Positions 1 through 64,000 of a stretch of DNA of 64,000 bases are shown one piece after another. Under the pieces are notes generated by a model. That model worked only from the letters and a program-made list of their open reading frames with translations. It was not told where the DNA came from and ran no database searches. Position numbers and translations under genes: made by a program. Location of the stretch: contig OZ245006.1 of the NCBI GenBank assembly GCA_965223545.1, forward strand, positions 1,632,001-1,696,000. Direction: 5' to 3'. The first letter of the stretch is position 1. Every line of letters begins with the position of its first letter. Source of the stretch: Planctomycetota bacterium. GTDB lineage: Bacteria; Planctomycetota; UBA1135; UBA2386.

Positions 1-484
1 CGGTGGGTTCGCCGTCTGCGCGGCCCTCGGCGGAGCCCGCGAAGTGTTGGCCGCGGATCTCGACGAACGAGTCATCGCCGCCGCCACGGAAAACGCGGCG
101 CGCAACCGCACGTCCGTGACGATCGAGCACGACGATGCTTTCGAGGTCCTGCGCCGCGTGCCCCGCGGGCACCACGACCTGATCATCGTCGACCCGCCCA
201 AGTGGGCCACCGGCAAGTCCCAGATCGAAGCCGCCCGCAAGCGTTACGCCGACATCAACCGCCTCGCGTTCGAGAAGGCTCCCACCGGGGGTCTACTGCT
301 GACCTGCTCGTGCTCGGGCGCGCTCAGCGAACACGGGTTCCTCGACATCCTGCGCCGGGCCGCCGAACAGGCAAACCGCGACGCCCGCGTGCTCCACGTT
401 GGCGGAGCCGGCCCGGACCACCCCCACGCCCTCGAGTGCCCCGAGGGCCGCTACCTGAAGACGGTCCTGCTACAGGTTCGCTGA
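1..484 (+). CDS. Class I SAM-dependent rRNA methyltransferase, RlmI-like (5' part outside window)
   Basis: DLIIVDPP motif, LLLTCSCS, C-terminal DHP...EGRYLK typical of RlmI family. Confidence 0.8.
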   Translation, partial: GGFAVCAALGGAREVLAADLDERVIAAATENAARNRTSVTIEHDDAFEVLRRVPRGHHDLIIVDPPKWATGKSQIEAARKRYADINRLAFEKAPTGGLLLTCSCSGALSEHGFLDILRRAAEQANRDARVLHVGGAGPDHPHALECPEGRYLKTVLLQVR

Positions 485-506
485 GAGCGGCGGCGAACAC
501 CCCCAC

Positions 507-1205
507 TCAAGCCGGCCGCTCGCGGAAGTCCAACCGCCCCCGCGACCGCCGCCACCCGCCCTTCAGCAACCAGGTCCGCGCCCGCACCGTCGGCCGCGCC
601 ACCGGCTCCGACAGCTCCACCCCCTCGCGCCACCCGTCGAACCAGGGCCCGGACGAGTAGACGTCGATCGCCTGCCGCGGCCGCTGCCGATGGTGCCAAG
701 CATTCTGCAGCACATACACCAACGCCCGCCGCACCTCCGTCGGCGAGCGCAGCACCCGCTCGTGGAACCGCTCGGCAAACACCCGCCCCGAGCGCCCCCA
801 CAGCTTGTTCAACCCCCGCGCCATCCGCACCAACAACCCGGTCATCCCCCGCGTCAACGCCTCCCGATCCTTCGCCTCCACCAGAAGGTGCAAGTGATCG
901 CGCTGCACCGAGAACTCCACCAACCGAAACCCGAACCGCCCACACCCCGCCCGGATCCGCTCCACCAACATCCAGTACGTCCGCGCATTCCGTAAGCCCG
1001 GCAACCCCCGACACAACCGCACCGTCACGTGCAACGGATACCGCGCCACCAACGCCCCCCGCGCCAAGTGCGGCACCGTCTCATCACTCACCTTGGGCCG
1101 ACCAGCCCCCTCCCGAGCCCCACCCCACTGCCGAAACGGCAACTCACCCTGCACCACCCCACGGCGCCGTCCACCGCGACGCGGCCGAATCGTCTCGCTC
1201 GTCAT
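507..1205 (-). mobile_element. REP-associated tyrosine transposase (RAYT / Y1 HUH family)
   Basis: PLHVTVR, HUH motif QRDHLHLLVEA, RSGRVFAERFH, catalytic-helix YVLQN; start MTSETIR at 1205. Confidence 0.85.
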
Positions 1206-1274
1206 TTGAATTAGCGACCTTACTAAAAAAGGTGTGGGCATGCAAGAACACACAAGAAATCCACGGAGGGCGGT

Positions 1275-1499
1275 CGCCGAGGGTGACGGAGCGGAGGCGA
1301 GTGCGCACCGCTCCGCGACGAAACACGCACTCCTACGTGCAACTCTTGATTCCGCGATCTTCAGTCCAAGCGGTACGAACACGCATCACGACCGGGACCG
1401 CCGCCCGCAGCTCTCGATCCAGAGGCCGAGGGAGCACGCAGGCGCGCCCCCAGAGCTCCCACCACCTCCAGCTCCAGAGCTGAAGGCTCGCCTCACCAC
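1275..1499. repeat. Partial first unit of ~354-bp tandem hairpin repeat (interrupted by intron; 85-bp internal deletion)
   Basis: Aligns to units at 3533-4345; joins 3533 seamlessly when 1500-3532 is removed. Confidence 0.9.
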
Positions 1500-3532
1500 G
1501 CCGAGTAGCCGCGGGGGGTTGCCCCCCCGCAGCTCTCACAGAACCGGACTTGTGGGTCACACATCCGGCTCTTCAGGACGGTATCCCCCAAAGGGGCCGC
1601 CAGTCGTAGCGGCGCTCGTCCCAGAGCTTGGAAAGCGACACCAGCCGCTCAGCAAACCACTGATTGGGATAAGCGCGTTTGATCGCTCCCGAGTTGCTCT
1701 GCCACCACGTGCCACGCCGGCCAAACGCGGTGCGTGCAGCCGACTGCCAGCTGCACCCACGGGCGACAAGGTCTCGGAAGAGGTATCGCGGTCTCTTCTT
1801 CTGCCGAATGATGATCGCCCGCAGGCGTCGTCGAATATGGCCATCGAGATTCCGCAAGGTCCGCCACGCGGCCTTCGTGATCAGCTTGAAGTAGCCGATC
1901 CAACCACGGAGGTAACGGTTCAGTCGTTCGATGCACCAGGACAGCCGACCACCCCAGGACCGCGGCGTAAGCTCACGGATTCGGGCGTCGATGCGATCCA
2001 GAGTGCGACGGGACAACTGCACCGTCAGCCAGCCCTTTCGAGTTGCGCCTACGCGAAACCCGAGGAAGTGCCGGCGATGGGCCAGGTCGACGGAACTCTT
2101 CGCTTCGTTCACTTTCAGTCGCACGCGACGTTCGATGAACCTGCGAATCGAAGCCATGACCCGGTGTCCTGAGCGCTCGCTACCGACGTAGATATTGCAG
2201 TCGTCGGCGTAGCGCACAAAACGCAACCCGCGTCGTTCCAACTCCCAGTCCAGTTCGTCCAGGACGATGTTGGACAGCAGAGGTGATAGCGGGCCGCCCT
2301 GGGGCGTTCCTTCTTCCGTGATGACGCGGGTGCCATCTGGAAGAACCACGTTCGCTTTCAGCATCAGGCGGATGATCCGCAGCACCCGACGGTCCTTCAC
2401 CTTCTGAGCCAGCCGGTCCAGGAGGCGTTGGTGATGGACACGGTCGAAGAACTTCTCCAAATCGATGTCCACCGTGTACCGCCGACCCTGCTTCACGTAA
2501 CCCGCTGCTTCGGCGATCGCTGTGTGGGCTCCCCGCCTCGGCCGGAAGCCGTGGCTGCTGTCGTGGAACGTCGGGTCGTAGATCGGCTCCAGAATCTGGC
2601 GCACGGCCTGTTGGACCCAGCGGTCGATCACGGTTGGAATCCCGAGACCCCGCTGCCCACCACTGGGCTTCGGGATCCACACCCGACGAATATCGCCGGG
2701 CGCGTAGGTCTCCATGAGCAGAGCATCGCGGAGTTTCGGGAGCAGGTGTTTCGCATGACGCTTGACCTCTGACACCGTCTGTCCGTCGACGCCCGGGGCG
2801 CCCTTCTTGCTTACGACATGTGCCAGTGCGCTTCGCAGGTTGCCCTGCTCCGCGACCAGCTCCAGCAGATGGCAGTAGCCGTCCGCTGGCGGCGGAGCCG
2901 ATTCCGATCGATGGCTGCAATCCGTCGTAGGCACCGACGTGGACTTCGTGGCAGATTCGTCTGCCCTTCCGGCCACGCCGTCCCCTTGCGGGCTCTCGGC
3001 GAAAGCGAACTGCAGTTGCCGTGGTTTCGGCTTTCTCATCCTGTCACCCCCTTCGCTCCACCGGCATTACCCGGCTTCATCACTACTACGGGGTGATCCG
3101 ACTTCTCTGCATGCCTTGGTGGGTCGTCGTTGCCTCCTCCCCACCTACCGCTCGAAGCGGACACACAGAGATCTCCCTGGGTAAGAACGCAGAGTTTCGC
3201 GCCGCCGCCGGTTCCAGTACTCCGAGGTCGCGACTGGATATCGGGCGTCACGTTGGATGGCACGCTGACCCAGACCTCGAGAGCCTTACGGAACTTCGCT
3301 TTCGCTCGGTGCTGCGCTGCGTCTAGGGCTTCCATCCCACACGACCTCGCGGGAACAGCACGGCACGGTGTCCGTCCTGTTCTGGCATCCCGGATCAACA
3401 CCGCGCACCGCCCTCTCGGACGGCACACGGCTCCCCTTTCTGCCTCGTGCAGCTGCCTTCGACTCATGGTTTCCTCCAGTACGGATCCATAAAGAACTTT
3501 CATCTTCAACTCTGCGCCCATGCCAGGCGCAA
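1500..3532 (-). mobile_element. Group II intron, IIC-like, full length (~2033 nt)
   Basis: 5' end TTGCGCCTGGCATGGGCGC, CTTACCCAGGGAGATCT segment near 3170-3185, domain V GAGCCGGATG...AGTCCGGTTC (1541-1571), domain VI hairpin ending CTACTCGGC; boundaries set by restoring the repeat unit. Confidence 0.9.
1573..3039 (-). CDS. ltrA: Group II intron reverse transcriptase/maturase (no endonuclease domain)
   Basis: KGAPGVDG, IPKPSGGQRGLGIP, GTPQGGPLSPLL, RYADD, maturase X domain (LNRYLRGWIGYF). Confidence 0.95.
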   Translation of the reverse strand: MRKPKPRQLQFAFAESPQGDGVAGRADESATKSTSVPTTDCSHRSESAPPPADGYCHLLELVAEQGNLRSALAHVVSKKGAPGVDGQTVSEVKRHAKHLLPKLRDALLMETYAPGDIRRVWIPKPSGGQRGLGIPTVIDRWVQQAVRQILEPIYDPTFHDSSHGFRPRRGAHTAIAEAAGYVKQGRRYTVDIDLEKFFDRVHHQRLLDRLAQKVKDRRVLRIIRLMLKANVVLPDGTRVITEEGTPQGGPLSPLLSNIVLDELDWELERRGLRFVRYADDCNIYVGSERSGHRVMASIRRFIERRVRLKVNEAKSSVDLAHRRHFLGFRVGATRKGWLTVQLSRRTLDRIDARIRELTPRSWGGRLSWCIERLNRYLRGWIGYFKLITKAAWRTLRNLDGHIRRRLRAIIIRQKKRPRYLFRDLVARGCSWQSAARTAFGRRGTWWQSNSGAIKRAYPNQWFAERLVSLSKLWDERRYDWRPLWGIPS

Positions 3533-4345
3533 CATCACCGACGACAGCGGTCCAAGACGAGGCACGGGGTGCGACCGCCGCCGACGGTGACGGAGCTGAG
3601 GCGAGTGCGCAACACTCCGCGACGAAACGCGCACTCCTACGCGCGCTCTTGATTCCGTGACCTTCAGTCCAACCGGTACGACCACGCATCACGACGGGGA
3701 CCCGCCGCCCGCAGCTCCGTCACCATCGGCGTCGGTCGCACCCTGTGCCTCGTCTTGGACCGGCGCTGATGGTGATGGAGCTGCGGGCGGCCCCGCTAGC
3801 TCTCGATCCAGAGGCCGAGGGAGCGCGCAGCGCCCCCAGAGCTCCCACCACCTCCAGCTCCAGAGCTGAAGGCTCGCCGCAGCACCATCACCGACGACAG
3901 CGGTCCAAGACGAGGCACGGGGTGCGACCGCCGCCGACGGTGACGGAGCTGAGGCGAGTGCGCAACACTCCGCGACGAAACGCGCACTCCTACGCGCGCT
4001 CTTGATTCCGTGACCTTCAGTCCAACCGGTACGACCACGCATCACGACCGGGACCGCCGCCCGCAGCTCCGTCACCATCGGCGTCGGTCGCACCCTGTGC
4101 CTCGTCTTGGACCAGCGCTGATGGTGATGGAGCTGCGGGCGGCCCCGCTAGCTCTCGATCCAGAGGCCGAGGGAGCACGCAGGCGCGCCCCCAGAGCTCC
4201 TACCACCTCCAGCTCCAGAGCTGAAGGCTCGCCGCAGCACCCTCACCGACGACAGCGGTCCAAGACGAGGCACGGGGTGCGACCGCCGCCGACGGTGACG
4301 GAGCTGAGGCGAGTGCGCACCACTCCGCGACGACACGCGCACGCC
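3533..4345. repeat. Tandem array of ~354-bp units (starts 3533, 3886, 4241 partial) with 50-bp inverted arms; REPIN/BIME-like
   Basis: Near-identical units; arms 3549-3598 and 3712-3761 complementary at 47/50. Confidence 0.92.
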
Positions 4346-4384
4346 GGGCATCGGGTGGAGCGTGGCGGTTTCTCCCGGGCGGAC

Positions 4385-5617
4385 TCAATCGGTTGCGCGG
4401 GGCCGGACTGCGGCCAGGCCGGCGAGTCTCGCCGTGGCGAAGGCGGCTTGGAAGTTGAAGCCTCCGATGGGGCCGTCGAGGTCGAGGAGTTCGCCGCAGA
4501 TGAAGAGGCCGGGGTGGAGGCGTGATTGCATGGTCTTGGGGTCGACCTCGGTCAGGTCGACGCCGCCGCGGGTGACCTCGGCGTGGGCGAAGCCGAGGCT
4601 GCGTGGTACCGGGACCTGGGTCGCCTTCAGGCTGCGGACGAGCGCCTCGCGGGCGTCGCGGCGTAGCTCGGCGAGCGCTCCGTCGGCGCCTGCGCGCGCG
4701 CACAAGGCGGCGCGTAGGCGGTCTGGGAGGCCGCGGGGCAATGCTTGGCGCACGGCGCGGCGGCCTTGGCGCTGCGCACCCTTGACCAGGGCGTCGCGCA
4801 CCGCCGCCTCGTTCAGCTCCGGCGCGAAGTCGAGCCGCACCGTCCCACCGCCGCACTCTTCGATGCTGCCGCTGACGTCCATCGCGCCCGGGCCCGACAG
4901 CCCCTTGTGGGTGAACAACACCGGCCGTTGGCGGGTGCAGCGCACTTTGCCGTCTGCGTCGACCGCGGCGATGGCCGGGGTGACGACCAGCCCGGCCAGC
5001 GACCGGACCCACTCCTCCTCGACCCACAGCGGCGCCAGCGCCGGGACCGGGTCGACGATGCGGTGGCCGAACTCGCGGCAGAACCCGTAGCCGTCACCGG
5101 TGGCTCCGGTGCGCGGATAGCTCAGTCCGCCGGTGGCGAGCACGACGGCGCGCGCGCTGCAGGCGCCTTGCGTCGTGTCCAGCTCGAACCCGGGCCCCTC
5201 CGCCCGAAGGCCAGTCACCGCGCACTCGCGCACCAGCTCCGCACCGGCGGCGGCGGCGGCGCTGAGGAGGGCGTCGAGCACATCGCGCGCGCGGCCCGAG
5301 ACGGGGAAGATCTTCTCGAGGTCCTCTTCGCGCAGCGGGACGCCGCACTCCTCGACCAACGCGCACAAAGCCGCCGGTGGGAACGAGCGCAGCGCGTGGC
5401 GCAGAAAGCGCCCACGGCGCTGCCCGTACTGGGCTTCGAGGTCGCGACCGCTGCGGGTCGTGGTGAGATTGCACCGGCCGCCGCCGCTGATCAGGATCTT
5501 CAGGCCAGGGCGGCTGTTCTTCTCCAACAGGAGAACACGTGCGCCATCCTTGGCGGCGACGGTCGCCGCCGTGATGCCCGCGGCGCCGGCCCCCACGACC
5601 ACAACGTCGGCACGCAC
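4385..5617 (-). CDS. HI0933/BaiN-family flavoprotein oxidoreductase
   Basis: GAGAAG, KILISGGGRCNLT, TGGLSYPRTGATGDG, GELLDLDGPIGGFNFQ. Confidence 0.92.
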   Translation of the reverse strand: MRADVVVVGAGAAGITAATVAAKDGARVLLLEKNSRPGLKILISGGGRCNLTTTRSGRDLEAQYGQRRGRFLRHALRSFPPAALCALVEECGVPLREEDLEKIFPVSGRARDVLDALLSAAAAAGAELVRECAVTGLRAEGPGFELDTTQGACSARAVVLATGGLSYPRTGATGDGYGFCREFGHRIVDPVPALAPLWVEEEWVRSLAGLVVTPAIAAVDADGKVRCTRQRPVLFTHKGLSGPGAMDVSGSIEECGGGTVRLDFAPELNEAAVRDALVKGAQRQGRRAVRQALPRGLPDRLRAALCARAGADGALAELRRDAREALVRSLKATQVPVPRSLGFAHAEVTRGGVDLTEVDPKTMQSRLHPGLFICGELLDLDGPIGGFNFQAAFATARLAGLAAVRPRATD

Positions 5618-5639
5618 GGCCGCGGCGGGATCGCGCTGC

Positions 5640-5801
5640 CTACGAGTCGCTCGAGTCGCCCGCGCTGCTCGAGTCGCCGGACCGCTGCACCGGCTTCACC
5701 GAGCCGCGCTTCTTGCGCATCGTCGACCAGCCCTTGCCGAGCTTCTTGAGCTTGAGTCGGCCTCGGGTGCAGCCGCCGGCTTTGCGTCGTGACTTCGCCA
5801 T
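5640..5801 (-). CDS. Small Lys/Arg-rich protein (53 aa)
   Basis: GAGGAG SD before ATG, 20 nt downstream of rplC stop, fills intergenic gap. Confidence 0.6.
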   Translation of the reverse strand: MAKSRRKAGGCTRGRLKLKKLGKGWSTMRKKRGSVKPVQRSGDSSSAGDSSDS

Positions 5802-5821
5802 TTGTGTCTCTCCTCGATGCG

Positions 5822-6535
5822 TCAGACCTTGACCGACTTGCGCAGCACGACGTAGGCCGAGCGGTGGCCGGGGATCGCGCCCTTGATGAAGACGAGATTG
5901 CGCTCCTCGTCGACCTTGACCACTTCGAGGTTCTGCACGGTGCGCTGCTCGTCGCCGTAGTGACCCGCCATGTGCTTGCCCTTGGGCACGCCGTGGTGGG
6001 TCGAGTAGGTGCGGCCGATGCCACCAGCGCGCCGGTGGTTCTTGCTGTTGCCGTGGGTCGTCGCCTGCCGGCCGAACCCCCACCGCTTGATGGTGCCCGC
6101 CCAACCGCGACCCTTGGTCGTGCCGATCACGTCGACGCGCGCGACGTCCTTCAGCACATCGACCTTGATCTCGTCACCCGCCTTGCACTCGGGCATGCCC
6201 TCGTAGCGCAGCTCGCGAACGAATGCCTTGGCGCCACTGCCGGCCTTGGCGGCGTGGCCGCGCTCGGCCTTGCTGGCGGCCTTGTCGGTCTTGTCGTCGA
6301 AGCCGAGCTGCACCGCGTAGTAGCCGTCGGTCCGCCGCGGGCGGTCGTGCTTGCCGCGGCGCTTGCCCAGGTTGGTGGCCGCACCGCGCTGATCCTCCGG
6401 CAACTCGGCCAAGTCGTTGCACTTGACCTGCAGCACCTTGCACGGCCCGGCCTCCACCACCGTCACCGGCACGCAGGTGCCGTCCGGCTGGAAGATCTGC
6501 GTCATGCCGAGCTTCTTACCGAGGATTCCGATCAT
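5822..6535 (-). CDS. rplC: 50S ribosomal protein L3 (orphan, divergent)
   Basis: [52 protein letters not shown]. Confidence 0.93.
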
Positions 6536-6637
6536 CTGTATACCGCCGGGGAATGGGGGGCGAGCACGTTAGGGACGGTCCAGGCGGGTTGCAAGCCCAA
6601 GTGCCCGCGGCAAGTGCCCATAGGCCAGAATCTCGTC

Positions 6638-8257
6638 TCAGGTCCAGACCCTGGCGGCGATCGCCGCCAACGCCAGAACCAGTAGCGGCACGGTCCACGA
6701 GCGGCCGGCGGCGCCGAACTCCGGCAGCGGCCGGTCCTGGGGCCGCTCGGCGGCCGCCGCCAGGTCGGACTCGGCGGCGTCGAGCAGGTTGTCCTCGGAG
6801 AACTCGACCGCGGCGCGTTCGCGATAACACCGCGCCAGGGCACGCCGCACGAACTGGGGAAACGAGGGCAACAGCCAGAAGTTGGACTCGGCCAACCGAA
6901 ACGAGGCATGCACGGCCGTCGCCTCGGCCCCCTCGTCGACCACCACGAGCGGTCCGTGCTCGGCGCGCACCACCGGCACCCCGCTACCCAGGAAGTCGGT
7001 GCGCAAGCAAGCCCGCACCTCCAGCTCGGACAGGTCGAGCCCGGCGGTGAGCGGATCTCGCCGGTCCCAATCGACCAGGCGCGGGTCGGCCACCACATCG
7101 TCGGGCCCGAGCTCGCCCTGCGCCGCCCGCGTGCCGAACGTCAGCGCGCGCAGCCCCGGCGCCGGGTCGAGGAGCACCCCGCCCTCCACCAACAAGAAGG
7201 CCGCTTCCTCCGCCTCGGCGAACGGCACCACCCGCCCGCCGGTCTCGCGCGCGAGCTCGTGCGCGGCGGCCTCGAGCGCGGGGCTGTCGCCGTCGACCAG
7301 CACCGCGATGTCCGGCGCGGGCGGCGCCGGTAGCTCCACCGCGACCTGGTCATCGAGTGGCAGCGCATCTTCGTGCGCGGCGAACGCCACGGTGAGACGC
7401 CCGCCGCCGGCGCGTTCCAGCTCCAGCTCGACCTCGACGGTGCCGCGCCCGGGGATCTCGGCGACCTGTTCGACCGCGACCACCGCACCGGTCGCGCTGA
7501 GGCGCACGGTCCGCCCCCGCGCACCGGAGTTGAACACCGCCACCCGCGCGACCACGTTGGGCAACGGCCACGCGTCGCGCACTGCGCACCGCACGATCGC
7601 GAGGTTGTCGGCGGGGGCGCCGACGATGGTCAGCGCGCCGCCGCGCGGTGCTGGCGTCGGTCCCAGACCGTCGGTCAGAGTCCACACCGCGATCTCCGCT
7701 CCGCCACTCTCGGCAAGGCGCGCCGCCATCCCCGCCAAGTCGACGCTGCCGGCACCCTCCGGCGGGCTCGCCAGCGCCACCTCCACCGCGCGGCGCGCGG
7801 CCGCGCGGTCGGCCGGCAGATCAACGAGGACACGAGGCTGCGCGCCGGCCAAGAGCAGACGCAGATCGACCCCTTCTGGCAACGCGGCCAGCTGGCCGAG
7901 CAGCCGTTGCCGGACGTCGTCGTACGCACTGGCCACCCCGCCGTCGGCCCGCGCCGTCATGCTCGCCGACGTGTCGACGATGGCCACCAGCGTCCGCGGC
8001 CCGGGGCGCGCTCCCCGCCGCGGCTCGCAAAACGCCAACGCCAGCGCGATGGCGGCCGCCACCGCCAGCAAGAACCGCAGCCACGGAAACCGCACGCGCC
8101 GGCGCCGCAGCCCGGCGCGGGCCCGCAGCCACTGCGCCATGTGCGCAGTGGCCACCTGCCGGCGCGGGCGGACCGGCCGCGACAACCACCACAACAAGGG
8201 CAGCACGGCGGCGAGCCACCAAAGGCGGTGTGGATGGGTCAGATCCCAGAGTTCCAT
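6638..8257 (-). CDS. BatA-like N-terminus + vWA domain membrane protein
   Basis: N-terminal TMs, MIDAS DTSAS, TDG, C-terminal TM. Confidence 0.8.
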   Translation of the reverse strand: MELWDLTHPHRLWWLAAVLPLLWWLSRPVRPRRQVATAHMAQWLRARAGLRRRRVRFPWLRFLLAVAAAIALALAFCEPRRGARPGPRTLVAIVDTSASMTARADGGVASAYDDVRQRLLGQLAALPEGVDLRLLLAGAQPRVLVDLPADRAAARRAVEVALASPPEGAGSVDLAGMAARLAESGGAEIAVWTLTDGLGPTPAPRGGALTIVGAPADNLAIVRCAVRDAWPLPNVVARVAVFNSGARGRTVRLSATGAVVAVEQVAEIPGRGTVEVELELERAGGGRLTVAFAAHEDALPLDDQVAVELPAPPAPDIAVLVDGDSPALEAAAHELARETGGRVVPFAEAEEAAFLLVEGGVLLDPAPGLRALTFGTRAAQGELGPDDVVADPRLVDWDRRDPLTAGLDLSELEVRACLRTDFLGSGVPVVRAEHGPLVVVDEGAEATAVHASFRLAESNFWLLPSFPQFVRRALARCYRERAAVEFSEDNLLDAAESDLAAAAERPQDRPLPEFGAAGRSWTVPLLVLALAAIAARVWT

Positions 8258-9102
8258 GGCAGCTGGAACCACGAGGCCATGCGGAAGTCACCCTCCGCCG
8301 GCACAGCGAAGCGGATCAGAGGGTATCCGGCGGCCGCGAACACCGCACTCTGATGGCGGCGCAGCGTGGCCAGCTCGCGCCGCATGGCTTCGCGCAGCGC
8401 GGCGTCCACCTCGATCGTCTCCACCACCGCGGTCTCGGGGTCGACGAAGCGCAGCCACCCGTCGTGCGGTGGATCGACGTCCTCGCGCAACTGCGGCAGC
8501 CATCCCCGGCAGCGCAGGCCGTGGCGGCGCAGCAGCGCCAGCGCGGGCGCCACCGCGTCGGGTTGCGCGAAGTCGGAGATCAGCAGCACCGTGCCCTGCC
8601 AGCCGCGCTCCAACGGCGTGCGCAGCAGCGCCAGCGGCTGCTGGTCGGCGGTCGCGACGCTCGACAAGACCTCCAGCCAGCGTGGCAGCGCGCTGGGGCC
8701 GTGCAGGGTCACCGGCTCGGCGCCGCCGGCGAAGCACACCCCATCGAGCCGCGACAGGGCGAGCCCACCCAGAATGGCGGCCAGCCGCTGCGCGGCCACC
8801 AGCCGCATCGGCTCGCCGGCGGTCATGCTGGCGGTGCAGTCGAGGCAGATGGTGATCGTCCGCCGTTCTTCCTCCTCGAGGAGCTTCATGAACAGCTCGC
8901 CGGTGCGCGCGTAGGCGTTCCAGTCGACGAAGCGCAGGTCGTCGCCGGGCGTGTAAGCGCGGTGCCCGGCAAAGGTGCCGCTCTGGCCGCGAAACCGCCG
9001 CCGGCCGCGCGCCTCGGGCTGCCGGGCGACGGTCAAGTCCGGCGCCCGGCGCAGAATTGCGGCCAGCAGGTCGCGGAATGCAGACGGAAACGGCTGGCTC
9101 AC
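8239..9102 (-). CDS. DUF58 (vWA-like) protein
   Basis: HRAYTPGDDLRFVDWNAYAR, LISDF. Confidence 0.9.
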   Translation of the reverse strand: MSQPFPSAFRDLLAAILRRAPDLTVARQPEARGRRRFRGQSGTFAGHRAYTPGDDLRFVDWNAYARTGELFMKLLEEEERRTITICLDCTASMTAGEPMRLVAAQRLAAILGGLALSRLDGVCFAGGAEPVTLHGPSALPRWLEVLSSVATADQQPLALLRTPLERGWQGTVLLISDFAQPDAVAPALALLRRHGLRCRGWLPQLREDVDPPHDGWLRFVDPETAVVETIEVDAALREAMRRELATLRRHQSAVFAAAGYPLIRFAVPAEGDFRMASWFQLPWNSGI

Positions 9103-10097
9103 TTGCCGCTCTCTGCCAGCGCCTTGAAGTAGCGCGCCACGAACGGCCGCTCGACTTCCGGCACATGGCGGGCGCGCAGCGCGCGCTCGCGCGCGGCCTC
9201 GTAGTCCGGTGGCTCGACTGCCTCGGGCGGCGGGACCGCGCCCGCCGCCGGCGGCGGCGTCGTGCCCCCCCCGGTCTCCTCGAGCACCGCGCGGTGCGCC
9301 ACGTCGCGCCGCAACGGACCGTCGCCGATGAACTGCGGCACGACGAAGACGTCCTGCGGCGGACGGTCGAGGTGCGCCCCCGGTAGCGCCGGGGGCTCGG
9401 GAGGCGGCGCCCCCTGCGGCTCGCTCTCCTCGGGCCGAGGCGGTGGCTCGGGAGTCGACTCCGGCTCGGGCTCGGGCTCGGGCGCGTCCGGCCGCTGCTC
9501 GCCCTCGCCATCGCCGCCCTCATCCTCGGTGCCATCACCGTCTTCGGTGCCGGCATCTCCACCGCCCGAGTTGGAGGCCAAATCGGGCCCGATCGGCGCG
9601 GGGTGGCTCGGCGGGATCGGCGCCAACCAGCGCAGCAGAAGCAACAGCACCAGCACCGGCAGCAGGTAGCGCAAGGGACCGAGCCGGCGGCGGCAGAAGC
9701 GCGTGGTCTCCTGCGGCGGGACGCCGTCGAGATCGCGCTCCAGCTGCGCGCGCAACCAACCGCCGAAGGCACTGCCCCGGGCCGCGGCCGGCAGATTGGC
9801 CCAGGTCAGGAGCCGTTCGCCCAAACCCAGCGCACGGTCGGCGGCGGCGATCGACATCGAGGTCCGGCGCCAGGTCCACCACGCGGCGCACGCGATCGAG
9901 GCCACGCCCACGGCCAGTGCCCACCACCACCAGCGCGGCAGGGCGAGCTCGACGATGCACACCAGAACACCGGCGACCAAGCCCTGCGCCGCAACCACAC
10001 GGGCCACCGCCCAGGCGCGGTGCTTGCCGCCCAGCCGCGCCAGAAAGCGTGGGATCGCGCTGCCGCTCGAGGCAGCGGATGCGGAGCGCCCGCTCAT
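9099..10097 (-). CDS. Hypothetical membrane protein with acidic/Pro-rich C-terminal region
   Basis: TM segments, ADRALGLGERL, C-terminal VARYF; coupled to DUF58 gene. Confidence 0.65.
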   Translation of the reverse strand: MSGRSASAASSGSAIPRFLARLGGKHRAWAVARVVAAQGLVAGVLVCIVELALPRWWWWALAVGVASIACAAWWTWRRTSMSIAAADRALGLGERLLTWANLPAAARGSAFGGWLRAQLERDLDGVPPQETTRFCRRRLGPLRYLLPVLVLLLLLRWLAPIPPSHPAPIGPDLASNSGGGDAGTEDGDGTEDEGGDGEGEQRPDAPEPEPEPESTPEPPPRPEESEPQGAPPPEPPALPGAHLDRPPQDVFVVPQFIGDGPLRRDVAHRAVLEETGGGTTPPPAAGAVPPPEAVEPPDYEAARERALRARHVPEVERPFVARYFKALAESGK

Positions 10098-10293
10098 CGG
10101 AAAAAAGGCCGGGAGACCGCGGAGAACCCGCGACCCCCGGCCCACTCAGAAGGAGGAGATTGACGAGTTTCTCGACACGCGGCGCGGCCGGCTTGAGGCG
10201 AAACCCAACAGCCGCACGGCCCTCGGGCGCGGAACTCGCCACCGCGCCGGGCGGCCGGAGGGATCCGAAATCGGGGCGCGCGGCCGCCGGCGC

Positions 10294-11625
10294 TCACGCG
10301 CCGCCGCCACCCGTGGGCGCGCCGCCGGTGTTTTCCGGCTGGGGTTCGCCACCGCCGGTGGCCGGCGCGCCGCTGCCGGTCTCGCCCGCGGGCGCCGCGC
10401 CCTCGGCGCCGCCGGTCTCGTCGGCTTGGCCGGTGCCGCCGCCCTCGCCGTTGCCGTCACCCGCGCCCTCCTCGTCGCCGCTGCCCTCGGCCGGCATCAG
10501 CGGGTCGAACAGATCGGTGGGCTCCTTCTCGTAGCCGGTCACGACCCAATCGCCGACCGCCACCAAGAACTCCTTGGTCTCGGTCTTGGGGCCGTCGAAG
10601 CGCGCGTAGTGCTCGTTCTTGTCGGGGATCTTGTCGCCGATCCACATCGTGTAGTTGGTGCCATCGGCCAACGTCGCCTGCACGCGGAACCGCGATGAGC
10701 TCTCGTCGCCCGGGACGGCCCCCTGCAGCGCCGGATCGCGCAGCCGGCCGATGTGGCTGATGTAGCGCTGCACGTTGACGTAGCCGAAGCGCGAGACGAG
10801 GCCGTTGACCTCGTCCTGCCGCACCGCGCCGTAGCCATCCGGCGTGGTCTCCGCGACCCAGTCGCGCGCCACGTTGTCGGCCTCGCCCTCGGCCTGCGCG
10901 GGCCGCGTGAACGACACCTCGCCCTTGGGGTTCGTCATCGAGAACTTGGTGACCTGATCGGTCTGGAACTGCTGGATCTTGGTCTCGATCCAGTCCTCCG
11001 GCTTGAGCGTCAGGTTCCAGTAGCTGGCCGCGGGCTCGTACAGCACCACGTCCTTGCGGTCCTCCTTGCGGACGAAGAAGCCCTTGACGACGTCCTGGGT
11101 GTACTTGCCACCGCTGGCGTCGTTGCCCAGGTAGAGCTCGGCGACGTTCACCCGGTCGGCGTTCTGACACAGGATCCGGATACCGGTCTCGCTGGTGAGT
11201 CCGCGCCGAGCCAGCATTTCGTCGTCGGCGTCGGTAGCGACCAGCACGCGCTCGTCGCGGCGCATCGCCTCGATGTGCTCGAGGATGTCGTCGGCGACCT
11301 TGTTCTCGCGCACCGGCACGCCGAGGAAGTCGGTCAGCATCTCGGCCTGGCCGATCACCCACCCCTCTTTCGAGCGCATCAGGGTCAGCTCTTGCCGGCC
11401 CGCGGCGTCTTCCGGGGCGGCACCCGGCACGGTGGGAGCCGCGCCGTCCTCGGAGTCGGCGGCCTTCTGCAACACGACCGCGTGCACCGTGTCCGGCCGG
11501 AAGCCGGGGAACAGACGCGGGGTCTTGTCGAACTCGGTGAAGTCGCCGCCTTCGTTAGCCAGCGTCAACACCGTGGGAACGGCCAGCCCTGCGGCCAGCA
11601 CGGCGAGAATGGCGTTGGTCTGCAT
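10294..11625 (-). CDS. DUF4340-like protein
   Basis: N-terminal TM, position after GldG-like gene, strong codon bias. Confidence 0.65.
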   Translation of the reverse strand: MQTNAILAVLAAGLAVPTVLTLANEGGDFTEFDKTPRLFPGFRPDTVHAVVLQKAADSEDGAAPTVPGAAPEDAAGRQELTLMRSKEGWVIGQAEMLTDFLGVPVRENKVADDILEHIEAMRRDERVLVATDADDEMLARRGLTSETGIRILCQNADRVNVAELYLGNDASGGKYTQDVVKGFFVRKEDRKDVVLYEPAASYWNLTLKPEDWIETKIQQFQTDQVTKFSMTNPKGEVSFTRPAQAEGEADNVARDWVAETTPDGYGAVRQDEVNGLVSRFGYVNVQRYISHIGRLRDPALQGAVPGDESSSRFRVQATLADGTNYTMWIGDKIPDKNEHYARFDGPKTETKEFLVAVGDWVVTGYEKEPTDLFDPLMPAEGSGDEEGAGDGNGEGGGTGQADETGGAEGAAPAGETGSGAPATGGGEPQPENTGGAPTGGGGA

Positions 11626-11633
11626 CGTTTGAC

Positions 11634-13949
11634 TCAGCTCTGCACGGAGGCCAGGAAGGACTGCTTGGCCGCGCGGCGGCGCACCGCCATCAGCGCCCAC
11701 AGCGCCATGATCGCGAGGAACGGGCCGACCACGTTGAGCCACTTCCAACGCTCGGCGGTGGCCTCTGCTTCTTCACGCACCTGGAACGCGTCGCCGTCGA
11801 TCGAAGCCTCGGCGAAGCGCAGGGTGCGGTCGGCGCCCTTCTTGTTGCGCAGCGCGAGCAGGTCCTTGTCCTCGGCCAAGTTGTCGATCAAGTTGCCGAC
11901 GAAGGCCGCGCCGTAGAGGCTGACGGGACCGCCCTGCTGGCTGTACTCACCGCCCAAGAAGTCGTCGCGGACGAAATCCGAGTCGCCGATGACGACGATC
12001 CGCCCGGGCTGCGTCGAGGCGAGGACCGGATCGGGATCGGCCTCTTCCTCGGCCTCGGCCGGCGCCGGCGGTGCCGGCGGACCGACGACTTCGGCGCCTT
12101 CCTCGGTCTCCGGGTCTTGGGCCTCGCCCTCCGCGGGCTCGGGATCCTGGGCCCCTTCCTCGGTGGCCTGCTCGCCCGCGCCCTCCTCGGAAGCAGCCGG
12201 CTCCTGGCTGGTCGGCTCCGGGTTCTGCGCACCGGTGCCCGGCGACTGCGGGGTCACCGGGTCCTGCGCCGCACCGCCATCGCCGCCGTTGCCCCCGGGC
12301 AAGCCACCCGGCAAGCCCTGGATCGGCGAGTTCAGCGGGTTGGGCAGACCGGGCGGCGCGGGCGTCGCGGCCTGATCCTCGGTCCGCCGCGGCGGGATGT
12401 CCTTGCCGTCGAAGAACGACGTGAAGTTGCCGGCCACCTCGACCATCAGACCGAACTGCTGGCGCGGCTCGCTGAGCACCTTCTGGTTGATCTTCTGCGC
12501 GAAAGTGGTTGCCGCGTCCATCTGGTCGCGCACGTTGCCCATCGAGTAGCCGAACGGATTGAGGTCCATGGGCGGATCCTCGATGAACGACACCGGCGAG
12601 CTGCGCAGCAACACGGTGCCCTCGACCCCGTCGGGCAGCGGGTCGACCAAGTCGACCGGGCAGGGCCAGAACATGCCGGGACCGCGCCCCATGGCGTTGG
12701 AGATCTCGTCCTCGGCGGCGATGCCGGGCTGGAACTCGGTGCGGAACCGTTCGACCAGGTCGCGCACGTCACCGTCGCTACCCGGGTTGAGCACGAACTC
12801 CTCGGCGCGCGCGGCGTAGTCGAGCTGCTTGGGGTGGACCGCGTGGAACCAATAGGGGTACGGGATCGGCCGCGGCACCCTCTGCTGGAAGATGCTCTGC
12901 ACCATGATCGACATCTGCTCATAACCACCCTGCGATTGCTGGGCGGGGAGCAGCGCGTCGCCGACGACCTTGTCCTGCACGCGGACGCCGTAGTGCGCGA
13001 GCTGGTCGAGGAACTGCAGCTCGGAGCCGGTGGCGTCGTAGTTGATCTTGCGGCCGCGCATCATGCGCATCTGGCCGATCTCGTACTCGTTGGTGTCGGC
13101 GAACACGACCAGCGTGCCGCCGCGCATCACGAACTGATCGATGGCGTACTTCTGCCGGTCGGTGAGGTTCTTGGGCCGCACCAACAGCAGCGTGGTCACG
13201 TTGTCCTCGATCAGCTGGCCCTGGCTGAGGTCGACGTTCTGCACCTCGTAGCGGCCCTTGATGCCCTCGATCTCGCGCAGCTGGTTGAAGCCCTTGGGCT
13301 GGCTCGCGCCGCCCATCGGCCCGCCGCCACCGGCCTCGGTGGCGAACGCCAAGAGGCCGATCACCGGCTTGTCGAGCACCGTGATCGACTTGATCTTCGG
13401 CGTCAGCTCCGCCTCGTACTGCGCGGTCGCGAGCTTGAAGTCGAAGAACGGGATGACCTCTTGCTTGTCGGCACCGTACATCAGGCGCAGACCCTGCCAG
13501 ATCTCCTTGACCGAGAACGCCGAGTCGCCGGCGTCGGTGACCTGCGCCCGCTGCATGCCCAGCCGCTCGGCCTTCTCGCGGATCGCCGTGTCGTCCTGCG
13601 GGTCGAGCCGCTGGATCACGACCTTGCCATCGCTCAGCTGCACGTACTCGTCGAGGAAGTTCTCCAGCTGGCGGCGGGCTTCGCGGTAGATCGTCGGCAG
13701 CCGCGACTCCTTGCTGAAGTAGGCCTCGATCAAGAGCCGGTCTTCGAGCCCGTCGAGGACCCGGCGGGTCGAATCGGTCAGGGTGTAGAGCCGGTCGCTG
13801 GTCATGTCGACGCGCGTGCGATAACGGCTCGCCAAGAAGACGACCTGGCCGACGACCAACAGCAACAGGATGACGCGCAGGGTCACGTCGCCGACGAAGC
13901 CGGCCTGCGCTGCCGCGCGCTCCGTCCGATGCATCGAGAGTCGGTTCAT
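11634..13949 (-). CDS. GldG-family ABC transporter auxiliary component
   Basis: RVDMTSDRLYTLTDST, YAIDQFVMRGG, VVIGDSDF, C-terminal TM. Confidence 0.85.
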   Translation of the reverse strand: MNRLSMHRTERAAAQAGFVGDVTLRVILLLLVVGQVVFLASRYRTRVDMTSDRLYTLTDSTRRVLDGLEDRLLIEAYFSKESRLPTIYREARRQLENFLDEYVQLSDGKVVIQRLDPQDDTAIREKAERLGMQRAQVTDAGDSAFSVKEIWQGLRLMYGADKQEVIPFFDFKLATAQYEAELTPKIKSITVLDKPVIGLLAFATEAGGGGPMGGASQPKGFNQLREIEGIKGRYEVQNVDLSQGQLIEDNVTTLLLVRPKNLTDRQKYAIDQFVMRGGTLVVFADTNEYEIGQMRMMRGRKINYDATGSELQFLDQLAHYGVRVQDKVVGDALLPAQQSQGGYEQMSIMVQSIFQQRVPRPIPYPYWFHAVHPKQLDYAARAEEFVLNPGSDGDVRDLVERFRTEFQPGIAAEDEISNAMGRGPGMFWPCPVDLVDPLPDGVEGTVLLRSSPVSFIEDPPMDLNPFGYSMGNVRDQMDAATTFAQKINQKVLSEPRQQFGLMVEVAGNFTSFFDGKDIPPRRTEDQAATPAPPGLPNPLNSPIQGLPGGLPGGNGGDGGAAQDPVTPQSPGTGAQNPEPTSQEPAASEEGAGEQATEEGAQDPEPAEGEAQDPETEEGAEVVGPPAPPAPAEAEEEADPDPVLASTQPGRIVVIGDSDFVRDDFLGGEYSQQGGPVSLYGAAFVGNLIDNLAEDKDLLALRNKKGADRTLRFAEASIDGDAFQVREEAEATAERWKWLNVVGPFLAIMALWALMAVRRRAAKQSFLASVQS

Positions 13950-13954
13950 GGCGA

Positions 13955-14689
13955 TCACCCCTTCATCCGGCGGCCCTGCAGGACCAGCGCATTGAGGTAG
14001 AGGAAGAACCCGCAGAAGCACAGGTAGAACACGAAGTCGCGGGTGTCGAGCACGCCGCGGGCGATGCTCTGGAAGTACTGGTAGGGCGAGATCGCGGCGA
14101 GGATCTGCACCACGAACTCGGGCAGCACGCCGACGAGACCGGCCTGCACGAACGGCGAGCCCAACAGGAACAGCGCCAGCAGCGACACCAGCGCCAGCAG
14201 CAGCGCGATGATCTGGTCGCGGGTGATCGCCGAGCAGAACATGCCGACCGCGATGTAGGCGCCGGCCATCAGGAAGCTGGCGAGGTAGGCGCAGATCACC
14301 GGGCCCCAGTCGAGGTCACCGAACATCGACAGCGTCAGCGGCACCCCGAGCGTGAGCAGCATGACCAGGCCGAGGTAGACCAGCGAGGCGAAGAACTTGC
14401 CCAGGATCAGCTGCGGCACGGTGACCGGGAAGGTCATCAGCAGCTCCAGCGTGCCGAGCTTGCGCTCCTCGGCCCACAGCCGCATGGTCAGCGCCGGCAG
14501 GAAGAACAAGAAGACGATCGGCAGCAGGCCGAAGAAGGCCTGCATGTTGGCCTGCTGATCGGGCTGCAGCATCTGGTCCATGCTCAGGTAGCACAGCACC
14601 AGCAAGAACAGGCCGCCGAACACGTAGGCGATCGGCGACACGAAGTAGCTGCGCAGCTCGCGGCGCGCGACGATGGCGATCTCACGCAT
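13955..14689 (-). CDS. ABC-2 type permease (GldF-like)
   Basis: ELRSYFVSPIAY, TMRLWAEERKLGTLELL. Confidence 0.9.
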   Translation of the reverse strand: MREIAIVARRELRSYFVSPIAYVFGGLFLLVLCYLSMDQMLQPDQQANMQAFFGLLPIVFLFFLPALTMRLWAEERKLGTLELLMTFPVTVPQLILGKFFASLVYLGLVMLLTLGVPLTLSMFGDLDWGPVICAYLASFLMAGAYIAVGMFCSAITRDQIIALLLALVSLLALFLLGSPFVQAGLVGVLPEFVVQILAAISPYQYFQSIARGVLDTRDFVFYLCFCGFFLYLNALVLQGRRMKG

Positions 14690-15635
14690 GGCCGGCCTCC
14701 GCGGGCTTCTGGGTCAGATCGCGGAACACGTCCTCCAAGGTCGCGGTGTCCCGCGCCAGATGAGTCAGGCCCCAGCCGTTCTTCGCGACCAGCTCGGCGA
14801 GTGCCTCCTCGGCCGCGTTGCCCGCCGCCGCTCCGCAGTCGATGCGGAACAGGCCGTAGTCGCCCTCGCGGGACACCTCGGCGATCGCCTTGCCCGGAAA
14901 CAGCTCGCTCAGCTGGCTCTTGACGTTGTCGGCCGGTCCCTTGATCCGTGCCCGCAGCACGCCGGAAGGCATGCGCGACACCAGGCTGTCGTGGGTGTCG
15001 TCGGCGACGATCTCGCCCTGCGCGACGATGATGATGCGCGAGCACGACGCCTCGACCTCTTGCAGATAGTGCGTGGAGAGGATGACGGTGTGCTCCTCGC
15101 CCAGGCGGGTGATCAAGCTGCGCACCTCGACGATCTGGTTGGGGTCGAGACCCGAGGTCGGCTCGTCCAGCACCAAGACGTCGGGGTTGTGCACCATGGC
15201 CTGCGCCAGGCCGACGCGCTGCTTGTAGCCCTTGGACAGCTCCAGAATGCTCTTGCCGGTGACCCCGGTGAGGCCGCAGGTGTGCACGACCCGCTCGACC
15301 GCGCTGCCGAGCTCGCGCCCGGGCACGCCGCGGATCTCCGCCGCGAACCGCAGGTACTCCTCGACCAGCATCTCGGTGTAGAGCGGCGTCGACTCGGGCA
15401 GGTAGCCCAGGCGCCGCCGCACCTCGAGAGAGCTCTCCACGACGTCCAACCCATCGACCGTCGCCCTGCCGCCGGAAGGCAGCAGGTAGCCGGTCAGGAT
15501 CTTCATCGTGGTCGATTTGCCGGCCCCGTTGGGACCGAGAAAGCCGATCACTTCACCGCGCTTGACCTCGAAGGAGACGCCCTTCAAAGCCCGGGTGAGA
15601 CCGTAGTTCTTGGCGAGTTCCTCAACGACGATCAT
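14682..15635 (-). CDS. ABC transporter ATP-binding protein (GldA-like)
   Basis: GPNGAGKS, LSKGYKQR, LVLDEPTSGLDP. Confidence 0.92.
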   Translation of the reverse strand: MIVVEELAKNYGLTRALKGVSFEVKRGEVIGFLGPNGAGKSTTMKILTGYLLPSGGRATVDGLDVVESSLEVRRRLGYLPESTPLYTEMLVEEYLRFAAEIRGVPGRELGSAVERVVHTCGLTGVTGKSILELSKGYKQRVGLAQAMVHNPDVLVLDEPTSGLDPNQIVEVRSLITRLGEEHTVILSTHYLQEVEASCSRIIIVAQGEIVADDTHDSLVSRMPSGVLRARIKGPADNVKSQLSELFPGKAIAEVSREGDYGLFRIDCGAAAGNAAEEALAELVAKNGWGLTHLARDTATLEDVFRDLTQKPAEAGHA

Positions 15636-16128
15636 GGGTCGAGTCGGAGATTGAGTCAGGTCGGAGATTAGGGGGGAAAGTGGGGCGTGCCGCGTGGCCC
15701 GATTCGCCTCACTTGCGAGAGGACCGTCGCGAACGCGCGGCGAGCGAGAAAACTCCCGGGGTCCGCGGACCTCCGGCGGCCTTCGCGCATCGGTGTCGAC
15801 GAAGAACCTGCCTCGGGCCTGGACAGCGACCGCCGCCTCCAGCGCTGCCCGCCGCGGGGCGCGGGACGGTATTCGAGGCCCAGGGCCCTGACAACTGTCG
15901 CGCTCGGAAAAACCAGCAACGCCGCGTGGCGCCGCCGGCATGGGGCGGTGCGGCGCGAAGCCGGCCCGCCACCCGGCCCGCGCCGTGGTCGGCGGCCGCG
16001 CTTGTTTCCGCCCAACGCATGGGCTATCCCCTGGCCGCGCCGCGACGGCGGGCGGGCCTCAATGTCGACGCCCCCCCGACCCGAAGACCAAAGGGAGCCA
16101 ACGACCCGGCTCTGTCCCACAAAACACC

Positions 16129-16767
16129 ATGAACAGCCCGAACGACCGGCACGAAGACCCCCGCACCGCGCGCCTCGACGACGACGAGGAGAATGGCGGC
16201 GAAGACACGCCCCGGCAGGAGAACGCGCTCGACACCCAGCTGCTCGAGGCCCGCACGCTGCTGATCAGCGGCCCGGTGTCGGACAAGATGGCGGCGCACT
16301 GCGCCACGCGGCTGATGATCATGGAGAAGAAGGACCCCGAGCAGCCGGTGACCGTCCTGATCAACTCGCCCGGGGGCAGCGCCGACTCCGGCTTTGCGAT
16401 CTACGACCTGCTGCGCTTCGTGCGACCGCCGGTGATCACCGTGGTCAACGGCCTGTGCGCCTCGGCGGCGATCCTGATCCAGCTCGCGGCCGAGAAGGGC
16501 AACCGGTTCAGCACGCCGCAGAGCCGGTTCTTGATCCACCAGCCGTCGACGGCCGGGTTCGGCACGGCTTCGGACCTGGACATCACCGCGCGCGAGGTGA
16601 TCAAGCTGCGCCACCGCTACAACGACATCATCAGCGCGCAGACCGGCCAGGACCCCGAGCGCGTGCTCGAGGACGCCAAGCGGGACTTCTGGCTGAACGC
16701 CGAAGAAGCGCTGGAGTACGGCCTCATCGAGCGCGTCGTGGTCCACCACCACGAGCTGGATTCTTAG
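16129..16767 (+). CDS. clpP: ATP-dependent Clp protease proteolytic subunit
   Basis: INSPGG, CASAA (Ser), IHQP (His), RDFWL (Asp). Confidence 0.92.
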   Translation: MNSPNDRHEDPRTARLDDDEENGGEDTPRQENALDTQLLEARTLLISGPVSDKMAAHCATRLMIMEKKDPEQPVTVLINSPGGSADSGFAIYDLLRFVRPPVITVVNGLCASAAILIQLAAEKGNRFSTPQSRFLIHQPSTAGFGTASDLDITAREVIKLRHRYNDIISAQTGQDPERVLEDAKRDFWLNAEEALEYGLIERVVVHHHELDS

Positions 16768-16820
16768 AGCCGGCGGGCTGCGGGAAGCGGTGGCCAAGAC
16801 CGCGCGAACCAGCGGCCGAA

Positions 16821-18452
16821 ATGCGCGTTGATCGCTGCGTGCCCCCACTTGGCCCGCGCCCCCTCGACCGCCGCACCGGCGCGGTGCGCAGCGCACTGCT
16901 GACGCTGGCGACCGCCGCGGCCCTGCCCGCCCAGCCTCTCATCGGCGGTCTGGTGGTCGGCACCGACGGCCAGCCAATCGCCAACGCCCGCGCCACGCTG
17001 TGGCCACTGCACGCCGACGATCCACTGGCACCGCCGCAGCGGGGTGCCAACCGCCCCACCGCGGCCGGCACCACGACGGCGCGCGGCGATCTGCGCCTGG
17101 CGGCGGATCAGCCGGGGGCGCTGCTCGTGATCGACGCCGCGGGCGGCCGCGGGGCACTGGTGCTCGCGGCGCCGGGCGCGCCGCTGCGCATCGAAGCCGG
17201 TGCGCTGGCGACCGTCGAGACCGGCGCGGACACGGCAGTGATCGGGCAATTGGGTCCCGGACCCGGTCAGCGCGTCTGGCTCGGCCACCACCCGACACCG
17301 CTGCGGTTGCCACCGGGACGCTATCAGCTCGCAGTGGAGAGCGGGGACTCGCTACAGCTGGCCCACGTGCGGCTGGAGGCCGGCGCGCGCGCGACCGTCC
17401 CGGCGCACTCGATCTCGCACCTGCTGCGACTGCCCGCCGGCTTCGACGGTGAGGCGACGGCACCCGCCTGGCCGGGGCTGGTGCTGCCGGTCCACGACGA
17501 CGCCGTCCGCCTCGCCGCGGAGGGCCCGTTGCGCGTCCGGTGCCGTTGGCCGAACAGTGGCTGGGAGCTGTGGACCGACCACTGGCTCGAGCCCGGCGCG
17601 CACCTGCGCGCAGCACCGCCGGCCGACCTCCAGTGGCGGCCGGTCGCGATCCGCGATCCTGCAGGCCCGGTGCCCGGCGCGAGCCTGACTTCGCTCAGGC
17701 TCGGCGGCGACGGCACGCGCCTAATCGCCCGCAGTCGCACTGGCGCCGACGGATTCGCGCGCGGCGCTACCGACGCCGACCTCTGGGTGGCGCGGGCGGC
17801 GGGATCGGGCCGGCGCGGGCTGCTGGTGGCGGATGCCGGCGGCCTCGACCGGGGACCACCGGTGCTGGAGTTGGGCCCCGGCCATGGGGTGACCGTCCGC
17901 GTGCGCGACCCCGCCGGGCACCCGGTGGCGGGCGCCCCGGTGAGTCTCGTGCACAAGAGCCTGCCCGAGCTGCCGTGGCGCGGCAGCAGCGACGCGCGCG
18001 GGATCGTGCGCTTCGACGAAGTGCCAGCCGGCAGCGGAACGCTGCTTCTCCGCAGCGCCGACCACGTGCCCGCGGAGCGGGCGATCGCGATCGAACCCCG
18101 CGCTGCCGGCCACCGCTGGACCCTCACGGCGGATCCCGGCGCCGTGCTGCGCGGCGTCGTGGTGCGCGAGGGCGCGCCCGCGGGCGGCGTCACCGTGACT
18201 CTGCGCGAAGCGAGCGGCGCGCTACGACAAAGTCCGCGGGCCATGGAGAGCGACGCGAGCGGCCGGTTCGCATTCTCGGGGCTCCTGCTCGACGAGGTCT
18301 ACACGGTGTCGGCAAGCTGGCAGCGCGGCGCGCGCACCTGGTCGGCCCAGCTGCGTGGCGTGCAGCCAGGCGATGGCGAGTGGACCCTGGAGCTGATCGA
18401 CGAGGACCCGGTGCCACCACAACGCCGCGGCGGACGCGCCCCTGGTCAGTAG
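16821..18452 (+). CDS. Secreted protein with carboxypeptidase-regulatory-like beta-sandwich repeats (start uncertain, alt GTG 16884)
   Basis: Signal-like ALLTLATAAALPAQ; repeats of VRDPAGxPVxGA and SDxxGxF. Confidence 0.65.
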   Translation: MRVDRCVPPLGPRPLDRRTGAVRSALLTLATAAALPAQPLIGGLVVGTDGQPIANARATLWPLHADDPLAPPQRGANRPTAAGTTTARGDLRLAADQPGALLVIDAAGGRGALVLAAPGAPLRIEAGALATVETGADTAVIGQLGPGPGQRVWLGHHPTPLRLPPGRYQLAVESGDSLQLAHVRLEAGARATVPAHSISHLLRLPAGFDGEATAPAWPGLVLPVHDDAVRLAAEGPLRVRCRWPNSGWELWTDHWLEPGAHLRAAPPADLQWRPVAIRDPAGPVPGASLTSLRLGGDGTRLIARSRTGADGFARGATDADLWVARAAGSGRRGLLVADAGGLDRGPPVLELGPGHGVTVRVRDPAGHPVAGAPVSLVHKSLPELPWRGSSDARGIVRFDEVPAGSGTLLLRSADHVPAERAIAIEPRAAGHRWTLTADPGAVLRGVVVREGAPAGGVTVTLREASGALRQSPRAMESDASGRFAFSGLLLDEVYTVSASWQRGARTWSAQLRGVQPGDGEWTLELIDEDPVPPQRRGGRAPGQ

Positions 18453-19216
18453 AGCAGTGTGGCGGCGCGGCGGCGCAGGGACGAGACCACGTCCGCTTCC
18501 TCGCCGAGCAGTGAGAAGCACAGCAACATCGCGCGCCGCGCCAGTCCCTGGCCGAAGTCGCGGTCGGCCTCGATCGATTCCAACAGGTGCTCGGCGGCGG
18601 GCTCCAGGGCCCCGGCGCGCACCGCTTCGCGCGCTTGCAGCAGAGCGGCGGCGGCGGGCCCCGTGGCCGGCTCGATCTGCGCGTCGAACAGCGCCATGCC
18701 GTCGACCAGCCGGTCGCGCTCGGCGGCCAACTCGGACTCTTCGTCGATCGCCGACAGCAGCGTGCGGGCGCCGGCGAGATCACCGCGCAGAATCGAGAGC
18801 TTCGCCTGCTGCAGCTGCGCCGCCTCGCCCGCCGCCTCGGTTGCCTCCTCGGCCGCCGCCTCGGCGGACACCACACCGTGCCGCTCGAGGAACGCGCGCA
18901 CCTCGTTCTCGGGCAACGCGCCGGCAAAGCCGTCGACCGGCTGCCCGCCGACGAACAGCACGACGAACGGAATGCTGCGCACCTGGAACGCCGCCGCCAA
19001 GTCGGGGTAGCGCTCGGTGTCGACCTTGCCCAGCTCGAAGCCGCCGCCGAACTCGGCGGCCAGCCGCTCGAGCACCGGTGTCAGGGTCTTGCACGGACCG
19101 CACCATTCCGCCCAGAAGTCCAGCAACACGGGGACTTCGACCGAGCGCTGCACGACCGCGGTCGGAAAGCTGTCGGTGCTGACCTCGAACACGAAGCTGG
19201 AGCTCATGCCGCTCAC
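18446..19216 (-). CDS. Thioredoxin + TPR protein (YbbN/CnoX-like)
   Basis: DFWAEWCGPCK, C-terminal TPR ending RRAATLLY. Confidence 0.88.
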   Translation of the reverse strand: MSGMSSSFVFEVSTDSFPTAVVQRSVEVPVLLDFWAEWCGPCKTLTPVLERLAAEFGGGFELGKVDTERYPDLAAAFQVRSIPFVVLFVGGQPVDGFAGALPENEVRAFLERHGVVSAEAAAEEATEAAGEAAQLQQAKLSILRGDLAGARTLLSAIDEESELAAERDRLVDGMALFDAQIEPATGPAAAALLQAREAVRAGALEPAAEHLLESIEADRDFGQGLARRAMLLCFSLLGEEADVVSSLRRRAATLLY

Positions 19217-19465
19217 TGAAGCGCGGCGGTGCGGCGGGTCAAGGGCGGGTCCGCGCGGACCCTGCCGTTACGCGCGCGCTACACAACCGCCGCCACAGGC
19301 GACCGGCCACCTTCCCGAAGGCGCGGTACGCCAGTTGAGATCAAGACGGCCGGCCGGGCCCACGTGCTGTGTTTCCAGGGACGGAAAACGCGCGAGAGCG
19401 GCGACCGGACATCTCCCGGGCCCGGCCACCCTTTCTTCCGGTGTTCCGCCTTCTGCGGGTCGGCG

Positions 19466-20353
19466 TCAGCCGTCGATCGGCGCTTCGCGGAGCAGCTGCC
19501 AGGTGTCCCGCCGCTGGTCGGTGACGTCGGCGTTGGCCAACAGCCAGTCGAGGTAGGCGTTGCGCCGCTTGGCGTCGCCCAGCTTGTGCGCGGCGATCGC
19601 CGCGAAGTTGCGCGCGTCGACGGAGGCGCCACAGCGCGCCAGCACGTCTTCGAGACGGCGCAGGCAGCCCTCGACGTCCTCGTCCGCCGCCAGCTGCAGC
19701 GCCACCAGCGGAACCTCGATCTCGGGCAGCGGCGGGTAGAACTTCTCGCCGAGCCGCACCAGCGTGCCGCGGTCCACGGTCTCCGCGCCGACCGCCGCGA
19801 CCACGGCGGCCTCGTCGCTGTCGGCGTGCTGCGCGGCGAGCAACCGCGCGCACTCGTCGCGATCTTCGACATGCCCGCCGATGTTGGCGCACCGCCACGC
19901 CAAGAACAGCGAACCGCGGTCGCCGGACTGCCGGTAGTCGCGCAGCGCCAGGTCCATGGCGCGGGCCAACACATCGAAGTCGCGGCTGCGGCAATACATC
20001 GCGAACGACGCGCGCGCCGCCAGCCGCAGGGGCTCCGGCCCGGAGTCGAACTCGAGCGCGAAGGGCGACAAGACCGTCCAGGCGTCCTGGTTGCGGTCCA
20101 GCTCGAGCAACAGCCGGCCGCGGGCCGTGGCGATACGGGCGTCGACGTTGGCGCTGCTGTGAGTCGCGAGCCGGCGCAGGAGGTCACTGGCCCGGTCGCG
20201 ATCCACGGGGCGGCGGCCGAGCTCGGTCGCCGTCTCCTCCACCAGCGCCTCGATCGCGGCGTTGCGCTTTGCCGCCGCGTCCCAGAAGTACCAACCGACG
20301 GCCGCGGTGGTGACGCCCAACGCCAACGACAGGCTCAGCCACAGGCCCTTCAC
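19466..20353 (-). CDS. Hypothetical membrane-anchored helical (TPR-like) protein
   Basis: N-terminal TM, overlaps stop of upstream phosphatase. Confidence 0.65.
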   Translation of the reverse strand: MKGLWLSLSLALGVTTAAVGWYFWDAAAKRNAAIEALVEETATELGRRPVDRDRASDLLRRLATHSSANVDARIATARGRLLLELDRNQDAWTVLSPFALEFDSGPEPLRLAARASFAMYCRSRDFDVLARAMDLALRDYRQSGDRGSLFLAWRCANIGGHVEDRDECARLLAAQHADSDEAAVVAAVGAETVDRGTLVRLGEKFYPPLPEIEVPLVALQLAADEDVEGCLRRLEDVLARCGASVDARNFAAIAAHKLGDAKRRNAYLDWLLANADVTDQRRDTWQLLREAPIDG

Positions 20354-21693
20354 GCGCGCACCACCTTGATCGCGATCATGGTCACATCGTCTTCCGGCGG
20401 CAGCTCCGCGCGGTGGCCGGCCAACGCATCGTCGACGCTCTTGAGGATCGCCTCGGCGGAGTCTCCGGCGCGCTCGATCAGCAGCTCTTTGAGACGCTCT
20501 TCACCGAACACTTCTCGCGCGGAATTCATCGATTCTTCGACCCCGTCCGTGCGGAAGAACAGCAGGTCGCCCGGCTGCAGCGGCACGGGTCCACGCACCG
20601 AGTAGTCCGAGTCGGCGACCACCCCGAGCACCATGCCGGTCTTGCCGTAGGTCTGCAGCTCGCCGTCGCGGATCAGCCACAGCTCGGCATGCCCGGCGTT
20701 GACGTAGTGCATGGCACCGGCGTGCGCGTCGAGCACGATCAGCGCCAGCGACATGAAGTTGCCGGTCTCGACTCCCTCGACCAGCCGGTTGTTGAGCCGG
20801 CACACGACCTCGCCGGGATCGTCGAGCAGCTCGAGGTAGCTGCGCAACCCGGCCTGCGCGGTGTGGGTCAACAGCGCCGCGCCGACGCCGTGACCGGTGA
20901 CATCGCCGATGACCACAGCGAGCTTGCCGTCGGCGATCGGCAGGAAGTCGTAGGTGTCCCCACTGGCGGCTTCGCACGCGATGTAGCGCAGCGCGATGTC
21001 CACGCCGGGGAGCGAGGCGGGCACCGGCGGCAGCAGGTGGCGCTGGATGCGGTGCGCGATCTCGACGTCCTTCTGCAGCTTGACCTTCTCCAGCGAATCG
21101 GCGTAGAGGCGCGCGTTCTCGACGGCGATCGACAGCTGCGCCGTCAGCGCGCCGAACAGCGCGAGGTCGCGCGCCGAGAACTCGCGCCGGGCCGCGCGCG
21201 AATCGACGTAGATCGCGCCGAGCACGTTCTCCTTCGCGATCAGCGGCGCGCACATCACGGCGCGGAGCTTGAGGTCGAAGACCGACTGGCCGAGCTCGAG
21301 CGCCTCCTCGTCCGACTGGACGACCGAGCGCACCGGCTGCACCTGATCGAGCGAGCGGCGCACGACGCTGCGGCTGTACTGCAGATCGGAGCTGAGCGCC
21401 GCGCCGGCCTTGTCCTGGGCGACCCCGACCTTGAGCTCGTCGAAGCTCGGCCCCAAGAACACCACCGCGCGCTCGGCCTGCGTCACGCTCAGTGATTTCG
21501 CCGCGATGCCTTCCAGCACCACGGCGAGCTCCATGTCCGACGACACGTCGGCGATGCTCTCGAGCAGGATTTGGACGAAGCGCTCGTCCTGCGCGGGGTC
21601 CCCCGTGAGCAGGCCGGGGGCCTCCTCGGCCGGGCCGACCGAGGCGCTGGGCTGGCCTTCACCGGGCCGGTTCCAGAAAAAAAAGCGCTTCAT
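20350..21693 (-). CDS. GAF + PP2C/SpoIIE phosphatase (RsbU-like)
   Basis: GAF (AVMCAPL...GAIYVD), SGDTYD, IGDVTGHG, TDGVEE, DDVT. Confidence 0.9.
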   Translation of the reverse strand: MKRFFFWNRPGEGQPSASVGPAEEAPGLLTGDPAQDERFVQILLESIADVSSDMELAVVLEGIAAKSLSVTQAERAVVFLGPSFDELKVGVAQDKAGAALSSDLQYSRSVVRRSLDQVQPVRSVVQSDEEALELGQSVFDLKLRAVMCAPLIAKENVLGAIYVDSRAARREFSARDLALFGALTAQLSIAVENARLYADSLEKVKLQKDVEIAHRIQRHLLPPVPASLPGVDIALRYIACEAASGDTYDFLPIADGKLAVVIGDVTGHGVGAALLTHTAQAGLRSYLELLDDPGEVVCRLNNRLVEGVETGNFMSLALIVLDAHAGAMHYVNAGHAELWLIRDGELQTYGKTGMVLGVVADSDYSVRGPVPLQPGDLLFFRTDGVEESMNSAREVFGEERLKELLIERAGDSAEAILKSVDDALAGHRAELPPEDDVTMIAIKVVRA

Positions 21694-21786
21694 GCCGGGC
21701 TCGAATCTACCGCATTGCGCTGCGCGATCGCCTCCGCCAAAATCGTCAACTCAACCGCATTTCGGGGTTCTTCCCGCTCAGCGCCC

Positions 21787-22545
21787 ATGAAGATCGACAA
21801 GTCCCTGCTGGACGACTACGCCATCCTGACCCTCAAGGGTGAGTTCGACACGTTCTACTGCCCTCGGTTTCAGGAGGAGGTGGAAGCGCTGCTCGAGCAG
21901 GGCCTGAGTCACGTCATCCTCAACATGCGGCTGGTCAAGTTCATCAACTCGACGGCGCTGGGGGCGGTGATCAAGGCGCACAAGCGTTGCCGCGCCGAGG
22001 GCGGCGACCTGCTCGTCGCCGGCGCCTCGAAGTTCGTGCAGAAGGTCGTCAGCAGCTTGGGCATCGACCAGCTGATCCAGATGTACGAGGACGAGGAAGC
22101 GGCGACGCGCGCCGTGGTCCAGTCGCTCAACAAGCTCGAGCTGGCCGGCGACGCCCCGGTCGAAGAAGAGAAGGTGCTCATCGGCTTCCCCGACGAGACC
22201 CGCCACGCCCAGCTCGGCGGCCGCAAGACCACCGTCGGCCGCATGTGCAACGTCGACGGCCAGCGCGTGCAGTTCTGGTGGTCGGGCGCCCGCCACGACC
22301 TGAGCCAGGACCAAGCCAAGCAGCTGTTCTTCAGCGGCAGCGACCTGCACTTGAAGTTCCAGGTCAAGCTCTTCAAGAAGGGCTACTTCGAGCTCGACGC
22401 CAAAGTCGTCGACACCACCGCCGACGATGATGGCGGCGTGCGCGTGACCGCGGCGTTCGGCGAGATCTCGGCCTCGGACCGCGAAGCGCTGAGCCAGTTC
22501 GCCGAGGACATGGCGTTCCTCAAGCGGCAGCTGCCGGGGACGTGA
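21787..22545 (+). CDS. STAS anti-sigma-factor antagonist with extra C-terminal domain
   Basis: LKGEFD, VKFINSTALG. Confidence 0.8.
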   Translation: MKIDKSLLDDYAILTLKGEFDTFYCPRFQEEVEALLEQGLSHVILNMRLVKFINSTALGAVIKAHKRCRAEGGDLLVAGASKFVQKVVSSLGIDQLIQMYEDEEAATRAVVQSLNKLELAGDAPVEEEKVLIGFPDETRHAQLGGRKTTVGRMCNVDGQRVQFWWSGARHDLSQDQAKQLFFSGSDLHLKFQVKLFKKGYFELDAKVVDTTADDDGGVRVTAAFGEISASDREALSQFAEDMAFLKRQLPGT

Positions 22546-22639
22546 GCGGCGGCCGTTGAGTCGCGAGGACATCCTCGGGGCTTGACGTAGGCAACTTTCT
22601 GCATCAGGGTGGGTGTCGGCCCTCACCGGGAGCGCATCC

Positions 22640-22678
<39 letters not shown>

Positions 22679-22727
22679 ACGCGTCGGTGATCGCGCACGC
22701 CACCTGATCGGGATCGTCTGCGCCACC

Positions 22728-25700
22728 GTGTCATTCGCGGGGGCGCTGACCGCTCAGGTCGGAGGCCATCCAACGATCGCGGACCCGCTGCCGCCCGCGG
22801 TCATCAACACGCCCTACTCGCCGTTCCTCAACAAGGCCGACTTGATGTGGAACTTCGGCGAGGCGTTGCCCGACCCGGCGGCACCGGATGTCGGCGGCTA
22901 TCACGGACCGGATCCGGACCCGAGCACAGTGGTGCAAGCAGGCGCCGTGAAGGAGATCCGAAACTGGACGCCGATCGAGGGCTACGACTTCGACGGGGCC
23001 ACCGTGATCGGCAACCTCGAGCAGTACATCGGCGAACTCCGCGGCGCGTCGCCTTCGCCGAGCGAGCCTCCGCCGCTGGCGGCGTCGTTCGAGATCGTTC
23101 GCCCAACGGAGTGGGATCCCAGCCCCGGCCGCTTTGCCGTCGCCGTGATCGCGATGCCGGCAACGCAGCCGCCAAAGGCAACCGCGCCTCAAGAGCAGGA
23201 ACCGTTCGGCTATCCCGGCCACCACGACCAATTCGGGCTCCTCGCCACGCGGCTGACGACGACCTCCCCCGAGCGATGGGGCGAACGCAACTGGCCGCAC
23301 CCCGACCAGCTGATCCATCGCTCGCGCAGCTACACCGAGCGCAACTACGACGTCTTCGTGGCCCACATCGTGCCGCGCACTGCGGGGCGGCCACTGACGT
23401 TCTTGATGCAGCGCGCGCGTCAGCTGCGCACGGTGCTCGCGCAGATGCTCGGCCAGTACGAGGACGTCGTCTTCATCCTCGCGGGAGGGTCGTTCGGCGG
23501 CCTGGCCGCGCAGGTCGGCGTCCTGCGGTACCCGCACGAGTTCCACGGCGCGATCTCCTCGGCCTACAACCCCTCCCATCGTGCCGTGCCCAACGAACAC
23601 GACGCCTACGACCTCTTCACAAGCGCGACCGGCGGCGTTGGATCCGGCGCCGACTACCAGCTCACCAACGCGCTGGATTGGACGGTGTTCTGTGTCCAAG
23701 AGGGCACCGACTACCTCGGCATGTCGTTCACCAACCGCCTGCGCCACCGCACCGTCGCCCGCCCGGCCATGCTGATGTGCGGCGACGAGGACACGGTGAC
23801 CAACGGCACCGACTGGATCGGCCTGATGGACGACCTCTCGGCATCCGGAAACACGAACACCCAGACCGCCGGTCACGTCGTCAGCGGACACCCCAACGCG
23901 CCCAACATCTACTGGTCAAGCGTTGGCAAGGGTTGCCACTTCGACATCACTTGGGCTGAGCCGCTCACCGTGCGCGACACTTCCGGTGGCACCATCACTT
24001 TCCCGCAGGCGATCGACGCAGCCGCATGGTTCATCGACCAAGAAGCGGCTGGGCAAGTTGGCGTCACGGTTCCGCCGCCCACGGCGCAGGAGCTTCGCCC
24101 GGGGTTGGCCGGCGACCCATCGAAGGGGATCCCCCCCATCAACACACTGGACCCCCATGACCACGTCCTCAACCGCGCGGGCGTGCGCCAGAACTTTCCG
24201 TCGCCCGAGGCCTTGCTGATCAAGAGCCCGACCTTCCAGTCCGTCGGCCAGGGCACGTGGTTCGGCTACGATGAGTCCATGGTGGTCGCGGACTGCGACA
24301 ACGACGGCAAGGCTTCGATCTACGTCGGAAGCGCGCAGGGCCTGATCACCCGCTTCGAGGTCGAGCAGATCAGCCCGAGCATGCAGCCGCTCGTCGTGGT
24401 CGCCCAGAGCCAACCCCTGGGCCATGGCGTCTGGGGGCTGGCCGCCGGCGATGTCGACCCCAACAACCCCGGCGACGAGATCATCGCTGCAGCCTACCGG
24501 CGCATCGCCGTCTACGATGGCACTACCTTGGCCTTGCTACGGTCCGCCGAAGCCCCCTTCGGCATCACGGTCCCAGGCCTCACCGATCCGTGGCTCTACA
24601 CCAAGCCGCGGCGCATCGCGGTCGACAACCTCGACAACGACGTGGCCGCGGAGATCGTGTTCGCCACCGTCCACGGCATGATCGTCGTGCTGGACGGCAA
24701 CCTCACTCCGCTCGCCTACCACCAGGAGACCGGCACCATCGACATCGTCGTCGGTCCGACGCCCCAGATGCGCAGCACCGGCGGACCGTTTCACAAGCCG
24801 GTCTACGTGCTCTCGCACCGCGGCGTCATCGCCTCGCTCGAGTGGGACCAGCCAGGCGTTCCCGCCGGCACTCCTGCCGGCCCGGCGAAGCTGTCAGCCG
24901 CGTCCGCGCTCCAGTACGGCGACGCGGCGGACCTCGAGTACGTGATGTGGACCGAGCAGCCGTACCTGCTGTCCATGCACCGCAACCGGTTCAAGAGCTC
25001 GTCGTTCCCCACAGCCGGCGGAGGACCGCCGGTCGTCCAGCGCGACAGCTTCCGGTTCTTCACCCCGGACACGCTGGACATGCAGGACTCCTTCGGTCGA
25101 CTGGACACCCCCGCCCACCCGGCCACGACTCCGTTCATCGGGCTTGGCAAGCCAGTGCGCGGCAACGGCGTCGCCGTCACCGGCGCCACGCACACCGTGG
25201 GAGAGAATCGCGTCCGCTATCTCGTCGCGCTGTTCAGCGGCCACCTACTCATTTGGAACGAGTTCAAGACCTGGCTCGGCCTGCGCGAGCTGGACACCTT
25301 TGCCCCCGCGGCTTACGGCGCCGACGTCCAGTCCGGCGACATCGACGGCGACGGTAACGACGAGATCGTGGTATCGACCGCCACCGGCCGGGTCGTGTGG
25401 TTCGAGCTCGCCGAGTTGATGGACACCACTCAATCGCCGATCCCGATTCAGCGCCACGTCAGCGTCGTCACGACGTCTCCGCCCAGCGGGGCGTGGACAC
25501 TACAAGACCACCGAACGAATCCCTCGATCGCTTGCACGTGGGCAATCGAAGGCGTGCCTGGAGTCGGCGCCGCCAATGGAGTGCTGCACGCACTCGGTCC
25601 GGACCAGAGCTGGTGGAAGCTGGATCCGGTGACGGGGCAGCCCGCGGTAACGGTTGGGCAGGGGCCGGACCAGGCGCCCGCCGCGGGGTTCATGCTGCGG

Positions 25701-26798
25701 TATGGGGGGAATGGGTTGAGTACGATGGCTTTGGGTGGCGGATCGGGCCACACCCAGTGGAATGTCCAAGTATCCTCGACACACCAGAGTCTGACGCTGT
25801 TCCCGTACAAGCCCAACCTGAATCTAAGGAACTGGGCAATCCTCCCGGTGGGTGCCGCAGCGGCGCAATCTGACTTCTGGATCGCAGCACGCCCTGGAGA
25901 TGTTCGCGCGGTTGGCCCTGTGCATTACGCCGGTTGGTGGAACACTGTCCCATACGGCACAGGATTCTATCCAAACCTCGTACAGGTTGTTGAGTACACT
26001 CCCGCCGCAACCCCAAGCTTCAGCGATGTCTGGAATTCTACGGGGCCGCAGTACGGACCGATGAGCAATGAACATCCCCCCGGCCCCACATCGACCCAGC
26101 TGTCATCCGGTATCACACTGCGGCAGGAGCTCTCCGGCCATCAGGTTTGGGAGCAGCAAAGCCTGCGCTTGGCGCATATCAGCCGGCCAGTGACGGCGAA
26201 ACCCGAAGCGGTCGTGGCCGGTTTTGGCGGGAGAGTAATGGTGCTCGACACTTTCACCTCGCACCACAACCCGATCGTCGCGCAGAGCAGCGACCTCGGC
26301 CTCGGCGGGCAGGCGCTGGCCGTCCACGATCTCGATGGCGATCCCGGGGATGAGATCGTGTTTGCGACGTTCTACGACCCCGTCGACCACGATGGCGACC
26401 CCGCGCGCGCGAGCCTCCACGTGCTCGACTACGTCGCCGGTCAAACTACACTACAGCCCCTGGGGCAAGCCCGTGTCGGGGGCAATGCACTGCTGCCCGA
26501 CTTCCCCGGCTACGGCGCCTGCGCGATCGCAATCGCCGATCTCGACAATGATTCCAACGGACTCGAGATCTTGATTTGTACGCACATCGGTGAGCTGTGC
26601 GCGTTCCGATGGGACCTGGCACAACGTCAACTGACCAGCCCAGATCCCATCTTCCGCATGGTGTTGGATGGATCCATCGGAGCTTTTCAGTCGATCCTGG
26701 TCGCCAACCTCGATCAATCGCACCCGGCACCCGAGGTCTACATCGCTGGAACCACCGGTGTCCATCGACTTGACCCCTCCTACGCCGTGAGCCCATAA
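22728..26798 (+). CDS. Large secreted protein: alpha/beta-hydrolase-like N-terminal part + FG-GAP repeats; true start probably ATG 22640, frameshifted in the AG tract
   Basis: GGSFGG nucleophile elbow; repeated DxDGDGxxEIV motifs; frame open upstream through a signal peptide. Confidence 0.8.
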   Translation: MSFAGALTAQVGGHPTIADPLPPAVINTPYSPFLNKADLMWNFGEALPDPAAPDVGGYHGPDPDPSTVVQAGAVKEIRNWTPIEGYDFDGATVIGNLEQYIGELRGASPSPSEPPPLAASFEIVRPTEWDPSPGRFAVAVIAMPATQPPKATAPQEQEPFGYPGHHDQFGLLATRLTTTSPERWGERNWPHPDQLIHRSRSYTERNYDVFVAHIVPRTAGRPLTFLMQRARQLRTVLAQMLGQYEDVVFILAGGSFGGLAAQVGVLRYPHEFHGAISSAYNPSHRAVPNEHDAYDLFTSATGGVGSGADYQLTNALDWTVFCVQEGTDYLGMSFTNRLRHRTVARPAMLMCGDEDTVTNGTDWIGLMDDLSASGNTNTQTAGHVVSGHPNAPNIYWSSVGKGCHFDITWAEPLTVRDTSGGTITFPQAIDAAAWFIDQEAAGQVGVTVPPPTAQELRPGLAGDPSKGIPPINTLDPHDHVLNRAGVRQNFPSPEALLIKSPTFQSVGQGTWFGYDESMVVADCDNDGKASIYVGSAQGLITRFEVEQISPSMQPLVVVAQSQPLGHGVWGLAAGDVDPNNPGDEIIAAAYRRIAVYDGTTLALLRSAEAPFGITVPGLTDPWLYTKPRRIAVDNLDNDVAAEIVFATVHGMIVVLDGNLTPLAYHQETGTIDIVVGPTPQMRSTGGPFHKPVYVLSHRGVIASLEWDQPGVPAGTPAGPAKLSAASALQYGDAADLEYVMWTEQPYLLSMHRNRFKSSSFPTAGGGPPVVQRDSFRFFTPDTLDMQDSFGRLDTPAHPATTPFIGLGKPVRGNGVAVTGATHTVGENRVRYLVALFSGHLLIWNEFKTWLGLRELDTFAPAAYGADVQSGDIDGDGNDEIVVSTATGRVVWFELAELMDTTQSPIPIQRHVSVVTTSPPSGAWTLQDHRTNPSIACTWAIEGVPGVGAANGVLHALGPDQSWWKLDPVTGQPAVTVGQGPDQAPAAGFMLRYGGNGLSTMALGGGSGHTQWNVQVSSTHQSLTLFPYKPNLNLRNWAILPVGAAAAQSDFWIAARPGDVRAVGPVHYAGWWNTVPYGTGFYPNLVQVVEYTPAATPSFSDVWNSTGPQYGPMSNEHPPGPTSTQLSSGITLRQELSGHQVWEQQSLRLAHISRPVTAKPEAVVAGFGGRVMVLDTFTSHHNPIVAQSSDLGLGGQALAVHDLDGDPGDEIVFATFYDPVDHDGDPARASLHVLDYVAGQTTLQPLGQARVGGNALLPDFPGYGACAIAIADLDNDSNGLEILICTHIGELCAFRWDLAQRQLTSPDPIFRMVLDGSIGAFQSILVANLDQSHPAPEVYIAGTTGVHRLDPSYAVSP

Positions 26799-26800
26799 CC

Positions 26801-27979
26801 ATGCTTTACTCCTTGATCAAGCTGACGCCGCTGTGGGCGTGCGCCGCGACCGTGAGCGCCCAAACCACGTGGATCGTGGACAACCAGGCACGCCCGGGCA
26901 GCCATTTCACCGACATGCCACAGGCCATCGCTGCGGCCAGCCCAGGCGACACCATCTTCGCTCGGCCCAGCGTCACGCCCTACTCCGCGTTCACGGTCGA
27001 CAAGGGCCTGACCATCATTGGTCCTCTCCAAACTCCTTCTCCGGTTACGATTCACAACATCCCGGCAAGCCAACGCTTTGTCGCGTTCGGGCTTACGAAC
27101 GTTCGGGGCCAGGAACACGTCGTTAGAATCTACGATTGCTTGGGCCCGGTACACCTGCAGACCCTTACGACCGTTGACCTTCGCTTTCCCGGATGGATAG
27201 AGCCAGACCTCGGTATAATCGACGTACGGCGATCACAAAACGTCACACTTGTGGACTGCCTCACGCAGGTGATGCACGTCGAGCACAGCAACGTACTCAA
27301 CGTCCAAGGGCAACTGGTCGCAAGGTATCGACATCCCCACATCCCGCTGACTGCTGTCGGGTCACGGGTAGCCCTGATCAGCACGCAGGTCGTGACTGCG
27401 AATACTTGCCCCAATCCGCGACCGGGAATTCACGCCACAAACTCCGACATCATTCTGGCCACAACCGGCTCCTACGTCATCGGAAGTACCGGCTCCTGTG
27501 CCACATCGACTGACATCATCGGCTTTGGCGGCACCCTCACCTATGACCCCCTGTTCCCGCCCAACCGCGTGCAGGGCACCATGCAGATCGTCCAGAAGCC
27601 GATCGTCGCCACCATGGTAGAGCCCTCATGGGCGAGCGGCATCCACTCGTTCCGCAACTCCGTTTGGGCACCGAACGGGTCGGTCGCCGTCACCGTCGCC
27701 AGCTTGCCTCCACCGAGCTATCCGACTCCGATCCCATCGTTGTCCGGCTGGGACGAAATATGGGTCGACCCAAGAGTGATCGCCGTAGTGCAAACCGCCA
27801 CGGTGCCGACCCCTGGGCTTTCGTACCTATCGACAACCGTGATGCCTACGTCGACCCTCCTGCCGACCAGCCTCAGCAATGTCTTGCTGTCGTTCCAATC
27901 CGTCGTGCTCCCTCCTGCGGGACCGATGCAGATCACTTCGGCAACGGTCGCGATGCTCAACCACACCATTTCGCTTTGA
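26801..27979 (+). CDS. Secreted hypothetical protein (beta-helix-like), lower GC
   Basis: Signal peptide; WIVD...FTDMPQAIAAASPGDTI. Confidence 0.7.
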   Translation: MLYSLIKLTPLWACAATVSAQTTWIVDNQARPGSHFTDMPQAIAAASPGDTIFARPSVTPYSAFTVDKGLTIIGPLQTPSPVTIHNIPASQRFVAFGLTNVRGQEHVVRIYDCLGPVHLQTLTTVDLRFPGWIEPDLGIIDVRRSQNVTLVDCLTQVMHVEHSNVLNVQGQLVARYRHPHIPLTAVGSRVALISTQVVTANTCPNPRPGIHATNSDIILATTGSYVIGSTGSCATSTDIIGFGGTLTYDPLFPPNRVQGTMQIVQKPIVATMVEPSWASGIHSFRNSVWAPNGSVAVTVASLPPPSYPTPIPSLSGWDEIWVDPRVIAVVQTATVPTPGLSYLSTTVMPTSTLLPTSLSNVLLSFQSVVLPPAGPMQITSATVAMLNHTISL

Positions 27980-28201
27980 CGGGGCGGGTTCCACGGGCAG
28001 CTCGCTTCCGTGGCCTGGCGACCCGCCGCACGCGTGTGGGGCAACTCGGGCGGCGCGGCTCTGTGAACTTCGCCTGCCGCACGCACTCGCCTCGCTCTGC
28101 TATCATGGGTCGACCGGGGTCGATCGAAGCGGAGAGCCCGTGACTCGAGGAGAGCCCTGCCGGGCACCCCGGCTCGCACAACGCCCACCCGAGGTTCCGA
28201 A

Positions 28202-31200
28202 ATGCGTGCCCCCGAGCTTGCGTGCGTCACGGTTCTGTCGCTGGCCATGACGTCCCCGGCCCAGCTTCTCGAGAACATCAACACCCTGCCGATGCCCAGC
28301 TCGGCATTCCCCGCCGACTCGGACCCGGCCGACTTCGCCGTCGTCGGCAACCGGGTCTACTTCACAGCGACGACGGCCGCGACCGGACGCGAGTACTTCT
28401 GGGCGGACACGAGCGGCGCGCCGGCGCAGCTGCTGGCCGATATCGAGCCCGGGGCACAGGGCAGCTCGCCGAAGGAGCTCGTCGCCCTGCCCAACGGACT
28501 GCTGCTGTTCACCGCCGACACGACCGCCTACGGCCGCGAGGTATGGGTCAGCGATGGGAGCGCCGCCGGCACACGGCTGCTGGTCGACCTGAGTGGACCC
28601 GGCCAGTTCACGGTGCCACAAGACCTGACCATCCATCAGGGGTCGTGCTACTTCCTGGCCAGGTTGAACGGTGCCTTCGCGCCCAGCTTGTGGCGCACGG
28701 ATGGCACCGCTGCGGGGACCGTGCGACTCGACGATCTCGCCCTGACTGGGTCCTACTCGAGCGGCGCGCTGATGATGGTCAGCACCGGAACGCAGCTGTT
28801 CTACACGACCTCGCAGAGCGTGACCGGTGGAACCGGTCAGTGGGGTCTGCACACGAGCGACGGCACCGTCGGCGGCTCGCGACTGGTCACGCAAGTGCAG
28901 GAGAGTTCGTGGTACGGCCCCCGCGGGCTGACCGTGGCCGGAGGGAACGTTGTGTGGGCGGCCCAGGGGGTCGCGACAGGTCTCGAGGTTTGGGTCAGCG
29001 ACGGCACCACTGCGGGCACGGCGATGATCGATCTGATCTCCGGCAGCGGTGGCTCCAACCCGACCGAGCTGACGAAAGTCGGCAGTCACGTGTTCTTCGC
29101 GGCCTACGAGAGCGGGACGTCCGGCGAGATCTTCGTCTCGGACGGCACCGTCGCCGGCACGGTGCAAGTGACCTCGTCGACTGCTCGATCCAGGCCGCTG
29201 TTTCTGCGCGCCGCTGGCAACCGGCTCGCCTACACGGCCGACGGCGGCACCGGCTACAAGCTCTGGGTCGCCGAGGCGACTCCGGGCAGCGAACGGCTCT
29301 TCGCGGACTTCGGCCCCGGCGACAACACGCCGCTCGACATGGTCGCCGTTGCAGGCGGCATCCTGTGCAGTGCGGAGACCCGCGCGACGGGTCGCGAGCT
29401 GTTCTTCAGCGACGGCACCCCGGGCGGGACGGTTCTGGTCGCGGACATCGAACCGGGTACCGGATCCTCTTCGCCGCAAGGGCTCGTCGTGCTGGGCAAT
29501 CACGTCTTTTTCGGTGCTACCGAACGCATCCACGGCCACGAGCCGTGGTTGACCGATGTCACGACTGCCGGGACGCGCCTGCACACAGATCTCTCGCCGG
29601 TGCCGTTCGACGGCAGCTCATATCCGAGCGCGTTTGCCAACCTCGGCGATCGCGTTGTGTTCACTGCGACGGATGGCCTCACCGGCAAGGAGCTGTGGGC
29701 CACCGACGGCACTGCCGCCGGGACCACGCAGCTCACCGACTTTGCCGGCAGCGGGTCCGGCTTCGCGTTCGGAACGGTACCCATTCTGCCGTTCGACGGC
29801 CGCGCCGCCTTCGCCATGGACGACGGCATCAACGGCACCGAGCTGTGGATGACCGACGGCACGATCGAAGGCACGGGGATGCTCGTGGACCACACCCCCG
29901 GCGCCCTCAGATCGGCGGCGTACCCGCTGATCGTTTGGCGTGGCAGGCTCTACTTCGCCGCGGGCGCCTACTTCGGCGGAAAACTCGATCTGCTCGCCAC
30001 TGACGGCACGGCCGCCGGGACACGACTGATCTACAGCTTCTCGGGCGCAGGAGGCGGCATGAGCTCGCTCACCCCGGTGGAACACAACGGCCGGCTCTAC
30101 TTCGGGGCCAGCGCGGCCGGCACTGGTCTCGAACTCTGGAGCACCGATGGCACCACCGCCGGAACCTCGATCGTGGCCGATATCAACCCCGGCAGCGGAT
30201 CGGGACTGCGCTGGTTCCAGGGAGCGAGCCTGGGGTCCCTGCTGTACTTCGCCGCTAGCGACGGAACGAACAACGAAGAGGTTTGGAGCACGGACGGCAC
30301 CGCCGCGGGCACGCGCCTGTTCGCCGATATCAATCCGACTTCCGGCTCGGCGCCGGGTGACTTCCACTCGATCGGCCAGTCCGTGGTGTTCTCGGCGTCG
30401 GTCAACGGCGCGCGGCAGTACTACGGCAGCGATGGGGTGGCGGTGCAGCAGCTCTCCGCGTCGCCGCTGTACGTCAACGGCAACTGGATCCTCTACCCCA
30501 CCGACGACTTGTTGATCGGCATGCTGCGCGGCGCCAACGGCAGCTTCAACCTGTGGGGCACGGATGGCACGGTCGCCGGCTCGGCGGTGATCAAGCAGAT
30601 CTCCCCCAACGGCACCTGGTTCGTCAACCTGCGCGCTTGGCGCGTCAGCTCGGGCAACGCGCTCCTGTTCTCGGCGGCGGACGCGGCCGTCGGCAACGAA
30701 ATCTTCGTCACGGACGGGACGGAAGTCGGCACCGGCCCGCTCATCGACTTGATCCCGGGCACCACAGGGTCGATCCCCGGACCACTCACGCGGCTGGGAG
30801 ACTCGTTGCTGTTCAGCGCCTTCGAACGCCCGACCGGCTTCGAGCTCTACCACCTGCCGTGGACGCTGGTCGGCGATTGGCTGGCGCAGCCATTCGGCGT
30901 GGGCTGCGCCGGCTCATCCGGCCGCGCGCCGGAGTTCGATATCGGCGGCAGCGCCGCACCCGGGCGCACTCTCTCGGTCGCGGTGACCGGGAGTGCCCCG
31001 CTCGCACCGGTCGCGCACCTGTGGTCGCTGGACTACGCGCTGCAGAGCATCGGCCCGTGCTCGACCTACTTGCGCGCGCCACAGCTGCTGTCGACGGGGA
31101 CGAGCGATCCCTCGGGCACCGCCAACTTGGCGCTGCCGATCCCCAACCTGCCGAGCCTGCTCGGTGTCGGGCTCTGGATGCAGTCGTTGGTCGTCGATGC

Positions 31201-31264
31201 AGGGGGCCAGCTGATGGGGCGGGCAGCACTCACCCCGGCGCTGGAGATCCGCGTCGGCGGCTGA
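28202..31264 (+). CDS. ELWxxDGT-repeat secreted protein
   Basis: Many ELW/EVW-x-S/T-DGT repeats; signal peptide. Confidence 0.92.
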   Translation: MRAPELACVTVLSLAMTSPAQLLENINTLPMPSSAFPADSDPADFAVVGNRVYFTATTAATGREYFWADTSGAPAQLLADIEPGAQGSSPKELVALPNGLLLFTADTTAYGREVWVSDGSAAGTRLLVDLSGPGQFTVPQDLTIHQGSCYFLARLNGAFAPSLWRTDGTAAGTVRLDDLALTGSYSSGALMMVSTGTQLFYTTSQSVTGGTGQWGLHTSDGTVGGSRLVTQVQESSWYGPRGLTVAGGNVVWAAQGVATGLEVWVSDGTTAGTAMIDLISGSGGSNPTELTKVGSHVFFAAYESGTSGEIFVSDGTVAGTVQVTSSTARSRPLFLRAAGNRLAYTADGGTGYKLWVAEATPGSERLFADFGPGDNTPLDMVAVAGGILCSAETRATGRELFFSDGTPGGTVLVADIEPGTGSSSPQGLVVLGNHVFFGATERIHGHEPWLTDVTTAGTRLHTDLSPVPFDGSSYPSAFANLGDRVVFTATDGLTGKELWATDGTAAGTTQLTDFAGSGSGFAFGTVPILPFDGRAAFAMDDGINGTELWMTDGTIEGTGMLVDHTPGALRSAAYPLIVWRGRLYFAAGAYFGGKLDLLATDGTAAGTRLIYSFSGAGGGMSSLTPVEHNGRLYFGASAAGTGLELWSTDGTTAGTSIVADINPGSGSGLRWFQGASLGSLLYFAASDGTNNEEVWSTDGTAAGTRLFADINPTSGSAPGDFHSIGQSVVFSASVNGARQYYGSDGVAVQQLSASPLYVNGNWILYPTDDLLIGMLRGANGSFNLWGTDGTVAGSAVIKQISPNGTWFVNLRAWRVSSGNALLFSAADAAVGNEIFVTDGTEVGTGPLIDLIPGTTGSIPGPLTRLGDSLLFSAFERPTGFELYHLPWTLVGDWLAQPFGVGCAGSSGRAPEFDIGGSAAPGRTLSVAVTGSAPLAPVAHLWSLDYALQSIGPCSTYLRAPQLLSTGTSDPSGTANLALPIPNLPSLLGVGLWMQSLVVDAGGQLMGRAALTPALEIRVGG

Positions 31265-31315
31265 AGCCGCTCGCCGGTTTTCGGCGGTTGACGCTCCCCC
31301 GCGCGGGGCCGCTCC

Positions 31316-31450
31316 TTAGCCGACGCGGAACTTGCCGCTGCGCGCGCGCTTGCGCTTGATGATCTTGCGCCCCGCCGCGGTCTTCGAGCGGGAGCGGAAC
31401 CCGACCTTGCGGGCGCGCTTGAGGTTGGAACGACGAACCTTGAGCTTCAT
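31316..31450 (-). CDS. rpmH: 50S ribosomal protein L34
   Basis: SNLKRARKVGFRSRSKTAAGRKIIKRKR, 44 aa. Confidence 0.85.
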   Translation of the reverse strand: MKLKVRRSNLKRARKVGFRSRSKTAAGRKIIKRKRARSGKFRVG

Positions 31451-31552
31451 GGCACTGTCAGGTGGCGTGGCGAGGACCGAGGAGGGTAGCAATCGGCCCC
31501 CCCACATGCAAACCCGGGCCGCGGCGGATTCCAAGGCCGCGCCAGCGGCACT

Positions 31553-33259
31553 TTACTGCCGGTACATGGTCTCGCGCAGGACTTCTTCGACGGTGCTGAC
31601 GCCGTCGTAGATCGCCATCAGCCCGGCCTCCCGCAGGCTGCGCATGCCGCCCTCGATCGCCGCCTTCCGCAGGGCCTCGGTGCTGACTCGGTCCAGGATC
31701 AGGTCGTAGAGGCGCTCGTCCAGCTCCATGACCTCGGCCACGGCCGCGCGGCCGCGGAAGCCGGTGAAGTTGCACGTGTCGCACCCCTTCCCGTATGCAA
31801 AGCGCTTTCCTGCAACATCTTCGGGCTGCAAGTCGAGCTCGCGCAGGATGTGCTCGGCCGGCTCGTAGAAGGTCCGGCACTCGGCGCAGATCCGGCGCAC
31901 CAGCCGCTGCGCAACCACGCTGTTGAGAGTTGCGGTGATCAGGAATGGCTCGATCCCGATGTCGATCAGCCGGGTGATCGCCGAGGGCGCATCGTTGGTG
32001 TGCAGAGTCGAGAACACCAGGTGGCCGGTGAGGCTCGCCTCGATCGCGGTCTGCGCGGTCTCCCGGTCGCGAATCTCACCCACCAGGATGACGTCGGGGT
32101 CCTGGCGCAGGATGGTGCGCAGCACCGCTGCGTAGCTGACCCCGATCTCGTCGTTGACCGGGATCTGGACGATGCCCTCGAGGTCGTACTCGACGGGGTC
32201 CTCGACCGTGATGATCTTGACCTCCTCGCGATTGGCCTCGTTGAGCAGGGCGTAGAGCGTCGTGGTCTTGCCCGAACCCGTCGGGCCGGTGACCAGCACG
32301 ATGCCGTGCGGCAGGCCGGTCAGCGCGCGCAGCTGCTGCTTCTGCTCGGTGTAGAAGCCCAGATTGTCGACGTCGAGCGACACCACCGAGCGGTCGAGGA
32401 TGCGCATCACGCAGGACTCGCCGAACATGGTCGGCAGGGTCGACACGCGCAGGTCGACCGGCCGGCCGCCGACCGAAAGCTCGATGCGGCCGTCTTGCGG
32501 CAGCCGGGTCTCCGCGATGTCGAGGTCGGCCATCACCTTGACGCGCGAGATCAGCGCCACCGCGAGGTGTGGCGGCGGCGCCTCGAGCTCGTAGAGCACG
32601 CCGTCGACGCGGTAGCGGATCTTGAAGTCACTCTCGAACGGCTCGAGGTGGATGTCGGCAGCCTTGTCGCGGATCGCCTGGAACAAGACGTAGTTCAGTA
32701 GCTTGACCACCGGCGCGGCGGCCGCCATCGCCTGCTTGTCCTCGAGGTCTAGCTTGCCGCCCTCGCGCTGCAGCTCGGCGACGAGCTGCTTCATCTCCGC
32801 CTTGGCGGCGGTGGCCTCCTCCTGATAGTTGCGCTCGAGTGCGGCGACGATGTGCTCTTCGGCCGCCACCATGCCCTGCACCTCCAGGCCGGTGGTGAAC
32901 GCCAGGTCGTTGAGCACCGAGACGTTTTGCGGGTCGGCCAGCGCCACCGCGAGCACGCCGTTGTCGATCGACACCGGGATCACACGGAACGCCCGCGCGC
33001 TGGCGGCGTCGAGGCGCCGGACCGCGTCGGGGTCGATCTGCTGCGTGGTCAGATCGCAGAACGTCAACCCGGCTTGCTCGGCCAGGGCCTTGCCCAAGTC
33101 CTGCGCGTCGATGTGGCCCAGCTCGATGAGGATCTCGCCGATGCGACCGCCGCGCTCGCGCTGGATGTTGAGCGCCTCCTGCACCATCCCCTCGTGGATG
33201 GTGCCCACGCGCTTGAGGATCTGCCCGATCAGCTGGCGGCCGGAAACTCGTTGCGCCAT
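31553..33259 (-). CDS. pilB: PilB/GspE-family assembly ATPase
   Basis: MshEN-like N-terminus, GPTGSGKTTT, LRQDPD, STLHTND, CxxC..CxxC. Confidence 0.9.
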   Translation of the reverse strand: MAQRVSGRQLIGQILKRVGTIHEGMVQEALNIQRERGGRIGEILIELGHIDAQDLGKALAEQAGLTFCDLTTQQIDPDAVRRLDAASARAFRVIPVSIDNGVLAVALADPQNVSVLNDLAFTTGLEVQGMVAAEEHIVAALERNYQEEATAAKAEMKQLVAELQREGGKLDLEDKQAMAAAAPVVKLLNYVLFQAIRDKAADIHLEPFESDFKIRYRVDGVLYELEAPPPHLAVALISRVKVMADLDIAETRLPQDGRIELSVGGRPVDLRVSTLPTMFGESCVMRILDRSVVSLDVDNLGFYTEQKQQLRALTGLPHGIVLVTGPTGSGKTTTLYALLNEANREEVKIITVEDPVEYDLEGIVQIPVNDEIGVSYAAVLRTILRQDPDVILVGEIRDRETAQTAIEASLTGHLVFSTLHTNDAPSAITRLIDIGIEPFLITATLNSVVAQRLVRRICAECRTFYEPAEHILRELDLQPEDVAGKRFAYGKGCDTCNFTGFRGRAAVAEVMELDERLYDLILDRVSTEALRKAAIEGGMRSLREAGLMAIYDGVSTVEEVLRETMYRQ

Positions 33260-33264
33260 CGGGT

Positions 33265-34332
33265 CTAAGCGCCCCCACCGCCGGCGCGCTGTTCCATGCC
33301 GGCGCGGTCGAAGCAGCGCTCCAGCAGAGTCTCACGGTCGATGCGCCCCGACTGGTAGAGCTGCAGCAGCGAATCGTCGAGCAGACACATGCCGGCGCGG
33401 CGGCTAGTCTGGATCACCGACGGGATCTTGAAGGTCTCGCACTTGCGGATGTGGTTCTCGATCGCCGGCGTGCTGATCATCACTTCGAAGGCGGCGACGC
33501 GGCCCTCGCCGTCGGCGGTCGGCACCAAGATCTGCGAGATCACGGCAACCAACGACACCGCGAGCTGCGAGCGAATCTGCTCCTGCTGGTCGGTCGGATA
33601 CTGATCGATGATCCGGTCGACGGTGCGCGCCGAGCCGGTCGTGTGCAGGGTGCCGAACACCAAGTGGCCGGTCTCCGCCGCGGTGATCGCCGCCGACGTG
33701 GTTTCCAGATCGCGCATTTCGCCGAGCAGGATCACGTCCGGGTCCTGCCGCAGAACCCGGCGCATCGCCTCGGGGAACGTCGGCACGTCGGTGCCGACCT
33801 CGCGCTGCGTGACCTGCGCGCGCCGGTGCTCGTGGTAGTACTCGATCGGGTCCTCGATGGTGACGATGTGGACCTCGCGGTTGCGATTGATCCAGTCGAG
33901 CATCGTGGCGAGCGTCGTCGTCTTGCCCGAACCGGTCGGCCCGGTGACCAGGATCAGACCGCGGTGCAGGGTCAGCAGCTTCTGCACCGACTCGGGCAAA
34001 CCGATCTGCTCGAGCGACAGCAGCTTGTGCGGAATGAGCCGCATCACGATGCCGCGGGCGCCCTTCTGCGTGAGCACGCTGACGCGGAAGCGGCATTTGG
34101 ATTCGTGCGCGTAGCCGAAGTCGGTGGTGCCGCGCTCCTCGAGCTCCCTAGAGTTCTGCACCGGCGCGAACTGCTCGACCATGCCGTCGATGTCCTCCGG
34201 GGTCAGCGGCTCGCCCTCGAGCTCGACCAACCCGCCGTGCACCCGCAGCACTGGTGGCCGGCCGACCGAGACGTGAAGGTCGGACGCGCCGCGCTCGAAG
34301 CAGGCGTCCATCAGCTCGAAGATGTCGTGCAT
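33265..34332 (-). CDS. pilT: Type IV pilus retraction ATPase
   Basis: GASDLH, TIEDPIE, QREVGTD, AAETGHLVFGTLHT. Confidence 0.93.
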   Translation of the reverse strand: MHDIFELMDACFERGASDLHVSVGRPPVLRVHGGLVELEGEPLTPEDIDGMVEQFAPVQNSRELEERGTTDFGYAHESKCRFRVSVLTQKGARGIVMRLIPHKLLSLEQIGLPESVQKLLTLHRGLILVTGPTGSGKTTTLATMLDWINRNREVHIVTIEDPIEYYHEHRRAQVTQREVGTDVPTFPEAMRRVLRQDPDVILLGEMRDLETTSAAITAAETGHLVFGTLHTTGSARTVDRIIDQYPTDQQEQIRSQLAVSLVAVISQILVPTADGEGRVAAFEVMISTPAIENHIRKCETFKIPSVIQTSRRAGMCLLDDSLLQLYQSGRIDRETLLERCFDRAGMEQRAGGGGA

Positions 34333-34410
34333 CGTTTTCGTTCGCCTCCTGGCGCCCCATCTTGGCGCAGGTCGGCAACAACACCAAACGTCAACGCGCG
34401 TGCTTGCGCA

Positions 34411-36063
34411 TTACATGGCCGCCGTGACGCGCAACAGCTCCTCGACTGAGGTCCGCCCCTGCAGCACCTTGCGGACGCCATCGCCGGTCAGCGTCGACAT
34501 TCCGCCCGACGTCCGGGCGTAGTCCCGCAACCGGCCGGTGGCCTCCCCGCGATAGGTGTACTCGCGCAGGGTGTTGTCCATCACCATCAGCTCGAAGATG
34601 CCGATCCGACCGCGGTAGCCGTTGCCGTCGCACGCCTCGCAGCCGCCCTTGCCGAACAGCTCGATGTCGGCACCGGGCTCGAGGCCCAGCGTGCGCAGCT
34701 CGACGTCGTTCGCGCGGTACGGCACGCGGCAGGCCGGACAAAGCACGCGCACCAGGCGCTGCGCCATCACGGCCTGCAGCGAAGCCGAGACCAGGAACGG
34801 CTTGACGCCCATGTCGACCAGCCGGGTGATCGCCGAGGGCGCGTCGTTGGTGTGCAGCGTCGAAAACACCAAGTGCCCCGTCAACGCCGCCTGCACCGCG
34901 ATCTCGGCGGTCTCGGCGTCGCGGATCTCACCGACCAGGATGATGTTGGGCGCCTGGCGCAGCATCGCCCGCAGGATGCGGGCGAAGTCGAGACCGATCC
35001 GCGAGCGCACCTGACACTGGTTGATGCCGGCGATGCTGAACTCGACCGGATCCTCGGCAGTGATGATCTTGGTGTCGCTGCGGTTGAGCCGGTTCAACGC
35101 GGCGTAGAGCGTCGTCGTCTTGCCTGAGCCGGTCGGTCCGGTGACCAAGAAAATGCCGTTGGGACGCTTGATCAGACGCTGGAACCGCTCGAGATCGTCG
35201 CCTTCGAAACCCAGCCCCTCGAGCGACAGCAGGCTCTGCTCCTTGTCGAGCAGGCGCATGACGATCGTCTCGCCGTGGTTTCCCGGCAGCACCGACGTGC
35301 GGATGTCGATGGCTTTGCCAGCCGTGCGAAAGTCGATGCGGCCGTCCTGCGGCTTGCGGCGCTCGGCGATGTCGAGCGCTGCCATGATCTTCAGCCGCGA
35401 TGTCAGCGGCCCGTGCAGCGCGATGTCCAGCGAAGCGTGCTCGCGCAGGACGCCGTCGACGCGGTAGCGCACCCGCAGCCGGCCCTCGAACGGCTCGATG
35501 TGGATGTCGCTGGCGCGCGCCTGCATCGCCTCCTCGATGGTGCGCTGCACCAGGCGGATGATCGGCGCATCCTCGTCCTCGCCCGCCGTGGCGCCGCCGC
35601 GCGTTGCCGCGCCGCCGCCGGCAGCCGTCGCCGGCCCCGAACCACCGAGGGCGCGGGCGATCGCCTCCTTGAGCGCGCCGGGGGGTGCCAGCGCACAACG
35701 CACCTCACAACCGGCGAAGAAGGCGAGGTTGTCGGCGACGTAGGTCTTGATCGGGTCGGAGATCGCGACGTAGAGACGGCCGTCGCGCACCTGCACCGGC
35801 AGCAGCCCCTCGGCCTCGATCTGGTCGCGGGGCACCATGCCCAGCAGCTCGGGCCCCACGGTCGCCTTGCGCGGATCGACGAACGGCAAGCCCGACGCCG
35901 CGGCCAGGCACCGGTACACATCGGCCTCCGACGCCCCCTGCGCCAGCACGGCTTTGGCCAAAGGCATGCCACGGCTGCGCGCCATGGCCTGCGCCTTGTC
36001 CAAGTCGGCCGGCTCGAGAACGCCCTTGTCCGCCAGGGCGCGAGCCAGCGCGGCGTCGCTCAA
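34411..36063 (-). CDS. Second PilB/GspE-family ATPase
   Basis: DIAERRKPQDGR, GPTGSGKTTT, STLHTND, CPAC..CEAC. Confidence 0.9.
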   Translation of the reverse strand: MSDAALARALADKGVLEPADLDKAQAMARSRGMPLAKAVLAQGASEADVYRCLAAASGLPFVDPRKATVGPELLGMVPRDQIEAEGLLPVQVRDGRLYVAISDPIKTYVADNLAFFAGCEVRCALAPPGALKEAIARALGGSGPATAAGGGAATRGGATAGEDEDAPIIRLVQRTIEEAMQARASDIHIEPFEGRLRVRYRVDGVLREHASLDIALHGPLTSRLKIMAALDIAERRKPQDGRIDFRTAGKAIDIRTSVLPGNHGETIVMRLLDKEQSLLSLEGLGFEGDDLERFQRLIKRPNGIFLVTGPTGSGKTTTLYAALNRLNRSDTKIITAEDPVEFSIAGINQCQVRSRIGLDFARILRAMLRQAPNIILVGEIRDAETAEIAVQAALTGHLVFSTLHTNDAPSAITRLVDMGVKPFLVSASLQAVMAQRLVRVLCPACRVPYRANDVELRTLGLEPGADIELFGKGGCEACDGNGYRGRIGIFELMVMDNTLREYTYRGEATGRLRDYARTSGGMSTLTGDGVRKVLQGRTSVEELLRVTAAM

Positions 36064-37277
36064 CGGACGAACCCGTTGAACATCACCTCTTTGAGCCGCG
36101 AAGCGGGGTGGTTGAGGTGGATGCGCAACAGACCGTTCATGTAGGTGCCAGCCTGCACCCCCTTGTCGACCTCGATGTGTACGACGATGTCGCGGCCGTC
36201 CTTCTCGTGCGTGAAGCGGACCGCCTCCTTGTCGGGCGGCTTGATACCGTGGAGGCGAACGACTTCGAGCTTCTCGACCTGCAGATCGAAGTCACCGCTC
36301 GGCGACAGCACGACCTCGGCAGTCTTGCCCTCGTCGGACTTGATGTGACCGAGGGAGACGAAGCCACCGGGCTTGAGTGTCAGCGGCCCCTTGATCATGG
36401 CGATGACGCGCGCAGACACGGCCTTGCCGTCGACGTCGGTCGCGAACTGGATCAGACCGCCACCATCGGCCTCGTCGACCTCGGGGCCATACGTCCCGCG
36501 CACGTGCCACACGGCGCGGTCGTCGCGCATCTCCTTCTCGTACTCGATGCGCATACCCTTCGACAGCTCCTCGTGCGACAGCAGGTTGAAGTCCTGCTGC
36601 ATCGGCGAAGAGATGCGGAACTCGAACTCGCGCTTGTCACCCCATGCCATCTCGTTGAGGTTGACGTCCGGCGGTTCGACGACGAAGTACTGCGCACCCG
36701 TCGCCTGCCACTGCAGGTTGACCAACGGCAGCTCCTCGTCGGACGTCTGCAGCGAGACCAGCGCGTCCTTCCGACCACGCACGCCGTGCATGGTCATGTG
36801 CACCTCGACTTCGCCCTTCTCTTCGCTGCCGACGTTGATGTGCCGCACCTGCTCCCGCTGCTCGGCACCATCGACCGACTCGACCCGGTACAACAGCTTG
36901 TCTGCCCCGATCTCGTAGGTGCGATCGCCGACCCGAATGATCGCCTTGGTGCAGGCGCAGTTCGGCTGGATGTTGCTCAGCTGATGCTCGGCCTCGCGCG
37001 GGTTGTGGAACAGGAACTTGCCGACCGCGACCTCGTCGTCGAAGTAGGTGCCGAGATCCCGTCGCGTCGCCTCGAACCAGTCGTTGGGGCCGGGGTCGAC
37101 CTGCTGGCCCCCCGCCTGCGGCGCCGGTCCCTGCGGGTTGACGGGCCCTTGAACGGGGGCGTGGGTGTGTCCCTCGTGGCCATGGCCCTCGTGCCCGGGA
37201 TCCTGTGCGGTGAGGATCGGGAGGAGGAGAGCGGTCACGGCCGAGCCGGCGATGCTGATGCTGCTCATGCTGGTCAT
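36060..37277 (-). CDS. Secreted DUF1573-like Ig-fold protein
   Basis: Signal peptide, His-rich stretch, PNCACT motif. Confidence 0.7.
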   Translation of the reverse strand: MTSMSSISIAGSAVTALLLPILTAQDPGHEGHGHEGHTHAPVQGPVNPQGPAPQAGGQQVDPGPNDWFEATRRDLGTYFDDEVAVGKFLFHNPREAEHQLSNIQPNCACTKAIIRVGDRTYEIGADKLLYRVESVDGAEQREQVRHINVGSEEKGEVEVHMTMHGVRGRKDALVSLQTSDEELPLVNLQWQATGAQYFVVEPPDVNLNEMAWGDKREFEFRISSPMQQDFNLLSHEELSKGMRIEYEKEMRDDRAVWHVRGTYGPEVDEADGGGLIQFATDVDGKAVSARVIAMIKGPLTLKPGGFVSLGHIKSDEGKTAEVVLSPSGDFDLQVEKLEVVRLHGIKPPDKEAVRFTHEKDGRDIVVHIEVDKGVQAGTYMNGLLRIHLNHPASRLKEVMFNGFVR

Positions 37278-37402
37278 GGGTCGAGTTGGAATCCGGATCG
37301 TCTTGACGCCCATCTGAACGGGCAGAACTCCCCTTGGACTCCCGCGGAAATGCGAAACAGAGAAGGCCGAAAGTGGGCGGGAGAGTATAGCCTCCGAGGG
37401 GA

Positions 37403-38041
37403 ATGGGTTTACCAGCCACAGCGCGCCGTCTTGCCGCGGCGGCCGCCCTGCTCCCCCTGAGCGGATGCTGCGACCTCGCCCTGTGGTGGTGCGGCCCGGA
37501 CAAGAGCCACTGGGTGGCACAGAGCTTCCTGACCCCGGATGAGGCCCTGGCCACGTTCGTCGAGGCGACCCGGCGCGACCGGCCCGACATCGTCTACCGG
37601 GCGTTGTCGGAGGGTTTCAAGCAGCGGGTCGGGCTACCCGGCGCGTTCGAGGCCGCCGTCGGCTGGGAGCGGCTCAAGGAGCAGTACTCGGGCATCCACC
37701 TCCTGGCCCGCGCGACCATCTCGCCGGCCGAGCGGCTCGCCGACGACCGGGTGCGCTACCGGCTGGAGCTGCGCGGCTACCGCTTCGACGTCGAGCTGGT
37801 CCGGCTGGCCTGGGTCGGGCTGCGCTATGACGTCGACGGCGCCTCCGAGCCACTCGAAGCCTTCGTCGGCGAGCTGCGCGACCACATCGCGCTCGGGCCG
37901 GGGCTGATTCCCAGCAGCGTGCGACTCGAGGTTCCGCTGGACGGCGCGCCGGACGACGTGCTCGACCGTCTGGAGGGGATCGGCGCCGGCTACCGGTGGA
38001 AGATCGACCACCTCGCGCAGGTCACCGACGAGGACAGCTGA
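37403..38041 (+). CDS. Hypothetical lipoprotein
   Basis: Lipobox LSGC. Confidence 0.7.
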   Translation: MGLPATARRLAAAAALLPLSGCCDLALWWCGPDKSHWVAQSFLTPDEALATFVEATRRDRPDIVYRALSEGFKQRVGLPGAFEAAVGWERLKEQYSGIHLLARATISPAERLADDRVRYRLELRGYRFDVELVRLAWVGLRYDVDGASEPLEAFVGELRDHIALGPGLIPSSVRLEVPLDGAPDDVLDRLEGIGAGYRWKIDHLAQVTDEDS

Positions 38042-38057
38042 GGCTCTACGAGCAAGC

Positions 38058-38142
38058 GCGAGACGTACGGAGTCAGGCTCGATTTTCTCGCTTGGCGGCT
38101 GCCGCCAAGCGAGAAAATCGAGCCTGACTCCGTACGTCTCGC
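38058..38142. repeat. Perfect 85-bp palindrome (42-bp arms, 1-nt centre)
   Basis: GCGAGACGTACGGAGTCAGGCTCGATTTTCTCGCTTGGCGGC-T-reverse complement. Confidence 0.97.
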
Positions 38143-38195
38143 ACACTCGAAATCCAACCGGGGCCGCGCAACGATGCCGTTTTCGAACGCGCTCC

Positions 38196-39851
38196 CTACC
38201 GCGCCATCAGCACCGTCACGCGGTGCGGTTCCGCACCCGCCGCCCGGAGCCGCCCGCCATGCACGTCCTTGGCCGTGAACGGGTGGTGCATGACGACGTC
38301 CTGCTTGCCGTCCCTGTTCACGTCCGTCAGCCAGGTGTACTCCTCGTCGTTCGGCGCCGAGAGCCGGATTCGCGCGGGCTCCTCCGCGAAGAGCTCCCGT
38401 CCCGGAATCCCGACGAAGACCTCGACGAATCGCGGATGGTCCGCGACGAACATGTCGAGGCGTCCGTCTCCCGTGACGTCGCCGAAGCGCACGGTCGAGT
38501 TGAACGCCTTCGGCCAGATCGCCTGGTTTCGGCGCCCTTCGTGCGTCGCCCCTCGCAGGACGATCTCCGCCGGCACCCACCCGTGCTCGCGATGGCTCGG
38601 AGGCCCATCCAACGCGCGGGTCCGCACCGTGTCCGGCGCGGCGGAGTACTGCCCGTCCCGCATGCGGTGGAAGGCGAGCTGCATCAACACGTCGTCGCCC
38701 ATCGCCCCTTTGAATCGCTTCCACAGGCCCCCTGTCAGAAAGCGGTCCTCGATGGTCGTGCGCACGACATCGCGCGCGCCATCGCCATCGAAGTCGTACA
38801 GCTCCAACCCGAGCTGGAGGCTGCCCCGAGTTTGCAGGGAGGCGCCGACGTCGGACGCAAAGCGCGTCCCGCCGTCCGCCGAGCGGGCACCGAAGTGGAT
38901 CTCGTACACCGAGTGCTCCAGCGCGCGAGGCCCGCGGGACAGGGAGTGGACCACCAGATCACCGACGCCATCGCCGTTCATGTCCACTATCGCGTCCAGG
39001 ACGCGACCCGCCATCTCCCCCGAGGCGAAGAAGGAGGGATCGTCCGAGTCGATGACGACCTCGGTCGAGAGTGTCATGGGCTCGGACGCGAGCTCCCCGC
39101 CCTCGCCCTGCAGCCAGACGTCGAAATGATCCGCGTCCCAGCTCACCAGATCGCCCCGGCCGTCGTGGTCGCAGTCCATCCCGTACACGCGACTCTGACT
39201 CCAGGGATCGTAGCGATAGCCGTCGGCTCCGTAGATCCGACTCAAGTCCGGAGTCGAGCCAACACTCACCGGATCCTCGAAGGCGCCGCTCTCGGTCTGG
39301 ACGAAGACGTGAAACCCATCCGCCGACGGAACGACCAGATCGTCTCGACCATCGCCGTTCACGTCGCGGGTGAGGTCCACGTGGGGCACCTCGTTCGCGC
39401 GCGGCGGCTCGAAGCTCGCTTCTACTCGAACGAGCTCGCGCACGACTCCCGATTCGGGATCGAACCAATCGACACGCCCGGGACGGTAGGCAATTAGCCG
39501 ATCCCGACCGCCGAGCTCGACCACGTCGACGAACTCGACCGCGGCATCGAGCGTCGCGTCGAGACGCGACGTCCAAGCACTTCCCTCAAACCCGTAGAGC
39601 CGAAGGCTGCGCTCCCCGTCCGCCTCGACCTTGACTACGGCAAACTCCGCGACAGCGCCGCCGAGGAGAAAGCCGGTCAACACGGTGGGGCGATCCGCGA
39701 AGCCGATGCCGAAATCGCAGCGGTCGAAGAGGCGGGAGGTAGGCGTCGCGCGGGACGAGTCAGAAGCCGGCTGCCAGCTGGCACATGTCATGCAACCCAG
39801 CAGCAGAGAACCGACAACGCAGACGAGCGGCCAACCGTGCTTGGGAGCCAT
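38196..39851 (-). CDS. FG-GAP/VCBS-repeat secreted protein
   Basis: Repeated DVNGDGRDDLV-type motifs; signal/lipobox-like N-terminus. Confidence 0.85.
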   Translation of the reverse strand: MAPKHGWPLVCVVGSLLLGCMTCASWQPASDSSRATPTSRLFDRCDFGIGFADRPTVLTGFLLGGAVAEFAVVKVEADGERSLRLYGFEGSAWTSRLDATLDAAVEFVDVVELGGRDRLIAYRPGRVDWFDPESGVVRELVRVEASFEPPRANEVPHVDLTRDVNGDGRDDLVVPSADGFHVFVQTESGAFEDPVSVGSTPDLSRIYGADGYRYDPWSQSRVYGMDCDHDGRGDLVSWDADHFDVWLQGEGGELASEPMTLSTEVVIDSDDPSFFASGEMAGRVLDAIVDMNGDGVGDLVVHSLSRGPRALEHSVYEIHFGARSADGGTRFASDVGASLQTRGSLQLGLELYDFDGDGARDVVRTTIEDRFLTGGLWKRFKGAMGDDVLMQLAFHRMRDGQYSAAPDTVRTRALDGPPSHREHGWVPAEIVLRGATHEGRRNQAIWPKAFNSTVRFGDVTGDGRLDMFVADHPRFVEVFVGIPGRELFAEEPARIRLSAPNDEEYTWLTDVNRDGKQDVVMHHPFTAKDVHGGRLRAAGAEPHRVTVLMAR

Positions 39852-40009
39852 GGCCGGGCATTGTCGCGGTCTCTGCCTCGACGCAGGCGAAACACCTCCG
39901 AATCGCATCGATTCGGCCAGCGAATCGATCGCTGACTACCGCGGTTAACGGCAGCGGGGCGACCCATCAAGGCCGCCCCGTCCAGTGAGAGGAAACCGCC
40001 GGAGTTCGC

Positions 40010-40834
40010 TCAGCGCGTCAGGCGCGCCGGGGCTCCCTCCACCACCTCCGCACCGGCGGAGAAGTGCTGGCGGATTTCCTTGGCGATGTCGCGCCGCGGG
40101 TGGCTCCCGTGCGGCTGCCCTTCGAAGAACAGATCGTTCTGCAGGATCTTCTGCGCGACGTCGAGGCGCTCCTTGACCTCGGCCAGGACTTCCTTGGCCT
40201 CGCCCAGCGCGCTGTCGTCCAGCGTGAAGTTGCGCGAGCTGGCCTTCATTGCGTCGACCTGGGCCTGCTGGGTCTTCAGCTGCCCGATCAGGTCGACCAT
40301 GCGGCTCTTCTCGGCGCGCACGGTGTCCAGCTTGGTGCGAGCGGCGGCGACCGCGGCGGTCTCCCGCTCGATCAGCACCTTCTTGCTCTTCATCATCGAC
40401 TGGTTGGCCTTGAAGGACTCGAAGGTCCGCTCCAGGTCGATCTCGACCCGCTCGCGGCTGATCGTCTGGCCGCTGGCCAAGCGATAGTGGACGTCGCCGT
40501 CCCAAGCCGCCAGCTGCTCGGCGCCCGACTTGAGCTTGCGCTCGCCGCGCACGATCGCGCGCTCCAGGCCCTCGACGTCGTCGACCAAGCGCTCCAGCCG
40601 CACCTCGGCGCGGGCGACGTCGCGCTCGCACTGGCGGATCTGCGGGTCGATGTCGCGGATCAGCGACTCGGCGCGCTTGAGCTCGAACTCGATCGGGATC
40701 TCGCCGCGCACACTCTCCTTGACCGAGCTGGCCATCGTGCTGACGTAGCTGACGACGTTGTCACCGAAGACAAAGTAGCCAGCGCCGGCCATGCCCAGCG
40801 CTCCGATCAGGGTCCATTTCACAAGCTTCAGCAT
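40010..40834 (-). CDS. Membrane-anchored coiled-coil protein
   Basis: N-terminal TM, long heptad pattern, GGAGG SD. Confidence 0.75.
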   Translation of the reverse strand: MLKLVKWTLIGALGMAGAGYFVFGDNVVSYVSTMASSVKESVRGEIPIEFELKRAESLIRDIDPQIRQCERDVARAEVRLERLVDDVEGLERAIVRGERKLKSGAEQLAAWDGDVHYRLASGQTISRERVEIDLERTFESFKANQSMMKSKKVLIERETAAVAAARTKLDTVRAEKSRMVDLIGQLKTQQAQVDAMKASSRNFTLDDSALGEAKEVLAEVKERLDVAQKILQNDLFFEGQPHGSHPRRDIAKEIRQHFSAGAEVVEGAPARLTR

Positions 40835-41023
40835 CGTAGGTATTGCCTCCTGGCGGTCGGTTTCCGGGGTCAGGAAGCGCTCGGGATGGCGCCCCAACTG
40901 ACGGTCCCCCATGCGGAAACGACTGCCAAAGATTTGCGCAGGCACCGTCTCTCGCGCGTTTTGCGGGCCAGGGGGCGGTCATCCCGGCAAAAATTGCCGA
41001 CACTGGCCGCTCGCGGCGCGGGC

Positions 41024-41335
41024 TCAGCGCGGGCGGGGCCGCAGAGCCGCCGCGGTCGATCGCATCAGACGATCTTTGAGGTCGACGAGCTTGCGCTGCG
41101 AGGCGTCGTCCGCCCGCGCGCGCAGGTCCTCGAGCACCGCGTTGCAGTACGGGCAAGCCGCCTCGCGCAGGTGGAAGTCCAAGAACTCGATCGCACCACT
41201 CTCCAGCGAGCCGGCATCGTAGGCGCGCAGCAGATCCGGGTGTGGGCAGGAGACCCGGTGCTCGCGCCACACCGAGCTGACGGTGAACGCCAGCGCGTCG
41301 TCGCGGTCGCCGCCCGCTGGTGCTCGATCGGTCAT
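41024..41335 (-). CDS. Small zinc-binding (zf-HC2/ZAS-like) putative anti-sigma factor
   Basis: SCPH...FHLREAACPYC directly after ECF sigma. Confidence 0.7.
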   Translation of the reverse strand: MTDRAPAGGDRDDALAFTVSSVWREHRVSCPHPDLLRAYDAGSLESGAIEFLDFHLREAACPYCNAVLEDLRARADDASQRKLVDLKDRLMRSTAAALRPRPR

Positions 41336-41337
41336 TG

Positions 41338-41991
41338 TCAGCGCGCTCCGGGCTGCCAGAGGCCGCCGAACAGCGAGTGGTTGGGGTCGTTCTGCCGCGC
41401 CAGACCGCGCAGCTTCTCGATGGCGCGGAACTTGACGCCGGCGACGATCTTCTCGTCCTGGATGCCGAAGCGCGCCGCGGCGTCCTTGTTGCGACCACCG
41501 AGCACGAACAGGTACTCCAGCACCTGCAGCTTCTGGAACTCGCCGGCCTCCCACAGCTCGCCGACGAACTCCTTGAGGATCCGCGCCAGCACCGCCTTGC
41601 GGCGCGTCGCGTTCTCGGCCTCGACCGCGTCGGCGGCGGGCTCGGGGGCGCCCTCGGCGTCCATGTTCTCCAGCCACACGCCGCTGTAGTCGCGCTCCTC
41701 GGCCTTCGCGGGGATCAGCCGGATCTTGTGCTTGCGGAAGTGATCGATGACGCGGTTCTTGGCGATGCCGAACAGGAACTGCTCGAGCGTGAAGCCGGGA
41801 TCGAACTTGGCGATGCCCTTGACCGCACCGAGGAACACGTCCTGGGTGAGATCCTCAGCGGTCTGGTGGTCGTCGACGTAGCGCTTGACGAAGAAGAACA
41901 CCCGCCGGAAGTACTCTTCCTGCAGACGCTCCCAGGCCAGCTCGTCCATGGCCTGGAGGTCGCGGATCTCGGGGTCGGGGTCGCTGTTCAT
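41338..41991 (-). CDS. ECF sigma factor
   Basis: TAEDLTQDVF, FLFGIAKNRVIDHFRK. Confidence 0.88.
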   Translation of the reverse strand: MNSDPDPEIRDLQAMDELAWERLQEEYFRRVFFFVKRYVDDHQTAEDLTQDVFLGAVKGIAKFDPGFTLEQFLFGIAKNRVIDHFRKHKIRLIPAKAEERDYSGVWLENMDAEGAPEPAADAVEAENATRRKAVLARILKEFVGELWEAGEFQKLQVLEYLFVLGGRNKDAAARFGIQDEKIVAGVKFRAIEKLRGLARQNDPNHSLFGGLWQPGAR

Positions 41992-42014
41992 TAGGCTAGC
42001 GCTCCGCCGCCAGC

Positions 42015-43292
42015 CTACACGAACAGCGAGCCGAGGAAGATCAAACCAACCACGATCCCGACCAGCAGTGCCGCCATCAGCACGTAGCCGGCAAAGTGCA
42101 GCGCGAGGCCGAGAATGCGGAACGGCAGCTGCACCAGGAACACGAGCCCGTGGCCGAGCCCCATGCTCAGCAGCCGCACCGGCAGCAGCGCGAGCATGAT
42201 CATCAGCTCGATGCCGCGGAACACCAGATGGACCGCGCCGCCGACGACCCCGCCGACACCCACCGCCGGTGGATCGCGCCACGGCATGCTCTGCGGCCCT
42301 CCCGGAGCGGCGGTCGCGGCCGCGCCCATGGCGGGTTGAGGCGGCGGCGGCGGCGCAGCCGTGCGCGCGGTGTCGGCCGCCGCAGACTTGCCCGGAGGCG
42401 GGATGACCATGCTCTCGCCCAGGGCTGCGGGCGCGTGCAGCGCGTGCAGCAACTCCTCGGCGGTCTGGAATCGATCGTCGGGGTCCTTGGCCAGGCAGCG
42501 GTCGAGAATCGCCCGGTCGGCGGCGCCGATGTTGGCCGGGTAGTGCGGGTGCGCGCTCTCGTGCTTGCGCAGCACCTCCCACTCGGTGTCGCCCTTGAAC
42601 GGCACGTCGCCGGTCAAGCACTCGTAGAGCAGCACGCCCAGCGAGTAGACGTCGCTGCGTGCGTCGCCGCGCCGCTGAAGCATCTCCGGCGCCATGTAGT
42701 AGGGCGTGCCGCGGCCGAACGACAGCGAGTTGCGCGACTCGGTCACCAGCTTGGACAGGCCGTAGTCCCCCACGCGGGCGATGTCGCCCTTGAGGAAGAT
42801 GTTGGCGGGCTTCAGATCGAAGTGCACCAGCGAGCGCTCGTGCAGCGCCTGCACGCCGCGCGCCGCCTGCACGAAGATGCGCATCGCCTGATCCCGCGAC
42901 AACGGGCCGGCCTCGAGCCGCTTGCGCAGCGTCTCGTCGCCGGCGTAGCTCATGATGATGAACGGGATCCCGTCCACCTCGCCCTTGTCCTCGATCGACA
43001 CCAGGTTTGGGTGGTCGATCTGGGCGAAGAAGCGCACCGTCTGTAGCTCGCGCACGACCGCGTCGCGCACGACCTCGTCGTCGACCTTCAAGAACTTGAT
43101 CGCGTAGTCCTTGCCGATCGACTCCTTGCGCGCCTTGAACACCATGCCGAACACGCCGCCGCCGAGCTTGTTGACGACCTCGAAGCCGGGCACGTAGCCG
43201 GGCTTGCGGTAGTTGGCGTAGAACGACTCCCAGTTGATCCGGGGCCGGCCGGACGGGCCGGGCTGGGTCGATTCGAGGCTTTCGGCTTCCAT
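42015..43292 (-). CDS. Ser/Thr protein kinase with C-terminal TM region
   Basis: LGGGVFG, AIK, HFDLKPAN, GDYG, GTPYYMAPE. Confidence 0.92.
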   Translation of the reverse strand: MEAESLESTQPGPSGRPRINWESFYANYRKPGYVPGFEVVNKLGGGVFGMVFKARKESIGKDYAIKFLKVDDEVVRDAVVRELQTVRFFAQIDHPNLVSIEDKGEVDGIPFIIMSYAGDETLRKRLEAGPLSRDQAMRIFVQAARGVQALHERSLVHFDLKPANIFLKGDIARVGDYGLSKLVTESRNSLSFGRGTPYYMAPEMLQRRGDARSDVYSLGVLLYECLTGDVPFKGDTEWEVLRKHESAHPHYPANIGAADRAILDRCLAKDPDDRFQTAEELLHALHAPAALGESMVIPPPGKSAAADTARTAAPPPPPQPAMGAAATAAPGGPQSMPWRDPPAVGVGGVVGGAVHLVFRGIELMIMLALLPVRLLSMGLGHGLVFLVQLPFRILGLALHFAGYVLMAALLVGIVVGLIFLGSLFV

Positions 43293-43297
43293 GGCGC

Positions 43298-43891
43298 TCA
43301 CAGCATGAAGACGACCGGTGCGACGGTCGCGCCCAGGGCCAATCCGATCAGGCGCAGGCGCCACGTCATGTAGCCGCGGCTGACCCGGTCGAGCCACGCG
43401 GTGACGAACGCCAAGAAGCCCCAGAAGACAGCGATCCCGCCGCACTTCGCCGCGAACAGCTTAGCCGCGGCGGTGAGGCGGCGCGCCAGCCGGGCGTCCT
43501 GCTCCGCATTCGCACGAGCGGAAGCCTGCGCCGGGGCCAGCTGCAGGCTGGTCTGGTAGCTGCGGCCGAAGCCGTGATCCCGCTCCTGGCAGCTGCGGTC
43601 GAGGACCTGGATCTCGTCGGGCATCGCGCCCCGCTCCCAGCGCTCGACCTCGCGCTGCACGAACAGCGAGGGCAGCCACCACGGCGCGCTGTCGCCGGCG
43701 ACGGCCGCCCCGCGGCGGCGCACGTCCTCGCTCAGAATCTCGCGGGCGCGCCGGATCGCGCTGGCGTCGGCCTCCGCCTCGCTGAGCTCGACGCTCCCCT
43801 CGACGGTCACCACCGCCGGCCGGGGCTCGCCGCCAAACGCCCACTGCGCCGTAGCTTGGGGGCCTTGGGCGAGAAGAACGACGGCCAGCAT
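43298..43891 (-). CDS. Hypothetical membrane protein (start uncertain)
   Basis: Signal-like N-terminus, C-terminal TMs with WLDRVSRGYMTWRLR. Confidence 0.65.
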   Translation of the reverse strand: MLAVVLLAQGPQATAQWAFGGEPRPAVVTVEGSVELSEAEADASAIRRAREILSEDVRRRGAAVAGDSAPWWLPSLFVQREVERWERGAMPDEIQVLDRSCQERDHGFGRSYQTSLQLAPAQASARANAEQDARLARRLTAAAKLFAAKCGGIAVFWGFLAFVTAWLDRVSRGYMTWRLRLIGLALGATVAPVVFML

Positions 43892-44019
43892 CAGGGTCGA
43901 CAAGGGAAACCTCCGCTCATGGGCTCCACAGTTCCGGGCGAGACGCCGTTTATTCCGAAACGCGGCGTTCGGGGTTGGGACTCGGGCCAAACCGATCCAA
44001 GAGACGGCGACTTCTGCCC

Positions 44020-44433
44020 ATGATCTCCGTCGCAATCGGGCCCGTGCTGTGGGTCAACACCACCGGGGAGCTCTTCTGCGGAGGCTTGCGTTTCCTCCAC
44101 GTCCCGCTTCAGCGAGGCCCGGAGGATGCGGCGGCCGTTCACGTCGCGCATGGCGGCCTCGTGCTCGAGATCGCCAGACGCCCCCCGCATGCCGTCATGG
44201 CGCGCTTCCCGGGCTACGCCATCGCGGCGAAGAATCCGGCGATTCGCGCGCGGTTGGCGCAGTGGCCGATGTTCCAGGTCTGCGGCAGGGCTCGCATCGG
44301 CGGGTTGCTCGTCTCCGCTTCGCCACGGTGCCTCTGGATCGACGACCGCGCCTTCGGCCCGTCGCTCGACAACGCGAGAGGGCGCGCGCTGGACGTCGGC
44401 GCAGAGGGGGTCACCGTCCACGCAGCTCGTTGA
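44020..44433 (+). CDS. Hypothetical protein
   Basis: Fills gap, plausible composition and codon use. Confidence 0.45.
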   Translation: MISVAIGPVLWVNTTGELFCGGLRFLHVPLQRGPEDAAAVHVAHGGLVLEIARRPPHAVMARFPGYAIAAKNPAIRARLAQWPMFQVCGRARIGGLLVSASPRCLWIDDRAFGPSLDNARGRALDVGAEGVTVHAAR

Positions 44434-44451
44434 CCGCGACGCGCCGCGCCG

Positions 44452-47154
44452 TCACGCGCCCCGCTGCCAGGGCTGCAGAACGAACGAGACCTCACCGCAG
44501 GTCACCAGGGCACCGGCCTCGACCGGGTGCTCCTTGGCGAACGGGCGGCCGTTGATCTCGCCTTGACCGTCGTAGCGCACCCGCACCTGACCGTCCTTGG
44601 TGGCGAACAGCTCGACCTCGGGCTGGTCGTGGGGCGTGCGCACGTGGGCGTCGTCGACGGGGCCGATCAGGATGCGGCCGTCGCGGCCACGGTCCTTCAT
44701 CAGCAGGACCTTGTCCGTGCCGGCGACCTGGAAGCCGCTCGACAGGGTCAGAAGGGCGCTGAGCGAGCGGGAGCTCGGCAGCCGGTAGTGCAGCTCGAGG
44801 GCCTTGCCCAAGCGCACGCGGTCGCCGGTCTTGAGCTTGTGCTCGGCCACGGCGCGGCCGCCGACGGTGATCTCGCCGCGGTCGGCGACGATGCGATCCT
44901 GCAGCCCCCCGTGGAACGACATCGAGCGCTGGATGCGCGCGTGGCTGCCCGCGATGTTGGCCAAGACCGCCAGGTCGGCGTGGCCGTCGCGCAGGTTGCC
45001 GATGGTGCACGAGTCGCGGCGCAGCACCAGGAACTCGCCACCCTCGTCGACCCGCAGCAGGAAGCCCGCCTCCAGGCCTTGCGCCCGCGCCAAGCTCTGC
45101 TTGATGTCGAACACGCGGGTGCGCAGCAGCGGTGGGGTCGGCGGCATGCCGCTCAACTTGGCCTGCGCCGCATCGAAGTCACGGCCCTCGGCCAGGCGCT
45201 CGACCTCGCACAGCGCCGCCTCCTGCTGCCGCAGCCGGACGACGCCGTCCTCCAACCGGCGCACGCTGGAGCCGTCCACCGACGCACCGCGCGCCTCCTC
45301 GAGGTGTCGCTCGGCGGCCTCCAAGTCGCGGCCGGCGAGCGCCTCGGCCCCGCGCCGCGCCGCATCCGACGCCGTCGCGCGCTGCTCCTCGACGCGTTCG
45401 CGCAGGGTCTGCGCCCGGCGCGCCAACTCGCTGCCCTCGCCGGCGAGCGCCTCGGTCGCCGACAACCACAGCACTGCCGCGGCGAGCTGGCCGGCACCGG
45501 CCGCGGCCTCGGCGGCGGTCAGCATGCGGTCGCCGAGCTCGAGCACCCGCGCGTCCAACCGATCGGGGCGCAGCAGGCGACCGCGCACATCCGGCCAATC
45601 GGCGAGCGCCGTCGCCACGCCCTTGGCATCGGCACCGTCCATGAGGGCGGTCGCCTTCGAAAACAGCTCCAGTCCCTCGATCTCGGCCTCCAGCGCGCGA
45701 TCGAGCTCCGCGGCGGCCTCGTTGTCGGTCTGCACGGCCATCAGCTGTTGCAGCCGTGAGCGACAGTGGCGCAGCCCCTCGGGCGTCGCCGAGTCGCGCC
45801 CGTGCATCGCCCGGCGCACCTGATCCAAGCCGCTGTCGACGAGGTCGATGCGCGCGCGCAGGTCGGCCAGCAACAGCCGCGCCTCCTCGCCCTGGCCGCT
45901 CGGCCCGACCAGGGCCACGGCGATCGCGGCGGCCTCGCGCAGGCGCGCGTCCTTGGCCAACTCCCGCGCCCGCGCCAGCCGCTCCTCGCGGTCCTTGGCT
46001 CCCTGGTCCAAGAGATCCATCTCGCGGCGCGCGGCTTCGTGCATCGGCCAGCGCTCCAGCAAGGGCACCAGCGCTGCCCGCGCCTCCACCAGGCGGCCGG
46101 CACCGGCCAGCTCGCGCGCCTTCGCCAGACCGTCGCGGGTGTCGGCAGCCGCGCGGTCCAGCTCCTTCTGCACCGCGCGCGGCAGCGCCACCCCCGAGCC
46201 CTGCATCACCACCGCCAGCTGCCGGCCGGCGCCGTCGAAGTCACCGCGGTCGCGCAGTTCGAGCGCCTGCGCCAGCGCGTCCATCGCGCGCCGCATATCG
46301 GTGCCGCCCGTCTCCTGCAGGACCCGCGGGTCCATCTCGGCGTAGGCCGCGGCGGCGGCATCGAGCTCGCCCGCCTTGAGTCGCTTGCGCAGCTCGTCGC
46401 TCCACGATCCGGCGGCGCGCGCCATCAGCTTCTGCACGCTGTCGACCGCGTCGAGCTCGGGCAGCTGCGCGCGCTCGCGGTGCAGCTGCTCGAGCGCCCG
46501 GTCGATGTCGCCCTTGGCGACCTGCTCGCGCAGCGCCGGCACCAGCGCCGCGGCGACTGCCCGCGCGATGCGCAGCCCGAGATCACCGGCCGCCGCCAGG
46601 CCACCGTCCTGCCCCTTGGCGCGCACCAACAGATCGCGCGCGCGGTCGGTCTCGCCGTCGCGCAGCGCCGCCTCGGCCTGCTCGGCCAGGTCGGCGCCGG
46701 CCTTGCGCCGGGCCTCGATCAGACTGGACACCGCGCGCTCTTCAGCCGGCAGCGCGTGCAGCTCGTGCGCGGCCCGGCACTGCTCGGCGGCGGCGTCGAG
46801 CTCGCCTCGCGCCGCCATCCGGCGCGCCTCGCGCAGCATCGAGCCAGCCTCGCGCGCGGTCGTCGAGGCGCCCTCGATCTCGTCCTTGACGGCTTGCGCC
46901 AGGGTCCGCGCGCCGTCGTACTCCGGCGCCGACACCAGCACCCGACTGAGGTCGGCCAACGCGGCGGTGCGCGCTCCCTCGCCTTGCCGGCGGCGCGCGC
47001 GCTGCATCAAGCCTTGAAGCGCCTTGTCGCGCAGCTCGCGGGCGCGCCGCTGGTCGCGCACCACGGGGTCCTGCAGCAGCTGCAGAACCTGATCGAAGTG
47101 CCCTCGAGCGAGGGCGCGCCGCGCCTCGGCGAATCTGATGAATCGGTCGAACAT
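44452..47154 (-). CDS. Helical-repeat protein with C-terminal FHA-like domains
   Basis: TIGN...IAGSHARI...LKTGDRVRLG FHA-like pattern. Confidence 0.75.
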   Translation of the reverse strand: MFDRFIRFAEARRALARGHFDQVLQLLQDPVVRDQRRARELRDKALQGLMQRARRRQGEGARTAALADLSRVLVSAPEYDGARTLAQAVKDEIEGASTTAREAGSMLREARRMAARGELDAAAEQCRAAHELHALPAEERAVSSLIEARRKAGADLAEQAEAALRDGETDRARDLLVRAKGQDGGLAAAGDLGLRIARAVAAALVPALREQVAKGDIDRALEQLHRERAQLPELDAVDSVQKLMARAAGSWSDELRKRLKAGELDAAAAAYAEMDPRVLQETGGTDMRRAMDALAQALELRDRGDFDGAGRQLAVVMQGSGVALPRAVQKELDRAAADTRDGLAKARELAGAGRLVEARAALVPLLERWPMHEAARREMDLLDQGAKDREERLARARELAKDARLREAAAIAVALVGPSGQGEEARLLLADLRARIDLVDSGLDQVRRAMHGRDSATPEGLRHCRSRLQQLMAVQTDNEAAAELDRALEAEIEGLELFSKATALMDGADAKGVATALADWPDVRGRLLRPDRLDARVLELGDRMLTAAEAAAGAGQLAAAVLWLSATEALAGEGSELARRAQTLRERVEEQRATASDAARRGAEALAGRDLEAAERHLEEARGASVDGSSVRRLEDGVVRLRQQEAALCEVERLAEGRDFDAAQAKLSGMPPTPPLLRTRVFDIKQSLARAQGLEAGFLLRVDEGGEFLVLRRDSCTIGNLRDGHADLAVLANIAGSHARIQRSMSFHGGLQDRIVADRGEITVGGRAVAEHKLKTGDRVRLGKALELHYRLPSSRSLSALLTLSSGFQVAGTDKVLLMKDRGRDGRILIGPVDDAHVRTPHDQPEVELFATKDGQVRVRYDGQGEINGRPFAKEHPVEAGALVTCGEVSFVLQPWQRGA

Positions 47155-47289
47155 GCGAGATATCAGGGCCTTGCGGCCGGACGCCGGATGCCTGACAGAG
47201 CCGGCGACGGGGGGCGAATGCGCCACCCGGCGCCCACTATTCGCAGGAAACGGACCGGGCGTAAAGCCCTCCGCTAAGGCCGGCGCGGC

Positions 47290-48252
47290 CTACGGGTCGC
47301 CGGACGCCCGCAGTCCATCGACGCCGTGGCCGTCGATCGCCAGGCGCAGGCACGCCTCGGCGCGCGTCAAGAACTCGCTGCGGTGCGCAATGCCCGGCGC
47401 GGGCGCGGTCACCAGGCCGGCGCGCGGTACCAGCCGCAGCCCGCCGCCGAACTCTCGCTCACCGAGCCCGCCGAGCAGGCGCTGGCACAGGGCGGTGGCG
47501 CCGGCTCCGCCGGTCCCTGGCAGCAGCAGCAAGAACGTGGTGTCGGTGAACCGGGCGAGGATGTCGAGGTCGCGACACTCGTTGAGGAGCACGCCGGCGA
47601 TCTCGGCCAGCGCCATGTTCCACGCCGGGCCGGCCGCATCCTCGCCGACGCCGATGTCGAGCAGCACCAGCGACAGCGGCTGGTGGAAGCGCTGCGACCG
47701 CTTGAACTCCTCTTCGAGCTTGTAGCTGGCGAACGGCCCGTTGAACAAGCCGGTGGCCGGATCGGTGAGGCGAGTCAACAACGAGTCCCCCGGCTCGCCG
47801 GCGAGGATGCGCTGCACCGCCGAGGCAGCGCGCGCTGTGTCGCTCGACATCTCGCGCTCCAGATCGGCCAATGCCGCGTCCAGCGGCACCCGACCCGTGG
47901 GCGCGCGCAGCACCATCTCGACGACCGATAGGTCGCGCAGCTGGCCGTCATCGTCGACTTCGACACAGCCGTCGGCGAGACAGAAGCGCGCGACCTCGCG
48001 GCTGTGGCGATCGCCGGCCTCGGTGATCAAGAACACCCGCACGCGCGGCGATGCCTTGAGCGCGCAGCAGGCGGCGAACGCGTTGCGCCCGGGCAACACC
48101 GAGTCGCCCTCGCCGCCGCCGCGCGCGGCCAGGAACACCAAGTCGCCTTCCCGCGGATCGGTCGGATAGCAACGCTGCACGTCACTCCCCAACCGGCGCT
48201 CCAGCTCGTCGCCCCACTCGGCGACCGGACCGTGGTAGTACAGCGCCTGCAT
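47290..48252 (-). CDS. Degenerate GGDEF-domain protein
   Basis: LTDPATGLFN, PLSLVLLDI, RDLDILARFTDTTF. Confidence 0.8.
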   Translation of the reverse strand: MQALYYHGPVAEWGDELERRLGSDVQRCYPTDPREGDLVFLAARGGGEGDSVLPGRNAFAACCALKASPRVRVFLITEAGDRHSREVARFCLADGCVEVDDDGQLRDLSVVEMVLRAPTGRVPLDAALADLEREMSSDTARAASAVQRILAGEPGDSLLTRLTDPATGLFNGPFASYKLEEEFKRSQRFHQPLSLVLLDIGVGEDAAGPAWNMALAEIAGVLLNECRDLDILARFTDTTFLLLLPGTGGAGATALCQRLLGGLGEREFGGGLRLVPRAGLVTAPAPGIAHRSEFLTRAEACLRLAIDGHGVDGLRASGDP

Positions 48253-48257
48253 CGCCC

Positions 48258-49019
48258 TCACTCCTCCTTGGCCGCCTGCTCGGCGATCTCGTCCGCCATC
48301 TCGTAGTTGGCCGATACCGTTTGCACGTCGTCGTGATCTTCGAGCGCGTCGAGCAGTTTGAGCACCTTGCGCGCTTCATCGACCGACTCGATCGCCGCGC
48401 TCGTGCTCGGCACTTGCACGACGCTGGCGTCGACCAGCGGGATCTCGGCAACCTCGAGCGCGGCCTTGATGGCGACGAAATCACTCGGCGCGCCGTGGAT
48501 CGTGAACACGTCCCCATCGCGGATCAGATCCTCCGCGCCGGCCTCGAGCACGATCTCCATCAATCGATCCTCGCTGGCGCCGGCCTCGGGATCGACGACG
48601 AACACCGCTTTGCGCTCGAACATGTACGCCACGGCACCGGCCGACGCCAAGTTGCCACCGGCGCGCTCGAACAGCTTGCGGATCTCGGGCGCGGTGCGGT
48701 TGCGGTTGTCGGTGAGGATGTCGAGCATCACCGCGACGCCACCGGGAGCGTAGCCCTCGTAGACGATCTCCTCGAAGTCGCCGGTGTCGCCCTCGCCGGT
48801 CCCCTTCTTGATCGCCCGCTCGATGTTGTCCTTGGGCATGTTGACCACGCGCGCCTTCTCGATGGCCAGCCGCAGCCGCGGGTTGGCCTCGGGGTCGCCA
48901 CCGCCCATCTTGGCGGCCACGGTGATCATGCGAGCGAGCTTGGAGAACGCGCGCGCCCGCTTGGCGTCGACGCGGTCCTTGCGGAACTTGATGTTCGCGG
49001 AGTGGGAATGACCTGCCAT
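48258..49019 (-). CDS. yebC: YebC/PmpR-family protein
   Basis: MAGHSH, NPRLR, NMPKDNIERAI, YEGY, TDNRNRT. Confidence 0.95.
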   Translation of the reverse strand: MAGHSHSANIKFRKDRVDAKRARAFSKLARMITVAAKMGGGDPEANPRLRLAIEKARVVNMPKDNIERAIKKGTGEGDTGDFEEIVYEGYAPGGVAVMLDILTDNRNRTAPEIRKLFERAGGNLASAGAVAYMFERKAVFVVDPEAGASEDRLMEIVLEAGAEDLIRDGDVFTIHGAPSDFVAIKAALEVAEIPLVDASVVQVPSTSAAIESVDEARKVLKLLDALEDHDDVQTVSANYEMADEIAEQAAKEE

Positions 49020-49182
49020 AAGCAACCCCGGCGGGGCCTTCGGGGAAGGGCGCCGGCGACCGGCACGACGATCGACGGGCTCCTACCGCTTGAGTGCAGC
49101 AGACCCGGGCATCGGTGTCCAGCCCGCGAGCAGCGGGCCACGCGCATCCGCGCCCGAGCAGGCTGCGGAACGACCGCGCTCG

Positions 49183-49584
49183 TCAGCGCTTGGAGAACTG
49201 CGTCGCGCGCCGCGCCTTGCGCAGGCCGTACTTCTTGCGCTCCACCATGCGCGCGTCCCGGGTCAGCAGACCGTGCTCGCGCAGCGTGTGCTCGGTCTCG
49301 GGGTTGTCCGACTTCAGGGCTCGCGCCACGCCGAGCGACACCGCGTCGGCCTGCCCGTTGGGGCCGCCGCCCTCGACGCTCACCCATACATCGTAGGAGC
49401 TGCGCGCCTCGACGGCCTCGAGCGGCTGCACCGCCGACCGGCGCGTGTCGAGCGTGGTGAAGAACTCCTCCACCGGCTTGCCGTTGACGACGAACTGGCC
49501 GGACCCGGCCTTGATACGGACGCGGGCCACCGAGGTCTTACGCCGACCGGTGCCCCAAACATACGGATCGGATGCTAGAACCAA
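49183..49584 (-). CDS. rpsI: 30S ribosomal protein S9
   Basis: GTGRRKTSVARV, LTRDARMVERKKYG..QFSKR. Confidence 0.96.
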   Translation of the reverse strand: MVLASDPYVWGTGRRKTSVARVRIKAGSGQFVVNGKPVEEFFTTLDTRRSAVQPLEAVEARSSYDVWVSVEGGGPNGQADAVSLGVARALKSDNPETEHTLREHGLLTRDARMVERKKYGLRKARRATQFSKR

Positions 49585-49586
49585 GC

Positions 49587-50027
49587 TCAGATCTCCAAGG
49601 GAGTGGGTTGCTGCGCGCGGTGCGGGTGCTCGGGTCCGGTGTAGACCTTGAGACGACTCAGCATGTACTTACCCATGCGCGACTTGGGCAGCATGCGGCG
49701 CACCGCGGCGGTGACGATGTACGCCGGGTTGCGGTCCAAGAACTCGGCCATCGTCACGGTCTTCCGACCCGAGAGGTGCCCGGTGTAGTAGTGGTATTCC
49801 TTCTTCTCCCGCTTCTGCCCGGTGACCTTCACCTTCTCGGCGTTGATCACGATCACACCGGCGCCGACGTTGATGTGCGGGGTGTAGAGCGGCCGGTTCT
49901 TGCCCATCAGCGTCTCGGCGATGACCACCGCCATGCGCCCGAGCGTGTGCTGGGAAGCGTCGACGACATACCAAGTGGCCGCGGCGCGGGTGTGGTCGTC
50001 GATGGTCGCGAAGGTGGTCTTGGTCAT
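49587..50027 (-). CDS. rplM: 50S ribosomal protein L13
   Basis: WYVVDA, LGRMA, YTPH, AVRRMLPK, HPHRAQQP. Confidence 0.96.
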   Translation of the reverse strand: MTKTTFATIDDHTRAAATWYVVDASQHTLGRMAVVIAETLMGKNRPLYTPHINVGAGVIVINAEKVKVTGQKREKKEYHYYTGHLSGRKTVTMAEFLDRNPAYIVTAAVRRMLPKSRMGKYMLSRLKVYTGPEHPHRAQQPTPLEI

Positions 50028-50136
50028 CGAGATGGGCGCCGAGTCGGCGCGCTGATTCAAGGAAAAACGCCCTGCCCAGGTCGGGCGAGGGGCGGGGACA
50101 GTATCCAGTGCCGCAGGGGGAATCAAGGCCGGCCGA

Positions 50137-51579
50137 CTACTCGAGGACACGGATGTTCATGATGTTGGTCGCGCCCTTGGTGCGGCTGCTGCCGAACACG
50201 ACCACCACCGGCTCGCCCTTGCGCGCCAACCGGCGCTGCAGCAGTACGCGCTCCCCCTCCAGGGTCATCTCATGGCTCGTCCGCGTGCGCGTGCAGCGCA
50301 CGGCGGTCACCCCCCAGGTCAGCGTCAACCGCTGCACGGTGGCCTGCGACGGCGTGAACGCGACGATCCGCGTCGGCGTGCGCTCGACCGCCATCAGCTG
50401 TGCCGTCGCGCCGCTCTCGGTGAACACCGCGATCACCTTGGCCTGCACCTCGAGGGCGGCGTACGCCGCCGCCTTCACCGTCGCCTGCTCGACCGACGAC
50501 ACCTTGGCGCTGCGCCGGCGGCGCCGGGTGTACTCCCATCCGCCGAACACGTCGGTCTCGGTGCGCCGCGCGATCTGGTGCATGATGCGCACCGCGCGGA
50601 CGGGGTATTTGCCAGAGGCGGTCTCCGCCGACAGCATCACCGCCGAGGTGCCGTCGTAGATGGCGTTGGCGACGTCCGAGGCCTCGGCCCGCGTCGGCCG
50701 CGGGTTGGTGACCATCGATTCCAGCATCTGGGTGGCGGTGATCACCGGTTTGCCGAGCTCGCGAGCGTGGCGGATGATGCGCTTCTGCTGCGCCGGAACG
50801 GCCTCTGGCCCCAGCTCCACCCCCATGTCGCCGCGCGCGATCATCAGCCCGTCGGCGACCTCGGCGATCTCGTGCAGGTTGCGCACCGACTCGGGCCGCT
50901 CGATCTTGGCGATCAGCTGGGCCTCGCCGCCGGCCGCGACCATCAGCCGCCGCAGCTGCTCGATGTCGGCCGCCGTGCGCACGAACGACTGGGCGACGAA
51001 GTCGGCCCCGCACTTCAGCGCGACCTTGAGATCGGCGCGGTCCTTCGACGACAGGCTCTCGGCCGACACCGCCGAGCCGGGCACGTTGATCCCCTTGTAC
51101 TGCTTGAGCAAGCCGCCGTGCACGACGCGGGTATGGATCTCCGGCCCCTCGACGTCGACCACCTTGAGCTCGAGATAGCCGTCGTCGAGCAGCATGCGCT
51201 CGCCGGGTCGCACGTCGCGCGCCAGGTTGCGATAGCTGGTGCCGATCACCGGCGCATCGCCGCCGCGCCCGACCACACCGGGCGTGGTCGACACCACGAG
51301 CCGCTGGCCGCGCTGCAGCCAGATCGGGGCGGCGGCCTCCAACGGCCCGACCCGCATCTTCGGCCCCTGCAGGTCGACGAGCACGCCGATCGGTGCCTTG
51401 AGCCGCTTGGCGACCCGGCGGATGGTGCGGATGTCGCGCTCGAGCGTCTCGTGGTCGGCGTGCGCACAGTTGAGCCGAAACACATCGACACCGACCGTGA
51501 CCAGCCGCTGCACGGTCTTCTCGGCGCGCGACGCTGGACCGAGAGTGGCGACGATCTTGGTGCGATTGGGAGCGGACAT
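50137..51579 (-). CDS. pyk: Pyruvate kinase
   Basis: RTKIVATLGPAS, DLQGPK, MIARGDMGVE, ATQMLESM, PTRAEASD. Confidence 0.97.
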   Translation of the reverse strand: MSAPNRTKIVATLGPASRAEKTVQRLVTVGVDVFRLNCAHADHETLERDIRTIRRVAKRLKAPIGVLVDLQGPKMRVGPLEAAAPIWLQRGQRLVVSTTPGVVGRGGDAPVIGTSYRNLARDVRPGERMLLDDGYLELKVVDVEGPEIHTRVVHGGLLKQYKGINVPGSAVSAESLSSKDRADLKVALKCGADFVAQSFVRTAADIEQLRRLMVAAGGEAQLIAKIERPESVRNLHEIAEVADGLMIARGDMGVELGPEAVPAQQKRIIRHARELGKPVITATQMLESMVTNPRPTRAEASDVANAIYDGTSAVMLSAETASGKYPVRAVRIMHQIARRTETDVFGGWEYTRRRRRSAKVSSVEQATVKAAAYAALEVQAKVIAVFTESGATAQLMAVERTPTRIVAFTPSQATVQRLTLTWGVTAVRCTRTRTSHEMTLEGERVLLQRRLARKGEPVVVVFGSSRTKGATNIMNIRVLE

Positions 51580-51613
51580 GTCGTCGGGAGCCCCCCTTCT
51601 TTATCCCAGCGTT

Positions 51614-51645
51614 AGTACGGAGTCAGGCTCGATTTTCTCGCTTCG
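51614..51645 (+). repeat. Half-copy of the 38058 palindrome arm
   Basis: AGTACGGAGTCAGGCTCGATTTTCTCGCTTCG. Confidence 0.92.
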
Positions 51646-51675
51646 ACGACACCCCCCCGGCGCCCAACTCCCCCG

Positions 51676-53727
51676 TCACAGGCCGACGACCACCCGCAAA
51701 CCGTTGCTCATCGCCAGCACGCCGGCAAACGCACCGTTCGCGTCGAACACTCCGCTCTGGAAGAACAAGTCCAACCCCGCGAGCGCGGGCACATTGGGGA
51801 TTCCGAACACGAAGTCGTGACGTCCGGCGGAATCGGTGAAGCGCAGCACTCCCTGCGAAGGTGGTGCCAAGTAGTAGGAACAACCTCCGGACAGCGCGGC
51901 CGTGGCCTGATCCGCCGCGACGAACACCAGGGCTGGGGCGAGAGGGCGCGCGTTGTCCAGCGCGACCCCGAAGCTCGCGTTGCCCACCGTCGGCTGCCCG
52001 ATCCCCTGCAACGAGGGCACCAGTCCACCGGTGCCGGCGCAACCAACACCGAAGGGCTGGGCAGCTCCCACCGCCATCCCTGCCGTCACCGTGATGTCAT
52101 CCGACCCTTGGTTGGCAACCACGATGTCATCCAGGCCGTCGCCGGTCACATCGCCGACAGCGACCGCGACCGGGTTGGTGCCCACCCCCACTGCAGCCGA
52201 GCGCGCGAACGCCAGCGCGCCCGCATCGAATCCGGCGAGCGACCAGGCATCGCCTGATCCCGCGTTGACGACCGCCACGTCACGCAGCAAGAAGAACCCT
52301 GGGAGAGAGTCGCCGTCGACCTCGCCACAGGCGACATCGACCGCCAGCGTGCCCGGCACGGCGAGGTCCGCCGCCGCGGTGAAGTCGAGCCCGTCCAGCG
52401 GCGGCGCTCCCGTGTAGAGCAACACGCGGAGCGTGTTCGCCGGGGTCGGGAACAGAACCGGCAGCAGCGCAACCATGTCGGGAGCACCATCGCCATCCAA
52501 GTCTCGGCAGCAGACCCCGCTCGCCAGACCATCGGTCGGCAGGTCGATCGCGCCGGCGAGCGTCAACGCGCCGGCGCCGTCGTTCTCCAACAGCAGCAAC
52601 TGGTCAGGGCTGCCCTGCGAGACCGCAACCACGTCGAAATCACCATCACCATCCAGATCACACATCTCGACCGCCACGGCGCGATCGGCGACGCCGCCCA
52701 ACGCCACCGCTGCGAACGCGGCGCCACCGAGGCGGACCTCCACCCCGGCCCCACCGGAGAGCAGCGCGCCCTCGAGTCCGACCACGACGTCGTCCCGGCC
52801 GTCTCCGTCCAGGTCTCCGACGGCGACGCTGACCGGCCGCGTTCCGCCAGTTGGCAACGAGCTCACGCCTGGAGCAACAGAGCCGGCGTCGAGGATCACC
52901 GCTACAGTCGATGACTCGGCACACGTGACGACCAGATCGTCGGCCGCTCCGTCGCCATCGAGGTCGCCAGCGGCGATCGCCCGCGGCTCGTCGTCCGCCG
53001 CGCTCAACGCAATCGGCGACGGCACCCCGAAGCCACCGGCACCGTCGTTGGCGAAGATGAAGACATCGTCGCTGTCCGCGTTGGCGGTCGCCGCGTCGAG
53101 ATCTCCATCGCCATCGACATCCACCAGCACCACGTCTCGCGGCCCCGCAGCGACACTTGGCGTCGGGGCGTCGAACTCGACGATGTAGCCCACGATCGAA
53201 GCATTGGTCCCGACATCGTTGGCGTCGACCCATTGCCCGGCCAGCAACGTCGGACCCCAGGTGCCGAGCGACCAACAAGCGTAGTGCTCGCCTCCCGAGT
53301 TGTTCGGCTCGTTGGCCCCCCAATCGGCATACGAGAACGGCGGCGTCGCCATGCCGGTCGAACCGGACCAGAACTGAGTGCCGGCCTCGGGACCGACCAC
53401 CCAACGCCAATCGCCCTCAGCGGCGCTGTCGGAGGCTCCGACCCACGCAGTGGCCAGCTCTGCGGTCCCCAGCGCCTGCACCAAGAAGGCGTTCTCGGCG
53501 GCCGAGGTGATCGTCGCCAGATACCCCGGCTGCCCACCGAAGGACGCGGCCTGGGCGGCAGCCCGCGCGTCGGTCCATGACAACGCCGTGCGCACGAGCA
53601 TGTAGGCGTGGTCGTTGCCGCCCGCACTCGACGGCCATGTCGTCTGAGCGGCCGACGCGGGAGTCAACGTACCAATGAGGGCAACCAAGGAGGTCGCGAA
53701 CTGACGCGGGGAGATGAGTTCGAGCAT
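51676..53727 (-). CDS. Secreted C-type-lectin + FG-GAP repeat protein
   Basis: SWTDAR, YLATITSAAEN, WVGASD, EPNN; DxDGDG repeats. Confidence 0.88.
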   Translation of the reverse strand: MLELISPRQFATSLVALIGTLTPASAAQTTWPSSAGGNDHAYMLVRTALSWTDARAAAQAASFGGQPGYLATITSAAENAFLVQALGTAELATAWVGASDSAAEGDWRWVVGPEAGTQFWSGSTGMATPPFSYADWGANEPNNSGGEHYACWSLGTWGPTLLAGQWVDANDVGTNASIVGYIVEFDAPTPSVAAGPRDVVLVDVDGDGDLDAATANADSDDVFIFANDGAGGFGVPSPIALSAADDEPRAIAAGDLDGDGAADDLVVTCAESSTVAVILDAGSVAPGVSSLPTGGTRPVSVAVGDLDGDGRDDVVVGLEGALLSGGAGVEVRLGGAAFAAVALGGVADRAVAVEMCDLDGDGDFDVVAVSQGSPDQLLLLENDGAGALTLAGAIDLPTDGLASGVCCRDLDGDGAPDMVALLPVLFPTPANTLRVLLYTGAPPLDGLDFTAAADLAVPGTLAVDVACGEVDGDSLPGFFLLRDVAVVNAGSGDAWSLAGFDAGALAFARSAAVGVGTNPVAVAVGDVTGDGLDDIVVANQGSDDITVTAGMAVGAAQPFGVGCAGTGGLVPSLQGIGQPTVGNASFGVALDNARPLAPALVFVAADQATAALSGGCSYYLAPPSQGVLRFTDSAGRHDFVFGIPNVPALAGLDLFFQSGVFDANGAFAGVLAMSNGLRVVVGL

Positions 53728-53832
53728 GGGGGTTTGGAGAGGACGATCGCGAGCGCGACCCACTCTTCCAGCGCGTGGCGCTCCTCGCAGAGGCAGCGAT
53801 TTATTTGGCGTCGAACCCGAGGAACGGTGCGC

Positions 53833-56286
53833 TCAGCGTCGCACGACGGGCAGCGAAACGGTCGGCCGGATTCCGACCGTGGACTCGTGCGCACGCTCGT
53901 GGTGGCTGTTCATTCCGTCGGCCACCGCCCCGACTGCCGGCCGCCCCCACGCGCCCCCCATCGACAACCGGTGATGGGAGGGGAACGGAGGTTTGGGCCA
54001 GGTCTGTTCCGGAGCGCCGACATAGCCATCTGCCAGATACTCCCAGACATTGCCCGCGATGTCGTGCAGACCGAACGCGTTGGGCAGGAACCGGCCGACC
54101 GGGGCATGCGCCGGCCACCCGTCGTTCCATGGCATCTGCCCCGAGAGCGACCAGTTGCTCTGGTCGAGCACGTTCGCATAGCGCTGGCAATCGTCCTCGT
54201 CGTCCCCGAAATACCACTTGGTCGCCGCGCCACCTCGGTAGGCGTAGGTCCATTGGCTCCAAGTCGGAAGCTTCATGCGAAAGCGATCGAGCACCATCAG
54301 CGCACGCCCCCAGCTCACACTCTCGACCGGATGCATGAGCGAGCACGCGAGGATCGGGTCGCCTGGTCGGTAGGCCGACGGATTGTCCCCCGCGAGGCGC
54401 AACCATTGGGCCTGCGTCAGCTCGTGCTTGGCGATCAAGAACGGCTCGACGGCAGGGGATCCCTCCCCACCACTGCCGGGAAGGAGCACGAATACGATTG
54501 CCGACCGAGCATCCAGCGAGAGTTTGCCTCCTTCACCCCGGACAGGGCACACTCCGCTGGCAACGTGGGCGAACTCGAGCAGGCCAGAATCGGGGTCGGG
54601 CCCCAGCGGCAGCAGGCCCCAGACTCGCGGCAGCCGCATCCCGAGCGATGCACGCGCGTACCGCTCGGCAACGAGCCAAGCCTCTTCGGCCTCCGAGCCC
54701 GAGTGGGTCAGATGGTCGACTTCGTCGATCAACTGCAGCCGCTGACGCACCGCCGGCATGGTCGCGTCGAGCAGCGTGCCCGGCTGGCGGCCGTCGACCA
54801 GGCGGCGCACACGTGCGACCAACGGTCCGACCTGCCGCTCGAAGGTCTCGGCGGCCGACTGGCTCGAGCGCCCCTGGCGCCACCATTCCGCCTGTTCCAC
54901 CGGCACGCGCGCCCGCTCGGCTTCCAGGGCCGGCAGCCGCCGCGCGATCTCAGCTGCAGACGCGAGCCACTTCTCGCAGTCCTCCCGGCACTCCGGACCA
55001 AGTGGCCAAAGCGACTCGTCAGCCGCTCGCTCGAGGTCGGTGAGCAGCACCGCCATGTTCACTGCGTCGAGCTTGGCCAAAGCCGCCTGCTGCAGCAACA
55101 GCCCCACGACCAGAGCGGCGAACGCCACTCCGAGGCCTGCCAGGGCCACCCGATAGCGCACGGCGTGCTTGCGCAGACGATACCAGCGGTAGCCAGAGCT
55201 GGTGATCACGATCCCGCCACTTCGGAATCGTGCAACCGCGTCTCCGAGCTCCGCGGCGGAGCTGAACCGATCCCCTGGCGCGTGTCGAGTCGCGCGTTCG
55301 CAGATCCAATCCAACTCCCCAGCGACGGTCTTCGCCAGCTGCCGCGGCGATGCACCGCGCTGCGCCGCGCGCCGCTGGGCCACGTCCCGGTCGCGATCGA
55401 CGAGCGCAGCGAAAGCCCGCGACGGCCGTAGGCCGTCGCTCTCATCCCACGGCGAGACTCCGACCAACAGCTCCACGAGCAGCACGCCAAGCGAATAGAC
55501 ATCGGCACGCACGTCGACCGGCCGATGCCCCGGCAGCCGCTGCTCGGGGCTCATGTAGCCGGGCGTCCCCAAGACGTGATGATCACCGGTCAGCCGACTC
55601 GCATCCTCGCGCATCAGCCGGGCGATGCCGAAGTCGATGAGCTTGACCTGATGGCCCCCGTCTACAGCGCGCACGAGCGTGTTGCCGGGCTTCAGGTCGC
55701 GATGAATCACACCGCGCTGGTGCGCGTGCTGCACCGCGTCGACGACCCGGCCGAACAGCTCGAGCCGATCTTCGATCCCCAGGCGTTCGCGATCGCAATG
55801 GTCGGTGATCGGGCACGCCCCCTCGACGTACTCCATCGCGAAGAACGCGCGTCCATCCTCGGCAGTTCCCGCGTCGAGGACCCGCGCAATGCAGTCGTGA
55901 TCGAGGCTCGCCAACGTGCGGCGCTCCTGCTCGAAACGCCGGACGAGCCGCGGACTCCCGATGTCCGACCGCAACAATTTGATCGCGACCCGCGACGGAA
56001 CATCGCCACCTCGCACCGCCAGGAAAACCTCGCCCATTCCCCCAGCCCCCAACCGCCGCACCACCTCATAGCGACCAACCCGCACCGGAAGTACGGAGTC
56101 AGGCTCGATTCTCTCGCTTCGCGGCGACGCCAGCAGGCTCACCGCATCGGAAGGCGGTGCATACCGCAACAATGAACGCACCTCCTCGGCGACCTCCGGC
56201 TCGCAGCTGCTGAGCAACGCCTCGCGCGTCACGGGATCGGCGCGTCGCGCTGCCAAGAACAAGTCACGTACGTCGACGCCGGTCAT
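53833..56286 (-). CDS. Ser/Thr kinase fused to FGE-sulfatase (SUMF1-like) domain
   Basis: LGAGGMGEV, HRDLKPGN, DFG, GTPGYMSPE; HPVESVSW, PNAFGLHDIAGNVWE. Confidence 0.9.
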   Translation of the reverse strand: MTGVDVRDLFLAARRADPVTREALLSSCEPEVAEEVRSLLRYAPPSDAVSLLASPRSERIEPDSVLPVRVGRYEVVRRLGAGGMGEVFLAVRGGDVPSRVAIKLLRSDIGSPRLVRRFEQERRTLASLDHDCIARVLDAGTAEDGRAFFAMEYVEGACPITDHCDRERLGIEDRLELFGRVVDAVQHAHQRGVIHRDLKPGNTLVRAVDGGHQVKLIDFGIARLMREDASRLTGDHHVLGTPGYMSPEQRLPGHRPVDVRADVYSLGVLLVELLVGVSPWDESDGLRPSRAFAALVDRDRDVAQRRAAQRGASPRQLAKTVAGELDWICERATRHAPGDRFSSAAELGDAVARFRSGGIVITSSGYRWYRLRKHAVRYRVALAGLGVAFAALVVGLLLQQAALAKLDAVNMAVLLTDLERAADESLWPLGPECREDCEKWLASAAEIARRLPALEAERARVPVEQAEWWRQGRSSQSAAETFERQVGPLVARVRRLVDGRQPGTLLDATMPAVRQRLQLIDEVDHLTHSGSEAEEAWLVAERYARASLGMRLPRVWGLLPLGPDPDSGLLEFAHVASGVCPVRGEGGKLSLDARSAIVFVLLPGSGGEGSPAVEPFLIAKHELTQAQWLRLAGDNPSAYRPGDPILACSLMHPVESVSWGRALMVLDRFRMKLPTWSQWTYAYRGGAATKWYFGDDEDDCQRYANVLDQSNWSLSGQMPWNDGWPAHAPVGRFLPNAFGLHDIAGNVWEYLADGYVGAPEQTWPKPPFPSHHRLSMGGAWGRPAVGAVADGMNSHHERAHESTVGIRPTVSLPVVRR
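56090..56121 (+). repeat. Half-copy of palindrome arm inside the kinase CDS
   Basis: 31/32 identical to 51614-51645. Confidence 0.9.
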
Positions 56287-56435
56287 GCCTCCGCGATCTC
56301 GCGCGCCAACCATGCCGACGAGTACGCCCAGTCACCCTTGACCGTGCGCTCGGAGACCCCGAGCACCGACGCCGTCTCCGCAACGGGAAGCCCAGCGATC
56401 GCACGAAGCTCGACCACGGCGCGGTAACGCTCGTT
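56283..56435 (-). pseudogene. Truncated ECF sigma factor (sigma4 region only, TIGR02999-like)
   Basis: VVELRAIAGLPVAETASVLGVSERTVKGDW..AWL; stop overlaps kinase ATG; no room for sigma2. Confidence 0.75.
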
Positions 56436-56583
56436 ACCTGAGGTCTCGGCGGGGCTGGCCATCGGTGGAACCGAGATGATGCACGGCCTCGGTCGCCAAC
56501 GCCACCACACCCGTTCTGCCTTGTCGAGCCACGTCTCCCCAACCAGCACCTGGCGGTCGGACTTGTCGAAGTAGGATGGTGCG

Positions 56584-58119
56584 ATGACCGACCCCGTTGT
56601 CACCGACGTCAAGCCTCGCCCCATCGAGCTGAAGACCGGCGAGTCGTACTACTACTGCGCCTGCGGCCGCAGCCGCAGCCAGCCATTCTGCGACGGATCC
56701 CACCAGGGCACCGGCATCACGCCGTTGGAGTTCCAGGTCGAGAAAGCGGGGGAGAGCTACCTCTGCATGTGCCGGCAGTCGGGCAACCGACCGTTCTGCG
56801 ACGGCACCCACGCGCGGCTGCCCGACGGCATCGTCGGCACCGAGTATCGGCGGCCAAGCGACGGCGACGCGGCGCCCGAGGCCGCGCCGACGCCGGAGGA
56901 ACCGCACGTCGCGTTGATCCACCAGCTCGCGCGCGAGGGGCTGGCCAAGTTGGGGCACCACGGCCCCATGGCCGCGATGGGCGTGCCGCGCGACGCGCTG
57001 CCGCAGTGGGACGCGATCCAAGTCATGGTCGCGCAGCTCGACCCCAAGCCACTGCTCGACGACGCGGCAGTCGAGACCGCGCTGGTCATCGGCCCACGGG
57101 CCAAGCGCCCGCTGTCGCTGTCGATGCCACTGTTCGTCTCCGACATGAGCTTCGGCGCGCTTTCCGAAGAGGCGAAGGTCGCGATGGCCACTGGCGCGGA
57201 CCGCGCCGGCACCGGCATCTGCTCCGGCGAGGGCGGCATGCTGCCCGAGGAACAGGCCGCCAACCGGCGCTACCTCTACGAGCTCGCCTCCGCGCGCTTC
57301 GGCTACAACGAAGAGCTCCTGACGCGGGTGCAGGCGTTTCACTTCAAGGGCGGCCAGGGGGCGAAGACCGGCACCGGCGGCCACCTGCCCGCGGCCAAGA
57401 ACATCGGCAAGATCGCTCGGGTCCGGGGCCTGCCGGAGGGCACACCCGCGATCTCGCCGGCGACGTTCGCGGACCTCGTCACTCCCGCCGACTTCCGCAA
57501 GGTCGCCGATCGCGTGCGCGAGGTCAGCGGCGGGATTCCGATCGGCTTCAAGCTGTCGGCAAACCGCATCGAACGCGACCTGGACTTCGCGCTCGAGGTG
57601 GGCGTCGACTACATCATTCTCGACGGGCGCGGCGGCGGCACCGGTGCGGCGCCACTGCTGTTTCGCGACCACATCTCGGTGCCGACGATCCCGGCGCTCG
57701 CCCGGGCGCGCCGGCACTTGGACGCACGCGGCCAGCAGGGCAAGGTCACGCTGATCGCGACCGGTGGCCTGCGCGTGCCCGCCGACTTCATCAAGGCGAT
57801 GGCGCTCGGGGCGGATGGCATCGCGCTGGCAAACTCGGCAATGCAAGCGGTGGGCTGCGTCGGTGCGCGCATCTGCAACACCAACCTGTGTCCCGCCGGC
57901 ATCGCAACCCAGGATCCCGCCCTGCGAGCGCGGCTGGATCCCGAGGCCGGCGCCGAACGCGTGGCGACCTTCCTGCGCGCCGCGGTGGAGCTCATGCAAG
58001 TGATGGCGCGCGCCTGCGGGCACGCTCGCCTCGCCGATTTCGGTCTGCAAGACATCGCCACGTGGGACCGGCAACTGGCCGACCTCGCCGGGATCCCGTT
58101 CGCCGGGGTCGAGCGCTGA
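56584..58119 (+). CDS. Tandem CDGSH Fe-S domains + FMN-binding glutamate-synthase-like domain
   Basis: CACGRS..PFCDGSH, CMCRQS..PFCDGTH, MSFGALS, SGEGG, GQGAKTGTGGHLP, CVGARICNTNLCP. Confidence 0.92.
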   Translation: MTDPVVTDVKPRPIELKTGESYYYCACGRSRSQPFCDGSHQGTGITPLEFQVEKAGESYLCMCRQSGNRPFCDGTHARLPDGIVGTEYRRPSDGDAAPEAAPTPEEPHVALIHQLAREGLAKLGHHGPMAAMGVPRDALPQWDAIQVMVAQLDPKPLLDDAAVETALVIGPRAKRPLSLSMPLFVSDMSFGALSEEAKVAMATGADRAGTGICSGEGGMLPEEQAANRRYLYELASARFGYNEELLTRVQAFHFKGGQGAKTGTGGHLPAAKNIGKIARVRGLPEGTPAISPATFADLVTPADFRKVADRVREVSGGIPIGFKLSANRIERDLDFALEVGVDYIILDGRGGGTGAAPLLFRDHISVPTIPALARARRHLDARGQQGKVTLIATGGLRVPADFIKAMALGADGIALANSAMQAVGCVGARICNTNLCPAGIATQDPALRARLDPEAGAERVATFLRAAVELMQVMARACGHARLADFGLQDIATWDRQLADLAGIPFAGVER

Positions 58120-58182
58120 TCCGGGGTCGACCGCGGTTTTCGGTCCCGGATTCCCGCGCGGCGGAGTTTGGGACAACGAGCG

Positions 58183-61062
58183 ATGAGCCACATCGACCAC
58201 ACCGACCACGCCGACCTCGAGCTCTTGCTGGGGCATGCCGGTTGGCTGCGCGCTTTGGCCGGGCAGCTGGTGGGCGACGGCGCGGTCGCTGACGATCTCG
58301 TGCAGGAGACCTGGCTGCGCACCCTGCGCCGGCCACCCCGCGCCGGCGTCGCGGTTCGCGCATGGCTGGCCCGCGTCCTGAGCAACACCGCCGCCAGCGC
58401 AGTGCGCCAGGAGCAGCGGCAACGGCGGCGTGAGCACGCCGCGGCGCGCGCCGACTGGGTCGACCCCGCTCCTTCACTCCTGCAGCGCGCCGAGTTGCAG
58501 GCCGCGCTGGCAGCCGCCGTGCGCGCTCTTCCCGAGCACGAGCGCGCCGTCGTGGTCCTGCGCCACTACGACGAGCTGCCGCCGAAGCAAGTCGCCGAAC
58601 GGTTGGCGCTGCCGGAGGGCACCGTGCGCAAACGCCTGCAACGTGCTTATCAACGACTGCGGCTGAGCCTGCAGCGCCGCGCCGGGCCGTCGTGGCGCGG
58701 CGTGGTGGCGGTCGCGCTCGGGCTGCGTCCCGGGACGGACGGACCTGCGCCGGGGCTCGCCGAGCTCGGCGCCGCCGCCACGCCGCGAGCCTTGACGATG
58801 GGAGCGATCATGACCTCGAACGCGATCAAGACCGGCCTCGGAATCGGCGTCGGTGGCCTGCTCTTGCTCGGCTGGTGGACCGCGCGGGCAACGCCGGGCG
58901 ATCTGCCTCTACCCCCGGCGGAGATCGCGGAGGCGCCACATCTGGTCGGCGGATCGCCGCCCCGGGACGCAACCGAAAGAACCCCCGCCGACACGCGGAC
59001 CACCATCGACGAACCGGTCCGTGTCGAGCGCAGTCACGACCTACCGCCGGGACGCGCCGGCTGGACCGGCCGGGTCGTGCATGCCGACGGCCGGCCAGCT
59101 CCCGAGGCATCGGTCCTGGTCAGCAGTGGCGCGTTCGCGACCGTGCTGGCCACCGATGCAGAGGGCCGCTTTGCATGGACCAAGCGGTCCGGCAGGCGTT
59201 GGCGCGGTTCGAGCTTCGCCGGCGTGCTGGCCGGTCATCTCGGCGAGTGGCGCTCTGCCCCCGCCGACCGACCGCCTCGCGAGCTCGTGCTCCCTCTTGC
59301 GCCCGCGACCGAAGTCACCCTGCGCGTCGTCGACGATGCCACCGGGGCTCCGGTCGCCGGCGTGCCCCTACAGCTCACCCTCGCCGGCGCGGTGTCGACG
59401 GCGCGGTCGGACAGCGATGGCCTGGCGCGGCTGAGCGCCCGCGGAGAAGGGATTGCCCGCCTCACCGTCCGTGACTGGGGGCCGGTGCTCGGCATGGACC
59501 TGCAGCGCGAGGTGCGCGGCGGCGCGTTGGTGGATGCGGAGATCCGCGTGCGCCTCTATCCGCGCACCGCGCGGCTGCGCGCCGTCGAGCACCGGACCGG
59601 CCGACCGGTCGCCGGCGTTCAGTGGACCCGCGCCATCGCTCCCGACGGGCCGGGCGATCCCGGCGATGGCCCCTACCTGCGCGGCGCGTGGCCGAAGCTC
59701 CCGCTGTCCGCCGATGCCCGCGGCGTGGTCACGGTGCGGCTGCCCGACGACGAGCACGGCATCTACGTCCGCGCCGCCGCACCGGGCTACTTCGCGGCCG
59801 CGGTCACCGTCCTGAGCGAACAGCCCACCGTGATCGACGTCCCGCTGCGGCCCGTGCATCGCACCGAGGTGCAAGTGGTCGCCGCCGGTGAGCCCTTGGC
59901 GGGCGTCGCGCGCATTCACTGGCGCGCGCCGGCGGTCTTCGAACCGCTGCCGCGCGCCGCCCGCTCGGCGGCCCACCGGCCGCGATGGCCGGGAGTCGAG
60001 CAAAGCGGAGTGGTGCAGACGGATGCCAGTGGACGCGCGACGCTGCCCGTGCCGGCGGAGGCGGCGGTGCCGGAGGTGTTCGAGCTCGAAGTCGAGGCGG
60101 CCGACGGCCGCCGTCGCAGCTACGGGCAGTTGCAGGGCGCGCACATGCCGCCCCCACCGTGGCTGCTCGACGTCGCGCCGCCGCGGGCCGAGATCGCGGT
60201 ACGCGTCGTCGACGACGCAGGGCTGCCGGTCGCGGGTGCCGAGGTCGTGCTGACACCGTGGGTGCAACGCTCGGCCGACGGCTATCAGGACCGCGTGCGC
60301 GCCGGCGCCGCCGCCGGCGCGCTGGACGAAGTGACCGGCGCGCGCCACGTCGAGCGCACGGATGACGATGGCATGGTCCGGGCGCGCGTGTACGCGCCCT
60401 CGGAGCTCGCGGTCGAGGTTCGCCGGGGCGACCCCACGACTCGCGCAACCCGCACGATGGTCGCCGGCGAGTCCGCCACGATGGAGGTGCGCCTACAGGC
60501 GCCACCCGATCCAGGGCTCGCGATCCACGGCCGAGCGGTGCCGCGGCACGGGCGTTGGCAGCCTGGCCGGGTTCGGCTCGAGGCGCGCGCGCTCGACCTG
60601 CCCGCCGATGCCGACTGGCGCCAGCGGCAGCCGGTGCGGGCGCGCGTCGCGGACGACGGTTCGTTCGCGATCTCCGGCCTCGCGCCGGGGCGGTATCAGC
60701 TGCACTCGCCGTGGAGCGCAGCGCAAGACGACGTCATCGCCACCGCGGGCGACCGCGGCGTGCAGGTCGTCGTCCCGCCCGTCGTCGACCTGCGCGTCAC
60801 GGTCGTCGATGCCCACACCGGACGCCGGCTGCCGGGTGCGCTCGTCGACGTGCAGTGCGGCGACCCACGACAGTGGTGGACGCTGTCCAGCGCGGCCCCA
60901 GGCGCCCGCACCAACGACGGCGTCGTCTTCGCGCCGCGGTGGGCCGCGGACTTCACCGCCGTGCGCGCCCGCGCTCCGGGTTATTCGGCGAGCACGGTTT
61001 CGTTGACGGCAGCGTCGCCCACCGAACTCGGCGGCGTCGTGGTTGCGCTCGTGCCCGAGTGA
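58183..61062 (+). CDS. ECF sigma factor with TM and large extracytoplasmic beta-sandwich extension
   Basis: ADDLVQETW, AWLARVLSN, LPEHERAVVVLR, GTVRKRLQR; TM; repeated VVDxxxGxPVAG. Confidence 0.85.
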   Translation: MSHIDHTDHADLELLLGHAGWLRALAGQLVGDGAVADDLVQETWLRTLRRPPRAGVAVRAWLARVLSNTAASAVRQEQRQRRREHAAARADWVDPAPSLLQRAELQAALAAAVRALPEHERAVVVLRHYDELPPKQVAERLALPEGTVRKRLQRAYQRLRLSLQRRAGPSWRGVVAVALGLRPGTDGPAPGLAELGAAATPRALTMGAIMTSNAIKTGLGIGVGGLLLLGWWTARATPGDLPLPPAEIAEAPHLVGGSPPRDATERTPADTRTTIDEPVRVERSHDLPPGRAGWTGRVVHADGRPAPEASVLVSSGAFATVLATDAEGRFAWTKRSGRRWRGSSFAGVLAGHLGEWRSAPADRPPRELVLPLAPATEVTLRVVDDATGAPVAGVPLQLTLAGAVSTARSDSDGLARLSARGEGIARLTVRDWGPVLGMDLQREVRGGALVDAEIRVRLYPRTARLRAVEHRTGRPVAGVQWTRAIAPDGPGDPGDGPYLRGAWPKLPLSADARGVVTVRLPDDEHGIYVRAAAPGYFAAAVTVLSEQPTVIDVPLRPVHRTEVQVVAAGEPLAGVARIHWRAPAVFEPLPRAARSAAHRPRWPGVEQSGVVQTDASGRATLPVPAEAAVPEVFELEVEAADGRRRSYGQLQGAHMPPPPWLLDVAPPRAEIAVRVVDDAGLPVAGAEVVLTPWVQRSADGYQDRVRAGAAAGALDEVTGARHVERTDDDGMVRARVYAPSELAVEVRRGDPTTRATRTMVAGESATMEVRLQAPPDPGLAIHGRAVPRHGRWQPGRVRLEARALDLPADADWRQRQPVRARVADDGSFAISGLAPGRYQLHSPWSAAQDDVIATAGDRGVQVVVPPVVDLRVTVVDAHTGRRLPGALVDVQCGDPRQWWTLSSAAPGARTNDGVVFAPRWAADFTAVRARAPGYSASTVSLTAASPTELGGVVVALVPE

Positions 61063-61997
61063 CGCGGCGTGGTCGTCTCCGCGCCAGTCGCTTCCGCGGC
61101 GAGCTCGTGGTGCGGCACGGCGAAGCCGAGAACGTCTGCCGGCGTCACGTTGCGGCGCGGCACTGCGCGGCGGCAAGACTCGTCCACGAGCACCGTGCAG
61201 ACCACTCCGTTGTAGCCGGGCAACCCGGCGGCCAGCCGGTCGGCCCGCATCAGCAGCGCAGCCGCCCGTCGGCCGAAGACGCGCCGCAGCAACGGGCACA
61301 GCGCACCGTAGGCCTTGGCGACGACCGACGTCGCTCGCCGCGGCCGCGTGGCGTTGACGAAGACGATGGGCAGCCACAACAGCGAACTCAGGATGCGGCG
61401 CGACCGCAGCACGAGACCGCGGTCAGCCAAGCCGTCGAAGCTCCGATCGGTCAACGCGTGGATGTGCGCGTGCGGAATCCGCCGGCGAATGTTCTCTGCC
61501 ACGGTGCGCGGCGACTCGGCCGGCACGGTGACGATCACCGCGCGGCGCGCGACGCGCAACAGCTCGTCCATCGCACCCTGCAAGTCCTGCACGTGCTCCA
61601 GCGTCTCGCTGCACAGCACCACGTCGAAGGAGTCGTCGGCGAACGGCAACCCGTGGATGTCGATTGGCTGTGCTTCGAGACCGTAGATGGCGCGCGCCCG
61701 CAAACAGGCCTGCTCGGAGAGATCGGTGGTCACCACACGCGGCGTGCCGAAGAGATGACGCACCAGCGCGGCCTTGTAGCCCTCGCTACCGCCGACATCC
61801 AAGAACGAGGCGAAGTCGAGGCCCGCGAGCTCGCGCGCGATGTGGTAGGTGATGGTGTACGAGCGCACCGACGCCGGCTCGCACGGCTCGACTCGAAAGC
61901 CGTAGATCGGTTGGTGCGCGCGATAGACCCCGCGATGGTCGGACTGCTGATAGCGCTGCTCGAGCCAATCCTTGGTCGCGGCGGTGTACGAGTCCAT
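60981..61997 (-). CDS. Class I SAM-dependent methyltransferase (type 11)
   Basis: FLDVGGSEG, LPFADDSFDVVLCSETLEH. Confidence 0.85.
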   Translation of the reverse strand: MDSYTAATKDWLEQRYQQSDHRGVYRAHQPIYGFRVEPCEPASVRSYTITYHIARELAGLDFASFLDVGGSEGYKAALVRHLFGTPRVVTTDLSEQACLRARAIYGLEAQPIDIHGLPFADDSFDVVLCSETLEHVQDLQGAMDELLRVARRAVIVTVPAESPRTVAENIRRRIPHAHIHALTDRSFDGLADRGLVLRSRRILSSLLWLPIVFVNATRPRRATSVVAKAYGALCPLLRRVFGRRAAALLMRADRLAAGLPGYNGVVCTVLVDESCRRAVPRRNVTPADVLGFAVPHHELAAEATGAETTTPRHSGTSATTTPPSSVGDAAVNETVLAE

Positions 61998-62073
61998 GCC
62001 TTCTCATCGGCGCCCTGCCGGCAGCGCCTGTGGCAAAACCATCGATGCGAACGGCGGTTCAGCGGCCGCAACC

Positions 62074-64000
62074 CTACTCGCCGATGGTCCAGCGCAGACC
62101 GCTCGACATGGCCCCGAGGGCCGTGCCTCCAGCGCTCAGCACGGCGGCCTGCGAATACACATCGAGGCCGATCAAGCTCAGCTGCATCGGGATCGGCGTC
62201 CGCACGCTGGCAAACCCACCACCGTTGGTGACGATGGGCAGGCCGACGAGCCACAGGCTCGGGTCGACACCCAACGTGCAGCCGGCCCCCAGCGGCAACG
62301 ACGCCGGCCCGAGGCCAACGGCAACGACGCCGGCCCGGGCGGCACCCGCGCCGATCACGTCCATGCCGTAGTCGATGTTGCCGAGGAACGGCAGTCCGAC
62401 GGCGGCGAGCGCCGGGGCGGGGCCGAGCGGCTCGCATCCCGCGCCGAATGTGGCCACCGCGGCGACGCTCGTGTCACCGAACACCCACGTGTCGGCGAAC
62501 TGCACCGAGTTGCTGCCTCCGTTCAGGACCATTCGCTGGCGGGCCTCGTCGTAGGCCATGGCGTGGCCGGCGCGGGGCCCGGGAACGGCGGCACCGGTCG
62601 CGATTCGGTTCCAGTCGTTGCCATCCCACTCCCAGAAGTCGAGCCCGTTCCAGTACGAGAACAGCACGACCGTCCCGCGGCCGGCATCGTAGGCCATCTC
62701 CATGCGCGATCCCGGAGGCGGACTGGTGCCAGGTGACCGTGCCTGCCAACTCGACCCATCCCATTCCCAAGTATCCGCGAGGCTGTTGCCGGCCTCATCG
62801 CGCCCACCGAACAACACGACGCGTTGGCGCGCGGCGTCATACGCAACCTGGTGCCAGGTCCTCGGTGACGGACCGGTGTTGGCCAGCATGCTCCACTGGG
62901 TCCCGTCCCACGCCCAAGTGTCGCCGTTGGCGCTGGCGGAGCTGCCGACCGTCGCACCGCGATTGCCGCCGAACAGCAGCACGTGGCCCCGCGCCTGATC
63001 GTAGACCATCGCGGCCCCGGCCCGCGGTGAGGGCCGGGCGCTCGGCGTCCGCTGTCGCCAGTCGACGCCGTCGTACTCCCAAGTCTCGTCGTTGTGCGGC
63101 CAACCGCCGAAGACCACGGCGCGGCTGCGGCCGCGGTCGAAGGCGAACGCGTGGTTGAACCGCGGCGGTGGCGACGTCGACGGTCGCCGCAGGCGCCAGC
63201 GCGCGCCGTCCCACTCCCACGTGTCGTTCAGCGGGGTCACCACTCCTCGCTGACCACCGAACAGAACCACCCGCTCGCGCCGCGCGTCGTAGACGAGATC
63301 GTGGTTGTAGCGCGCAGGCGGACCCTGCCGGTTCAGCGACGTCCACCGCGTCCCGTCGTACTGCCAGCCCTCGGCGATCGGGCGCAACGACCCCTCCTGC
63401 CCGCCGAGAAGCACGATCCGCTGGAGTCCCTCGTGCCAGACGAGGGCGTTGTGCATCAGCTGATGTGGTGCCGGCGCCGCCGCGACCCAATCGGTTCCGT
63501 CCCACTCCCAGGTCTCGTCCAGAGCGGAGAAGGTTCCCCCCGTCTTGGTGCCGCCCACCATCACGACCCGTCCGCGCACCGGATCGTAGGCCATGGCGTG
63601 CTCGAAACGAGCTGCGGGCACCGTCGCCGGAAAGCGCTGCTGCCACGTCGCGCCGTCCCACTCCCAGGTATCCGACAGCACCGTTCGATTGGCGCCCTCG
63701 CCACCGAACAGGACGACGCGGCCGCGCGCGCGGTCGTACGCCATCGCGTGATTCTCGCGCGCGGGCGGCACGACAGCCGGCGTGCGCAACGTCCAGGACG
63801 CGCCGTTCCACTCCCAGGTGTCGTCGACCAGGGTCGGCAGCGGCGTGAACGCACTGCCACCGAAGAGCACGACGCGACTGCGGCCGCGATCGTAGGCCAG
63901 CGCGTGGTCGGTGACGGCCGGCGATGGACCCGCGCCCACCGTGACCCACGCCGCGCCGTCCCAGGTGTAGGTCGCGATGCTGTTGACCAGCACAGTGCGC
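62074..64000 (-). CDS. Kelch-like repeat protein (5' part outside window)
   Basis: Repeated HAMAYD..RGRVVLFGG...DTWEWDG. Confidence 0.88.
   Translation of the reverse strand, partial: RTVLVNSIATYTWDGAAWVTVGAGPSPAVTDHALAYDRGRSRVVLFGGSAFTPLPTLVDDTWEWNGASWTLRTPAVVPPARENHAMAYDRARGRVVLFGGEGANRTVLSDTWEWDGATWQQRFPATVPAARFEHAMAYDPVRGRVVMVGGTKTGGTFSALDETWEWDGTDWVAAAPAPHQLMHNALVWHEGLQRIVLLGGQEGSLRPIAEGWQYDGTRWTSLNRQGPPARYNHDLVYDARRERVVLFGGQRGVVTPLNDTWEWDGARWRLRRPSTSPPPRFNHAFAFDRGRSRAVVFGGWPHNDETWEYDGVDWRQRTPSARPSPRAGAAMVYDQARGHVLLFGGNRGATVGSSASANGDTWAWDGTQWSMLANTGPSPRTWHQVAYDAARQRVVLFGGRDEAGNSLADTWEWDGSSWQARSPGTSPPPGSRMEMAYDAGRGTVVLFSYWNGLDFWEWDGNDWNRIATGAAVPGPRAGHAMAYDEARQRMVLNGGSNSVQFADTWVFGDTSVAAVATFGAGCEPLGPAPALAAVGLPFLGNIDYGMDVIGAGAARAGVVAVGLGPASLPLGAGCTLGVDPSLWLVGLPIVTNGGGFASVRTPIPMQLSLIGLDVYSQAAVLSAGGTALGAMSSGLRWTIGE

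Follow-up and report, generated by a model that had tools for sequence, protein, structure and literature searches.

A class-C-like group II intron in the hairpin arrays of a multicopy Y1 transposase family of a Planctomycetota bacterium

Three target rules are given in reviews of bacterial group II introns, namely homing sites, terminators and attC (PMC4424553). The class C introns of the terminator type (B.h.I1, GsI-IIC and E.r.I1; PMC1702495, PMC4424553) share with the intron described here the absence of an endonuclease, a short domain V, an EBS1 of 3-4 bp, an AGGAA motif and a stem-loop 5' of the insertion site, the shortened distal stem of domain V being itself a class C feature (PMC1702495). 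However, the present intron has an AGC instead of a CGC triad, lacks a T-tract, places IBS1 inside the stem arm, has the ends UUGCG...GC and belongs to a separate RT clade. The IIC-attC introns (Leon 2010, PMC3001079; S.ma.I2) likewise enter only one strand of an imperfect hairpin that stems from another ssDNA-based mobile system. Their RTs, found at integron cassette ends, fall inside canonical class C and have CGC triads, whereas the RT here falls outside, and the hairpin targeted here flanks a transposase gene and has a different IBS1. Judged by context, the present intron sits in tandem arrays of non-coding DNA and at an ISL3 end, not at integron cassette ends. Identity with the g1-g4 varieties was set aside on the description in Toro 2013 (PMC3552965), where they are defined among class F introns and unclassified ones.

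On the transposase side, the closest systems are the REPtrons of RAYT/TnpA-REP (PMC3333891, PMC6006769, PMC5581495), which also have an HUH motif with a catalytic Tyr and tandem arrays of inverted hairpin pairs adjoining the gene, with CT in the module borders. In contrast to REPtrons, in which the gene is of low copy number with poorly conserved copies and its repeats are scattered in large numbers, the Y1 gene described here exists in 12 intact copies, scores below the NCBIfam cut-off, keeps its repeats at the gene and has a Y-x3-N without Pro, Y-x3-NP being the RAYT/TnpA-REP (Quentin class 2) signature (PMC6006769). By description, TIRtrons/TIRYT (Di Nocera 2013, PMC3733652) resemble three relatives (G017, G028 and G036) in which inverted repeats that bear no relation to GTAG REPs flank the Y1 gene on either side, whereas the genome studied here has repeats only on the 5' side of Y1. 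Palindromic repeats are known as a safe, repeated target for insertion sequences such as IS1397, IS621, ISPpu9 and ISRm22 (PMC1525189), and the same holds for the mobile element here; those are DNA transposons, whereas ours, a retroelement, recognises its target by RNA-DNA pairing.

Layout of the array and the Y1 transposase family

The window is a stretch of 64,000 nt from a Planctomycetota bacterium (contig OZ245006.1), and the locus occupies its positions 507-4345. The ORF at 507-1205 (minus strand) encodes a Y1/HUH tyrosine transposase of 232 aa (H104-L-H106, Y164) that matches PF01797 with 25.8 bits (cut-off 23). Its 5' flank (1206-1499, minus strand) comprises the intron's 3' exon as well as a degenerate array unit, with the outer part of the split hairpin at about 1476-1499. 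The intron itself (1500-3532, minus strand) is followed by its 5' exon, a local hairpin of the family that we call H (3533-3592, minus strand; 19 pairs and a 20-nt loop region), with the IBS1 GATG (3533-3536, minus strand) at the end of its 3' arm. Four empty H hairpins lie beyond, two inverted (3704-3791, for which the plus strand is the target strand, and 4056-4143, both on the plus strand) and two intact (3863-3959 and 4217-4314, minus strand), up to the array end at about 4345, so that one of five hairpins is filled. A preliminary description had proposed hairpin units of about 354 bp adjoining an HUH/Y1 gene, one of them split precisely and without target duplication by an RT-encoding intron, and all of this was borne out: the units are spaced by 353 and 355 nt, the rejoined flanks equal the intact unit at 3885 across the junction, an exact empty copy of the rejoined site is present elsewhere in the genome, and a shift of the boundaries is impossible. 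The 5' junction is also spanned, with zero differences, by a contig from a different study (run X5, record 14). As to an intron-free allele, no 1499-3533 joint was listed in three contig sets, in which contigs break at repeats.

The Y1 gene has 12 intact copies and one fragment in the genome. The intact copies are 92-97% identical (18-55 differences in 699 nt), homology among the copies ends at the stop codon, and the genomes of relatives have 0-70 matches. H106 and Y164 are invariant in 23 sequences, none of which has the Pro of the Y-x3-NP signature (here YVLQNA). The protein scores 35.4 bits against the curated RAYT model NF047646 (cut-off 80) and 19 bits against NF033573 (cut-off 55). While a single-sequence PDB search gave no match, 4ER8 was both the sole PDB profile match (E 0.0066) and the best fold match (E 6e-6). 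The earlier RAYT label thus holds as far as relatedness, the HUH/Tyr site and the 4ER8 fold are concerned, but not in the 12 intact copies, the missing Y-x3-NP and an H that is not dispersed. Membership in IS200/IS605 (Quentin subclass 1.1) was rejected given Y-x3-N rather than Y-x3-Q, an identity of 92-97% where near-identical copies would be expected, homology that stops at the stop codon where IS200/IS605 has hairpins at both ends, and the NF033573 score. This multicopy family of HUH transposases matches neither the RAYT nor the IS200 pattern. H-like hairpins are kept beside the same Y1 family in relatives, and in G028 there are 34 repeat copies for 22 Y1 genes. The Y1 genes and some flanks have a strong strand skew.

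The intron and its place beside class C

The 14 intron copies in the genome align over their full length of 2033-2034 nt, and because all of them align end to end, the ends of the 2033-nt copy in the window are fixed at 1500 and 3532. These ends are non-canonical (UUGCG ... GGC). By its fold, domain VI (1500-1540, minus strand) bulges out the branch A, which lies at 1506 and thus at a distance of 7 nt from the end; domain V (1541-1571, minus strand) measures 31 nt, with a short distal stem as in IIC and AGC in place of CGC. The RNA matches RF02001 at 3186-3356 and RF00029 at 1500-1573, the latter with 39.2 bits, slightly below the gathering score of 40. An AGGAA motif of the epsilon-prime region, assigned by position, is found at the aligned place in domain I, and EBS1 (CAUC; 3256-3259, minus strand) lies in the loop of the terminal hairpin of domain I, from which it pairs with GATG fully and with GGTG via wobble. 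The RT/maturase ORF (1573-3039, minus strand; 488 aa) has an intact YADD and matches TIGR04416 with 373 bits (cut-off 300), and its Pfam domains are RVT_1 and GIIM only, an endonuclease domain being absent. The nearest RT of solved structure is that of GsI-IIC (E 2.8e-119).

In an RT tree of 32 rows and 399 columns, in which context and triad, and not an intron database, gave the reference rows their labels, the RT groups with class C against the outgroups (100/100), as part of a separate 13-row sister clade (99.5/99), while canonical class C has a support of 93.7/94. A quick tree of 73 rows gave the same split. The AGC triad is found in this intron and throughout the sister clade, and the CGC triad in neither. 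As judged from sequence, the intron belongs to a sister clade of class C that carries the AGC triad and is of neither the terminator nor the attC type; the comparison with IIC-terminator and attC clades that had been suggested beforehand therefore places the RT outside both, and the tree rules out membership in the attC clade. The other members of the sister clade use many other, unrelated GC-rich hairpins. Close relatives (65-89%) came from a protein search without DNA context; among relatives with DNA, from genome, metagenome and class searches, the best has 73% and one flank only, followed by 46-58%. Since no relative above 75% had both flanks, specialisation on H is shown for this one intron only.

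Insertion sites and the hairpins passed over

The 14 copies differ by 0-13 positions over 2034 nt, and 13 of them sit in the 3' arm of an H hairpin; 11 of the 14 lie in arrays that touch the 5' end of a Y1 gene. By these sequence data the intron is one that multiplied recently within the genome, with 13 of 14 copies going into one hairpin family. The preliminary description was accordingly right that these hairpins are targeted, and the one-off insertion it had weighed against its own proposal is not the case for this genome. H has 26 copies, 13 filled and 13 empty, with 23 of them no more than 1.1 kb from a Y1 gene. Eight of the 13 Y1 loci have at least one intron within 135-407 nt and five have none; three introns lie far from any Y1 gene. 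Two copies lie in ISL3 ends and probably represent one insertion event, so that not all copies are independent. One copy (C1:2458668) is found inside a coding gene without a long hairpin, which counts against an explanation by homing to H.

The proposed exact site GGTGATG^GTG fits only five of the 14 copies, the rule being G(A/G)TG^(G/A): IBS1 is GATG at nine sites and GGTG at five, with G at position +1 in 12 copies and A in two. Of the four GGTG sites within H, three offer no GATG alternative. In the 3' arm the site is separated from the loop by 14, 17 or 20 nt and precedes a purine, and these three registers within one hairpin argue against a fixed IBS2. Across 23 introns, EBS1 and IBS1 covary in 81 of 92 pairs, against a mean of 43.6 and a maximum of 60 in 10,000 shuffles, the four positions being paired in 22, 23, 23 and 13 introns, which equals an EBS1-IBS1 of 3-4 bp. 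All 13 H insertions are on the hairpin strand that folds better, by 3-9 kcal/mol, although the other strand offers the motif too. Replication-strand bias is weak (9/13 versus 4/13 sites filled, p 0.12; 10/14 copies, p 0.18). A stem-loop of 14-20 pairs stands directly 5' of the site in 13 of 14 cases, and a T-tract is absent at all 14 sites and in the flanks of the sister clade, in which reference L250 differs. The fold-back of about 245 nt seen earlier does stand as the predicted minimum-energy fold of 3533-3790 (z -9.1), but not as the recognised structure, as a second inverted hairpin was read by eye 5' of only four of 13 sites, whereas the local hairpin of about 60 nt is common to all 13.

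The motif occurs at 98,619 sites in the genome, including 1,081 outside H with a stem of at least 13 pairs, none of which is filled. Most non-H hairpins are genic, where selection would purge insertions, and only a dispersed REP family is free of that problem. This family has 91 copies and no intron; its 27 motif sites with a stem of at least 13 pairs, at about 19 loci, are all empty (Fisher p 1.6e-4), as are the intergenic doublets of REP that combine perfect stems with GATG. The preference for H over ordinary palindromic repeats points to an extra landing-site rule. It also speaks against the idea that RAYT-propagated repeats serve as an expanding target pool, there being only 26 H copies, mostly close to Y1, and no intron in the dispersed family.

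Origin of the association

We consider it likely that two separate mobile systems meet here, namely a Y1 gene with its hairpin array and a later class-C-like intron that retrohomed repeatedly. Copy number, sites, strand rule, EBS1 pairing and the independence of insertions form the demonstrated, sequence-level basis of this reading. The multicopy RAYT-related Y1 gene carries a BIME-like tandem hairpin array on its 5' side, which by analogy with the biochemistry of E. coli TnpA-REP its enzyme may build. The endonuclease-less intron would have arrived later and retrohomed independently into H many times, its RNP reverse-splicing into ssDNA folded as H, probably mostly at the replication fork, with EBS1 CAUC pairing to the 4-nt GATG or GGTG. 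Skipped hairpins with the same motif could be explained by a further feature of H, such as the conserved upper stem and loop, the stem length with its G-T wobbles, or accessibility. What the intron would gain is a repeated, harmless, non-coding target.

That Y1 gene, array and intron form one composite mobile unit, as the preliminary description had considered in letting the three parts travel together, is highly improbable. Eight of the 13 Y1 loci do have a nearby intron, and the introns at C1:1357582 and 6127148 share derived changes, and their Y1 genes, with 18 differences, rank among the most similar pairs. Against this, at eight loci the introns diverge by 0.28% and the Y1 genes by 4.3%, a fifteen-fold gap, and their distances are uncorrelated (Spearman -0.33, p 0.89 for a positive link), on which ground co-transposition of the intron with Y1 was rejected; introns also occupy different hairpins, registers and orientations across loci, and the five Y1 loci without intron and the three distant introns do not fit either. 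Only the two copies inside an ISL3 element could plausibly have hitch-hiked. It also seems unlikely that the intron has no special preference and that any long hairpin will serve it as long as the 4-nt motif is present, the preference for H being only apparent, through purging elsewhere or gene conversion of one early insertion. The ectopic copy and the many unrelated hairpins of the sister introns would agree with this, and the arrays are mosaics of shared modules in which identical intron haplotypes recur, so that gene conversion between arrays might spread introns, which counts against independent insertions. However, three registers and two H subtypes go beyond what conversion from a single event gives, one identical haplotype is found in both subtypes and at the ectopic site, and the empty REP doublets are left unaccounted for.

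A further reading, to which we give a low probability, is that insertion is licensed by the Y1 enzyme, which would bind or nick its own hairpins and thereby expose the folded strand and leave a 3'-OH primer for reverse transcription; the intron would then exploit the reaction of the transposase as well as its repeats. According to PMC8266576, the 3'-OH left by HUH cleavage can serve as a primer of DNA synthesis. Such licensing would explain why H is 50% filled and the other REP family unfilled, why both intron orientations lie side by side in one array, and why in G028 an unrelated intron splits a repeat of this Y1 family, and the strand skew hints at unusual DNA turnover. Yet the other REP family seems to have candidate Y1 enzymes too and is unfilled, and the trend toward the lagging-strand template agrees with ordinary fork priming. 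Moreover, in the available flanking DNA none of 55 sister-intron loci, many of them short and six taken from a viral scan used for this count only, has this Y1 family beside it, contrary to a lineage-wide link of intron and transposase. Among five Y1-rich relatives tested, only the G028 intron copy is at a Y1 repeat; the introns of G017 whose ends were found are not, and in G022 and G016 no intron ends were located.

Under the favored reading of two systems that met, the genome is a natural experiment for a further target rule, with 13 filled and 13 empty H hairpins, three registers and a strict strand rule. The REP family, which has the same 4-nt motif and perfect stems and is never used, is a built-in negative control, and its contrast with H makes testable what a class-C-like RNP reads beyond EBS1. 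In the widespread AGC-triad sister clade, the 4-nt EBS1 changes freely with the target, which is of interest for ssDNA-directed retargeting. If dependence on Y1 were true, at least two classes of group II introns would have converged on this Y1 family as a mobility helper, which would add to homing sites, terminators and attC a fourth mode of targeting, in which Y1 supplies both the ssDNA target and the primer that an intron without endonuclease lacks.

The intron and the sites it occupies

In the 8.1-Mb genome under study (69.7% GC), a Y1/HUH transposase gene of 232 aa (507-1205, minus strand) is bordered on its 5' side by a minus-strand hairpin array (about 1206-4345, unit spacing 353 and 355 nt) that contains a 2,033-nt group II intron (1500-3532, minus strand) encoding an intact RT/maturase of 488 aa without an endonuclease domain. 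The preliminary description had the intron interrupting an array unit without target duplication, and indeed excision in silico rebuilds the unit and leaves no duplication; the same 5' junction is spanned by a contig from another study (run X5). Elsewhere in the window (5822-6535, minus strand), a gene that resembles ribosomal protein L3 but carries an insertion, named by reading the sequence, lies apart from its usual operon.

The genome carries 14 full copies of the intron with 0-13 pairwise differences, a recent burst with one target. Thirteen copies lie inside the 3' arm of a single hairpin family, H; the ectopic one (chromosome positions 2456636-2458668) is antisense to a sulfatase-like ORF, so named from its translation, whose 3' end it interrupts, and has no long hairpin. 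With the introns removed from the chromosome, a profile search counted 26 strong H copies, plus three weak relatives, these three all empty. Arrays at the 5' end of Y1 genes, at 10 of 13 Y1 loci, hold 23 of the 26 (11 filled). The remaining three (two filled) sit inside the left ends of an ISL3-type element, its family assigned by reading the protein, with copies near 2608355, 3675035 and 5061510.

Upstream of the intron the exon ends in GATG in nine of the 14 copies and in GGTG in five, and the first base after the site is G in 12 and A in two. Insertion sites lie 14, 17 or 20 nt from the H loop, because the motif recurs every 3 nt along the arm. In all 13 H insertions the strand used is the one with the more stable fold, by 3-9 kcal/mol: G-T pairs on this strand stand where the other has C-A mismatches. 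The motif is also present on the unused strand. A fold-back of about 245 nt, proposed earlier as the 5' exon structure, is the best predicted fold at this locus, but as a recognised structure it would need a second inverted H, and by eye just 4 of the 13 sites have one on their 5' side.

Lineage and site recognition

The nearest solved relative of the RT is GsI-IIC. When its phylogeny was compared with the terminator and attC clades, the RT fell outside both, in a sister clade. In a 32-row tree it belongs to a 13-row clade (SH-aLRT 99.5, bootstrap 99) whose sister is canonical class C (93.7/94), containing the terminator-type and integron-type references; the split recurs in a second tree. Domain V is short in this clade, and its triad is AGC, against CGC in IIC introns. 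Hosts of the clade include Alphaproteobacteria, Myxococcota and Actinomycetota, among others. The clade inserts at GC-rich hairpins that have no T-tract and are often nested in larger palindromes; one target is repeated, its pattern matching 175 times in that genome versus 4 for a control pattern. The Y1 family was found beside none of 55 sister-clade loci within the available flanking DNA. Targeting of hairpins and repeats is therefore a trait of the lineage; a link to H is established for this intron alone.

The window intron has unusual ends. Both ends are available for 24 relatives: in 23 of them the first base is G and the penultimate base A, while the remaining one, on a different branch, combines an initial U with a penultimate G like the window intron. 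This pattern fits the known contact between the first and penultimate bases of a group II intron. One sister-clade RT, L101 (G129:C229), carries one in-frame TAG, and the genome under study holds a second, distant RT (4530834-4531541; 37% identity over 238 aa).

EBS1 is CAUC, in a loop at intron positions 272-279, which pairs fully with GATG and by wobble with GGTG. From 27 aligned loci we arrived at 23 same-clade introns with a clear 5' end by adding the window's own intron and dropping L200, L198 and L201 (repeats of L199), L252 (repeat of L251) and L132 (no flank). Across these 23 introns the aligned four bases paired with their targets at 81 of 92 positions, against a mean of 43.6 and a maximum of 60 in 10,000 shuffles; EBS1 is therefore 3-4 bp, as in the IIC pattern (PMC1702495). 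Plasmid introns of the same clade, rhizobial and from Novosphingobium (L198-L201), insert after GTAG in larger palindromes and have EBS1 CUAC.

A multicopy RAYT-related transposase

HUH and Y164 are invariant in the Y1 family, and profile and fold matches place E. coli TnpA-REP ahead of IS200 enzymes. Class 2 enzymes (RAYTs) have a Y-x3-NP motif and low copy number (Quentin 2018, PMC6006769) and are mostly single copy (Bertels 2017, PMC5581495); the Y1 family, in contrast, is multicopy, with 12 intact copies, has Y-x3-N without Pro, and scores below both curated cut-offs. The label RAYT given to it earlier is therefore right as to relationship but not for a canonical RAYT. Variable codons are synonymous only in 75 cases and change the amino acid in 28; the 12 copies appear to be under purifying selection. 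The Y1 genes at all 13 loci show an extreme strand skew ((G+T-C-A)/n 0.27-0.34, background SD 0.09 per 200 nt). Near about six of these loci the host gene adjoining the array turns C/A-rich towards it. Such extreme skew is absent in most homologues of other genomes.

The family occurs in 15 of 41 genomes searched (1-70 matches each), and the names of its homologues hint at a planctomycete as host of the window. In G017, G028 and G036 the gene is bracketed by inverted repeats that form tandem runs, an arrangement also described for TIRtrons (PMC3733652). Tandem repeat-unit runs with and without a Y1 gene occur in G017 (contigs C1 and C34) and G036 (C26 and C299), as do tandem Y1 genes 1.4-1.7 kb apart; these tandem units and genes suggest local amplification by the Y1 family. 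Arrays vary by H modules gained or lost, with AGCTC shared at module borders, reminiscent of the CT cleavage and BIME amplification of TnpA-REP (PMC8266576 and PMC3333891).

Independent movement and target choice

Joint travel of transposase, array and intron, as first suggested, is contradicted by their divergence at eight loci (intron 0.28%, Y1 4.3%), where larger Y1 distances do not go with larger intron distances (Spearman -0.33, p 0.89). Within a single array, three introns occur in both orientations. The two filled ISL3 ends contain identical introns, and these two elements have three near-site changes in common relative to the empty ISL3 copy, which itself shares three other changes with one filled host; the two probably derive, judging by these sequences, from a single insertion later carried along. 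The replication origin lies near 4.01 Mb, and H is filled in 9 of 13 cases on the lagging-strand template but in 4 of 13 on the opposite template (p 0.12), a trend, not proof, that agrees with ssDNA at the fork.

Both strands of the genome hold 98,619 motif sites. Outside H, 1,081 stand at the end of stems with 13 or more pairs and none is filled, a comparison confounded by selection since most lie within genes. The dispersed REP/REPIN family (91 copies, 77 clusters) is a better control. From upstream repeat fragments we infer that it pairs with two candidate class 2 Y1 enzymes with Y-x3-NP and long C-terminal tails (genes at 1729907 and 3914571). It offers 67 GTGATG-purine sites, 27 of which, at about 19 loci, end a stem of at least 10 pairs; none of them holds an intron. 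The difference between H (13 of 26 filled) and REP (0 of 19) gives p 1.6e-4, or 3.4e-4 with the two ISL3 copies counted once, values that overstate it somewhat because insertions are not fully independent. Target specificity thus probably exceeds a hairpin plus a motif. Insertion assisted by the transposase would be another way to reach these hairpins; we consider it unlikely.

A convergent case comes from G028, of the same order and another family. The one group II intron found there (L230/L262; G028:C1:610500-612600) is presumably class E-like from its RT motifs, with an RT only 35% identical and outside class C in the tree; this unrelated intron also ends GGC. It precisely splits a repeat whose distance from the homologous Y1 gene downstream is 250 nt. 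The Y1 genes of G028 are accompanied by 34 intact copies of this repeat. This is one such observation among five genomes tested.

In the literature covered, mostly outside subscription journals and without supplements, we found no description of group II introns targeting REP/RAYT hairpins, nor of AGC-triad class C or such intron ends; members of either family may be listed in intron database tables or in the supplementary files to Quentin 2018 and Di Nocera 2013. Toor 2006 (PMC1702495) has IIC introns inserting after terminators "or other inverted repeats", Zimmerly and Semper give three known target specificities for group II introns, and Tobes and Pareja cover IS elements at REP targets; PMC7306698, PMC5894124 and PMC3001079 were covered as well. 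The original observation is real and non-trivial, and its interpretation is partly replaced: a class-C-like intron of the sister clade probably retrohomed, independently each time, into hairpins that belong to a RAYT-related transposase with many copies.
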